DNA from: Massalongia carnosa
Taxonomy: Eukaryota
Assembly (NCBI GenBank): GCA_965645245.1
Contig: OZ287072.1
Coordinates: 868,001-932,000 of the forward strand
DNA length: 64,000 bases
Direction of reading: 5' to 3'
Shown piece by piece: positions 1 to 64,000 of this stretch. The translations under genes and the position numbers were made by a program. The notes below the pieces were generated by a model. It searched no databases. It saw only the letters and a list, made by a program, of their open reading frames with translations, and was not told the DNA's origin. The stretch's first letter is position 1. Each line of letters starts with the position of its first letter.

Positions 1-2524
1 TCCTGTCGGGTCCGCATCCTCCATTACATCACCGCCGTTCGCGTTCTGATACTTGACATATGTAAGGCCCAAGGGGCGTCCGCCATATTGATAGCCAGTA
101 AATTTAGCTAAGGTTACATTAGCACTTTCCCAACACAAAAGCACGACAAAAGCCACCTACCAATTGCAGTCTCCGCATTCTCTGGAGTATCAAACTGCAC
201 CACCCCAGTACCACGGGAGCGTCCGTTGGGTTCGTATTGTATCTCGGCACGCTCGACCTTTCCAATCGTGGTGAAGAGCTCGACCAAGTCTTCATTACTT
301 GTGGACCACGGCAACTAGAACCATTAGTAAACATCCGCACATCAACAGCAAGAACACTTACATTTCGGACATAAATGATCTCGCTGCGCTCCCCTCCAGA
401 TGAGGCGTAATCGGTGAAAGGATTTGGTGGAGCAGCAACGCTAGTGGGAACAGGCGTAGAATCATAGCCGGCCACAGCACCACTGTAAGCAGCACCACCT
501 CCGAAGCCTCCACGACCACCGAAACCACCCCCGAAAGATCCACGGCCACCAAACCCGCCTCTACCACCAAAGCCTCCGCGGGCGCCAATGCCAGCTCCAT
601 AGCCACCGCGACCTCCGTACCCAGCGCTTGGAGCTCCTGCAAAACGATCCTCGCGGACCTCTAGCATGCGGCCTTGCCAGTCGTAGCCGTTGAATTGGGC
701 AATGGCATTACGCGCATCGTCAGGGCTTTCAAATGCGACAACTCCGGAACCCTTTGGACGACCATCGTGGCCTATATGAACATCGGCTCTGATAACGGCA
801 CCCTGTTGGGCTGCAAACTCAATCTGTCAATATGCATTCGTACTTTCCTAGGATGGATAGTGTTTGAAAGTACGTACCGGCTTGACGGAATAAGTCCTTG
901 AGATCTTGCCAGCCAACGTTATATGGCAACTAGCACCGCCGAGGTTATTATAGTAGCCCAGGGAGACGTAGAAAAGAGCAGATTTGACAAACGTTGTTGA
1001 TGAAGATTTGACGCCCTCCACCGGAGGGAGGACCGCCTCCACCTCCAGGTCCATATCCACCGGCGCTAATGCCGCCTCGGATTGGCCCTGCTTCATAACC
1101 TCCACGAGCGGGCGGTGGTCCAGTAAAGCGAGGCTCCGCTTCGCGATCCTAAAGACGATGAGTTAGCTTTGAAGGGCTTTCTCCTATTGTAGAGCCAGAA
1201 GGACAACCGAGGCTCGCAAAGGATCGGGGGAGTTACCTCTCGAACATAGACGAGTCTGCCCATAAGGTTTTGATTACTGAGGGTGTTGACTGCCTGCTGG
1301 GCTTGCTCCCTAGTGGCGTATTCCACAATCCTGCGTCCTGTTAATTTATCCCAAAAGAAAAGGTCGCTCATAAAGCACTCACCCGCATCCCTACATAACC
1401 CGCGGACAAGGTCCCCACCCGTCAATCCAACGTCCAACAACCAAAAGAAAACCAAAAAGACCAGCCATATCTACATATAGGCGCCCACCTTCGACATTCC
1501 ATTCGGAAGTAACAACACATCGGCAAAGAGGACCTCCCCCGCTGCAGCATTGTGTCAGTAGAAGATAAGCATGAGGGGGAGGTCATAAAGGTTGGGTATT
1601 ACCTTGCCTCATGAAATCTTTTAAGTGATGCCATTTCACATCGTAGGAGAGATTGCCAACGTAGACACGACGTTCCTGCTGCGAGGATTCTCGAACTGAA
1701 GCCATCATCTGCTCCTTCGCCTGGGCGCGCTCTTCGAAACTTCGTGCTGGAGGTGCTACCCCGCCTCGACCGTAGCTTGAACCGGAGTAGCCTCCAGGTG
1801 CACCTGTCATGGGGGATCGAGAACGATGATCGCTCCTACGATAATCTTCACGGCTTCGGGAACGGCTCCTAGGAGAATAAGAACGGCGACTACGCCGTGG
1901 GCTTCGAGAACGGCGCCTAGGTGATCGAGATCTCTCGCGCTTGAGCGAAGGGTCAGTTATAGATTGGGCCATCAAAGCTTTTTCGCTAATCAAGGAAAAC
2001 GTGAAAATCACGCGCGTGAATAAACGGCTGTTGGCGGTTTCAGATCTTTTAATCAAGGGAATGGAGACTTAATAGTTAAGCGCTGTGACTTTGAGTTTTT
2101 GGAAAGAGTATTATGATGGTTAACGCGTGTGCGCGGGACTAGCCGGGAAATTTTCACCAGGGACACCCAGTAACAGCGCCATTAACATCACCACCACTAC
2201 CACCAGCAGTAGTAGTATCACTGAGCATGTGGGAAAAGCAAAACTGATATAGGGGAAATTTGTGTACTTACCGCACTTGGACGATATACGTCTGCTGAAT
2301 CTAGAGCTATGGATGTGAGCGTTTAATCATCTTTGGAAATCTTTGCATTTAAATAAAAACCGACGGAATGCTTCCCGACGGTCGCCTCAGATCAGGAGGC
2401 AGAGTGATGATAGGAGCATGTACGCAGTCCGGCGGCGCGTAGGATGGAACTAGCTTAGTCCAGAGAAGCATGGGAAAGGGAAAAGAAAAAAAGGGAAAGA
2501 TGGAAAGGAAGGTGACCGACCCAT
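1..2524 (-). CDS. GBP2: SR-like triple-RRM mRNA-binding/export protein (Gbp2/Hrb1/SnxA family); 3' end lies beyond the left edge
   Basis: Spliced model: ATGG (2524-2521) | 2294-2272 | 1940-1603 | 1541-~1489 | microexon 1390-1383 | further exons. It gives [22 protein letters not shown]... RS repeats, RRM1 ([26 protein letters not shown]...KGCGIVEY), RRM2 ([18 protein letters not shown]...GSGVVAFES), an RGG tract and RRM3 ([19 protein letters not shown]...RGTGVVQF). The two 5' exons are inferred from GT/AG sites and frame. Confidence 0.9.
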
Positions 2525-5384
2525 ATTGCTGCTCTGCTGATTATTGCGTTTACCGAGGAATAATGATTTAGGACAGACACACTGTGACTGTGACTGATCT
2601 CGTGCACGACAGAATACACACGATGGCGAAATGTAGAGCAGGGATTAAGCCGCGAAAAGGGAACGATATCTGCCACTATTGAGTCGACAAGAAAGCTTTC
2701 GGATCGAGAGACAAATTCAATAATAATACCCCAACCACTCAAAAGTGTCCAAATGGCCGAAGACCTCTCGACGAAGCGTTTCAACAACAAACAGGAGATT
2801 GATGGGGTGTGTGGGGTGTGGGGCTACAGTGTGAGTTGCCTAGTTTTGCCTTGCGGTGGTTTCCGGTTGAATAAGTTCTCTTTATTTCTTGCGTGTGGGA
2901 GACTAAAGGCCTATTTGCGTTACCAGGTCAGCCTCAGTGTTACAAGTGCAGGAAGGCTTTTGGCTGCGGGTCGCCCTGGTTCCTTCCTGGTTCTCCTCCT
3001 AGTCTTTCCGGGCGAGGGCTTGCACAGATTGGAGGGAGAATATTCTTGCCTCAAAAATCCAACAGATTGGCTGATGGAGAACCGTTTGGGTGAGTCAATG
3101 GAGTAGGGGCCGTGCGGTTGTACAGAAATGCCACGAACCAATCGCCAAGAGAACTTAGCACCGAAGCGGCAAGGCAAGAGCAGGGCGATCAAGGATGAAG
3201 AGTGACAGTGTGATACAGTTGAGCATCAGACAGCTGTGGGAGGTGTGTGCAAGCACTGGTAGTGAGAATTTACCTTCTGGTTCAAAAAAATTCCAGTCGA
3301 AGCTAACCCAGCTTGCAATAGCGTTACACGAAGCGAAGGGGGGGTTTGCTCAAAACGGGAGTTTGTGGCGCTCAACATCCACGTTCAATTCGCAGAAGCA
3401 GCCACGGGCATACCCATGGTGTCAATATTGCCGTTTTAATCTGATACCGACTGTACGAAACTGATCATCGTCATCAATATGCAAGAAAACGTTCACGGCA
3501 GACCACACACCGATTTGAGCCTTCCTCTCGTATCCTGTCCGGAATAACCTGGGGAGAGGATTTCAGCGTCTCGTATACACTTTTATAAGATTACACCAAT
3601 GCCGTTGAAATTTTGACATCGTCTGGAATATCCCAATACACTATTTCAACAACGTAAAATGCTTTGGAGAATGCCCTTATCACTCAAAACATAAGAAGAA
3701 CGGAGGAGGGAGGATGGGAGCGGGAGATTGCCTGCAATACACCCACCAGCGAATGACAGCGCTCAACACCCATATGATGATCCTTGGGCTGGTGAAAGCT
3801 GCAAAATCTAGAATTTAGCCATCCGACCTGTGGCTTGCGTGGCACGGTGAATCGGTAGTGAAAGCTTGACCCTTGAATTATGATGCTGAATGTTCGACTT
3901 ACTCTCGCACTACTGCATCTTCCGCGGGCCAGGATTTGGCGGCCTCTCATCTCCAGACCCATCCCCCCACCAAAGACTGTGCTGCCGATATATGCACTCA
4001 ACCGCCAACGGCTTACCCTCTTCAATTCTGCACGAGACTTCGGACTTCTTGGCTCTTTGGGTCTCATGGGTGATTTCCCACTGACAATTGGGTAACAATT
4101 GCTTCCAAGGCTGACAGCATTTACTTTGGGTTACAGTGACGAGCCACTAAAGCAATTCACGGGGATCCTTCTCCGTTTGTTTGATTGCATGGTTGCTCTG
4201 GTGTGGTCGAAACGTTTCGTTAGTTCATCTTCTTCCATCCTTTGGCAGTCCATCACACGGACCAGCGATTCCGTTGCTAATCCATCAAGCAGGGACAGCG
4301 GATCGCAGGAGGTGGACAATCACGTTATGAGGAGATGGATGCGGGTCATCGATGTCTCTCACAAGTGTCCATCGATAAGCCAATCACATGTTGCAAGAGG
4401 ACCTTCTTTTCCGATAGGGCTGTCCTCAAACTCAAATATTGCTTTCAGTTCGCCGGCATCATGCATTAACTTCAGCCGCGGCCATAGCGAAGACACTTTG
4501 ATTGCCTATACCTCATGCTTAAAGGGTTAGCGTCTACTCCAGGAAAAACGCCTTGTACTCTCTTGAGTGAGAGACCTGGAGAAGATCACCCAATATTCTT
4601 GTTCCGTCGACTGTATTGCAACCTAATCCTATCAATTAAGGCATAAATATGCGACCACTGTACTACATAGGCACGGAGGTACTCTGTTTGAGTGATGATC
4701 AGGGCAAAGAACCTAGCCTACTAGGGCTACCTATGTTACCTATTCTTTATGAAGCTAGTTATCGGCTAATTCGCAATTACCGGCGGATCCCGTCTTGGCG
4801 TTTTGCATCTTAGCCCATGACCTTCTACTCCTACGCGGGTGAAAAAAAAAAAGTAACGTGGGCCGGAATTATTTCATTCATATACTATCCAGAGACTTCT
4901 GGCACTCTGCCACCTATTTTCTGTGCATTGGGTCCCATCTATCCCTCCTATTTAAACACTTATTATTACTATTGCCGGGAACTATCACGGTGCGAGGTCA
5001 AGTAGGTAATTCAGGTGGTGCAAACGTATTACTTGATTATCTAGCTAGGTGGACAAGACGTTCGACAAGGAGAAAAGAAACAGAAAATCAACCTAGGACA
5101 AGTATAAGACTGACGAGTAGAACTGGTCCTGATTCGGCTGTTGATCCTATTTCCACTCAAGTTCCTGTCATGACACTATTGACAAATAGAGTTAAATGGT
5201 ATATCAGGTGTGTTCTATTGAGATCTGTCTACATACATGGCTATTATATACTGCCTAGCGCGCCAAGGCTCGCAGGGCTACGCTACACCCGCAAAGGGGT
5301 TGGAGGATAATTTAACAAATAGAGCACTTACGGTTGCCCTAGATAGTCCGATTGACAGATGTCCGGTCATTTCATGACAGGAAA

Positions 5385-6135
5385 CCTAGTAAAATATAAT
5401 ATCTGATTTGAAATTGAACTCAACTGCGGCTCAGCAATGCATTCGTTTTCGGATCTTTTCAAATAAAGGATGATGCTGAACACAATCTTACCGATATCGA
5501 GTATTAGGTAGACGAAGTATTCACAATTGATCTTCGAGATCATGTTTGAAGTGCACTTCTTCATTGAATCGAACTCGATGTCAGTCTTTGATGTGAAATA
5601 TGTTGCTTTCATCATTGAAGCATATTCAACTCTCCGTTCTATAGAAGTCTTATCAAGTCATTCTTTTACGCAGATCAGGCATTTTTCATAAATTAAAGCC
5701 TTTCGAAGAACGTTATACATACATGATTCGATTTATCACTTCAGCTTCTATTTTCGTTGCAATTTGTTCTCAAGAATATCTCTTTTCTTCGAGCTTTAAA
5801 TCGCTTTGTTGTAAAATTGATCAGCCTCTCGCATCTGTTATTCAGTAACTTTTGATTTGCGACCTCGAATGTCATTTATTTCTGAAATATGATATCGCTT
5901 TCGTTGCCGATGCTTCCTCTTTCAGCATTTTATATCCTGCTCTTTCGAATCTGACATCAAATGCTTTGAAAATATCTCGCACATCATGTGAAATATCTTT
6001 AGCAGAAAGATATAGAGGCGCGCCTTGAACTTTGACCTTCGGAGGAGTATCATAATGAGCAGCGCCCCGTTTAGAAGGCATGAAAAAATGTGTTTTCGGT
6101 GGTGTCAGGGGTGCATATTTTTTTCCACCCGCGTG
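5385..6135 (-). mobile_element. Degenerate, 3'-truncated Tc1/mariner (DDE) transposon relic
   Basis: ORF 6081-5872 (HYDTPPKVKVQGA...DIFKAFDV) resembles N-termini of fungal Tc1-like transposases. Reading on through stops and frameshifts gives D*HRVRFNEEVHF...QL*ILR.PNTRYR*DCVQ...RMHC*AAVEFNFKSDIIFY, matching the W.RVRFSDE.HF...WAAVG.NFKS pattern. The region is AT-rich, with a TIR-like end (CACGCGGGTGGAAAAAAA on the minus strand) at ~6135-6118. Confidence 0.8.
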
Positions 6136-6311
6136 ACTCCACCCGGCGACTTTAGTTCACCTGGGAGAATAGTTTTTAATTACATACCTTGTACAGAGTA
6201 ATAGGTATCTAAATACGGAGTAAGTACCTAACAATGTACTCAAGTACCCAAGTACCTAAGTACCTATCTACAACACCTATCCTCCCTTTGCAAATGGGCC
6301 CCATACGGGCA

Positions 6312-7209
6312 ATGGCAAGCTCTAGCAAAGCTTTATACCTTCGGTCCGCCCTTCCCCTCTATCCAGCCCTACGCCATCCGCCCTTCTCATCACCCCGCAG
6401 CCTTTCCCTTGCCCGACTCTTCCACTCCCATGAAGCCCACGATTCCCACAATCCCCCACCGCCTCCCTTCCCTCCCGCCGAAACCGCCATCCTCTCCGCT
6501 GCCCTTACCCATGTGCCTACTCATGGCTTCACCACCGCAGCGCTGTCTCACGGCGCCCGAGATGCGGGATACCTAGATGTGTCGGTGAACCTGTTTCCCG
6601 CCGGGGCGGTCGCGCTCGTCAACTACCACCTAGTCACGCAGCGACTTGCACTAGCTCAACATCACCGCTGCGGCCGCGGGGAGGCCGAGTTGTCGCGGAG
6701 CATGATGAACGCAGAAGTGAGGAGGCTGGCCTGGACGCGGTTACAGGCAAATACTCCGATCATCCATCGCTGGCAGGAGGTGCGTCTGTCAATTCTCGTA
6801 GAATCCTTCCCCCAATCATCAAAACTGAGTTTTCCAACCGACTAACCCCCCCGCCAAAACCCTTCCACAACCAAAGGCCCTTGCCCTCCTTGCCATGCCC
6901 GCCTACATATCTTTCTCCGTCCGCGAACTCGCCCTCCTTGCCGACGAGATCCTCTTCCAAGCTGGCGACGCGGCAGTTGACTCCTCGTGGTACATACAGC
7001 GCGCGGGCCTGAGCGCTATCTACGCCAGCGCGGAGCTATTCATGACGCAGGATAGCTCCGGTGGGTTCGCGGCCACAGAGGAGTTTCTGGCGCGTCGGCT
7101 GGAGGGGGTGGAGAGGGCGCAGGCCTCGCTAGGGATGGTGGGTAGATGGGTCGGGATGCAGGCGGCTGGGGCGGTGAATGTGTTAAGAAGTAAGGGGGTA
7201 AGGATTTAA
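6312..7209 (+). CDS. COQ9: Ubiquinone biosynthesis protein COQ9
   Basis: Motifs ILSAALTHVPTHGF, RLQANTPIIHRWQEALALLAMP and ELALLADEILFQAGDAAVDSSWY..RAGLSAIYASAELFMTQDSS. Intron 6780-6876 (GTGCGT..CTAAC..AAG). The start may be 6294 or 6312. Confidence 0.93.
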
Positions 7210-7538
7210 AATTTGTGGAGAGAAGGGGGTAGAAGGGGGTAGACCTGAGGAGGTGGACTTAAGGGGGAGAGATCAGGAAGAGTGGGGGGATGGAGAACGG
7301 GACCAAGTTTTACAATTTGATACTTGGTACACAAGCCTTTTCTTTTAACAGGACTTTGGTTCCCTTCACCTGGAACTCTCATCGAGCGTGTTCCACCCTC
7401 TCCTAGCAGTATTGTAAATCGTTTGGGAAACAAAACTCCAGCGTTCTCTCGAGGGCAGTATATACACAGGCATCACGCGGGCGGCACCATCCGCATTATC
7501 CTTACCCTCCCTACCTCCCCCTTTATCGCCTCCATTCT

Positions 7539-9041
7539 CTACTCCATCCCTTCCCAAGGCATAATAACCTCGTTGGCAGTGCTATCTGCACCATGGTCAT
7601 CCTTCTCTATCGTCTTTTGCTCCATCTGACTCCGCACTGTGCGCTCCTTCACCTCCTGCCGCACAGCCATTGTCGCGTGGAGCAGCTTTGCACCAGCCTC
7701 CCACACACCCCGCAGCTTCCACCACGCCTTCGTGACCGGTTCGGCCATCAGCGCCGGGTCCGTCTGCTTGGTGCGCCATCGATCGAGCGACACGCACTCC
7801 AGCACCTTAAGCGTCACCTCGTCGGCCTCGATGCCCTGATCACGCATTTCGGCCAGCAAATCCGCCATACCGTCCAGGTCGTGGTACTGCGTCCACTTGA
7901 TGAAGAGCAGCTCGTTGTAGAGCGCCGGTGAGGCGCCTAACACGAACGAGATGGGGCCGAGCTGCTTGACCATTGGGAGCAGGTGGAGCGCATAAGGGGA
8001 AGTAGGGAACTCGCGCCGCAGCTGCCGCAGCGCGAGCACACAGTAATAGCTGTAGTTTTGCTGCAGCACCAAAAGAGGAGCCGAGGCTGGGAAGGTGTGG
8101 GTGGCGGTAAGATCTTCTCCCCTCTTACGGTGGCCACCCTTTTTCTTAGCGGTCTGCTTCGGGGTAGATTTTGGCTCCCCGGACCGAAGTCTGGCCTGAC
8201 GTCTCTTATTCTCCTTCTCATGCTCCTTAAACTTTTCGATAAGGCTGAAAACATCCGTTTCAAGCACTCGCCAGACCTCAAGGTCCGTGACACACTGCTC
8301 AAATTTGTGCGTCACCATCGCTGCATGCTCCCTGAGCAAGATATCGATATCAGTATATTCTTTCTCAAATGGGATCTCGCCCGGCTTGTCGTCTTTGAGG
8401 GATGCCATCGTAAAGAGCTTTGATTTTTTCTCCCTCACCAACGGGGAGTCCAACGCCCGTTCTACGGGGTTGTTCTTGAGCATTTCCTGCCACCTCGAAA
8501 CGGACGCAGCACGCTTTTCATCTATTAAATTTTGCTGCATGATGGCTTGCTCGAAGATGGAGCTGATGGATGTATCCACGTCAAAGTCTACTTCGTCAAA
8601 GGCATCATCGAAGTCCTCGTTAGGCTTCCGAGGAGCAGAAACTTCATTTTCTGCTACGCGAGCTATATCCTTGAAGATGCGCTCAAATACTTCTTCCTCA
8701 GCGGCGGTGAGGGTATTATTAGGAACCGAAGTTGCCGAATCGGGGTTATCGCGAGTACTGGGGTAGAATCGGACATATGACCGATCATGCTCGTTTGGGG
8801 AGGGAATGCCTTCAAAAGGAATGTCATTGTATGATGATATATCGGTAGGATTGGCGTTTTTGATAGGTGTTGCACAGAAGCTACGATGAGCTCTGCTTGC
8901 GTTGAAGATGAGTTTGCACCTCTTTTTCGAGGATATCTTGCACTGCAACGTTCGAGTCTGATAAAGGAATGGAACCAAAGAGCTGGACGAGGTGCCGAGA
9001 TAAATATTCCCTGCGTTCCATATATTTTTACCCACGGACAT
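7539..9041 (-). CDS. Mtf2/Nam1-like mitochondrial protein
   Basis: Single 500-aa ORF with a mitochondrial-type basic N-terminus (LVPFLYQTRTL). C-terminal block PTSPYALHLLPMVKQLGPISFVLGASPALYNELL..KW resembles the Mtf2 family. Confidence 0.7.
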   Translation of the reverse strand: MSVGKNIWNAGNIYLGTSSSSLVPFLYQTRTLQCKISSKKRCKLIFNASRAHRSFCATPIKNANPTDISSYNDIPFEGIPSPNEHDRSYVRFYPSTRDNPDSATSVPNNTLTAAEEEVFERIFKDIARVAENEVSAPRKPNEDFDDAFDEVDFDVDTSISSIFEQAIMQQNLIDEKRAASVSRWQEMLKNNPVERALDSPLVREKKSKLFTMASLKDDKPGEIPFEKEYTDIDILLREHAAMVTHKFEQCVTDLEVWRVLETDVFSLIEKFKEHEKENKRRQARLRSGEPKSTPKQTAKKKGGHRKRGEDLTATHTFPASAPLLVLQQNYSYYCVLALRQLRREFPTSPYALHLLPMVKQLGPISFVLGASPALYNELLFIKWTQYHDLDGMADLLAEMRDQGIEADEVTLKVLECVSLDRWRTKQTDPALMAEPVTKAWWKLRGVWEAGAKLLHATMAVRQEVKERTVRSQMEQKTIEKDDHGADSTANEVIMPWEGME

Positions 9042-9222
9042 TGGTGACTAAAAAACAAGTTGTAGGAAGCGAGATGTTGATGTTAGCAGCGCTTTTGAGA
9101 ATGATGCCGAAGATTTATTTCGAACGAGCTATCGAGGCCTCTGTACAGAGTATGTACGGCGGTTACCAACTAGTGTTTAAAAGTATTATTACATACTCTG
9201 TACGTATGGAGTACTAATACTG

Positions 9223-9280
9223 ACGCGTGACGGTAATCAAATTACTTCTTGTGTATTCTACGAGGTACTTATGTCACGTG
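9223..9280. promoter_or_regulatory. MCB box and GTCACGTG E-box in the MTF2/CMR1 bidirectional promoter
   Basis: ACGCGT at 9223-9228 and CACGTG at 9275-9280, within a 411-bp divergent intergenic region. Confidence 0.45.
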
Positions 9281-9452
9281 AAGAGAAACTGAGGCTATCC
9301 GCCAGGAACGCGCCTCCACGACGTTCATGTCTAAAAGAACATAATTCAAAAACTCGTGACTCGATTCATTTCAAAGCTTCAGAGTACTCTGTACATACTA
9401 AGGTAATGAAAGCTGTTTCCTCCGTCCCCACAATTGGTTTCAGCGAGCATAC

Positions 9453-11120
9453 ATGGCGCGCAAAGAGCCACTCGAACTCAGTGAATATGAAAAGCAGCGA
9501 CAGGCCAATATAGCACAACGAGACAGCCTGCTGAAGCAGCTTGCACTCGATGCTGCGTCCGCCGGGCTCGGCCCGAAATCATTTTCAAACCCTGCAAATA
9601 AAAGCGCTGGTACGCATAAGAAGAAGCCGGTAATCAAACGAGTTAAAGAAGAAATCTTACCGCGACGAACATCGTCTCGCCTTGCTGGCTTGACCGCCGA
9701 CAGTGAAGTCGCCAAGCGAAAAGCCGAGGATGAGTACGTTGCGGTGCAGGAAGCGGCGAGGGCAAAACGACAAAGGGTTTCTGGGGATCTGAACTTGAGC
9801 GATGTCGTCGTGGCGGGGAGGAGCTGGGACAAGAGCCAAAACTTCCTCATAGACGTAGTCTCGAGGGGCGCGAAACCGTATGACCGCACCTTTTGCGAGA
9901 CGGAAGTGAAGCAGACGACGGACAAGCATTTGAGGGCGTTGAGAGAGAAAATGAGCGGGCTGGAATTGTACGATGGCTTCGAACCAAACCGCATTAAAAT
10001 CACCCCCGAGCGCATCTATTCTATGGGCTTTCACCCAACCGTTGATAAACCTTTGGTATTTGCCGGCGACAAACTCGGTAACCTTGGCATTTTCGACGGC
10101 TCGCAATCAGCAGCGACGATCAAATTAGAGCGTGTCAAGTCCGAAGACCAAGACGAAGAAGACGGGGAAGAGGAGGACCCAGATCCAAATATCACCTCCT
10201 TTCACCTGCACACCCGCACCATCTCCTCCTTCCAGTTCTCCCCAGTAAACACCTCCCATCTCTACACCTCGTCCTATGATTCTTCTCTCCGGCTCCTTGA
10301 TCTCTCAAAATCTACCTCGACCGAAGTGTACGCCCCTCAAGCCCCCTCTCTGGACGAGCCTCTCTCGGGAATCGAAGTTGATCCCGCCTCTCCCCAGACC
10401 CTCTACTTCTCGCGCTTAGATGGCCATCTCGGCCGCATTGACGCCCGCTCCCCCGCGCACGCTGCTGATATATTTCAGCTTTCCGAGAAGAAGATTGGTG
10501 GGTTCTCGCTGCACCCGGGAAACCCGTACTTTGTCGCCACTGCCTCGCTGGATCGCTTCATGCGCGTGTGGGACTTGCGAAAACTCAGCGGCAAGGCCGG
10601 CACAGAGCAGTTGCCAGCGCTAGTGGGGGAACATGAGAGCAGGTTGAGCGTCAGTCACGCAGCGTTTAATGCCGCCGGGCAGATCGCAACGGCCAGCTAC
10701 GATGACACGGTGAAGCTTTACTCATTTGAGGGAATGGGTGCGTGGCCAGCGGGGAAGAAATTGGCGGAGAAGGAGATGAAACCGTCGGCAGTGATACGGC
10801 ATAACAACCAAACCGGCCGATGGGTCACTATGTAAGTGCACCTTCTCCACCCTTTCCTATTTCCTCTCTCTCATCTACTAAACACCCTCCTCATTCTTAG
10901 TCTCCGCCCCCAATGGCAGCTCCATCCCTCCTCCCCTGTACAGCGCTTCTGCATCGGCAACATGAACCGCTTCGTCGACATCTACGCCGCGTCCGGGGAG
11001 CAGCTGGCGCAGCTGGGCGACCCTAGCATCACCGCCGTGCCGGCCGTTGCGCAGTTTCATCCCAGCAACGATTGGGTGGCGGGCGGGACTGCGAGCGGGA
11101 AGCTATGTTTGTGGATGTGA
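9453..11120 (+). CDS. CMR1: DNA damage-binding WD40 protein CMR1 (WDR76)
   Basis: N-terminus [12 protein letters not shown]...RRTSSRLAG, then [11 protein letters not shown] repeats ([14 protein letters not shown]) and [16 protein letters not shown]. Intron 10832-10900; ends SGKLCLWM*. Confidence 0.93.
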
Positions 11121-11730
11121 GGATGAGGGTTGGAAGGTTGATTTAGGGGGGAGGGAGGGTTTTAGGGTTTATGGAATGGCGTTGGTTATATCTTGCGGTG
11201 TGGGCGACGATCTAGCGTTTGGATGAAAGTACCTACCTACATATATACTTAAATATCTACGAGAAGTCTCCCAAAACCAACCCCCCTCTCTTTCTTAATT
11301 TGACCACCCTTCAAATTCTTTTCTTTTTTCCTTCTAAATCAGTACCGCATTTTCTTTCTTGAATCCTTCTTCACCACCCATCGAATCCCCCGCTCTTTTA
11401 ACGTGGAGATATGGGTTACTAAACTACGTAATATTTGCATACATTGCTGCTCTGGGATTCTGCCCGACGGGAGGGAGTTGAGGACTCAAGCACGTAAAAT
11501 ATACGATTATCAATGAGGTTGTTAATAGAGGGATAGGCCAATTCTCGTTGAGTCCGTCCCTCAACGCTAACCATTTTCCCGCTAAGATTAATATGTTCAT
11601 GGACGACGTTGCGTTATTCATCATCTCCCTCCCTCTCTCCCTAATCGTTGGGTGATCGGAATTTTTTACAAAACTCACAAAGCAGCCGTTATTTTCCTCA
11701 ATTCGAGTCTCCTTTATTCCTCGCTGACCC

Positions 11731-14700
11731 CTAACCCTCTTTACCAGATTTCCATGAACCCTCTCCCCTATCTCCCAGCCTACCCTCGCACCTTGACTTC
11801 TTCACAGTCCCCCTACGCACTCCCTGAGGATTAATGACCGGAGTTTCGCGCGGCCCGCTAAGGATTGTCTGTGACGTAACGCGGCCAGAATCGGGATCAG
11901 GCGTGGTGCTGGTGCTGGGTGAATTGGAGGTGCTTTGTAAAGCGAAAGGGATGGGAGAGATGAAAGAGCTGGGATGGAGGCGTTCTGAAGGGCCATGAGA
12001 TATGGGGGAGTGAGCCCGTTTGGGTGCAGGTATTGCCATAAAGGTAGAGATGGTGGAAAATATACGTACAGGGGGTTCTTTCCACGTTTTCGGGTGAAGG
12101 TTACCTAAGTGGCCGGTCATTGGGAATTTCGTCGTAATGTTGCCGGGAACGATCAAGCTCAAGCTATTGGAAAGCGAGTTGGGACGCGGCCTTTCCCGAT
12201 TCAACAACCACGCTTTTCTCAACGCCATTCCTAACGCCAACGCGACCGGACGAGCTACGCTGTTCCCAACAATCTTCCACTGCTTAGCAGGCGAGCCCAC
12301 GATGACTTCCTCGTCCGGGAAACCTTGCGCTCGGCGAACTTCCATGACGGTCATGCACCGGCACGCCTCCCAATGAACCCAGGCGCCGCAAAGGTTGTCC
12401 TGCGGCGTGCAGGCTGTCGTCACGGTCGCTATCAGCGCGTTAGGGAGAACTCGCTTCCAACTCCTGGACTTATCGGGATGGTTTTGTTGAAATGGATTCG
12501 GGTCTGAGACTTCGATCTGTGGACGAGGCATCCATCCTCGCTCTTTCGCTGTGATAAAATTCATTCCAGGGGGGTATCGTGGGACACATGAGATTCGGAT
12601 GTGGTTAAGAGCTGACTCTTTTCGGCTAGGGCGATGGTCCGGGAATCGGATGCAGTCCGTACGTGCATCGTAGTTCAACGGTAAGTCTTTTGTAGCTTCT
12701 CCAATCGTGACGTACTCAAAGGGCACTATATTCTCATGGCGTCGGCCAATTGTGAGCCCATTCGCAGTCCTACCAAGCGAACGAAGGCCCCTAGTAAGTT
12801 CTGGGCTGGAATGTGACTGTGGAGGATCAGGTAGAGGCGTTAGACCCGAGGCTGCGATGGAGATAAACAATCTTGTCCGGCTTTGCGGAGCTCCAAAGCT
12901 CCAGGCATCAAGAGTGAAGGACCGAACCTGATATCCCATGCCAACTAGGGCACATAGGACCTGCGCGAAAACATTTTTGTCACCATCCTTGGCTTTACAT
13001 TTTGCCATACCAGTCACGTTTTCGAGTAAAGCGTATTTTGGACGGTAGAAATCCACGAACGAGACAACTGAAGCCACCATGGACACATTAAGAAGAGCTT
13101 GGTCGTTGCCTTTCCATTGGTTGGCCGTGGAAAAGCCTTGACATGGGCTCCCGGCCGATATAAACTCAACAGAGCCCACAGGAGCCACGAGCGTGCTTTT
13201 GCTTCCATTCATCGCTTGGCTAAGGTAATCGTTGACTGAGCCACAAAATAGGTGGATGTTGGTGGGAGCTCGAAGGTTAGCTCTATAAGTATGAATCGCT
13301 TCCTTGAAGTAATCCACAGCCCATTCAAATCTTACAGCGCCACCCTCCTCAAGCCCCCGGCCCAAGTTTCCTCCCCCGCAGAATATGTCTAGACCCCTCA
13401 TTACTGATTGAGAAGGGGTATTAATTGGATTCCATCCTTGCTTCATAGAGCATGGCCACGGCTTTGCTAGAGGTATTAAGCCAAGCGCTGATTCATGCGA
13501 GTCTTGGTACATGATATAGTAAAAATCCGCCGTGCCCCGTCGACGATATTGAGTCGGAATTTTGTTATGCTCTTTATCCTGCGTGGTATAAAACCGAATA
13601 TGACAGGGACGGATGATGTCTTTGGCTTCGATATCTTCGATGACGGCTGTATATACGAGCTCGTTGGGTTCAGCGTCTTGATGTCCAAAATCTCTACCTC
13701 TGCGTAAAAGCCGTCTAACTCGTACGGTATCCTTATGCCCTTTGAAATGTATCTCAATCAGTTCAACGGGCTCAAGAGCCTGTCGGCGCTTCAAAGAGCT
13801 TACAACTAGCAAGGTGTCTCCAATCTCAAGATCTAGAGGTTTACTCGGCAACTTGCATTTGCATCGAAAATCAGATGCTTGTAAAGTAACCCAACTCTGT
13901 TCATCACCAATGTATTTCTGACGGACAAAATAATCCGTTTCAAGGTTGTCAGGACTTCCGAAGAACGATATTTGAGGTTGATGAATGATTTCATGAGCGT
14001 AGATATAATCATCGTCACAGTTGCAGTGATCGCTCAGAAACAGTTCGTTCTCAAATGGGTACCGCATTAATTGACATGCCGTATCCGAAGGACGATACAA
14101 CCAAATAATACTCAGCGCTTGCCCCTTCTTGAGCTCCGTGGTCCCTTGAACGTACCCGTACCACAGATTGTCCTTAGTTTTCCACTTTGTTACTTTGTCA
14201 GGAGTGATAGCGATCACGTCCCCCTTTGATATGTCTTTCCTCGCAGCAACATTCTCCCTTAAGCTATCGCCATCGTTCTTAATTCCTACTACTTTCTTAT
14301 AACGACTTGAAGGTTCCAATGCCACTTCGCCCTGCTTGCTCGCCGAGGGCAGAAGGCGTGGTTCTTGTAGGTCTAGGAATTTGGCCCAGGGCAGATGTTT
14401 AAAGCAATCGAACACGAACGGCGTTACGGTGGTCTTTCGAATTGCTGTTTTTGACAATGACACGCTTGGTCGCTTAGAGTATTTTTGATCCTTTATTTTC
14501 TTTGGATCTTCGGTTTGAATAGACACGGCATTCAAACTCACCCAGTCTATCTCACCCCACAGAGGATGAGACCCGTATTTCACATCCACCTGTAATGCTT
14601 GATAGGATAAGAAGACTGAGTGAGCGGCTACAGCACGACGAAAATCCGTATCCCCGTACTCTTTTTGCCAACTTTGCAGTTTGCCATCCGGTCTATGAAT

Positions 14701-15523
14701 ATCCTGAAGCCAGGCAAAAAAGTGTGACTTGAACTCTATAAGAGAGACGTTGTCGTGATCAGACAGATAGTCAATCACGTGCTTTGCAAAATCTGCCATC
14801 CATATGAAAGGTTCGTGATATCGCTTGTATTCAGACGCCGGCGTCTTCAACGTGTACCAAATGTCCTGTCGTTTGCCTTGAATGGACTGTATCCACACAC
14901 ACGAGCCAACCGTATCCAAATCTTTATCCTCGTAACCTCCAATGGAGAGAATCTCGAATGGAACCTTTTGAACATATGCTTCCGCTTCGCCAGACCGAAG
15001 GATTCCATCAAAATACCAGATCTTTTCGCCCTTCCGATTTATGTCATGGAGCGAGACCATCTCATTCGCGAGGACCTTTTCCTCCTTTTTTTTGGTCTTC
15101 ATATTGTAGTTAACTGACCTGTGTGGTCGGTATATAACGAAATCTTGGAGTTCCATGGTCATAAATACATCATTTCCAAATATTGACTGATGACGCTCTG
15201 TAGCATTCTCGTCTGCCTGAGACTGAGTGAGTCAAGGATTCGAGATTTTTGCCTGTTGAACGTACCAGTATGCGTTGTAACACAGCTTTCTCTTGTTGTA
15301 CAGGCGCATTATGTTCGTGTCCTTGATAAGAAGACTTGGGGTATAATAATTCAGGTATACGAAGTCCCTGAAACCATTGTTTGCATTGTTTTTTACCCGA
15401 TTCTTCCACAAGCTTAAATCCTTCATCCTCGCTGCGCTCTGCCGAGTATTTCCTCTTCCTCGATGATCCTTCTGGTACTGATAGTTTGGAAGTATAAGTA
15501 GTAGCGCCGTTGGTGATATGCAT
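11731..15523 (-). CDS. dim-2: DIM-2-type cytosine-5 DNA methyltransferase (BAH domains plus C5-MTase)
   Basis: BAH-like region (IIWLYRPSDT...YPFENELFLSDHCNC) and MTase motifs I (LDIFCGGGNLGRGLEEGG), IV (SAGSPCQGFS), VI (LLENV), VIII (PQSRTRLFI) and IX-X (EVRRAQGFPD, IVGNSV). A short intron starting at 15265 joins the 5' exon in frame; the start codon is inferred. Confidence 0.92.
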
Positions 15524-15742
15524 AGGAAGCGAAGCTTCAGAAACGTCAGAGAGATTCTCATTGATAAGATCTGGTAAGGTCAGCTTTTGACGACGCTTCT
15601 CGTTCTCTCCATTCCTGCAGGATGTTCTAATTACCATAAAGAAGGGATGGAGACATTGCTGCAAAGCTCTAAAGCAATCGCTAGACTTTTTTCACCTCAA
15701 TGTGGACGTTACAAAGATCAACATAACAACTGAGGGACTAAA

Positions 15743-15843
15743 ACGCGTCGTGTATTGAATATTTAATGCTATACTTTAGAAGCTAAAGTGGGTATGCTTG
15801 ATATCCAATAGAAGAGCTTTTCGTACGAAGCTCCATGACGCGT
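15743..15843. promoter_or_regulatory. Two MCB-like boxes (ACGCGT) upstream of dim-2
   Basis: ACGCGT at 15743-15748 and 15838-15843, 220-320 bp upstream of the inferred ATG. Confidence 0.5.
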
Positions 15844-16284
15844 AAAGAAACAACATCCAGAACGATAGACAGTATGAATCGAAAGAATAATGAGTTCTAG
15901 CAAGTGCATTCCGTTTCAAAATGGCAGAATCGGAAGGCGGTGGATTGCCCGGAAAAATGAAAGACCTTCTCCGGACACCGCGCTATTGAATTACCGTGAC
16001 ACTCCTTGATTCTTCCGCCGCCAGACTCAACGCTAATGAAACTCCCCAGCAATTATAATGGTCGCATGGCTTAGGTTTTTCTTCAAAAGTTCAGGTACCT
16101 GCAGGCATATCCCACATCGGCTTTCTTGATTTGATAGAATCTAGGCTCCAGTGTTGAGTTGAGGGGTTTGCCAATGGAGCCAGAGCACTATCAAGGCCTA
16201 CCGCCACGTCTAGAGTGATCCTGAAGCCACACACTGCAGATTTTCAGCGACCGGCTTCGAATGGCTTGAACCGAACTTGCCAAC

Positions 16285-18283
16285 CTACGGTCCACTATTG
16301 ATATCGTCCAGTTCGTAGAGCGAATGGTTAAGAATATCCGACTCCGGCTCCACGTAAGGGACCATGCGCCATTGGGTTCGGACAGCTAACAATGATGACT
16401 GTCCAAACGGATCAACCTTGCGGCCTCGGACATAAGGGATCTGTTTCAATCTTATCGTTTCGCCGTCGATCTCAAAGTGCGTCTTGCCGTTTCCACCGAA
16501 TGCGATGACAGCAAGCATTGATCGGGTCCCCAAGCCCCACCCCTGTTGACTTGCGTGTTCATCACTCGCCTCAAATATGTGCTGCGCGATACGTTGAAGT
16601 TGATGCTCGTAGAGACTTAGCCAGCTAGGCTTGATCTTGTTGTAGGCGTTTAAAGGTTCCCCAGTTGATGGCCATCGCTGGATGGCAAGCGTTATAAGAT
16701 ATCTAAGCTTCTTTGTATGGCTCTTATAGATGTTAGCTTGAACCTACACACTAGGCGGCCAGATACTGACGAGAAAGGACCGGTAACCAGAGCTTGGGGA
16801 GACGCTCGACACTTTCGTGTCCGGGAATGCAACAGATAGTTGCCGCAGCTCTGTGCAGCTAGTACATATTTCATCAAATTCCTGGGTCTCATACGTGTGT
16901 GCATTTTTCATGGATGAGGAACTGCGGACGAAGAGTGACAGCAGAGTCTTCCCATGGTGAGCAAGAGTAGAATGTTTTGGCAAGCGCTGCATATGATTAA
17001 TATCGATGTGCAGAACCTCCAGCTTAGACAGGCTTTCGAGTAGCCCTTCGAACGCCTCAAGAGCATGAGGCTCATGCGTTTCTTCCTGTAGCCATCGTAG
17101 ATTCCTTAATTTCGATGGACGTAGATGTGGTTTGCTAAGTTGCGTAAATATAACATCCGATCCTACGCAGCTGTTCAAAGTTAGTTTCTACGTGCATGCT
17201 CGTGCCTTAGCTATTGACTAACTCGTGGAGTTGTAGATCCTCTAACGTATTGAAGGTAATGACTTTCAAAAAGGTATCCGCCGCGTAACGCAACTCTATA
17301 TTATCCAAACTAAGGTTCTTTAACGCCATAGGCGTGCAAGACTCAAAAGGCAGCATATGACTAAACATAGTTCTTGTGAGGAGTCCCGGCTGTGTACTTG
17401 AATCGTGGAGATTGTCGGGTATTGGGATCCCTGTAAATCGAAACCCTGGCGCTAGATATAGCTTGGTGATGCTGGGTTTTGCTTCCAGCAGCTTCTGGCA
17501 TGCCTGTAACCGATCGACCGTATCAGGATAGAAATTGAGGCTTTCGACATCTTTGAAGCTCTCGGCAATATCAATGTCTTTTCCAAGCAAAGGTGCGATG
17601 TTAGAATCCATTGCCCCAATCTCTATCGACTGTAGGCGTTGCTGCTTTTTACATAGCAATAGCCAGTTATCAACTGCAAAGGGTTCCCAGTTTTGCCAGC
17701 TAAGGTGTGTTAGCTACCTTTGTATCAGGGTTTGCAATATATAGAAATTTCAACTTTTTTAAATTGAGGAAATACTACTTGAGTACTAGTATTGTTACAA
17801 GAAGCAGATTGAGATGAGGATATACATACCTAAAAGTTTCAAGAATATTGACAGGTAGAAAATCTAACAAAAGACGGACGGTAAACTGGGCTTGCCGAGC
17901 AGCGACGCTGACATCTTCAACCGTGGGCAGATTCTCTTCATCAGACGAATCATCTGGATCTCGCGGCTTAGGACGGAAGGTCTTCTCGAACTCCATGTAG
18001 ATCTTTCGAATATGTGGAATGCCGGGATTGTCACGCCCGAGCATGGCGCTCAGCCGAAGGTCTTTTCGCCCACCAATAAATAGTAGCATACGCCGGTACA
18101 GAGCAGGCGTTGCGATTTCTTGAAGTTCCTTGCATGTTAGGCAGAGACTTTTTAGGTCTCCTGGCCGTTGAATCTATCGCCAGGGTCAAATCCGTTCAAC
18201 CGTAGATAGCTGTGTTGTCTCACATAGCTTAGAATACTTCTCTTGATATCTAGGGACACATCTTTGAAACTGAATGAAACCAT
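16285..18283 (-). CDS. F-box-like/LRR-like hypothetical protein (multi-exon)
   Basis: N-terminus FKDVSLDIKRSILSY|..RPGDLKSLCLTCKELQEIATPALYR is F-box-like. ORFs 18089-17775, 17659-17207, 17178-16744 and 16533-16285 are linked by short GT-AG introns and contain Leu-rich repeats. Confidence 0.65.
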
Positions 18284-19152
18284 TTCGTGGAGGAGATGGA
18301 ATTAAATTGGCACGAGTTCTTTCGGTGTCATTCAGTTCCTTTAAAGCTCTTGACGGGATATATTGTCAAAACTGAACTGTAGATCTAGAAGTCGGGGCAT
18401 AATGACATAACAAAAGATAAATCTTCGACCTTAAACGAGAAATTCCAACATTGACTATCTACCGTTACAGCCACGATAAGTGAGGTGGGTGTGTTGCCTG
18501 GAGATAATAGGCTGAGGCTGATAGACAGTCGACTATCAGCCCAATGACTTCACATCCTTGACGAAAGGGTTGCAGAAAGCGAGGCGGGGAAAAGCAAGTC
18601 ATCAGAAATTCATCAAGCCACAGCCAAGGGAGGTACAGTACATAACGGGAGGTGAGTGGGTGATACATATCCAAGTACTCGTGCACGTCAGGCACAAAAG
18701 TCGAAATCATGTCGACCATCATTATCTACCTAAGGTACAGGTACCAAGCGCAAAAAAGTACTGGTACATTAATTACAGTACATAGGTATCCATGAAATGA
18801 TTTTGGATGCCCCTCAGCCGACTTTCCTGTTTACTCTGTACTTCGGTATCACCCCGCCTAAGCTCGTCCAAGAAACTCCCCCCTCGTCCCCCTAACATAC
18901 GCTATCTTCTCCTTCCTCTCCTTCATCTCCAACCTTTAATTCTTCAAACTCGCATGTTACCTGGCCTGTTCTTAGGTTTCGTCCATCAGTGTGCAAGAAA
19001 GCTCAACGGCTGTTCAATTAGTCTCAGTCCGGTCCAAAGCCCAAGCGCCGAGAAATATTCCACTTCCAAACCATATGCAGGGTATCGAGGCTCATCAAAA
19101 AGTTGTAGAAAATAGTCAAAGTCGTTCATGAGAAACTGGTTTGCCAAAAGGA

Positions 19153-22100
19153 TCATTTCTTCCCTTTCCGACCACTAACCCCGCTTGTCAATCTCCCAAA
19201 ATTCCCCAGACTTGACTTGGGCTTGTGTAATGGACCTGTAGGTGGAGGAGGCCGTTGAGCGCCACCTCCCGCGCTTGAAGGCCGTAACGACTGTTTGGGC
19301 GCACCTGGCAAGACTTTCTCCTTGCTGCTTTCATTCATTAAATTTCCCGCCGGTGCGCAATCTTCCACCTGACTTTGCAATCGATTTGCACGCCTCGCCT
19401 TCTCTTGTACGCTTTTGAACTTCTCCAGCAGCTCGCCCCACTTGATTGCTCCCTCTTCCCTAGCCTTCAACCGATTTGGCCGGTCGAAAGCGGCGGTTGG
19501 AGTTGGAGGAGTGCTGCCAGATGTTCTTTTAGTAGTGCGCCTCTCCTGCAATTCAAACGGAAGGGGTTGCTACATACGTTCGCGGGGCGATATGAAGGTA
19601 ACCGATAGCGCTAACGCTATTCAGACGATTCTTCAGGGCTGCAAAAGCCGACGACTGGGGAAGCAGCATCAAAAGCCCATATAGACACTTGTATAAATGA
19701 GGATACCTCTCGGGCTCTAAAAGTTGAAGACGTAGATCTGGTGAAGGTCAATCTGCGATTCACTTTTAACCTAAAGAAAGCTTACAGGTAAAAACAGGCG
19801 ATTCAAGTAGTTGTACAAGCTTATCGATTTGAATAAGCATAGTCACAGTCATCTCTAACTCAGCGCTAGATCTGTAAGCCCAGTTCAGCATCGGTGGAGA
19901 ACATAGGCCGCTTACAAAATCTGCAATAGATTATACGCCTGCTCATAGGCTTGAGCAAGTAAGCATAATGAGAATGTTGCTACAGCATTGTGGCACCAAG
20001 ATCTAAATAGCGCAACGAAGAAGGTTTGACCATCCTGGTAGTCTTAGTGGTGTTTACAAGGTCAGGATGCTTCGCAAACGTACTCGGGACTCTAGGTTAC
20101 GCAGGCGTTTACGCAATTCTGCAAGCTCTGGAGCAGTAATAAGGTTGTTGTTCAGGTTCTGAACCATTATACTTGCAAACTCCACGTCCTGGTCTCGAAA
20201 TTAACATAGAAGGGCCAAAAGGGAGACGGACGAGTACCTCGTCCTTTTCAAGACAGTCCGCTAACGTACGGTAAATCCTTTCTGCACTCAGGCTAACACA
20301 TAGCTGTCGAATGATTAGGTTCCCTCGGGTTTCTAGTAATCTTCGATCCGTGCAGAAAAGTTGTAAGAGGTTAACCATGAAAGACGTGAAGTAGCCGTCT
20401 TCGCTATTCTTAGATATTTGTGAGAGCAGTTGTAGATCCCGGGTAACGACAGCTTCTGCCGGATCTGATAGAGTTTTTAGCAGAGCTGGGAAAGTTCCGT
20501 CGTTTGTTGCTAGTACTTTGTTGGGAGCCCTTCGATGAAGCATAATGAGCCATGCAAGAGAGGCTACCCTGGTGGCTTCGTGCTCGTTTAAGAAATGCAG
20601 CGTCAAAGCACCGACGGCTGCTCCATAGTCGAGGCTTACATAAGGTTTTGGTGGTGCTGGTGAGGCTGAAGAAGGAGGCGTCGGCATCGAGGCCTCCTCG
20701 TCTTTCTTCATGTCCGTATCAGTTTCACTTATTTGTGTCGGTCTTGGAGCTGGTGTGGAAGCACGCCTAGCTTTGCCGTCGGCCTCCTTTAGCGTACTAG
20801 TAGTTGTGGGTATACGTGTAGGAGCTACTGGCCGATTTTCTTCTGGGGGATTTTCGTCAGGCAAAGACACGATGTGGTCCATCAAAGAATTGTTGACTCG
20901 GTTTGCAGCTTGTCTCACCAGATCTGCACCGCTAGCCATGGCGGGAAGGACCTGCGAGAGTAGGCTAGGTACAAAAGCAAGAATATCATCAGGACAAATC
21001 TCGAAGAAGCTGTCGATCCAACGTAATGCGGTAAGTTGTATTTCCTCTTCTATAGAGACATCAGCCTGGAGAAAATGAGACTCATATCCAAGATCTCCAA
21101 CCTGAAGATGAATCCAAAAAAGCAACCAATATTTCCAAGATCTTGGAGTGATCGACTTGAACATCCTGTCCTGGGATCCAATCCCCGTCCATGTGGCCAG
21201 GTTGACCATCATTGAGCATCCCTGAATCTATCTCTACGACGTCTGATTTTTCGTTCAACGTGCTATGGTCAGTACGGATACTAGCACTGTCACTAGAGTT
21301 TGAACGTTTTGCTCTGCCATCGCTTTGTCCTTTGCGACTCTCCGCTATACCACGTTTGATTCTAGCAATTTTCTTGATTTCGTTAAGGAATCTTTCCAAG
21401 GCGCCTTGAGTTGCGACGTGTACATCTCTATTTGGATCACTAAGAAATTTGAACAACCCCCCCAGAAAGGCAGGTAAATAAGAAACAAGCTCGAGGTCCG
21501 GAATAGTATCGAGTAATGTAACCCAGGATACAAGAAACGTACGGGTAAAAGGATTAATGACATGAATACGCTCTTGAAGCAAAGGTATGAATTTAGCAAG
21601 CGAAAAAGCGGTTGGCAAGTTTAGTGAGGACGACTCCGTAGATCCTTTGCTTGAGCCTGGGTTCGACGGATTATCGTCGGTTGACTGTAGCAATGACACA
21701 TATGTCGCTGAAGACTCCGAAACGATATCCTTGACAAGCCTATCCAGGAGCTCTGCCCCATTTTTCACGGAAAGTTCCGAGTCGGCAGCGAGCTTCCAAC
21801 GGTGTTAGTCCATCGTTTCAAACAGTTATCCTCATGCTCAAAGTACTTACTTTGCAAAGAGCGTCGAAGACATCATTAAAGAATAATAAAATCTCCCCCT
21901 TAGCAACCTTTGCAATATTATACATGCTCTCGCAAGCATAGTATCGAACCCTTGCATCTTGATCTGTGAAGCAAGCCAAGACCGGAGGTACTATTTCTTT
22001 CAGATATCGTGCAACATCCTCCTTGGAGAGAATCAGTGTCAATTCCCATGCGTAACTGTAGCAACTATACCTACTGAACCCAAGGCAATCGAAGCGGCGG

Positions 22101-22359
22101 CAAGTCCGATGAGACCACCATTCCGAGCGTGAGGCTGATGCACAGCATATGCATAGTCATGGCAGAGCTGATCAACGATCTTGGCTATACGCTCGTATTC
22201 ATGGTTTGCGCTGGCTTCTCGTACAATTCTTTCCAAGCTACATATTATATGGTGAGCATACCGTGTTGTAAGGCAGTTTGCTGGGACTTACTCAAGCGCG
22301 CCTTGCTTTCTTTTATCATAGAGCTTATCGTTGAGGAGACGCTGTACCGCAGGATCCAT
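19153..22359 (-). CDS. VAC14: Vacuole morphology and inheritance protein 14 (PIKfyve/Fab1 complex scaffold)
   Basis: [75 protein letters not shown] and [18 protein letters not shown]; several introns. Confidence 0.96.
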
Positions 22360-22810
22360 CTCATCTGTAGTGTTGCTAGCAAAAACTCGTTGATCAGCTG
22401 GTAGGTTAGCTTGAGAAAACCTGGTTAATCAACGACGAAATCTCGGTGAAGTCGGCCTGCGGAGAAAGAATTGTACATGCACTCTTGCAATTCATATTAC
22501 AAGGTCCTCTTTCAAATCTTAATGTAAGTTGATTTGGGAAAGCCAACATCAGCCTGGAAGTATAGAGCGGGGAAGAAAGAAATGTGTTGCACCAAGCATC
22601 CTCGTTGTCAAAGTTCCACTTAAATCTCGCAAATGGCTTGGACTTGGAGGGGAACGATCTAGTCACGTGCTATAATCAATCAGTCACTTCAGTTATCATG
22701 TAAATAGACAAGTATAGACTGTTTCTATGGCCGAATCTATAAGTCTAGAGTACCGCAACTCCAAATCAGTCTCGCCTAGTTATATTTCTGTGTCTGAAAC
22801 CCCCTTATTC

Positions 22811-24327
22811 TTAAACTTCCAAGAAACTCAAAATGCTCCGATGTACGCTTATCTTGCTGGAAGGCCTGTTTGGCATGCTGACAACACTGTCCTTCTTCGT
22901 GCCTGCCTTACTACCCTCAGCCTTGGTTGTTCTATCACTAACCCGAGATTCACCATCCTCGTGCATCTTTCCTTCCATCTGTTTGCTGCTGCTATGCCGT
23001 TTCGACCTCCCACTTGCCCTGGACTTCTTAGAGCCAGCCTGACTCACGCTATCACTTGGGGCAACTGATCCCAGCACACTTTCAGCATCGTGTTGGTGGC
23101 TGCCACCCAAGAAGCTTGTTGCACGGCTATGCGGTAACGGCAGATCCCTTGCAACCTTTACTTCTGTCACTACAGACGGTTGGGCCGCTGCAAAGTTTGC
23201 CGGGATTATCGTTTTTGCCACTGAAGACACCTTAGAGGGTTTGGATTGCATGGACGCAACGGATAGAGCTTTGCTACTTGGTGGTTGAAGTTGACCATCG
23301 GTATTGCTACGTGCTAGTGACCCTAAGGGGTAACGAGGAACTTCTGTTGGGGGGACAAAGGTATCAATTAGAGTACCATGAACAGCAGGTGCAGTAAGGG
23401 TTCGAGGTCCAAGAGTACGAACAGAAACAGCTGTCTGGTGAGACTTCATGCTCCGACCGGAGACCGAACTTGGAGGATGTGGGTACTCTATCTCCCGTAA
23501 GACGGTCCGGGGGACTTGGGAAACAACCGATTGTGAATAAGGTTGCCTGTATTCCATCACAGATTGCGCAGCGGGAAGGTCCTGAGCTTCAATGGTGTGG
23601 TAAGTGATGGTTCTAGGTTCTGCGGGTTTAACGCTGTCATCCTCTGCCTTTGTCATGGCATAGGCCACTGCAGCACCTGCGGCAGCACCAAGAAGTGTGC
23701 CAATTATAGCCCTGGAGCTGATCTCACTTTTTGGCTTAGTTTCTGGCATGGGCTGTGAAACTACCATGGTCGGCGTTGTGATGTTGTTAATAGTAATTTG
23801 TGGTGAAGCTTGAGAGACACGACCTGTAGTACTTTTTGCTATATTCTTTTGCCAGTTCAACACTTGAGGATCTTCGAAATTGCCGGTTATGATGCGCGTA
23901 GACTGGACAATGCGGTTGCGATGCATCACTTCAATAGAGTTGTTGTCGAAATCAATGATAGCGGCACTGTAATAACCCGTTTCCTGATCACGAACGGCAG
24001 GCTCTCCGTGGATTCGGCCACCAGCTTTTAAAGCAGCAGAAAAGAAGGCATCAACAGCGTTACGTGAAGGGGCCACAAAGGCAATATGTGCTGCGCTTGC
24101 TTTGACGCTTCAAATATGTCAGCTGAAAATGCTACCCGCCATATATCTGAAAGCTCTTACGATAAGGTTTCCTGAGAGATGAAGAACTCCGCATCCTTCA
24201 CACCAAATGCAATTTGACTACCTTCTTGACCAAGGTATCGATACCCAAGCGGCGTAAGAGCAGCAAGGAAAAACGAGCAAGATGTCGGAAGGTGAGAGAC
24301 AGTAAGTCCAATATGAGACACAGGCAT
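22811..24327 (-). CDS. VOC/glyoxalase-domain protein with long Ser/Lys-rich C-terminal extension
   Basis: MPVSHIGLTVSHL..SCSFFLAALTPLGY and AHIAFVAPSRNAVDAFFSAALKAGG..HGEP..YYSAAIIDFDNNSIEV. Intron 24160-24108. A hydrophobic IIGTLLGAAAGAAVAYAM segment follows. Confidence 0.8.
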
Positions 24328-25265
24328 GAGGGCACGAAGAATAAGCAAACGACGAAAGTTGTGTTGTTCAAAGAAAGTATGACAGCCGCAGTTTGTGTAG
24401 ATTGAAGAAGGATAATAGAAGGAAGCTTCGCTTCAATAAATAGGGAGTTGAACTTGCTGATTGGCCCCTCATCAATCGGTCAAACACGGAAAGCAAGGCG
24501 AACAATGCTGGCAAGATTGGTACCTGACTTACTCAGATGCTTCGTTTGATTCGTGAAGGCAGACATATTAGATTCCCGATATGCCCAATTGGTCTAAGCC
24601 AACTCGCCACGTTGAGTGGCATGCACCCAAACCTAAGTAATAGAAAATAGATATTAGGCGCAATGTAGTCAGCCAATCAGTTTCCCATCCATGTGATACG
24701 CCAGATTTCTCCACTTGACTGAAGAGGGCGTCCAATAAATTCCATATAGCTTTCTGCTGCAAATGGTCTTGTAAACGGAACGTAAAGTAAGAACTCCAAG
24801 TCATTCTCTATCCGTTTTCTCTTCCCATAGTATAATAATGCAGATTTCAAACGAAGGTGCTTAAACTAATCAAGCGCCAGGAAATTGTTCAGTATGCTGT
24901 GACTTACCAATGAAAAGTCCGCCAATTTATCTCTAAGGGCAAAACACAGTTATATTACAGAGAAGAACAGGACAAGATGAGTGGTGGAGCAAGTTGAAGT
25001 GCTCCACGACGACATAAAGACGCCTTGAGTCTGTTGAACCTTGATGTTCTTGTTGCAAAAACAAAACCAGATTTACAGGCCTCAATGCAAGTTAAGGTAA
25101 CATGAGAGGGAGCTTTGATGTTGGTATCGCAGCTATCGCATGTTTCCTTCTGGAGCATTTAGTAGAAATGTAACGGTCGGATTGCGTCGGTTCTCTCCAA
25201 GCAAGAAAGCTAGCAGCGGTGGACGTGCTCCGTCGAATGACCTACTCTCTAGAGCCTATGAACTT

Positions 25266-26227
25266 TCAAATGATATTCCAAACATCCTCAGCTGCATTGC
25301 AAAATTTTCCACACGCAACGCTGGCGCTGAGGCTGAAGTTGCTTATGCTAATGGTATCGTCCTTGATATTGTCCGCAAAGTCGTCATTACCTTTAGCCAT
25401 AGCGCCAACAAACACGCAGATACTTTGATTCGGCTCAATATCTGATATGTAGTCTGCTACTCGTACTACCTCAGCGTCGAAGCTAAGTGTAACCTTGCGG
25501 CAGTTCGGGGGAAGGTGGTCGGTAATTGGGTTTTTGATAACTTTGAGCAGCTTTTCCTGCGAATTGGTGGAACGGATAGAAAGACGATGCAAAAGCTGCA
25601 CCATAAGCCCAGCAAATCGCTTAAAAGTTCGAGGTATCCGTACAGTGGGGCTGACCTCGATTAGAACCCCTTTAGCTGTATGGATGTAGATTTGAAGTTT
25701 TCCAGCTTTGTTTACAGGCGAGTCAAGGAGAGTGAGTAGACACTGAGAGTTAGTCAGTGTAAGTAGACCTGGGAAAGACTGGGAACAATATCCACGATTG
25801 TGGGCAGGGTTGCGGTGCATACCTGATGAGTGATATCTGGGCGTGCATCGCTAATGTCCCTATTCATTTTTCGCATGACACCAATATGCTCGTCACTATT
25901 GAGGAGCGAGTACTTTTCATCTTTTACAGAGCCACCTCGCCCACCGTGGGAGGCTTTATAAGTCTCGAGGCTGGCGTTGGAGAGAACGACAATCAGCCTT
26001 TGGGTATCTTTATCGTTAGATGCTATTGGAATATGCTGTTCGGCAACAAGTTGAGGAAGCTCTGGTGGTGGGCACGATTGGGTTATTCCTGGTGAATCCG
26101 CAAAAGGTCAGCATTATCAATTAGATGCTGGGCTGCGGTGTTTCCACGGGCAGGCGATCATTGCTATTGTCTCGGGTGGCGGGACCACCTTACTCTGTCG
26201 TTTTCTTGGTCTGCTCTCAGGAGACAT
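25266..26227 (-). CDS. NEP1: 18S rRNA pseudouridine methyltransferase Nep1/Emg1
   Basis: [72 protein letters not shown] and [12 protein letters not shown]; two introns. Confidence 0.96.
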
Positions 26228-26738
26228 TCTCAATTCGTAGTCCTAATCTTCCTTAACGGCTGAAGGAAGAAACCCTTGCTAAGAGTGACGGGTTCTTAAT
26301 GCGAAGTATCTGTAAGTCAATTGGAGGGAGGTTGTTTGTTCATGAAAATCTGGCGGTAGCGAGTTTTTCAATATCATTGTCTGCGACCCAAATAGTACGA
26401 GTCAAGATGCAATTAACTTACAATACCTATTTCCCCATTTTTAGCTAATTAGATGCCGAGAATTCCACGTGATTCAAGATGGGTAGTGATGCATCTTCGT
26501 CACGATACGAATCCCCTCCTCGAATGATACTTCAAGAGATAATGACACATAAATCCATTACGTAATTTAGTCGGACGACAACGAGCCCATAGTTATGGTT
26601 CAATGAATTGAGTACATATCACTGAGCCATGTAGATATATAGTAGAGAAGGGAGTTGGATAGGTAGACAATCGTGCCTTTGGCCAAACGCTTACATTTCT
26701 ATCAAACTGTTGCATCCAAAGCCTATCGAGCATACTTA

Positions 26739-29304
26739 TTAGTCTCCCCCATCTACATCGCTGCGCCGTCTTTCATCAGGAGCAGAGGCGACTGATGTAG
26801 GTCTTTTACTCTCGCTCCTCCGAAAGCTTCTTCCTGGCCCCTGTGACCCGATCCAGTCATTGAGGTGCTGGCTCCTCTCCCCAAGCTCTCGAAGCCAGGT
26901 TGTTTTCTCCTCTTCAACCATAACCCCACTGTTTCGTATTGCGCTGCTGTCATTACTGCTTGGTCTCTCCGCACTTCCAGATTGAGAGGAGACGCTCTGC
27001 TGTCTCGTCCAAGACGTGCGAGGCAATGGAACCTTTAGCATTCCACCCGGAAGGTGTGCCGCGTTCTCCGTCACAGGATCTGCGGGCGATTCAGAGATTT
27101 CGCTAACACGGGTATTCACCATGCTAGCCTCGCCACCGGTTCCCTCCTCCAAGAAATTTACCGATGTGTCAAGATCTCCCATGTGTATGTTCCGGATTTG
27201 TGAGGTCCACCGTCGCGTTAGAATTCTTTTCAGGTGGGACCAGGCGCCGAGACCATCATACTCCGAGTCCTCCTCAGTTGGGCCTGCTTTTGTTGTTTTT
27301 CCTGGGCTGTTCCAATACAACACCAACCGCCACTTGAGACGATCCACCTTGCTCCGAGGCTGGATAACTTCACGCGGACCAGATCTTGACCATAGTATAG
27401 GGTAGGTAGTGGCTAATTCTTCGAAAAGATGTTCATAAATACCTCGCTGGTACGGCGTTTGACGACGGCGGGCGAGAAAATGTTTGATGAAATACCAAAA
27501 AATAAATACAATGACCATCATTGGCACAGCTACCACGAAATACCACTTGATACTGGGATCATTGCTAAAGGTGTCAACATTCATGCCAAAGAATCCTACC
27601 ATGAAAGTAAGTGGTAGGAAAATGAAAGTAATCCAGCTCAATCTCCACATGCTCGTGTTGAGTTGCAACGAGTGTCGGCTGTCGCGAATCTCTACCGACT
27701 TATACATGAGATCAGCCAGGCTAGAGGTCGGTTTCACAAGATCCTCCTGAACTAAGTTACTCAGCCGTTCCATGTCCCCGGTGCTTGATTCAAGCCAATT
27801 ATCTTCGACTGCCAGTTCACCGGTAAGCTCTCGAAGGTTACTTTGAGTCTCCTTCACCACAGCGCTATGGATTGACATTAGCCTTTCGAGCTTCAACCAC
27901 ATGCTTGAATTCGTCCAAAGTTCAGGTGCACGGGTTTCATCTGCAGGCCCTTCATATATTTTGTCCTCAAGAATGGAAACATGATGATTGCAGACATCTA
28001 AAAAGCCCTCCCAGGTTTCGGCAATACTCTTCCAAACGTCTTGTAAGATGATTTTCATACATTCAATGGCCAGTAAATCATCATTCGATATATCGTGAGC
28101 CTCGTAAGCTAGATAAAATGGAAGCCGTCTCCACCTGCTCTACAGGAAGATTGTTCAGATCTCACCGATTGCAAATAAGGCTTGCATTTACTTACCTCCC
28201 ATTGTTGGCGCGCCGAGATTAGCGTATCTTCAATTGAGCCTGTATGTGATTCCTCGAAGATGATAATCGTGTTCCCGTTGTCCATATTCGACAGACGAGA
28301 CACGTAGCCATTTCCTTCATTATACGGGTTCTCGAGGTTGGGTGAGGTAGGAATTTCCATCGAGTTTTCTCGATGTTGAATATAACAACTCTAGAGAGTT
28401 TTATTAGTATGGGTTACCGACGCACCTAAAGCGAAGGGGTACCATACAAGCCTTTGCACGTATACATCCCAGCCATATGTTGCATTATCTTCATCATCGA
28501 GACAATTTAATTCCATCATTTTAGCATTCCTATCCATATCTCCCTGAGAATCGTTTTTACGGGCCCTATAATGCTTGAGATAGTCAATCCCAAATGATGT
28601 TCGACTGAGTCCCCGCCACGGATCATGGGTAGTTTTCCATGTCTTGCCATTCAATAATGGTCTGCTGCCATGGTTTCCAACCCTCCTGTGTTTCACAAAT
28701 TGCCCGAAATCTGTACCCACAAGGTCATCACGTGAATTGATGTTAAATTTTTGGAGCAAAAAATGGGTAGCCCAAGCTGCGTTTTGCACATGGAAGACTC
28801 TTAAAACAGCTTCGCCTCCACGCTCTCGCTGTCTGCAGGTTAGCTAGAACATGTATGAGATCAATAAACAGTTGTAGCGTTGAGTACGTTAGAATACAAT
28901 CTTTGGAGGCCTTCTATCTCATTTATCTCTTGCGCGACCACCTTTCGCATGCCTTTCTTGCTAAGATCTACTGAACGCTTAATTCTCGTGCAATTATATA
29001 GATTGGTCATCACAACCTTGCTTCACATAATCGATCAGAAGCACCCTGCCACGTTTGAGGCTCTCTGGCGTATCGTATTCTTTGTGCCATTTAAGCCCTG
29101 GAGAGCGAGGTCGTTGACGCCCGGCTTGGATTATCTTTAGTGATGCTTGACATTGGGAGCAGAACACGCACGCCTGTTGGCCCAAGGAGGCTGTGCATGT
29201 TGCCCTCCAGACCACAAACGGCTTTCCAATTTTGCCGTTCCGATGCTTTGTGGCGAAGGGCCATTTAGTTGTTCTGACTCGAGCGCGTCGTTCTGCCGGC
29301 TCAT
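26739..29304 (-). CDS. CorA-like Mg2+ transporter domain protein
   Basis: C-terminal SMWRLSWITFIFLPLTFMVGFFGMNV (CorA GMN motif) followed by a second TM helix. Upstream exons are joined by GT-AG introns; the start MSRQNDALES at 29304 is inferred. Confidence 0.85.
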
Positions 29305-29465
29305 GGCTATGTCTCAGCAAGTGTACAGATCATGAAATATGTTAAAGGAAAGGAAGAACTTTGAAGCAAGATAATTCTACATGAAATGACTTCCAAGAAT
29401 AACCGTTCAAACCAACCTTGTCAGAAGGTACAATAAGGAGCGTGATCCATTCTATCCCCAGGATG

Positions 29466-29710
29466 CCACGCGGTGCGAAAAATAGTTGACACACCAAAAA
29501 TATAAAATAATTATGATAGGCTACATCGTTAAGTAATACATTTCCAAAAAGTTAAGGTGAATTTGAACACATAACTCTACTACTCTATCAAGTATGTTTT
29601 ACTGGTTCATCTGTTGTTGATTTTCTATATTATGTTGAAGCTTTGATAGTTGTGTAGTTTTATGCGTACTGACGAGTTTTGGTGTGTCAACTTTTTTTGG
29701 CACCGCGTGG
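29466..29710. mobile_element. MITE-like non-autonomous element, 245 bp
   Basis: 34-bp terminal inverted repeats: CCACGCGGTGCGAAAAATAGTTGACACACCAAAA (29466-29499) versus the reverse complement of 29677-29710, with 2 mismatches. AT-rich non-coding interior; no clear TSD. Confidence 0.8.
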
Positions 29711-30198
29711 ATACCAGAGGATAACTAGATCCAAATTGAGTTAAAGCCAAATTCCCAACTTCGAGATCTTACCGGCGTTAAGATGATGCGTTCCGGCCTA
29801 TAAGCTAGTTTCCTCCAGGGCTCCGTGGATTCCCCACCAGCCCACGACTCCGACATCAATATCTTTAGGTAAATGTACTTACCCATGGATAGTTGATGCC
29901 TCCAGCGTATGCGAGTACTTGAAATCCTCAGAAAGGCGATCTCGTATTATATGATCAACGTTAAGATTAATTTGATTTCCTTCTTGTAGCGTTATCATCC
30001 CCTTGTTACCTTTTGTCTCTATCGCTCCTAGGTCAGCGTTAAAGTCATTTGCAAATTGCACCGGCATCCTTCTAGGATTTCTATCTTCTCCCACTGATAC
30101 AATTATTGCTGGGTGATATTATCAAGTCTCACGCCTGAGCGTGAGCACTGTCACGTCACCACTGGCCGACAGGAGGTAATCTCAACGCTCAAGGGACG

Positions 30199-32108
30199 AT
30201 GAATAACCCCAACGGCCCTTCCGCCCCTCTTGGCCTACCTCCTCTCTCGAGCCTTGTGAAGCCAGAGCAGATCCCGAAGCTAGTTCATTTTAATGATGCT
30301 CAGAAGGCCTCGTACACCTCAGGGGTGACAAAATTATGGGAACAGATCCACAGTCGATCTCCGGACTCTCCAGAGTATCAAGCGGCGTACAGGAAGCTTC
30401 TAGAGGTGACAACCCAGATTAGGGTTAGCATGAAAAGATATCAAGCAGAGCAAGCGGCCCATGCGGCCCAACAAAATGGCGGAAGACCCCCAAGCCAGAG
30501 ACAGCAACAACAAGGGCAGCAAGACCCGCGCCAACAGATACCTCAGGCTAACCACTCCGGTGCTCAAATCCAGGGCGAACAGCAGTTTTCTCCAAAAGTG
30601 GTGCAAAAGATGCAGAGCCAGAACTTCTATATTCCCCAGAATATAAAGGAGAAAGGGCCCGATCATGCCGCAATTTGGCTGCGGGAAGCGAAGCTCAAAT
30701 ATGCCCAAAATCTACAGCGTTATGAAATTGCAGCAGGCAAACTGGCGGACCTAGGTCACATCGCAGCTACCCGTCAGAGTGCCGGAAAAACATTTAGTCA
30801 AGAGGAGGCACAGACCCTTACAACTCGCAAACACCAACATCAACGGACTATACAAGAATCCAAGGACTATCTGAGCAAGTTCCAAGACCATCAAGAACAG
30901 GTCAAGGCTGCCAGTGCGGGGGCACCTTCCTTTGATGTGAATCGTGACCAGGGGATGCAAGCGCCTAACAATGAACTACCAAAAGGCCCTCAATCAACCC
31001 AACAACATAGTAATACTGAAATTCAAGGCCATCCTCATACAGTGAACTCTGCGGTAGAAGCTGCTAGAAGCCAAGCGAACGCAGGAGGTCGCCCTACAAC
31101 AAGTCCGTTATCAGCCACTCAGTCAGGACAGCCAACTTTAAATCAGGGACCGCATTCACACCACCCGGCAAATCCGAGCCAGCAATCAAATTCACAACCG
31201 AGCTCAGCCATCAGCTCGGGCCTAGGCCCATCATCACAACAACCGCATAATCCACAGCCGGCCTCAACACCCCAGTCTGCAGCTCCACAAGGCGTGCGTC
31301 CTCTCTCTCATCAGGCGGCTATGGCTCAGGCTGCTCAATCGTACAATCAGTCAAACTATCAACAAGCCATCCCTCAACCCTCTACTCACGCGCATCCGCA
31401 GATAGGAAATCGGGATCTCAATCGAGATCAGATAGGAAACCGCGATCCACAAAACCCTATTAACGTGAAGATGCCTATTCCAAAAGATCTCAAAGTCCCT
31501 CAACCTCAGCCGGTTTCCATGGGCCCGGCGCGACCTACTCTCACCGGCGGTCCAACCAACGGAGCCGTGGGATCGATGGGACAACCGGCTATCCAGAAAC
31601 ATCCTGGTTATGTACTTGAAGGAGAAGGCGAGAGGGTGCTCAGTAAAAAGAAGCTGGAAGAATTGGTGAGACAAGTCACCGGTGGGAGCGGAGGCGAAAG
31701 TGAAGAAACTGAGACTTTAAGTGCGGAAGTCGAAGAGGTATCTAAAATGCCCTCGCACATCCGTTTGCCCATCCGTTTGGAGTTCTTACTCCTTCATCGT
31801 TTCCTCCAAACGTACTATGGCTAACCATTGACAATTCCACCTCTTCACAGACCCTACTTCAAGTTGCTGATGACTTTGTAGACCAAGTCATCACCAGCGC
31901 CTGCCGCCTCGCCAAGCTCCGCCAATCCTCCACCCTAGAGCTGCGCGACATCCAGCTTATCCTTGAACGTAACTATAATATCCGGGTGCCGGGCTATGCA
32001 TCGGACGAGCTGCGCACCGTGCGCAAGATCCAACCTGCGCAGGGCTGGACACAGAAGCTCAGCGCCGTTCAGGCGGCCAAGGTTACTGGGGGGAAAACGG
32101 AACTTTGA
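30199..32108 (+). CDS. TAF12: TFIID/SAGA subunit TAF12
   Basis: Q/P-rich N-terminus, then histone fold [14 protein letters not shown]...[53 protein letters not shown]. Intron 31738-31850. Confidence 0.95.
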
Positions 32109-32418
32109 TGGAAAGCCTTCGGTGGTGGACTTTACGCGGTTTCCAGGCTTCAGTCCGGGGGTGATTTGTTTATTTAGGATGTTTTTTCCGAACGGGAGGA
32201 AGGGAGATTTCAAGGCAGGTGATTTGGCGTTGGGTATCTACCTATCTTATGATACGGTAAGGTGTTGTACATTTTCTAGGAATTGGCTCTCTCTTACCTC
32301 TACATAGAACGGAAGGCTTGAGACGTTGGGACGGGGGAGGCATGCATGATACCTGGCGTTTTGTGTTATTTCCCCCCCATTCTCTTCCCCGGGCGAAACA
32401 AGCAAAGTCTGGTAGAGC

Positions 32419-32420
<2 letters not shown>

Positions 32421-32454
<34 letters not shown>
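32421..32454. repeat. (GA)17 microsatellite
   Basis: Directly visible perfect dinucleotide run. Confidence 0.95.
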
Positions 32455-32458
<4 letters not shown>

Positions 32459-33512
32459 AGATCTGTCTGGATGAGGCATACCTAGTGATTTGCATCGGAA
32501 CACCTGCGTAATATTACTTGCGCACCTAACGTGCGACATGAATCCGTTCCTGTTCCGCCTTCGGTTAGAATTTATAATCGCCCACTCCCTTAATTCACTT
32601 TCTTTTAGACACCCCTCCCCCCGCCCCGCCCCTCCCCTCCCTCTAAACTCTCACTTCTATCTACTCCACTCCTCCTGCAAACGCAGGCAGGTAAGGCGCT
32701 TTCCTCTTTTCGTTCTCTCTTTCTTCACTTGACTTCACTTCATTGGCATCCTCTACAACCCCCCACCCCCCCCTCCTCACATGTAGAAAGAAACCTGGAA
32801 GAGAAAAAAAAACCAGCAAAAACCGGACCAAACATATCCACATGCGTGCGCAATGACAGACTTTCCTCATCCAGCCCAATCTTCCCCACTTAACGGCCGG
32901 GGAATTTTTATTCGTTTTTCGAGCTGTTTTTTTTTTTGGCTAAGAAGCTTATATGTAGGATAGGGAGGGGGGGAAAGGGAAGGGATTCCTTGCGTGGTTA
33001 CTATGCTTTGCTTGGGTTGGGTGGATCAGGTGGATGAATGGAGATGAGATAGGCGAGCTAGTAAGATTCATTTTCGAAGAGTTAGTTGGGGGATATATGC
33101 TGCGATAGGGTGAGGTGAAGGAGGGAAAGTGAATGGACTGTCCGGGGTAGATGGATGTATGAGGGTTATCTTTACCGAAGGTCGGCGACCCGAGGGGGCG
33201 AGGAGGTGAGGGAGGATGTGGTATGGGTCAAGTGAACGAATGAGGTGAAAACATAGGTAGGTATGGTAGGTATTTAGACTCTGCATTAGGGATCTAGATT
33301 ATTCCCGGGGTGGAGGAGACGGAGCGCTTGCTATGTATATGCGAAGAGGGAGTGCGTGCAGAAAGGCTAGCTACTCAAGATTTCTTGCTCAAGGATTTGC
33401 CTTCTTATCCTGTTATGTCCACGAAGGTTAGATCCCAAGCCCATATTTTCTCCCTTGGTGCAATAGCGAAGCAAAATATCCGTACTTAGATCATCCCCCA
33501 GCAAAACCTCCC

Positions 33513-35513
33513 CTAATCGTGTAGATCTCGTGCTACAACGCTCGCGCGGCCAATAGCTTCAACACGAAATCCCAATTGCTCAAGCTTAGAAGCATCAAGA
33601 ATATTCCGCCCATCGAACACGAACATGGGTTTGCGCATGCTTCTAGCGATGCGTGCCCAGTCCAGCCTCTTTGGCTCGGAAGAAGCTTCGGCTGCCAGAT
33701 TCATCTGATCGAGCTGATCCTCAATGGATGGCATAGAATCAAAAGTCCTGTTCTCCATTCTTGACTTTGGTGGGGAGAGTGAGAGAAAAGACCTCTTAGG
33801 CTTTGTGGGGGGAGATAAAACTTTGGACTGTAATACGCGGTTGGGGCTTAATTCTCGCAAAACCGTTGAGGTGGGAACGATAGGTCGGCTTTCGTTGTCA
33901 GTTTTGTTGCTAAACTCATCCCATTCGGTGGCGATGACTACTGCATCCACTCCAGCGCAAGCTTCGTATGCCGAGTCGCAGACCAAGATGCTGCGCTCTA
34001 GGGTTTGGGGGTCGCCGCCATCATCGATTAGTTCTCGCCATATCTGTTGTTTCTTGACTTGAGGGTCGAAGATGGCGACTTGGGCCCTCTCAGCAACGAA
34101 ATTGCCCACCAGGGTTATTGCGGGTGATTCACGGGTATCGCTCGTGTCTTTCTTAAAAGCAAAGCCAAGGACGGCGATCTTCTTTCCAGCTAGGTTGTGG
34201 AAGAGACAGGAGATGATTCGTTTAGTAAAACGCTGCTTTTGGTATTCGTTCATGTTTATGATGGCCCGCCAGTAGTCAGCGACCTCATAGAGATGCAGAG
34301 ATTCGGAGAGATAGACTATATTGAATATGTCCTTTTGGAAACAGCTACACTGCCTATTAGTATGTCGGAAAAATATAAAAGGCCATTACTGACCTGCCAC
34401 CAAAGCCCGGACCTGCTTTTAACATCCTTGGGCCAATACGTGAGTCGAGACCGCAAGCATGACTAACCTCGTCAACATCGGCACCTGTAGCCTCGCAAAT
34501 AGCACTCAACGCATTAACGCTGCTGATTCTTTGAGCTAACATTGCATTTGCTGCTAATTTAGATAGCTCTGAGGACCAAAGGTTCATGGTAATGATGCGC
34601 TCCTTTGGTACCCATTGCCCGTACACGTCTGCTAAAGATGCTGCTGCTCGGTAGCCTGCAGGTGTGGGCATAGACCCTATAATTATTCTATCAGGATAGA
34701 GCAAATCTCGTATCGCAGTGCCTTCGGCGAGAAACTCGGGGTTTGACAGGACGTCAAAACGGACGCCAGGTTGAGCATTCGCAGACAACTATAAAGAAAC
34801 AGTCAGATGTCAAGCTAAACGCTAATACATATTCGGATTGCTGCTAAGAGCTTACAATTTCTCGTATGGACTGTGCTGTTCTGCAGGGTACAGTTGACTT
34901 CTCGACAACTATCTTGCTTTCCTTGGCTACCCTTGCGATGGTCCGAGTTGCGGCTTCAACAAAGCCAAGATCCGCGGCAGACCCTTTGCCCACGCCATTC
35001 CTTTTAGTTGGAGTATTGACACAGACAAATATCAAATCAGCACTCTGAATCGCTTTGTCCACGTCTGTCGAGAAGAAAAGACTTGGATGGCGTATGTACT
35101 CTGTATCTTGCTTAATGTCGTCAATGCGACCATTACTCCAATGCACAGAGACTGAGCCTGGACTATCATGGTCCACTTCAATACCATCTCGTGCTACCTG
35201 TACAACGTCGTAAAGGCCTGGCTCATAGATCGGCAACGACTCGGATTTCCAGGCAGCAATACGGTCTGAATCAATATCCACAACAGTGACAGTGACATCA
35301 GACTTGAAAGCTGTAACTGCTGAGGTTGGCCCTTGAAACAATGTCAGTAATGAGCAGCGGAGCAAGGCAAATAACCACGTCACCTCCAACAAAGCCTGAA
35401 CCCAAGCAAGTAATTTTTCGTATGACCTTGTGAGATACGTGGAGGATGTCAGCGGCTTGTAATATGTCTGTAGATTCCGAAGAATAGGCTTTGACCAATG
35501 AAGAGTTGGACAT
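33513..35513 (-). CDS. UGD1: UDP-glucose 6-dehydrogenase
   Basis: [13 protein letters not shown] Rossmann motif, [77 protein letters not shown] and FVFDGRN; three introns. Confidence 0.95.
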
Positions 35514-36138
35514 AATCGCCAGCGAACTAATGGGGATGAGGATCGAATATCTACCACCCCAGCCCTTAAATGAGAAGTGAAGTAAAGGCAAAGTTGAATC
35601 AACGAGAGTGCAGAGGGTCAAAAGAACGGCCACTCAATATTCTGAACTACCTGATAGACTGAGATGTAATGAAATAGGAGAGGGCTTGAGCTTTGAATAG
35701 ATTTTTCTATTTGTGTAGTTTACCAGTGCTCAAGTTCAGACCTAGACAGCCTAAAGTTTTTTCTTAGTAGTGTCTCCGCAGATATAAGTCAGGGCTACAA
35801 AGCCGTTAGTCGAGCTCAACCACGTACCCTGTAACTCGTTATTTCTTCAACGATCAGCCACCGGAAATTAGATACTTGATGATTGAAACATACGATGGAA
35901 GGAATTGGGTAGCATACCCGTCCTTCGACCATATCACCGGACTTCCCGGTCAATTATGGCGTATAACGATCATATAACACTTCCTTCGCGTCTTGCATAG
36001 TGTCCTTCATCTCAGCACAAACAAAGCCCGTGCTGCATAGGTGGAGTGAGATACTTTGCTTAGGAAGTCGAAGGCCCCTTGGGGACTATTGCGTCCAAGC
36101 CACGATATCCATGGTGAAAGACAGCTTGACCCCCTCGC

Positions 36139-37028
36139 TCATCTCAACAAGCCTCCTAAGTCTCGCTCCATCCCACTCACCCGATCCTCTAGGCTACGCT
36201 TTTTCTCCTCGAGCTCTCGAATCTCTTCTTCTTCCCTTCTTAGTTCCTCAGGATCAACACGACTTTCCCAGGCTGCTGGTTGCGTCCTTGTGGCATCCTC
36301 CCAATCAAAGTCTTCGTCCTCAGCATTCTCAGCATCATTATTGTCATTGTCGTTATTGTCTTTGGGTCTGTTCATTCTAGCTAGCTGCGCTGTTTGCTTT
36401 GAAAGTCGTGACTCGTATTGGGCAATCGACGAGCTAAGTTTCTCAAAACGCGTTCGCAGGGACGCAATTCTCTCGGGAGCACCAGGAATAGGACTTGTTC
36501 AATTTAGCAGTAGCAGTAGCAGAGCTTCAGGAGTGCATTTCCGCATACTATACCCCACATAGCTTCTCGGCGCCTCTAAGCAGCAGCTCAACATTTATCT
36601 CCCCCCGCTCCCTACCGTCACCCGTTCCTCCCTTCCTGATCTCTTCGCCAAGATCGCCTCCCAATATCGCTGCCACGGCGGATTCATTCCGTGGAGCCCT
36701 GGTGAATCTATTCCCAAAGTGTATGGAATTTCTATCGCCATCGAGCCCATGAACAGTACTCCGTCTAGAAGCACCAGCGCTGGAGGTATTGGTTGGCGCT
36801 ATGGTAAACAAGGCACGTTCATGAGCTTCCGTATCCCGAATAAGGGCCGTGATATCATGGGAATGTAGTAAGGCATTGGTAAATATCTTTGGGGGCAGAA
36901 AACTGCAGGTTTCATGTTAGCTTTTCAAGTGGTATCGACATTCTTTAAGAATTATTTGCCTACGAAAGCTCTGCGATTGCTACTGCAGAAAGAGAGATTT
37001 GCTCGAGATGATTCTCGAGTAACGTCAT
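36139..37028 (-). CDS. SPC34: DASH/Dam1 complex subunit Spc34
   Basis: MTLLENHLEQISLSAVAIAEL.F.PPKIFTNALLHSHDITALIRDTEAHERALF, INVELLLRGAEKLCGVY|PIPGA and a C-terminal coiled coil ending ERDLGGLLR. Confidence 0.88.
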
Positions 37029-40000
37029 GATGCAGAGGGAGCTGAATGGTGCAGCGAATGTAGGTTTCTGCAGTGGATTTTGGGATAATCTATTTCATAA
37101 CTACATATGGGCCGCTCACCCACACGATATAGGGCTGATGAACGACACTGTTTTACTCCTTATAGATATATTTCGTTGCTTCAAGGGTTTTAAGACTTCC
37201 GATTCAAATCATAAAATTGATGCTGTAGGATAATCGATTATGGCTTTATAATTACTAAGTAACAAACGTATGAAACAAGAGCTCAGCACAACAAGATGGC
37301 GTTGCGACGACGGTCATGCATGTTGTCAACTCTCAAGGCCATTAGCTTTTAATAGAAGAAAGACCACCCATACCGTCATTCAGTTGCGATCAATTTGAAG
37401 CAGCGCCAAAGGCTGAGCGGCTTGGGCAATGAACATTGAGGCGCATCGGCCGCGCCTTCCAGCAACAAACTGATATTCCCCCTTCTTCGCCCTCAGAGCC
37501 TCACGCTGGAATCTTGTAAAATTGTACAATGGGCCCAAGTATCCTGCCCCGACCTTTCCCTGCAGAAGAAGCGTATAGGTCCTCTTAGCCTTGACCCTGC
37601 CTGCACTCGATGCAGTTACCAAAAAACCTTTTCACAAGGTTCTCCGGAGATTTGCAGATTTGGTAGCAATAGGGCATAGTCGTGTCCAGATACTGATTCG
37701 CTGCATGAATATTAAGAGAATATTTAGACGCGTTTGCCTCTGGGCTACTTAGTTTGAAAATCGCCTCCGTACAATACCATGGTGATGCAAGGTGAACGAG
37801 AACGTCATAGTGGTAGCCACGCGGATTTTCTGAGAGATCGTGTTAGTTGATAGGCGTAGGAGAACGTAGTAAAGGGGCATAAGCTTATAGGAGAGGTGAA
37901 GATGGTATGAGTTGCTGATGGGATATAGAGACAGGAGCAAGCATAGCTGATACCTAATGGAGTTGGGTACGAATAGAGATAGGCTGGGAGTAGATATGGT
38001 AAGAGATTGGTAGAATATGCCGTCAATGTAACCCCGTTGGTGGTAGTCGACCTAAATATTATAGGTAGGTAATACTATTGAGAAGGAAACGATAGCTTAC
38101 GCTAAGCTTGTGAGAGGAAGCATACGAAGCAACAGGATTTATTGCTGCCAGACCTTCCGGACCGAAGGAGGTAATAAATTCTATACCAACATAACAGCTG
38201 CAAAGATTCGTGGCGGCTTGACTGTTCCACAGCAACGCTCGAAACACATTATCCTAATTATATCCCGCTCTCTTGTCTGCCGTAAGCTTAGTAGGTATAG
38301 GCACTCTACTAGCATCCACAGGCAGTGGTCAATTGAAGGGGCATATTAGGAGTGTAAGCGCCGTTTGTAAAAAAACTGCATGGTGAAAATTGAGATTCTA
38401 TAATTACTAACAATAAATCCAGAGCGAGCTCTCGCAGGAGACGCAAAAACAAAGTATATTTTTATTTCAGATCCCAACAGAGATAGAGATTTTGTAGTTC
38501 CTGATAACATATGTGATCCTATAAAACTTCAGCTAAAAACACCTCGGGCACTCCAGATTAGGATAGGAATGTTGATATCGTGGAGAAGACTGATATGGCC
38601 ATAGGAGATACCACACCACCGTTAACGATTTGGCTCTAAAGGACTAAGTAGCTTCTGAAATTTTCCTATCAATGGCTAGGCCATGTCAAACCTCGCCAGT
38701 TCTTAATTTCTAAGCCCAAGCTAGACGGAGTATTTGCATTTCTCGCTATCGAGACAAGGGATATGTCACTAAGGACGATCCCAGATCCACCCGATACCTT
38801 CTAGTATCAAAAAAATTGCTAAGACTCAGAGTGGCGTGAGGACCATAGGTCAAACCACATGTAAGAATGTTTTGTTGGATGATAAGAAGATAATAATTCC
38901 AACATTTCATCGTTAAACCGTTTGTTAGGAAAGCTACGATACTAAGGGCACAGCCAGATTACTGGTTATATAATTGCATGATGTTCTTTTTGGAGTTCTT
39001 TGTTTGTAAGTGTTCCCTCCAAAAAGGGTTGTTCCCTTGGTTTATACAAACTGTCTGTTGCTGACGTCTTTCTTTGGTTTCTTGAGGGATCTGGCGATAT
39101 GAAGAATCCCATTCTCAACGGCGTTAAGAATACAGCAAAAGTCACAATGTATCAGCTAGTAGTTTTTATGTTGCAGTCATCGTCAGCATCTTGTCCTTCA
39201 CTTTGAATATTGTCTTAGCGGTACATAAAGAGTGTGAAAGCTTCCGAAAGTCGAGACCGTTAGTTACCAGTTATTATATATTCTGCTAGATATCACTTCT
39301 TTCTGGCAGACAAACTGGATGGCAAATATTGGTGTTACATTTGCAATATATTCGACATCTAATACAGCAATTCATCGTGCGTAAGACATTCAGCAAGGTT
39401 TTCTTCGTTCCCCTATTCATCTTCGCAGCAATCCTAAGTCAAATCTTTATGCGAACCAGTAACTTCAAGCCTGATTGTGGTGAGGTCGAATCCTGAGGTT
39501 AGTCCATGGTTTGGAGATAAGTTAACAGGTATCCCTTTATATCCCAGAATAGCAGACAAACCATTAGTTAGTATGGCGCGAGACGGTGATTGGTTACTTT
39601 GTCAAAACGCGCCTGTGGAACATCATGATCACCGAGATACTTATCACGTGAGTGCCAGCGGGTACGGGATGATCAAATTGGTAAGGTAAGGTCGACATTT
39701 TAAATCATCGTACGCTACATCACCAGTCTCAGTTCTTCGACAGTTATCCCGACGGAGTGAAGGCTCCGCTCTTTTCCTTATTGTCCGCTATACCCAAGGC
39801 CTCGAACTTTTTTTAGAGTGAATATTGCCTCGCCAAGCGAAGCTGACTATTCCACTTCTTGGTCCCAAAACGGCCCTTGGTGAGCTTGACACGGCGCTTC
39901 TGTCTGACAGCCATACTCGGAATCTCAACTGCACCAATCTTGGCATTTCACGAGAAGGCTCTCTCTCTTGGTGCTGGCCTTTCTTATCATAAACAGCCAT

Positions 40001-40112
40001 CGCGGCCAAGAGGGCTTAGACTCATCAGCGATCTCAGTGTCTTGTCACGTTTCCGAATCTACGCTCATTACCTTCCTTATCCTTTGACGCCTCAAGCATT
40101 ATACGAGCCGTC

Positions 40113-42171
40113 ATGCCTGTGGAAAGACGGACTTTGAGGTCTAACAAGGAGTCTTCATCGTCGACAAATGGGGAGAAAGCACGATCTGACTCCCAAAACT
40201 CGAGCTCCAACAAAGATAAGCAGGTTCCGACGCGAACAACGTCATCAAAAGCCAAAACTTTACATTTAAAGAAAGGCAGTATCAACTCTGCAACGAAAGA
40301 GTCCATTGGAGACAAACATCAAATCAACGGCACGGAGCCTGTGGAGAATGGGGTAAACGGCTCTGAAGATGTTGAGATGGTGGATGATGGGCAAGAACTG
40401 GTGAAACCGGGCATCAACAAGGAAGGCGACGACGAAATGACAGTTGTCGTACCGCCACCAAAAGGTACAAAGCTCTCTGGCGATCCTAATCCGGACGAGG
40501 AGGGTGATATTGTAATGGAAAATGCCGAGAAAAATGAGATTGACTTATCAGAGGCGGAGAAAGTTGATCCCAAAGTCAAGGCCATCACCGGTCAGTCTCG
40601 ACTCGTTTGGAGCGGACTCCGTATGAGTTACTAATATCTAACGTAGACATCAAAGCTAAATTTATACTCCTTGAACGCGCCGTCACCCAGTTCGATGCCC
40701 GTTTTACTCTGCGAGTCCTTCGGTCTATGTCGTCTGTGCGAAAATATCTCTCCCTTGAACTTCTAGTACAAATCATTACGGAGACCTACTCTTCGACCAG
40801 CCCTGTTGCCAAATCACTTCTGGCAGCGATAGGCGAGGAAAATGCCTCATTCGAGGCGCCAGATGCTGGTCAAGATATGGATATCGACGTACAAGGGAAG
40901 GACAAATCTTACGCAGCGTCAAAGTCCGCCACTACATCCAAAGAAGTCCTTCCTGAAGTCGATGTTTACCTGTCCATCTTGATCCAGATACATCTCTACG
41001 ATACTAAAGCTATTGAAGTCGGCGCAAAGTTTTCCAGCAACGTTGTTGGCAGATTACGTTCCCTCAACCGCCGCACGCTTGATCCGTTGTCCGCTCGTGT
41101 ATACTTTTATTACTCACTCTTCTTCGAGCAACTGGCCCCGCTACCCCCATCGCCCCTAGCATCTGTTGTATCTATCCGACAGAATTTGCTTGCGGCACTT
41201 CGAACGTCTGTCCTACGGAAAGATCAGGATACCCGAGCCACTGTTACTACGCTGTTGCTCCGAAACTACCTTTCGACTGCACATATCTCGCAAGCCGATC
41301 TTTTAATCTCCCATTCCGAATTCCCTTCCTCCGCTTCAAGCAACCAGATTGCGCGTTACCTATACTACCTGGGCCGCATACGTGCAATTCAGCTATCATA
41401 CACGGAAGCACATGAGCACTTAATTGGCGCTACCCGTAAATCGCCGGCCACCCCTAGCGCGGGTGGATTCTATCAAGCATCTTCTAAACTGTTGATAGTC
41501 GTTGAGCTTCTTATGGGCGATATTCCAGATCGAGCAATATTCCGTCAACCAAGTCTAGAGCGCGCCATGCAACCTTATTTGAGCCTGGTGCAAGCAGTAC
41601 GGGTTGGTAAAATTGACGGTTTCCTCAACGTGGTTCAGACGCATAATGCCATCTTCCGTCGTGATGGCACCTATACATTGATCCTCCGCTTACGGCAGAA
41701 CGTCATTAAGACAGGCATTCGTATGATGTCTCTTTCATACACTCGTATCTCTCTGAGAGACATCTGCTATAAGCTGGACCTTGAGAGCGAAGAGTCGGCC
41801 GAGTACATTGTAGCTAAGGCGATCCGCGATGGTGTCATTGAGGCAACCCTAGACCATGAGCACGGCTTCATGAAGAGTAAGGAGGTTGGAGACATCTACG
41901 CCACTAGAGAGCCTGGCGAAGCGTTCCATGAGCGGATCCGAGCGTGTCTTGATTTGCATGATGAAAGCGTCAAGGTATAAGCCTGAAAATCATGAATGAA
42001 CGCTTCGTATGCTAACTACCGGTTTAGGCAATGAGGTTTCCAATGAACCAACATCGCTTAGAACTGAAGAACGCACAAGAGGCTCGAGAGCGAGAGAGGG
42101 AATTGGCGAAAGAGATAGTGGAAGGAGACTTGGATGACGATGAAGCCGGTGGGGATTTTGAGGGGATGTAA
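40113..42171 (+). CDS. RPN3: 26S proteasome lid subunit Rpn3
   Basis: NRRTLD..SARVYFYY, NQIARYLYYLGRIRAIQLSY, LRLRQNVIKTGIR and EYIVAKAIRDGVIEA; introns 40591-40646 and 41975-42027. Confidence 0.96.
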
Positions 42172-42657
42172 GAGGTCAGGGGCACTAACTTAAATTGTGA
42201 TGCTCAAGCGGTCAACCGGCCACTGACAGCTGCATTGTATCAATCCGGAGGAGTCCAGTCAGTTCATATCCCTTGTGTTGCTATCACCATACCCTGCCCT
42301 TTCCCTTTTTGGGGGGGGCTTCTGGCCGCCTACGGTTATTTGGCATTTGAAAGGCGCGCTTTCACAAGTTTTTACACCAACCTGTGATAGCTCTAATTTG
42401 GCTTCTATCACCCACCTTGTACTTTCAGAACCGTCCCTGAGAATGGTAGACAGTTACCATAGCATCCAAATAGAAGCTCGAATTTAGTCGTCGTTCATCT
42501 ATCAGGGCTTCATTGTGTGAACGGGCGCAATTCTTCCCCAACTTCTAGCTTAAAGGATAAGTACTTCCATTTCGGTGACTTTGTGCATAGACATTTCAAC
42601 TTCCCCTGTCCTCTCCGCCGGGATCCATATTCATGTAGATATGTAGTACTTCCAAAA

Positions 42658-43677
42658 ATGATCGACCCCTCCAGTCGCCTCCGTCGCGCCATCCACCTCA
42701 ACGACCTCCTCCTCCTCAAACGAATCGTCAAAAACAACCCGCGCACCCTCCAAGCCCCCGACCTCGCCGACAACGGCAACACCCCCCTCCACCTCGCCGC
42801 CCAACTCGGCCTGCTCGAGATCGCCGTTCGTTCTCCTGCTCCTCCCCCTCCTCCACCCTCCGTACATCTACCTCCGTTCCCAATCCCCCTCACGCCCCCC
42901 CCCTCCGGCATCTACCAATAAAGCAGAAAATCATAAAACTAACCCCCTCACCACCCTCGGCGGTGCAAACAGGAATTCCTTATCGACGCCGGCCATGAAG
43001 ACGCGGGTATCAGCCGCAATGCCAACTTCGACACCCCGCTCCACCTCGCAGTCGAGGCCTCGGAGCCCGTAGCCGCGTTGCTGACGGTGCGGTTCCCGCG
43101 CTGCATCCGGGCGAGGAACAAGCAAGGGGCTGATCCTGTGCGTAACCGAAAAAAAGCAACCCCCTTTTTGCTCTTTCCTTCTTCCTCTTACTCCCACTTC
43201 CTCGCTCGTCCCCGCCCCTCCCCTTCGGCACAAACAACAACAAACATCCCAACCCCCCTTCCAAAAGCAAGCAAGCAAGCAAGCCCAAAACTAATACCAA
43301 AATGGGGGAACCCCCCTGAACAGATAATGCTCCTCTCGCGCACGCCGCACGCCTCCTTCCTCCTCCCCGTACTCCTACACCCCTGTCCTCCCTCCCCCCT
43401 CCCCCCCCCCACATCCCAGTATCGCGCGCCCCCGCCGCGAGATCTTCTACAAGCCGCCGACCTTAACGGTAATACGGCGCTACATTACGCGTCCGCGTAC
43501 GGGCAGCTGAAGGGCGTGCGAGCGCTGCTGGAGGCGGGGGCAGACCCGGGCAGGCGGAACGCGTGGTGCTGGACGGCGGTTAGCTATAGCTTTAGCGTGC
43601 AGGCGGAGGTGTATTTTAAGGGGTTGGTGGGGGACGGAGGGGGTGGTGGGGGTAGAAAGGGGGGAGCCGAGGGCTGA
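42658..43677 (+). CDS. AVO2: Ankyrin-repeat protein, TORC2 subunit Avo2-like
   Basis: MIDPSSRLRRAIHLNDLLLLKRIVKNNP, GNTPLHLAA, AGHEDAGISRN and GNTALHYASAYGQLK...WTAVSYS..VQAEVYFK. Introns 42826-42972 and 43138-43323. Confidence 0.78.
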
Positions 43678-44060
43678 TTGGTTTTTTAAGGAGTTTTTAG
43701 GGGAAAGGGAAAGGGAGTTCTTCCTCTATTAGGAGGGGAGATGATATGACTGGTTATGAGAGACGAGGCTCTGAAAGGGGGGACTGGGGAATGTATTGTT
43801 CTAAGATATGATAGGAATGGGGAAGTCATTCTCCCACCCATCCGGCTTCTATGGGTCTATAAAGGAGCTTGGGAAGGAGTAGATAATGTCACCTAGGATG
43901 TCTGATGCGAACAAAATCTTGCTCCCAAATTTACGCAAGGCCGAATATGGTGCTTATAGGTATCATACAATAACGTAACGCTCTGTTTTCTTTTGAGGGG
44001 GAAAAACCATCAAGCGGTCTCACCAACTTCCAAACTCTAGTGAGTCCGGAATGAAGCCCA

Positions 44061-45550
44061 TTATTTCCTCCTCTTCATTGTCTTTACGCACATTTCTAGC
44101 AAGCCATGCTTGGCTTCCGAGTCTGGGAACTCTTGAATCGCGGCCGCCGCCTTGTCGGCGTAATCCTGCGCCAGGGCTCTTGTCTGCGCGAGCCCGTCGC
44201 TGCGCGCCACAATCTCCCTTGCCTGTTGAACCCATTTGTCAGCAGATACACACACGCGCGCGCACACACACACACCCATCGAGTGAGTTCGCTAGGTATG
44301 AAAATTGAGCAGGTCCTCACCGTCTGAACGTCGCCCGCCCCCGCGAACTTACGTCCAACAAGGGCCCCGAGAGCGGCATTCTCCTTCCACGCGAACAGCA
44401 GCGGCGCCGTGGCGAGGCCGAGTTCCAGGTCGGCTCCGGCCAGTTTCCCCAGCTCTTCGCCGCTAATAGTATAGTCGAGCATATCATCGACCAGCTGGAA
44501 GGCCAGCCCGAGGTTTCTGCCGTACGAGTAGGCCGCCTCGACCACCTCGGGTGAGCTCTGACCCAGCAGTGCGGCTGCGCGGCAGGATTTGCTGATCAGG
44601 CTGGCGGATTTAAGGTAGGTTTTTTGGAGATAGTAGGAGATGGTATCCTCGGTCCATCGGGGATGCGATTCATCCAGGGCGGTGTTTTTCAATTGCATGA
44701 ATTCCCCCTCGACGAGATTGGCGATTACGGTCGCGAGCAACTCTATCACTTCTGCGTCCCGCAATCTTGCCAGCGCCACCGACGCCCTACCTAGGAGAAA
44801 GTCGCCAGCCAGGACGGCCATTTTGTTGCCAAAGGAAATATTCGCTGAAGGCGAGGATCTTCGGATTAGAGAATTGTCGATCACATCATCGTGTAGCAAT
44901 GATGCCGTGTGGATTAGTTCTGCAATTTCTGCGAGGCGTCTTTGGGAGGGCAGAATTTGGGAGTCTTCGGGAGCGTAATCGGTAATGACGGCGGGCGTTA
45001 ACAATGGATTGGTGCTGGGTGATAACGGGTTGATGTCTGAGAGGATTGTAGAGGGAGAAATCGGGTCGTCTATTGTGGAAGAGCTAGGAGGAGCGAATTT
45101 TCTAGGTGTTTTTGGGGCGAGAGATGTAGCTCGCGACATTAGGAGGACAATGAGCGGCCGAATATGCTTGCCCTCAGAATTGGTGTAGTATTTTGCAACA
45201 GTATCAAGGATTGGATGCCCCGAGCCCAAGAGCTGCTGAATGTTCCTCCGAAGAAACTTCATCTCTTTCCCCACAATACGCAGTGGATCGACGGAGATGC
45301 CAGCGAATGCAGTGTCTTCTTTGTGTCCGTTGTGCAAGAGACTCTGCGCGACTGAGACGGCTTGTGCCCATGATGACTGTGTCCGCCGCCGCCGTGCGGG
45401 GGGGAATTGAAGTGAAAGCTGTAAGACGGTCCGCCGTGCAAGCTGAAGGTATCTGATCTGATGACACTCTGGGCATAAAAAGCGCTGATATCTGGGTGCT
45501 TTGAAAGAACTATTCAAGAGAACTTGGCCCAGGGGGCGGCCGAGTTTCAT
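44061..45550 (-). CDS. COQ1: Polyprenyl (hexa/decaprenyl) diphosphate synthase
   Basis: EGKHIRPL, ELIHTASLLHDDVID (FARM), AVLAGDFLL, YLKSASL and LGLAFQLVDDMLD (SARM). Intron 44320-44223. Confidence 0.95.
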
Positions 45551-45911
45551 GCTCAAGCAATATTAGAACTTTTTCACATGATATTAAGATTGTGTCAAAG
45601 TCTTTCTTGGCTTTCAACCCTAGAAATGTCAGCATGGTATATATTACGAGAAATTTACGTTCATGCGCTTCATACCCGAGTTCAAAATACGCATACATGG
45701 ATTTAGCGACGTAGGAAGCGGTGGGCAAAGCTCATGAGTGGTAAGTAGCTATTTTGTATAGTTATTGATAACTTTCTGTACGTCACATATTGAATTTGAT
45801 TGGTAGCCGTGGTCCGAGACCAAAGCAAAGTCCGCTACCCGACGAATGAGCTCCCTTCAAGGCATCAATCATTGAGAATTCAAGGCTCCCACCCTACTGC
45901 CCTAGGGAAAG

Positions 45912-46778
45912 ATGGTTTACTTGACCATGACATCTGCTATTGTAGCAGCCCTGGATACGGTGGAGCGCCTCCATCTAGAACTTAGGGATGCTGGCAATGC
46001 CCCAGCATCTAGGGATTCTTTGGTCAATCCAGCCGTAGGAAATCCTATTAGCCATGATCAGGTCATTACGATTTCAAAAATTCTTCGAAAGCAGGGCGAT
46101 ATATCTTCAATCATATCGGTGCCATCATACCATCTAGACGACCTCTTGAAAGGCTCCAGAATTTACCACGAATCCCCCAAACCAAGGATAGAGCCTGTAA
46201 GTCGCATGATTTGAATCGTAACATGTACACAAGCGAACTGAACACATTAGACATCCAGCTACAAAGCCTTAATGGCACGTCTTCGTCAGGAGGAGGAGGC
46301 TCGAGCCTACGAACGAATGATCAATCCTCCTCCGCCTGCAGAGACCTTCGCAGGCAGATTCCCTTCGACGAACGCTAAGCTATTTCCCCCCACGTCACAG
46401 GCTGAAATCGATGAGGATGATGAAATTACCTACGCGGATATCAACCGGCAGATGGCGCTGATTATCAACATTCTAGTCTCTATCGTTGCTTGCAGCGTTG
46501 CAATCTGGATGGCTTCTAGCCGTTGGAGCACACCAAAAAGACTTGGGTTAAGCATGGGGGGGAGTGTTATGGTTGGAGTTGGGGAGGTGGTCGTGTATGC
46601 GGGCTATCTACGAAGACTAAAAGAAGCCCGGAAGAAAGGGAGGAAGGAAGTTGAGGTTAAAGAAATTATGAGAACGTGGATTATTGGTGGCAAAGAATCG
46701 AAAGATGACGAGGATAAAATCCAGGAGATTCTGTCGCCCATGCCAGAGGAGAACCTTCGAAGGCGACGGGCCAAATGA
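45912..46778 (+). CDS. VMA12: ER V-ATPase assembly factor Vma12/Vph2 (TMEM199)
   Basis: MVYLTMT.., GNPISHDQ, LDDLLKGSRIY, YKALMARLRQEEEARAYERM, two TM helices and EVVVYAGY. Intron 46197-46250. Confidence 0.85.
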
Positions 46779-47736
46779 TTTGATTCCTACCACCACTACC
46801 ATCCGCTCTCGTAAAAAAAAAAAGAGCATGGTTTAGAAAGTTCTTTGGGTAGATTTCAGACACGAGGAAACCAAAGGACGCGCTGGCGCAATGTTGTACA
46901 CAAATATACCATCGGTTTCCCAAGTTGGCACACCACAAGGATCATATACTGTATCCAGGTTGCATTCGCTGGCAAAGTATCTCTGCATTCTGTACAGGTT
47001 GGGGCGCTATGCAGCTTTTAACACGGCAAATTCAGGCGAAGACCGCCACCAGAATGCTTTACTTTGAACAAAACGTTGGCTGGGCTGTTTGTCTATGTCG
47101 TCAACCAAGAGATCGTTCTCCTCATGGCGGCAATAGCCTGGAGATGAATTCGGATGATATATCGAAAAGGCTTTCAATGATACGACTACCTACAGAGGTA
47201 CGTAACTATGACAGAGTACTCTGTAATCTTCACATCCCTGGAGTCGAACCTCTATCGGTTTCTTATCCGTCATACTAACCCAATTAAGCCTAGGATGCGG
47301 CGCCGTCTGCTCTGGAAGTCTTTGAGGTACGAGTATTACCCTCAGAAGTTGATTCACGTGAACTTCCCGGTTACAAGTTTCTCCGCACACACGCCTACCC
47401 TCACCCGAATCGCTCAGATTGCTACCACACCCCATAACTGACCCTATGTCAGGCTTTCTGCGATTCGATTCTTCCTACCCGACCGGTTCTGCTCTTCCCT
47501 TTCAATGTTCACAAAGCGTTATAGAATCAGCTGTCGGCTGATCACAACATAAGACGAGATACCTATCTGGGTAGGTATGTGCAAAGTCACGTTAGCTTCT
47601 CTCATGACCAGGCCTTCATATTATTGAGCAGGGTCTATTTTTATTTTCTGGCTCATCCCGACGTTCATGGCATCTGCTCCATCTAAGGATACACACACAA
47701 CTTCCTTGCCCACTCCCGCCCCACGGTACTTTCACC

Positions 47737-49265
47737 ATGACTACGCGTGAAGATCTAATCACAGTCCTTGCATCTTCTCGGGCCGTTATCTCAGGCAAAC
47801 TTGTATCCGCCACAATAGTCATATCACTAGTTTCGGGCAAGATAACGTCAATTTTCCATTCAGTCCTTCCTCCCACCGATTTCCCGATCGGGACCCCTTA
47901 CGTTGATCATTCACCTCACCTTCTCCTTCCTGGTCTCGTAGACGCTCATGTACACTTGAATGAGCCGGGGAGGACAGAATGGGAAGGATTTTGGACAGGC
48001 ACAAGGGCTGCCGCCTTTGGAGGCGTGACGACTGTGATTGATATGCCCTTGAACGCCATTCCACCAACTACCACAGTAGCGGGACTGAGAGAAAAGGTGG
48101 CGGCTGCACAAGGGCAATGCTGGGTCGACGTCGGCTTCTACGGGGGGATCGTTCCTGGAAACGCATCTGAGCTCAAAAACCTGATCAAAGCAGGCGTTAA
48201 GGGCTTTAAGGGCTTTCTGATTGATAGTGGAGTATGTCGATGTTTAACCTTGTATGGTAGAAACTCTGACTCTTAAGACAGGTAGAAGAGTTCCCGGCCG
48301 TCTCTCCGGTTGACATCGCAATAGCGATGACTGAACTGGCCGATGAGCCAACAACATTGATGTTCCATGCAGAGATGATTCCGCCCGTCTCGGACTCAGT
48401 TGGAGATGACGTGCAACAGTCACTACCACTTCGTGCTTTGGTCGGTCCCCGAAACGAGTACAGCTCCTTTCTTGCATCACGTCCAACGTCTTTGGAGACA
48501 TACGCCATCTCCAAAGTTCTTTCGCTCGCTTCTCTTGCCCCAAAACTTTCGTTACACATAGTTCATTTATCGGCTGTCGAGGCAATACCCTTAATTCGAG
48601 AAGCGCAGGCTTCTGGGGTACGTGTTTCAGCAGAAACATGTTTTCATTATCTTTCTTTAGCAGCAGAAACAATCAAACACGGGGATACAAGGTATAAGTG
48701 CTGTCCGCCTATCCGTGCTCAGTCCAATCAAGACGGCCTCTGGGATGAACTTTTCCGTGAAGTTGGCGCAATTACCACAGTGGTTTCCGACCATTCCCCA
48801 TGCACCCCAGATCTCAAATTGCTACCTTCAAGTATATCTGGAATTCACGATGTTGCTCAAGCAGCCGAGGGGGACTTCTTCGCCGCATGGGGTGGTGTAA
48901 GTTCGGTGGGCTTTGGACTAAGCATCTTATGGACCGAGGGACAAAAACGTGGTATCACAGCCGAACACATCGTAAGATGGTGTTGCTTGAACACGGCAAA
49001 GCAAGTCGGTCTGGAGCACCAGAAAGGGAACCTAGGTGTAGGCTTTGATGGTGATGTGGCGGTTTTCGATGAGGAGGCCACGTTCGAGGTAGGCCCAGAT
49101 ACGATGTTGTTCAGGAATAAGTATTCTCCATATCAGGGCAAGACGTTGAAAGGGGTGGTGAAGGAGACCTGGCTTAGAGGCCATAGAATATTTCAAAGAG
49201 ATGAGGGCTTTCGAGCTGAGGACTATCCGGTGGGGAAAGTGTTATTGGATCGTAGAATGAAGTAG
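47737..49265 (+). CDS. DAL1: Allantoinase
   Basis: LPGLVDAHVHLNEPGRTEWEG, GGVTTVIDMPLNAIPPT, GFKGFLIDSG|VEEFP, AETCFHYL, KCCPPIR and VSDHSPCT. Intron 48232-48281. Confidence 0.96.
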
Positions 49266-49645
49266 CCCGTAATTAGTGTGTTGAGATCTGAACATATTTA
49301 AACATTAGATACTTTTCCAACCTTTTTTGCTAGCCAAGCTGACACCAATAGCCGCTCATTCCACGCAGATCCTAATCCATTCCCGTGTGCACAAAACAAA
49401 ACGTGAGTGTTGCTTTATTGGGTTGTGATTTCGTGGCACTTTCCATTACATTGAACGAAGAGAGGTTTACATACTCACGTGATCTTATTTTCGTTGAACT
49501 AATTCGGAACGTTTTCATCGATGCTACCCGGTGCTCACCCCGAGACCTTCAAATCCAATTATCAACATCACCTCCTCCGTTTACGTCGATTTCTGCGGCA
49601 GATTCAATGGTCACGCTTGGCCGCTCTTGGTCTCAAGCTGTCTCC

Positions 49646-52579
49646 ATGGGTCAATCATCGTCTCAGATAGATCCGTTCAAAGACCCGGAGCCTTGCGACG
49701 AACAAGTGGCAAGGCCAGAGAAGAGCAAGCACAAGGGTCATCATAAGAAGAAATCAAAGAAGAGAAGCGAGGGCTCACTGCAAAGTGTGGATCGAGAAGA
49801 GGAAAGTGCCCGGGCTTTACTGCAATTGAGGGAAGATGCTGTGCATAATTCCCGAATATCGCCATTTGATGAGGACAACTTCGCTGCGTCAGCGCAGCTT
49901 TGGGCTGAGAGTTCCCCAGCGCATCCTGCAAGATCATATGATATCGAAAAGAGGATCAATGGAGATCTCGGGAAATCCAACAGCCATGCGCAGGACGACC
50001 AGAGGCGGAGAAAGCAGAGGAGGATGCGGAAGCACGAGGAGGTTGAGGTTTCGCAGCAAGGTTCAGAGCAATCATCCATTGTAATACACCAAGACGATGG
50101 GCGACCTTTCAAGAAAGTCAAACTTACCCAACCTACCAACGGGTTGAGTGGCGGATTTGGTCTCAATCGCTCTACGTTCAGCCTGGACGACATTCCTTCG
50201 GATGATGAAACCATTGCTGCTTTTTTCAAAGAATATGAGGATGAGCTTACAACTGTCGCTTCACAAGACCTGACACAGACTGAAGTCATTGGGTCTGAGT
50301 CTCAAATGCAGCGGCTAGCAGCTACAGTTGACCGTGATGAGCCTGACCCTTCTTTTAACCCTACATATCATCTCCTCTCCCGTAGCGCCACTCCTTGTCA
50401 CGACCGTGGAAAAAATAAGGGGAAACGGAAGTGTCGATCAGATTCAACCCTAGGGACAAATGAGGCTAGCAATGGAGAGCAGATGGAGGTAGACTCGGCC
50501 TTGGATAGAAATGAAGATGACTTCCACAAGCAGATGGATGACACAGGCCAGCCTGCTTATGCGCTAGACTTTGAAGCGTTTGATGCTTTCGTCAAAAACC
50601 AGCAGGGGGAGTTTGCTAATCTATCCCACCAATCTCAAACTTATGATTTTCCTCTTGATCCGGATTTAGTCCAAGACAAGCAGACGCAAGCGCCTGAAGG
50701 AGACGGAGCTGTAGTAGAAGTAAACGACTTTAGCCTTGATCAACCTAGCACCAATGGGAACCTGAAGAGAGTTTATTCGTCATCCAGGAAGCGCAGGCGA
50801 ACAGAGGAACGGTCACATGACGATTCCTTTGAACCTTCTAATGAGCCTTCACCCAATCTGTCTCAGGACCTTGCTATAAACCCTGAAGATCAGGTTCTTC
50901 CAGGAAACGAAGACTCGCAACATCCCTCTCCAGAAGAGACTACCTCATCTAGACCTGCAAGTGCTGAATCTATACTTTCTTCCAGGTCTCTTAGTGAAAT
51001 ACAACGGGAGAAGACCCCTCCGGCCATACCCAAACGCTCCAAACCTCGCGGTAACAAAACTCAGCAAGGCGGGAAGAAGGGAAAGAACTATGATCCGCCA
51101 CTAAAGCAGATTGCTCAAAAGGGTGGCATGTTCAAAGACTCTGAAGTCTCAAAACTAGATGAGCTAAGAGATCGATATTGTCGAGCAAATAACTTGACAA
51201 CGTGGCAATTCAATCAGATGATCCAGTCAAATGTTCGGATGAATCGAGCGGCTAAGGAACTCTGGGACGAGATTCACGAAATCACTCCGTATCGTACCAG
51301 AATGTCCACGATGCGCTTCTGTCGGCGTAGGTACCACAACTTCTCTGCCCGTGGCACCTGGACACACTCGGAGGACGAGAGTCTAAAGCACGCCGTTGCC
51401 GTAAAGGGAAAGTCTTGGAAAGCGGTGGGCGAGATGATCGATCGCTTTCCGGAGGACTGTAGAGATCGATATAGGAACTATCATGTCAATGCCGAACATC
51501 GGAATCGGGAACAATGGACAGAATCCGAGGTTCGGAATCTGTGCAGCGCTGTGTACGATTGCATGCTACTGATGAAGGAGGAAAGGAAGCAGGCTAGAGC
51601 GGAGAGGTTCCACGGGAGGGACATTCCGGACTCGGAACCAGAATCTGATGAGGAGATCCGGGAACTTAAACTGATCAACTGGCAAGCGGTAAGCGATCGC
51701 ATGGGCCATTCTGGAGGGGGAAGATCGCGACTGCAATGCAGTTTCAAATGGGGAAAGCTCAAAACGGCAGATCGGGATAAGTATCTAAAGGAAGTAGAAG
51801 CGGCTATAAGAGGGAAAAGGCAGGCGCAAAACGGAAAACGAAAACGAACAAGTCCCTGGCGATTAGCTCGAGCTCTCAGGAAATTACGCAATTTGAAAGC
51901 TGGGGACAGGTACGACTTCCTCCAAGCGCTGTCTACCTGTGGCGCCACGCAAGAGGACAAAATTCCCTGGCGAGCACTAGGAGACGAGGGTTTCCGGGCC
52001 CGGTGGCCTACCATAGAGAGGAAGGCGGCATGGGTGAAGTTCAAAGCCGAAGTCCCGAACGCCAAGAATATGGATTACCGCGACGTGATCAACCGGCTAC
52101 TCACGCAACTCATGGCCGAGAATATGGACAAGCTAGAGGAACGTTGGGATCCGAACAGGGACGGTGACGTGAATCTGGTGAAGCGGAAGCGTCGTTTGAC
52201 GGAGCAGGAAAAGCATGAGCGAGAAAAACTACGCCGGCAGGCACGGGAGCGGAAATTCAACTACAAAAGTCAAGAGTTCATCAAGTCGAGTGACGAGGAC
52301 GAGGAGTCCGGGCGGCCGGGGGATTTTCCCGCTCACGTGGAATCTGCGGCGGAACCCAGGGAGCCGAGTCGCACGAGCACCTCGCCAGCGCTTGGCGGCG
52401 CGAACGGGGAGGGCCCGCGCGACGAAGGCCCCCAAGACGCGGACCCAGGCGCCGAATCGAACTCGTCGCTCGGCACGGACGTCGAGATTGGAGACTCGGA
52501 CGACGACCTTTTCCTCGACATGGACGGCAACGTCAACGCCGATCTCACGAGCCATATCGAGTCGCTGCGTGGCGCCTGA
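49646..52579 (+). CDS. REB1: Reb1/Nsi1-like Myb-domain DNA-binding protein (Pol I terminator family)
   Basis: Long disordered N-terminus; Myb/SANT repeats RGTWTHSEDESL..GKSWKAVGEMIDRFPEDCRDRYRNY, WTESE and INWQAVSDRMG..RSRLQCSFKW. Start inferred at MGQSSSQ. Confidence 0.8.
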   Translation: MGQSSSQIDPFKDPEPCDEQVARPEKSKHKGHHKKKSKKRSEGSLQSVDREEESARALLQLREDAVHNSRISPFDEDNFAASAQLWAESSPAHPARSYDIEKRINGDLGKSNSHAQDDQRRRKQRRMRKHEEVEVSQQGSEQSSIVIHQDDGRPFKKVKLTQPTNGLSGGFGLNRSTFSLDDIPSDDETIAAFFKEYEDELTTVASQDLTQTEVIGSESQMQRLAATVDRDEPDPSFNPTYHLLSRSATPCHDRGKNKGKRKCRSDSTLGTNEASNGEQMEVDSALDRNEDDFHKQMDDTGQPAYALDFEAFDAFVKNQQGEFANLSHQSQTYDFPLDPDLVQDKQTQAPEGDGAVVEVNDFSLDQPSTNGNLKRVYSSSRKRRRTEERSHDDSFEPSNEPSPNLSQDLAINPEDQVLPGNEDSQHPSPEETTSSRPASAESILSSRSLSEIQREKTPPAIPKRSKPRGNKTQQGGKKGKNYDPPLKQIAQKGGMFKDSEVSKLDELRDRYCRANNLTTWQFNQMIQSNVRMNRAAKELWDEIHEITPYRTRMSTMRFCRRRYHNFSARGTWTHSEDESLKHAVAVKGKSWKAVGEMIDRFPEDCRDRYRNYHVNAEHRNREQWTESEVRNLCSAVYDCMLLMKEERKQARAERFHGRDIPDSEPESDEEIRELKLINWQAVSDRMGHSGGGRSRLQCSFKWGKLKTADRDKYLKEVEAAIRGKRQAQNGKRKRTSPWRLARALRKLRNLKAGDRYDFLQALSTCGATQEDKIPWRALGDEGFRARWPTIERKAAWVKFKAEVPNAKNMDYRDVINRLLTQLMAENMDKLEERWDPNRDGDVNLVKRKRRLTEQEKHEREKLRRQARERKFNYKSQEFIKSSDEDEESGRPGDFPAHVESAAEPREPSRTSTSPALGGANGEGPRDEGPQDADPGAESNSSLGTDVEIGDSDDDLFLDMDGNVNADLTSHIESLRGA

Positions 52580-53519
52580 AGCGAGCCACGACTACTCGTG
52601 TCCGAACGGCCTTGGGCCGGCGGGGAAGGGACCGGGGGGGGGGGGTGGAAGATTTCTAGGTAAGTAGGTAGATGGGTATTTGGCGGTGGTGGGCAGGGTT
52701 TAGTTTTGCAAAGTTTGCGAGAGAAAAAAAAAGGGGGGGGGATCTATAGACCAAAAGTATCGCTGATGCAGCTATCGTATCATTCGGTTTTTACATACAT
52801 ACCCAGATACCTAGCCAGGAACGCACTTTTTCTTCCTTTTCTCCCGTCGATGGATGGATAACTAAGCTAGCGCGAGGAGGAACATACATGGTTGCTTACA
52901 TAGGTCGCGAAGGCTTTGGCTTAGCTTACGTATCTCTCTAGTTAGCATGATTGATTGATTGACTGACGGACGGACGGACGTTGAAATGAGAAGATCTCTC
53001 CGGCCCTGGAGGAGAGGGATGAGTGGGTTGTGCGAACGGGTTCGAGGTGCTGACAAGGTGACGATTGGAGCGACAGCTCGGTAGGTGGGCGGGCAGGAGA
53101 ATAAAAGAATATTGGCACGTTATAACATCCACCAAGCCAAGCGCCAACAAGAAGGTATCATGTAAGCTAAACAAAAACCTCTACGGGCAGGTGACACGAG
53201 TACAAAGAGGAAACTCCCCAGAAACAAAACAGCAGCTCCCCTAGACGTCACTTGTATTATGGGAGTCCCCCCCCTCTGCGTCTTTCTCCTTTCGCCAACA
53301 ACAAAATTAAACACCCACCGCCCAGCAGACATTCGGATCTCGTATCGTAGCAAGGGTATCAAGTTTGTAAAATCCGCCTCATTCTTTCACCGCTCCAACC
53401 GCACCAAGCCCTCCATTGCTTCAAGCCTGTAATTCGTCTTCGTCCCCTGACGATCCAATCGAAAGAAATATCATGGTGATGGTGATGGAGATAGATACCA
53501 CCCAGAGCGGATGACTGGA

Positions 53520-54018
53520 TTAGTTGGACACGCTCTTGGGTACTTTCACTCTGTAACTTGCGTGTTAGCAGGTTTCTTCTCGGTGTTTGTGGGGGGTGGG
53601 GGGTAATGGTTGGGCGAGGAAGGTATGGGTACCCAGTCTTCTTCTCGAAAAACTTGCGGAGGAAATCGGTGATCTTCTCGTTCATGGCGCGGTTTTTCTT
53701 CGGGTCTTTGAAGTATTTACCGCCATATTTCTGCTGAGCGGCTTCAAGTCCTGTAGGAAGAGCACGTTTAGCTGTGTTGGCTTGACGAACGCTGTAATAG
53801 ACCACAGGGAGCATGTCGAGAGCCAGAGAGCACGTGCATAAGGGGCAAGATCAGCAAAGAGGCTTACCCTTGTCGATCTGATCACGGTCGTCCTTTTCTG
53901 GAGCGGCTGGTGGGGGAGCGCCTGCTGGCGGTGGAGGAGCGCCGACTTGTGCCGGGGGTGGACCTTGGGTCTGAACAGGTGCAGCTGACGCTGCAGGTTG
54001 AATAGGTTGGTTCTCCAT
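53520..54018 (-). CDS. Small hydrophilic fungal protein (~100 aa), function unknown
   Basis: Three exons give MENQPIQP..(P/A-rich)..EKDDRDQIDKGLEAAQQKYGGKYFKDPKKNRAMNEKITDFLRKFFEKKTG.KVPKSVSN*. Canonical GTAAG/GTACC donors, CTAAC branch points and AG acceptors. It resembles a small ascomycete family with D..DKG...NEKITD...FEK.TG motifs (from memory). Confidence 0.75.
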
Positions 54019-55040
54019 TGTAGATAGGTTGAGTTCGATGAAGACAGGTATGTGCAAGTATCTACAGTTGGGTTGAATAGCGTGGATTGTAGGGGACAGA
54101 TGGTTCGAAGTTGAAGGAATATGTATTTGGTTCGAGAGGGGAAATGAGGTGGAGTTTAAGTAGAGTCAGGAGGAGGAGGATAGGGGCAGCATGCGAGACA
54201 CACATGAGAGCTTTTTCCTTTAGTGTGGATACACGCGAGTCAACGTGCGTTTTCTTTGACTGTTTGGGCGAGAGAGCTAGTTAAGGTTACGAGTACAAAG
54301 AGGGACCAGGGGCCCACAATCGAGATCCGATCATACGAGTCAGCGAGTCAGTCGCCTCAACCTCTAACCCTATGAAAGAGCTCAGCGCTAGACCTACGTA
54401 AGAATAGTGCCCGATTGGCATGGGAGAGCTAATCTCCGTGGATGGTTTCCGCGTACCGCGTACTGTGTACAGAGTACTCCGTACCGACGACAGTGTACGG
54501 TACTTTCATTTCGGTACGGTACGATCAAGGCCTTACGAACACACACAGAAACGCTACTGCTACAAAGGGTAGTTATCGGGGGTATGGTAGCGAGTGTCAC
54601 CTCGGACTGGCTGTGCATTGGTGATCTCGCTTTCAACGGCTCAGTGAACTCAGAGGGAATGACGGCCAGGAAAAGGAGACAACCACCATGCTCGCTTGGA
54701 GAATGCCTTGGAAGTGCTGACGCAACGTTTCAATGCATCGTTTGAGGCTTCCAATGCTTTACCCTTTGCTGGCCTCCGTTCTGGCTTATTGGGACTAGGA
54801 TCTTGCACCAGCGAATATTCTCAAACGGAGAGCCAAACGGAGCATGACGGAATGTTCCTCAACCCTGGGGCGCCAGGAATGTTTCGTGCTTGGTGTGATT
54901 GGCTGCCCGCTCTTGCGGAAGGAGTTCGGCAGGACGGATGTGGGAAAGCGAGCACACATGAACAAAGGACCCTCGATTGAAGGAAGCTTCCTGCTCTTGG
55001 TCAAGCGCTTACGTCGTGGTTAGCTGTGAGGGATATCATC

Positions 55041-55061
55041 ACTACTACTACTACTACTACT
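55041..55061. repeat. (ACT)7 microsatellite
   Basis: Directly visible. Confidence 0.9.
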
Positions 55062-56549
55062 CTTGCGATTAGGGGAACTACTTGAGCTTGGAAAAAGCCC
55101 TGGCTTGTTTGACTATCTTTTCGTCCTATCACTTAACATGGTTGTTGGACATCGATACATTCCGGCCAACTAGTTGGGCCCATTAATGGATTTAACGTAT
55201 CTATAGTATGTCCAGAAGATTGAAAGATCCCATACAGCACCAGTTTTACGTCTGAGTTTGAATGGCGGGTTGATACCTCTTGGCAGAACTTGCCTCTGCC
55301 AGGCAGGCAAGGTGAGCAGAAGAAAAGCAATTCGATGGGACGCTTAAGTTGGGTACTCGCTGCCTCAAGTTAATCGATAAGGTTCGTGCTGATGCGCAAC
55401 TTGAAATTCTAGAAGCCGTCAGACGGGTTGTGGACCACGGGATATTAGACGCAATCGGGAGGAAGCGAGATCAGTCGAAATAACTTCAGGGTTAGCTTTT
55501 GTGTATCAGGACCACACAAGTTTCACATTACCCTTGAAGTTAAGATATCTATCCTCCTGCAACAAATAGCACTAGTTAAGGGATTCTTACGTGCTACGCA
55601 TTGCCACCTGTTGTACTTGTTGCCGAATTTCGACATTTTCTTAGACGTTCATTATCGTTTTAGATGCCATTCTATGAACATTGTGGGCAATAAGGAACAA
55701 GTTTCTGATTTCCCTTGAGCCCCATCCCCCCCAAATTCTATCGTTAATACTTTATTCTTGAATATGTTTGTCATTTATTGTCAAGTCTTGAAAGGGGAAA
55801 GTATATAACGGTCAAACTACATCCTTCGTTTTTGGTCTACTATGCTCATTCTAATATTCGGTGCCTCAAATAAAAAGATAGATATTCACGGTTCTCGACA
55901 TCCGCTAGGCTTGAGATCATTCTTACAAATCCGACTGATAACCTCGTTTTGTCTTAAGTGAATAGAACCTTGCTTCGTACAACTCGTGTTCCTCCGATCA
56001 CTTAATGGTGGCCATCGGAGTATCCCAAGCTTTGTTGCAAGCGGCGTCAGCTTGTGAATATCACATAGATTCCTTTAAGCTTCAAGCGATTGAAAAATCC
56101 GAGAGCTGAGTATGAGCTCGAGAAGAATCCTTTTGGCTGAGATAGAACCTACATGTGCTCGAGAAACGCTGCTTCTGTTATAGCATAAACTGTGCATGAC
56201 AGCGGGATAGCTTCTTTCAATGGAAGAGGATATACCACTAACACATAACGGGAGATAGTAGACGCCTACGGGGCAACCGATCATATTTCTCCCATTTGTT
56301 CCGCCAAGACTGTGTTCCTTCCCATTCATCGAAAAAGGGGCACAGATCCACAGCGCGTGTAATTTACAACTAGCTTAACTAACGTGAGTTACTCTATACT
56401 CGGTAGTTGACTAGCACAATATTTACCGCGCGGATACTGTCTCCCATCCCATCAGCCAAACTATCCTGACAAGTTTAGTTGTAAAGCTCCTCCGAAAATG
56501 CGTAGCTAACCAAACTTTTAACTCTTCCAACTCCAACCAAATTCCCATC

Positions 56550-57568
56550 ATGTCAGCTTCAGCCTCGCATCTGCGATCTATCCTATCGCAATTAAACTCC
56601 TCCCCCCCGCCTCCCCCCGAGAAAATCACATCCCTTCTCTCAAACGCCAAACGCACTCTCCTCACCCTCAACGCCCTCCTCCCCACCCCAACCACTTCTC
56701 CTCACCTCCTCACTCTTGCGCGCCAAGTGCTCGAAACTGGCGCGCTACTATCTATCCGCCTGCACCAACCCGACGCTTTCACGCGCTACTTCCAGCAACT
56801 GCTGCCTTTCTACGAGCTCCCAGCCTCGAGTTTCCGCAGTCACGAAAATGGCAGGGGCGAAGACGTGGAAATCGACAACGACGGTAATCATGGAGACAGG
56901 GAGGGTGGCGGCCAGCGGAGTAAGATTACGGGGTTATATTTGCTCCTGCTGCTGACGAAGGGGGATTATGCCGAATTTCACACCGTGCTGGAAGGTCTGG
57001 AGGTGGAGGGGTCGGTGGGCGCGGAGGAGGACCCTTACGTGCAGTATCCCGTCAAGTTGGAGCGGTGGCTCATGGAAGGGAGTTATGACCGGGTCTGGGC
57101 AGCGACAAAACGGGAAGGGGTGCCGAGCGAGGAATTCGGCGTATTCAGCGAGGTTGGCGGCTCCCTCCTCTCTCGGTTTCTTTCAAAGCCCCAGAACCAT
57201 CCATCCCCTCTCTCCATCCGCGTTCTCTCTCTCTCTCCCCCTCATCCAGCCGCTAAACTATAAACACCCACCAGGTCCTAATCGTCACCATCCGCGCCGA
57301 AATCGCTTCCTGCTCCGAAAAAGCCTACCCTTTCCTCCCTGTCGCCAGCGCGAAAAACCTCCTTTTCCTCGAAAGCGAAGGCGCCGTGGCCGGGTTCGCC
57401 CGCTCGCGCGGCTGGGCCTTGCGCGACGGCCGGATCTATTTCCCGCAGGGGGCGCAGCGGGGAGACGGGGAGGCGGGTGGGGGGGAGAAGGAGATGTTAC
57501 TGGTGGAGAGCGGAACGGTGATTGAGAATGCGATTGGCTATGCGAGGGAGTTGGAGACGATTGTTTGA
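56550..57568 (+). CDS. RPN12: 26S proteasome lid subunit Rpn12
   Basis: ARQVLETGAL.SI..FTRYFQQL.PFY, ITGLYLLLLLT, PVKLERWLMEGSYD, TIRAEIASCSEKAY and IGYARELETIV*. Intron 57153-57274. Confidence 0.95.
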
Positions 57569-57724
57569 CTTGGGGTGGGGAGTGCGGGGAGGAAGATGAC
57601 GAGAGTGGCGAGGAAGAGCAATAGGGCTCGGAAAGAGGGAGAGATTGTGCCCGGAGGGGGAGGGGCTTGTGTGTAAAGCGAAGGGTCAAAAAAGGTGCCT
57701 ACGCCTGAACCCGATACCTAGATA

Positions 57725-58400
57725 GACAATCCATCCATCCATCCATCTATCTATCCTACTACCGCCCCCCCCCCCCCCCCCCCTTTTTCCCCCAAGTCGT
57801 CCATATCCCGATCTGAACAGCAACCTCTCCCTCCTCTCTTCCGCTCCAATAACTATCTACCAAACACATCCATCTATTATGAGAGAGAGAGAGAGAGAGA
57901 GAGAGGAGGGCACCCAGCTAACTAACTAACCAATTAAACCTAGTAGTTGGATTATTGTTTTTTTAACTCTCTGCTTGGATTCTATCTACTACTTATCTAG
58001 CTATATATATATAATATGTATATAAATAAATAAATAACCCTGACTGGGTTGTGTTTTTTTTTTCTCGTGCTTGCTTGCTTTTCTTCCTTTTATATATAAT
58101 ATAGTGTATCATAAATAGCATATTTTACTATTCATCTATATTCTCCGTGCATCCCCGTTCATACATTGATTCATTCATACACACGTATTCTATATACATA
58201 CATACATACATACAATACACATCTACTACCTTTTACCCCCCATCCCCCCGGGAAAAAAAAAACCCAAAACAAACAAAATAGACACACAACCGGTAAACGA
58301 GCGAAGAAACCAGCTCAAGATTGAGCTAAAGTGTGTAGGCCGATTGCTCTGATTTTGGGGGGGGGGGTTATGGGGAAAGAAAATAAAAGAAAAAAAGGGG
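57725..58400. repeat. Low-complexity/microsatellite cluster
   Basis: (TCCA)n, a ~20-nt poly-C, (GA)12 at 57881-57904, (CTAA)n, (TA)n, (TACA)n, and poly-G/poly-A/poly-T runs. Confidence 0.9.
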
Positions 58401-58859
58401 GTTCACGACGATGTAATTGGATTGGACGAGAGGGAAGACTCATAAAATTTTAAGCAGTTGATTGAACATCAGATGGATTTTTTATTGGAGGCGGAAAAAA
58501 TTATGCTAGCTGATAAGGCGTACGGAGCTATCCTAATGCTTGTCTCCAAGGGTTGAAGAAGGTAGACCGCAACCGGCCCAACGAAAACAAAGCCTCCTAG
58601 AAAGAATGCCAATTGAGGTTAAATGGAAAAAGAGGTGTGAGAAGCTAGGTAAGGTTAGGGAACCGTAGAAAACAAATGCTCGTAGGGCACCGATGTCACT
58701 TCCGTCGGTTGAGTATGCTTTGAAGTCCTCGCTGGACACATAGGGCGAGATCCTAGGGAGGTGAAAATCAATCCTGAACGTTGTTGTTCTACTGTCCTTG
58801 AGCTCGTTAGAGTTACATGGAAGAAAAGGAAGCTTAGCAGCTTCGATTTTGACCCTCTA

Positions 58860-60584
58860 GTTCTGCTAGCCTTGCCCCTCTAGCAGTTCTATTCTCCGTT
58901 TACATTAGCCTCATATCCTATTCTAAAATGGAATTGGAATTTAGGGTACGGCTTGCAGAGGCCTCGTTCACTAGACTTACCCTATTCTATCATGTAGGAG
59001 ACTGTCGTGTATGCGCCGCTCGCGCTTTTGCGCCAAACGTAGCTGATCAGGTCCTCCCTCTGTCCTTGTACGTTGGTGCCCACAGAATATTTTCTAGGCG
59101 GGGTGTCCCGTACGATGACGGTCATTAGCAAAAGTTGTTGACTCCATTTCAATAGGCATCCCATAGCCACCGCTGCAGGACTGTAATTGCAATAAGCTTT
59201 TGACTTAGGGTGGAAACGTATAATGGGAAAGACCCTACTCTAAGACTGTCAAAATAGGAGCAACTTGTGTTATGGTATCGCGGAGGTAGGGCATGCGAGA
59301 ACCTCCACCAGCAATTACAAAACGAGCCTTGTTATACGTTGTTAGCAAACTCATTCTGTCAAGCGTGACGGAGATGAGGCAATTCACCAATGGGTACGGA
59401 GCGAGCTCTAGTATCTGCAATATGTGCCCTCTCAATCCGCTTACGTCAACAATGGTATTGAATTCACCCCTATAGATGCACTGTTAACATGCGTGGATCT
59501 TTCAGTAGCAGAGAAATGGCACTGACAAAGTCATTTTGCCGTAGCGGATTTGCGCTTCGGGGATGGAAACTTCAGAACGGCACCCCGGAATGGTAAGACT
59601 GAGATCGGCGTTTTTATCTTCAGGGCCACGGTATCTGCCTTGTATGCCCTGTATTCGGAACTTCTGCTCATCTGGGTGGCCAAGCCTGAGGGGTTGGGTA
59701 TCCGTGCGGTACACAAACGACCGTAAATATCCAAATGAAAAGCTCGATCAATGTCCATGCACCCTTTAGAAATTCCTCGGAAGGGATTCTCACGTTTCAA
59801 GGCTAAGCAGATATGATGGCCGTAAATATTTTGGACTTGGAAGAAACAAAGGTCAGACGTTGCGCCGCCAATGTCCAATACTAGAAACCTATCACCATGC
59901 TTGAAAGGAATCACTTGACTGTGGAGAACCAAGCTTGCCAATGCTTCTGGTTCTGTGATGTTGGCTTTGATGGTCTTTATAGAAACATTATAGACCCTGG
60001 CCTCGGAACTTTGTCGGGTTTGGGAAATAGCTTGTTCAGCGATGTTGCTAAATCTAGTTAGGGTCTGCGTGTTCCATGTTGTTGGCGTGGTCAGAACGCA
60101 ATGCATCACTAACTGAATCTCATTATTAGACCCCTTGCTCAGATCATTTCCAATAAAGGCCATAGCATATCCGATCAGAGCTCGAATGTAGAGCAAGGAC
60201 CACCGGTCCACGTTTCTTTGGTTTTGCGGACTCTTTGCATCGTATGATACTTGTTCAACCGCATTGAACATGGTGTCGTCTAGGAGAATTTTAAACAATT
60301 CCCTTTTCTGATCATCATCATTCTCACAACTGAAGCCCCACGCTCTCAATTCCTGATGATGGTCAACAGAGATTTTGGTAGGGATTTTCCTCCCCCTATC
60401 TGCCTGGCTATTCACTGATTATATCGATTTTCTCTGGTTTTTCTCTTATATCCACGCGACAGCTGGAAAGCTTTAGTCAGTGAACCCAACCAAGACAAAC
60501 TCAGACCGCAAAGCTTCTCCGCTCACCTGAACCTGTCATGCCAAAATCTATCGCAATACCAACTTCGTAAGTTTTGGGCGCCAT
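58860..60584 (-). pseudogene. Divergent Hsp70-like (HSPA12-type actin-fold ATPase) pseudogene
   Basis: MAPKTYEVGIAIDFGMTGS|AVAW (phosphate-1), IISE*PG, KIPTKI..WGF, ELFKILLD, LTTPTTW, ITEPEA, FLVLDIGGATSD (phosphate-2), VIAGGGSRMPYL and AVAMG. In-frame stops and frameshifts occur near 60450-60390 and ~59630. The 3' end is approximate. Confidence 0.8.
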
Positions 60585-61828
60585 GTATGAAACCTAGGCA
60601 AGATGATTTCTCTATCCCGCAAACAAAGATCGAGTCCAGGTGTCAAGGTCGATACGACGTCGTTGTCAGGATGAGATAGAAGATGATTTGATTGAGATGC
60701 TGTGGCCTATGGGTGTATACCCCTACGCTTTCTATGTTCCGTACCGCTTATTTTTATCTTCGGCTTTACAGCTGACAGGAGGTGAAGGTTTATGTAAAAT
60801 ACCAAACAGGTTTCCCTTTTGGTTTCTAAACGTGGATTTTATGTCTCGACCCTTCCCGTTGAATGAATCACATAACTAGTTCCAGGTTGCCGACAGGACT
60901 TTGCAAACTTCACATAATGTATTCGGCGGTATGGAGCGGAACTCTGCAGCCTGCATCTCTTTGTCACGATGCGATTTTGGTCGTCTGATACGCCTTCATG
61001 AGCCGGAGTCTTGCTTTTTTAGCATGCAAATCCGATGGCACACTTTGTTTCTTATTCCTAAAGCATAGTGTAAAGCCTATGGGCTGGCATAGAGCATGGA
61101 AGAGAGCGCTCCATCAATTCTGATAAAAAGAGGCCTGAGTTCTTCATGGGGAGGTGAACAGAACCTAGAGTAAGCAAGTTAACATTTTAGGTAAAGTTTG
61201 GGGCAGCCACCTCACAGTCTCGGTTCGCCACACTAATTTATTGCCAATAACGCAGCAATGTTTCGGAAGCTGGAATCATACCAATGGCTGAGGTTCTGTA
61301 GGTCTCCCTCAGTCGATACTTCATTTTCACCATCTGTTTCACACTCTGTTCAGGGACTTTCATGAGCTTGCTGTGCGGTCTTCTGTGTTCCAGCAAAAAG
61401 CATGTACAAGTTGATCGTGACAACAACTGAATCCTATCACGTCACATCGGTTTGTCTTGTTATCCACGAACACTATTTCCATGCTCGCTTGGAAACATGT
61501 TGTCGCTGTCGTCCAAATGCGGTGGGTGAGGGAATCGCGGAAAGCGGAATGAACGGAATAACCAACGGAGGGATGAAAAAATAAGAGTCTTTGCTCTTGC
61601 TGTGTTCGGATACAAACATTAGGCGCCTGTGCCTTATTGCATGCACCCTCCACCAAACCGTGTTGGTTGCGGTCAACAGAAATGTGGTGGCTTTGATTAA
61701 GACAACAAATAGCATCCGCATTCCTGATGCTTGTGCGTATGCATGTTAATATATAGCGGCCGTTGCTATCTCTCTCTTTCTCCAACCTCAGTGTTCCTGT
61801 TCATTTGTCAGAATAATCAATCTTCACT

Positions 61829-63196
61829 ATGTCCAAAAGAGAAGTCCGGCTTCCAGGATCTCCTCGGTCTACCAAATCTCGACGATGTCGCCGAGCCCAG
61901 GAACCTCAGTCATTCACGGAAATTTCTTCCAAAGATCCTCCAACCAGACCACCAGTGGGTCCACTGAAGACTCTTCCAAAGATCACGTCGCGGAACCCTT
62001 CGTGAAGCCCTCCACGGATCTCTCCAAAGATCCTGCGGATCCCTCCGAAGCTGTAGAGTCCTCCTTATTCCCTTGCGTAGTATTATTCAAGGAATTGTCT
62101 GAGCATATCAAAGCGGATCCCTTCAAACCATTTCCTACAGATTCCTCTAACGATCCCATTGTGGATCCTTCTCCGTATATATTCCAACCACTCGGCTCGG
62201 TCGACTGGTTGGGCCCTAAATACGGTTTATCGATGACAGATGAGAATATGTCAGGGCTATACATTCCACAGATGCAGCCCCTAAAAAGAGAGGCTTACCC
62301 CGATGTGGATAGCCTTATACGTCTGGTAGAGTGCTATAGAGACGAAGTCATAATTTTCGCCCAATCAATGCCCGATGCGGACATTAAGAATATCATAGAT
62401 GCTACCGAAATCGATAGACTTCAACGGGTTTTTAACGAATTTGGCCAAAGGGAGGACCCACAGGTTCCGCCAATCCTCATTGCAGAACGCCTTAAGACAG
62501 TAGCGTGGCGAGCTTCTGTTCTCCAGCACATCATTCATTGGGCAAATCTCAGTAATATTGTGGTAGACGGAGACATCAATCAAACATTATTGCCCTCTCG
62601 AGTCGTTGCCTTGTATCGTGATCTTGATCGTCATAGTAAATTCTCTACTACTAGGCGATTAGCCGGAAACAAAGTATTAGCTAATAAATGGGCGTGCAGG
62701 CGATGAGACACATCGAATATTATTCAATCGATGGATTGAGATAACGTTTGGCCTATTAACGAGGGGTATGGTGTTTTCCGAGCCTCCCAAGAAGTTGCCT
62801 AGCGCATGGATCGTATCAGGTTGGTCATCATTGAGCTTCTGGGGCCCTACTTCCTGAACAACTCGCCCATCCAACCCTTTTCCGAAGGGCTGGAGGACAT
62901 TCTTCGCAAAGCTGTAGCTGTTGGATACCATCTCATTGGCACTACGGAGCCATATCGATGGGATTGGAATTAGCTCAAACAGGAGTCTAAAGACTTGGGG
63001 AGTACCACGCTCGGAAAAACTCCCCGAGGCGGAGGAGGTACCACCAGGAATTTGGATCACGGCTCCAGCACTTGTGAAAGAATTTGATTGGGAAGGGCGA
63101 CAACTTCGGGACGAGATTACCTGCATGGTAGCCCGGCAGGTGAAACTGGATCCGAAATATTTCTATGATCACGCTCACCATCGCCACCTCTGGTAA
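61829..63196 (+). pseudogene. Uncharacterised protein gene divergent from the Hsp70-like gene, apparently disrupted
   Basis: ORF 61885-62706 plus an intron (GTAAAT..GCTAAT..CAG, ~62637-62699). Exon 2 must change frame to continue (IIELLGPYF..LEDILRKAVAVGYHL..YRWDWN*), contains a TAG, then shifts again to GIWITAPALVKEFDWEGRQL. Confidence 0.6.
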
Positions 63197-64000
63197 TTAC
63201 TGCAAATCCGTAATCTATATGTAACAAGTGAGTATTCAGCGTATTTGGGGTTGCAGAATGTATAGGGTTGAGAGGTTTTTGCAAAGTTGTGGTGGAAGAC
63301 ATGTAGGATATCTAAGGTCTCCTTTGCATGCGGGTTTCAGCATCGCGTTCGCGGAGTGAGTTTCATCAGTAAACTATTAATGTTAGCGAGATGGCCGATG
63401 AATGGTGGTGGACGTAGCAATTCGAAACTTCACCATGTTTCCAAGACAGTTTGCCTTCACCATCCCTCGGGCGCAATCTTTCTGATCTCTTCAATAGCAG
63501 AAATTTCCGCAGAGCCTTTACCAAAGCGACTCGTCATCTTTCAATTAGTGGAAGATGCCGAATGAGAGCTAGTGGCAGATGAGTTCGGGAGGGATAATGG
63601 TAAATGGGCGATGACGGTGGTCTTCTTGGGGGGTTCTCATATTTGTACATTACAAAGCGGCTCCGAAAGTGGAAAGTAGAAATAGAAAGGTAGGAATAAT
63701 AGATTAAAAGATCTTTTCCAGATAAATAAATTGGAAGGAGAGAGAGAGAGATCAATATCAGTGACTATGTATCTGGTTGCTGTCGTTGGCGTCCCCGCTC
63801 AATTGATCTGATTTCGTGATACAACTAAGTTAGCTTCGATACTTCTCCAATAAACTACTTACTACTTAGGAGTGCTAGACCCCGTCTACTTACTCTGCAC
63901 ACTTCATATCAAGAAGAACAAATATGCAGTCTTGTGAAGCAGCCGAAGACAATATAGTTGCCATCAAATCAGCCGCAAGCACGCTACTAGACCTCCCTCC

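Follow-up and report, generated by a model that had tools for sequence, protein, structure and literature searches.

A C-to-T signature at CpC, probably left by a RIP-like process, in individual transposon copies of Massalongia carnosa

In RIP, repeats pair before meiosis, and a RID-family enzyme is thereby recruited and changes C to T. The 2011 survey of 49 ascomycetes by Clutterbuck reportedly found varied sequence contexts and could hold a precedent for a CpC-dominant RIP, of which no report was found in titles and abstract openings. The order of contexts in Neurospora crassa is CpA>CpT>CpG>CpC, and CpC also comes last in T. reesei (PMC5496416); in CpA RIP, the third base matters little (bioRxiv 10.1101/344036). 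One genome with two dinucleotide signatures and two RID/Masc1 genes has been described, in which the second context is CpT; the accessible part of that report links the CpT signature to a motif of RID rather than to a paralogue, and its Table 2 (ten genomes) gives CpA, CpT, and CpG only (PMC4352252). Methylation-deamination of repeats at CpG is described for Tuber and basidiomycetes (PMC4352252), and hypermutation by DIM-2 for T. reesei (PMC11381340). In the lichen fungus Cladonia rangiformis, which has RID and DIM-2, DNA transposons are unevenly affected; RIP was called by GC content, and the word "dinucleotide" is absent from the available portion of the text (PMC12542154). Contexts reported in the accessible parts of the literature are CpA, CpT, and CpG (PMC4352252, PMC2621366, PMC5555474, PMC5602860, PMC12542154, PMC13535494, PMC11381340, PMC12543289, PMC13297926, PMC8959702, PMC5381539, PMC5496416, PMC7882544, bioRxiv 10.1101/344036), and the CpC>TpT changes of Monilinia are treated there as double mutations; the string "CPC" in PMC5602860, considered as a possible CpC context, was a strain code. 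A 2025 survey covering 1,239 fungal genomes concludes, in its available part, that a preference for CpA is common to RIP-like defences (PMC12543289).

The window analyzed here is a stretch of 64,000 nucleotides of M. carnosa (genome G000, 52 Mb in 25 contigs; C6:868,001-932,000). It contains, on the minus strand at 5383..6135, the 5' part of a CpC-hypermutated DNA transposon of ~1.3 kb, with 82-85% identity to five sister copies; the preliminary description, made from the letters alone, had located this relic correctly but with too small an extent (5385..5900). The copy has several small indels, a transposase start codon at 6081-6079 (minus strand), and a 5' terminal inverted repeat (TIR) at 6118..6135 (minus strand), which is shorter than in the sister copies. 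A probable partner TIR on the plus strand (4833..4870) lies 1.3 kb from the 5' TIR, corresponding to the length of a full element, and presumably belongs to the same copy. In place of the lost 3' half, pieces of other repeats form a patchwork at 4866..5306 (4866-4958, 4985-5179, and 5206-5306; unstranded), and the repeat patchwork at 4833-5383 is nearly the same length as the lost half. An intact relative (L194) has a 364-aa ORF matching Pfam DDE_3 (E 9e-11) with a D167, D264, E303 triad (spacing of 38), and TIRs were found in the family. Since none of the element ends found in 14 copies was preceded by TA, that is, no TA target-site duplication was detected, the element is referred to as Tc1/mariner-like. 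The Tc1-like elements L180-L204 have ends starting with CAC, no TA target duplication, and D-D38-E spacing, and an array of 50-bp tandem period adjoins several transposon copies (flanks of L013, L017, and L040). The neighboring genes are a COQ9-like gene on the plus strand (6213..7210, end approximate; Pfam COQ9_N), used as a control, and DIM-2 on the minus strand, the main exon of which (11731..15231; 1166-aa open frame) contains BAH, DUF7893, and DNA_methylase.

C>T changes accounted for 71 of the 112 differences between the window copy and the majority of its sisters over 741 positions, the others being 15 T>C and 26 transversions. When tabulated by the 3' neighbor, they were in excess at CpC, and not at CpA or CpG: CC 39/64, CA 12/99, CG 9/76, and CT 11/82 (39/64 versus 32/257 for other C; Fisher p=1.2e-14). 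Both strands were affected (CC>TC at 13/22 and 26/42). Among 15 coding-strand TGG codons of the sister majority, 10 were TGA, three TAA, one TAG, and one GGG in the window copy. The five plus-strand TCA triplets that had been read as TGA in place of Trp were all present, four in one frame (5431, 5521, 5581, and 5770) and that at 5658 in another. Intact relatives did not already carry TGA: on the minus strand, TGG was found in 5/5 sisters at 5431..5433 (plus-strand CCA>TCA), 5521..5523, and 5770..5772, in 4/5 at 5658..5660, and in only 2/5 at 5581..5583, where the rest had TGA, TAG, or TTG. The suspected depletion of CC/GG, with CA/TG and CG still common, was evident from the observed/expected (O/E) ratios in 5385-5900: CC 0.36, CA 1.12, CG 1.39, TC 1.52, and TA 0.59. 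This region contained 11 CC+GG where shuffling gave 30.2 (none of 20,000 shuffles was as low), and had the lowest CC value (0.30; mean 1.02) among the 636 500-bp windows of the window; the family itself is somewhat CC-poor, with a (CC+GG)/(TC+GA) ratio of 0.51 in one sister versus 0.19 in the window copy. The COQ9-like gene region was without CC depletion (O/E 1.07-1.15 in 1-kb windows from 6001, 6501, and 7001). As anticipated in the preliminary description, standard RIP indices were blind to the signature (TpA/ApT 0.54 and substrate index 1.83 for the element). Two short-read contigs, X1 and X2, were identical to the window over 5291-9500 and 5291-9028, respectively (0 differences), and may derive from the source sample, the library not being on record. 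A contig from another study (X4) carried the orthologous copy with only 41 substitutions over 4.2 kb (5290-9500), which leaves no fewer than 20 of the 39 changes at CC common to both. The identity of X1 and X2 together with the sharing by X4 excludes a base-calling artefact for the window copy, and the changes are in heritable DNA.

The CpC bias recurred in three DNA-transposon families and one RT-like relic, with hit copies on at least nine contigs (C1, C2, C3, C5, C6, C9, C11, C14, and C19). Among 77 copies of five families, strong CC excess was detected in two of seven copies of family A (L001 and L004), two of seven of family B (L007 and L008; L024 was borderline), and the pogo family P2. 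It was absent from the young families P1 (0/18) and C (0/15), and this may have been caused simply by their youth. Several un-hit copies showed a mild CpA excess (18/176 in L006 and 12/254 in L052). Pairwise comparison over 12,902 alignments revealed a significant one-sided CC excess in A, B, P2, and a relic at L153:4602-4915 (CC 33/42, CCA 17/17), a CA excess in two rows, and a CG or CT excess in none; the partner of this relic matches RVT_1 weakly (E 0.27), and we read the relic as Gypsy. Because searching with Pfam favors the most intact copies, these counts do not give the share of hit copies. The genome has a heavy load of transposable elements (TEs) with open frames: 951 DDE_1, 877 DDE_3, and 1,829 RVT_1 first-look candidates (150 each scored).

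Most P2 copies were hit. Since the majority sequence was itself hit and understated the changes, they were recounted against two un-hit copies (L151 and L156), giving 31-41 CC changes in each of five lineages, 68 in L166, 11-20 in shorter or partial copies, and none in L177 and L178. Pooling of ten lineages (of 12 copies tested, with L161 at 8/166 and L177 at 0/63 left out; independence judged by a site matrix and a weak tree) gave 180/534 (34%) at CCA and 94/893 at other CC, versus 31/1803 (about 2%) at CA, 32/1466 at CG, and 58/1782 at CT. Nine copies (L152-L155, L158-L160, L164, and L165) carried one common inherited set of 35-38 changes, a single CC-hit copy having been amplified later; L152 and L153 of this set contain five TGG>TGA stops. 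Mutation was therefore no barrier to movement in trans.

The preferred target was the first C of CCA. In eight pooled hit copies, which were picked for CC excess and in which only the pattern within CC is thus unbiased, the base after CC mattered (p=1e-15; CCA 37%, other CC 12-15%), and the 5' neighbor of CC had no effect (p=0.28). Within CCA, the first C was changed at 105/286 and the second at 11/287 in these copies, whereas 42 background copies showed the reverse pattern (15/1817 and 50/1815, respectively), which points to two processes. The originally proposed CpC target was thereby retained and refined: CCA is hit above other CC, in some copies only, and a weak CpA bias is found in others. 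Both CC and CA changes rose with age; relative to a transversion clock, CC changes were about 8-fold and CA changes about 2.5-fold overdispersed, with many changes per copy occurring in bursts. Strand bias within single copies was observed in L004 (p=0.03) and L007 (p=0.004), and none was significant in L001 and L008; pogo lineages leaned to one strand, perhaps through composition.

The changes were confined to repeated DNA in the DNA sampled. The flanks of hit copies had CC O/E values of 0.79-1.20, and in 114 contiguous kb, only 5 of 1,137 windows were below 0.5, in two segments that were both repeats. Among distinct CC-low segments, 18/19 had copies elsewhere (a sample of ~1 Mb of 52 Mb, mostly TE loci), eight of which belong to a clustered element (see below) that shows no hits when its copies are compared with one another. 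In unique DNA, 7 of 15 X4 transitions among those listed were at CC (expected share 0.31, p=0.14; a small and unpolarized set), and a weak genome-wide CC bias may exist. Inside the element, three of the five differences between X4 and the window among those listed fell on the 5' C of what was ancestrally CCA, with the hit confined to the window allele in two cases and to X4 in one; the process therefore ran after the split of alleles about 1% apart, with the proviso that in two of the three the neighboring second C is itself already mutated in the window allele, so that the context of these hits at the time is uncertain. The idea that hit copies are solitary (repeat cover in 1/16 flanks of eight core copies versus 21/44 of others) was not relied on: the count left out L163, both flanks of which are repeats, and the short flanking fragments of the window copy, and some supposedly un-hit copies were later shown to have inherited hits.

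These properties resemble RIP in N. crassa in that C:G>T:A changes are confined to repeats, clustered per copy, and gene-killing, in a genome with RID-like and DIM-2 genes. On the other hand, the dominant context is the least preferred one in N. crassa, the stops are TGA and not TAG, there is no gain of TpA, and the third base matters, CCA being hit three times as often as other CC, unlike in CpA RIP. Neither a CpA preference (CA 1.7% versus CCA 34% in the ten pogo lineages) nor positive RIP indices were found. As in the two-signature genome above, insofar as it is described in PMC4352252, two signatures coexist with two RID genes, the second context being CpC here and CpT there. As in C. rangiformis, a lichen fungus with RID and DIM-2 has DNA transposons that are hit unevenly; unlike in that species, for which GC content was the basis of the RIP calls, almost no windows look like classical RIP (6 of 9,397, all marginal), and numerous retroelements remain intact. 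Loss of C to T in repeats through methyltransferases is shared with the methylation-deamination systems, from which the present case differs in the sparing of CpG (32/1466) and in its episodic hits. We regard this as a real variant of RIP-like repeat mutation, undescribed in the literature found and RIP-like except for the CpA preference.

An artefact, whether from errors of long-read base calling at methylated positions, from misassigned polarity, or from the base composition of the family, has next to no probability in spite of the somewhat CC-poor family and an assembly platform that is not on record: two contigs are letter-identical, X4 shares at least 20/39 changes, intact relatives have Trp where hit copies carry TGA, and nine pogo copies inherited one set of 35-38 changes. 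For the window copy, it is already refuted. DNA damage by UV or by the alkylation of G in GG is also very improbable, as is an APOBEC-like deaminase acting on single strands. Lichens are exposed to UV, CT was slightly raised in hit copies (43/1341), and alkylation signatures favor the first C of CC and CT. UV and APOBEC3G, however, target C after a pyrimidine, whereas the 5' base was neutral here and the second C of CCA was spared. Furthermore, damage would neither end at element borders nor select copies, both strands of one copy were hit, and the composition of the flanks suggests no CC excess in unique DNA.

Vegetative 5mC on CC in silenced repeats, laid down by DIM-2, DNMT5, or RID-A and lost by slow passive deamination without a meiotic homology step, is the strongest of the alternatives, and still an unlikely one. 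All three genes have long open frames with catalytic motifs, the rate of CC change correlates with transversions (rho 0.5-0.6), and the avoidance of CT and CC at synonymous sites by the clustered AT-rich retroelement suggests long CpY pressure. Slow deamination fits poorly with like-aged copies that range from 1% to over 20% at CC (about 8-fold overdispersion), or with clustered retroelement copies lacking a CC bias among themselves; moreover, as far as the accessible part of the source goes, DIM-2 acts in all contexts with CpT preferred and DNMT5 at CpG (PMC13297926).

We therefore consider the probable cause to be a RIP-like process aimed at CpC(A). Such a repeat-directed process would strike individual transposon copies in discrete episodes, converting the 5' C of CC to T on either strand and above all within CCA. 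TGG reads CCA on the opposite strand, so that several Trp codons would become TGA in each episode, killing the transposase but leaving a copy that could still be mobilized in trans. By analogy with the RIP model, repeats would be recognized by homology before meiosis, and an enzyme of the C5-methyltransferase family would methylate or deaminate the target C; we infer the pre-meiotic action and the defence role on the same grounds. The early proposal of a repeat-directed C-to-T change at the 5' C of CpC thus agrees with the spectrum, its recurrence in other families, and the spared flanks.

The genome carries DIM-2, DNMT5, and two RID-like genes. The nearness of DIM-2 to the window copy, suspected from the start to be chance, is judged to be so, since hit copies are spread over at least nine contigs; the second RID-like gene is the stronger candidate. 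The RID gene of this genome has its named relatives, at 61-65%, in Lecanora, Pseudocyphellaria, Alectoria, Physcia, and Pycnora, and one of the matching sequencing runs is a lichen metagenome; a lichen-forming host is thus most likely. RID-A (C15) groups with most of the named lichen RIDs, and the second RID/Masc1 gene (L037:3352-4979, C17; referred to as RID-B), with 37% identity to RID-A, belongs to a clade of its own that also contains a Heterodermia protein (support 0.92-0.98). RID-B is compact, with a C5-methylase domain containing the PC motif and an N-terminal region common to RID-A. It has no complete frame through motifs IX-X, an in-frame stop (L037:4635-4637) preceding the target-recognition region and these motifs (splicing inferred from homologues); motif I has a D>V change. 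Eleven of 77 conserved columns are altered, versus 0-5 in 20 homologues, a count inflated by the long branch; the excess may reflect an older death, and the stop may be polymorphic. An origin of this stop by TGG>TGA self-mutation was rejected, homologues carrying N, T, or S at that column. RID-B, a divergent paralogue whose gene is broken in this genome, is the likeliest enzyme, an assignment we hold with somewhat less than even confidence and more weakly than the other steps of the proposed mechanism. Intact RID-A and/or DIM-2 would produce the mild CpA background. More tentative still is the broader proposal that the RID-B clade of lichen fungi is behind a second RIP pathway, distinct in acting on the first C of CC(A) and so converting Trp codons to stops.

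A metagenome scan yielded 80 RID loci, six of which were RID-B-like and from one apparent species; no long CC or CA block was found at 78 of the 80. L212, with an intact RID-B, contained a 3.4-kb block (1-3400), 7 kb from RID-B, with 5 CC+GG versus 91 expected and 280 CA+TG versus 302 expected (GC 21-25%). This block was absent from the same locus in the conspecific L211, and no TE protein match was found for it. L220, of another RID clade, contained a classical block (1-4400) with 4 CA+TG versus 356 expected, lacking CpA and CpG, with a weak LINE-like match, and absent in L219. The co-occurrence of RID-B and a CC block was thus judged from locus flanks in one CC-block species and one CA-block species. 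Given a Gypsy relic with three Trp>TGA changes beside a third RID type (L286), the link to RID-B may not be exclusive. This third, long-branch RID clade comprises L285, L286, and L249, with a stop in the gene in L285 and L286.

If the RID-B proposal is true, new insertions would lose nearly all CC where RID-B is intact; its inactivation in the present lineage would leave a fossil CC-hit layer beneath many young intact transposons; and the sequence context of RIP would be set by the RID protein and be experimentally swappable. How RID chooses its target, and whether RID is catalytic at all, are open questions in the accessible part of PMC13297926, and target choice would become directly testable with a natural pair of paralogues that differ in opposite ways in context. 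A CpC-dominant process also contradicts the generality of the CpA preference in the survey cited above (PMC12543289, as available) and escapes indices built on TpA: the composite RIP index of the saturated L212 block is 0.02, and such genomes would therefore be scored as RIP-free.

TE-dense clusters (200 kb on C13 and C2) were considered as a reservoir of the signature and set aside as direct evidence, the copies of the dominant element being without mutual CC bias. This clustered, centromere-like, AT-rich RT element (C13:1,336,000-1,380,000 and C2:1,546,000-1,625,000; L130-L149), which is probably LINE-like, has frames of up to 1,343 aa with Trp kept. It avoids CT/AG and CC/GG synonymously (AAG 17/126, GAG 9/71, Arg CGN 41/53), with O/E values of about 1.7 for CpG and about 0.6 for CpT, and may have been reshaped by long CpY mutation under selection.
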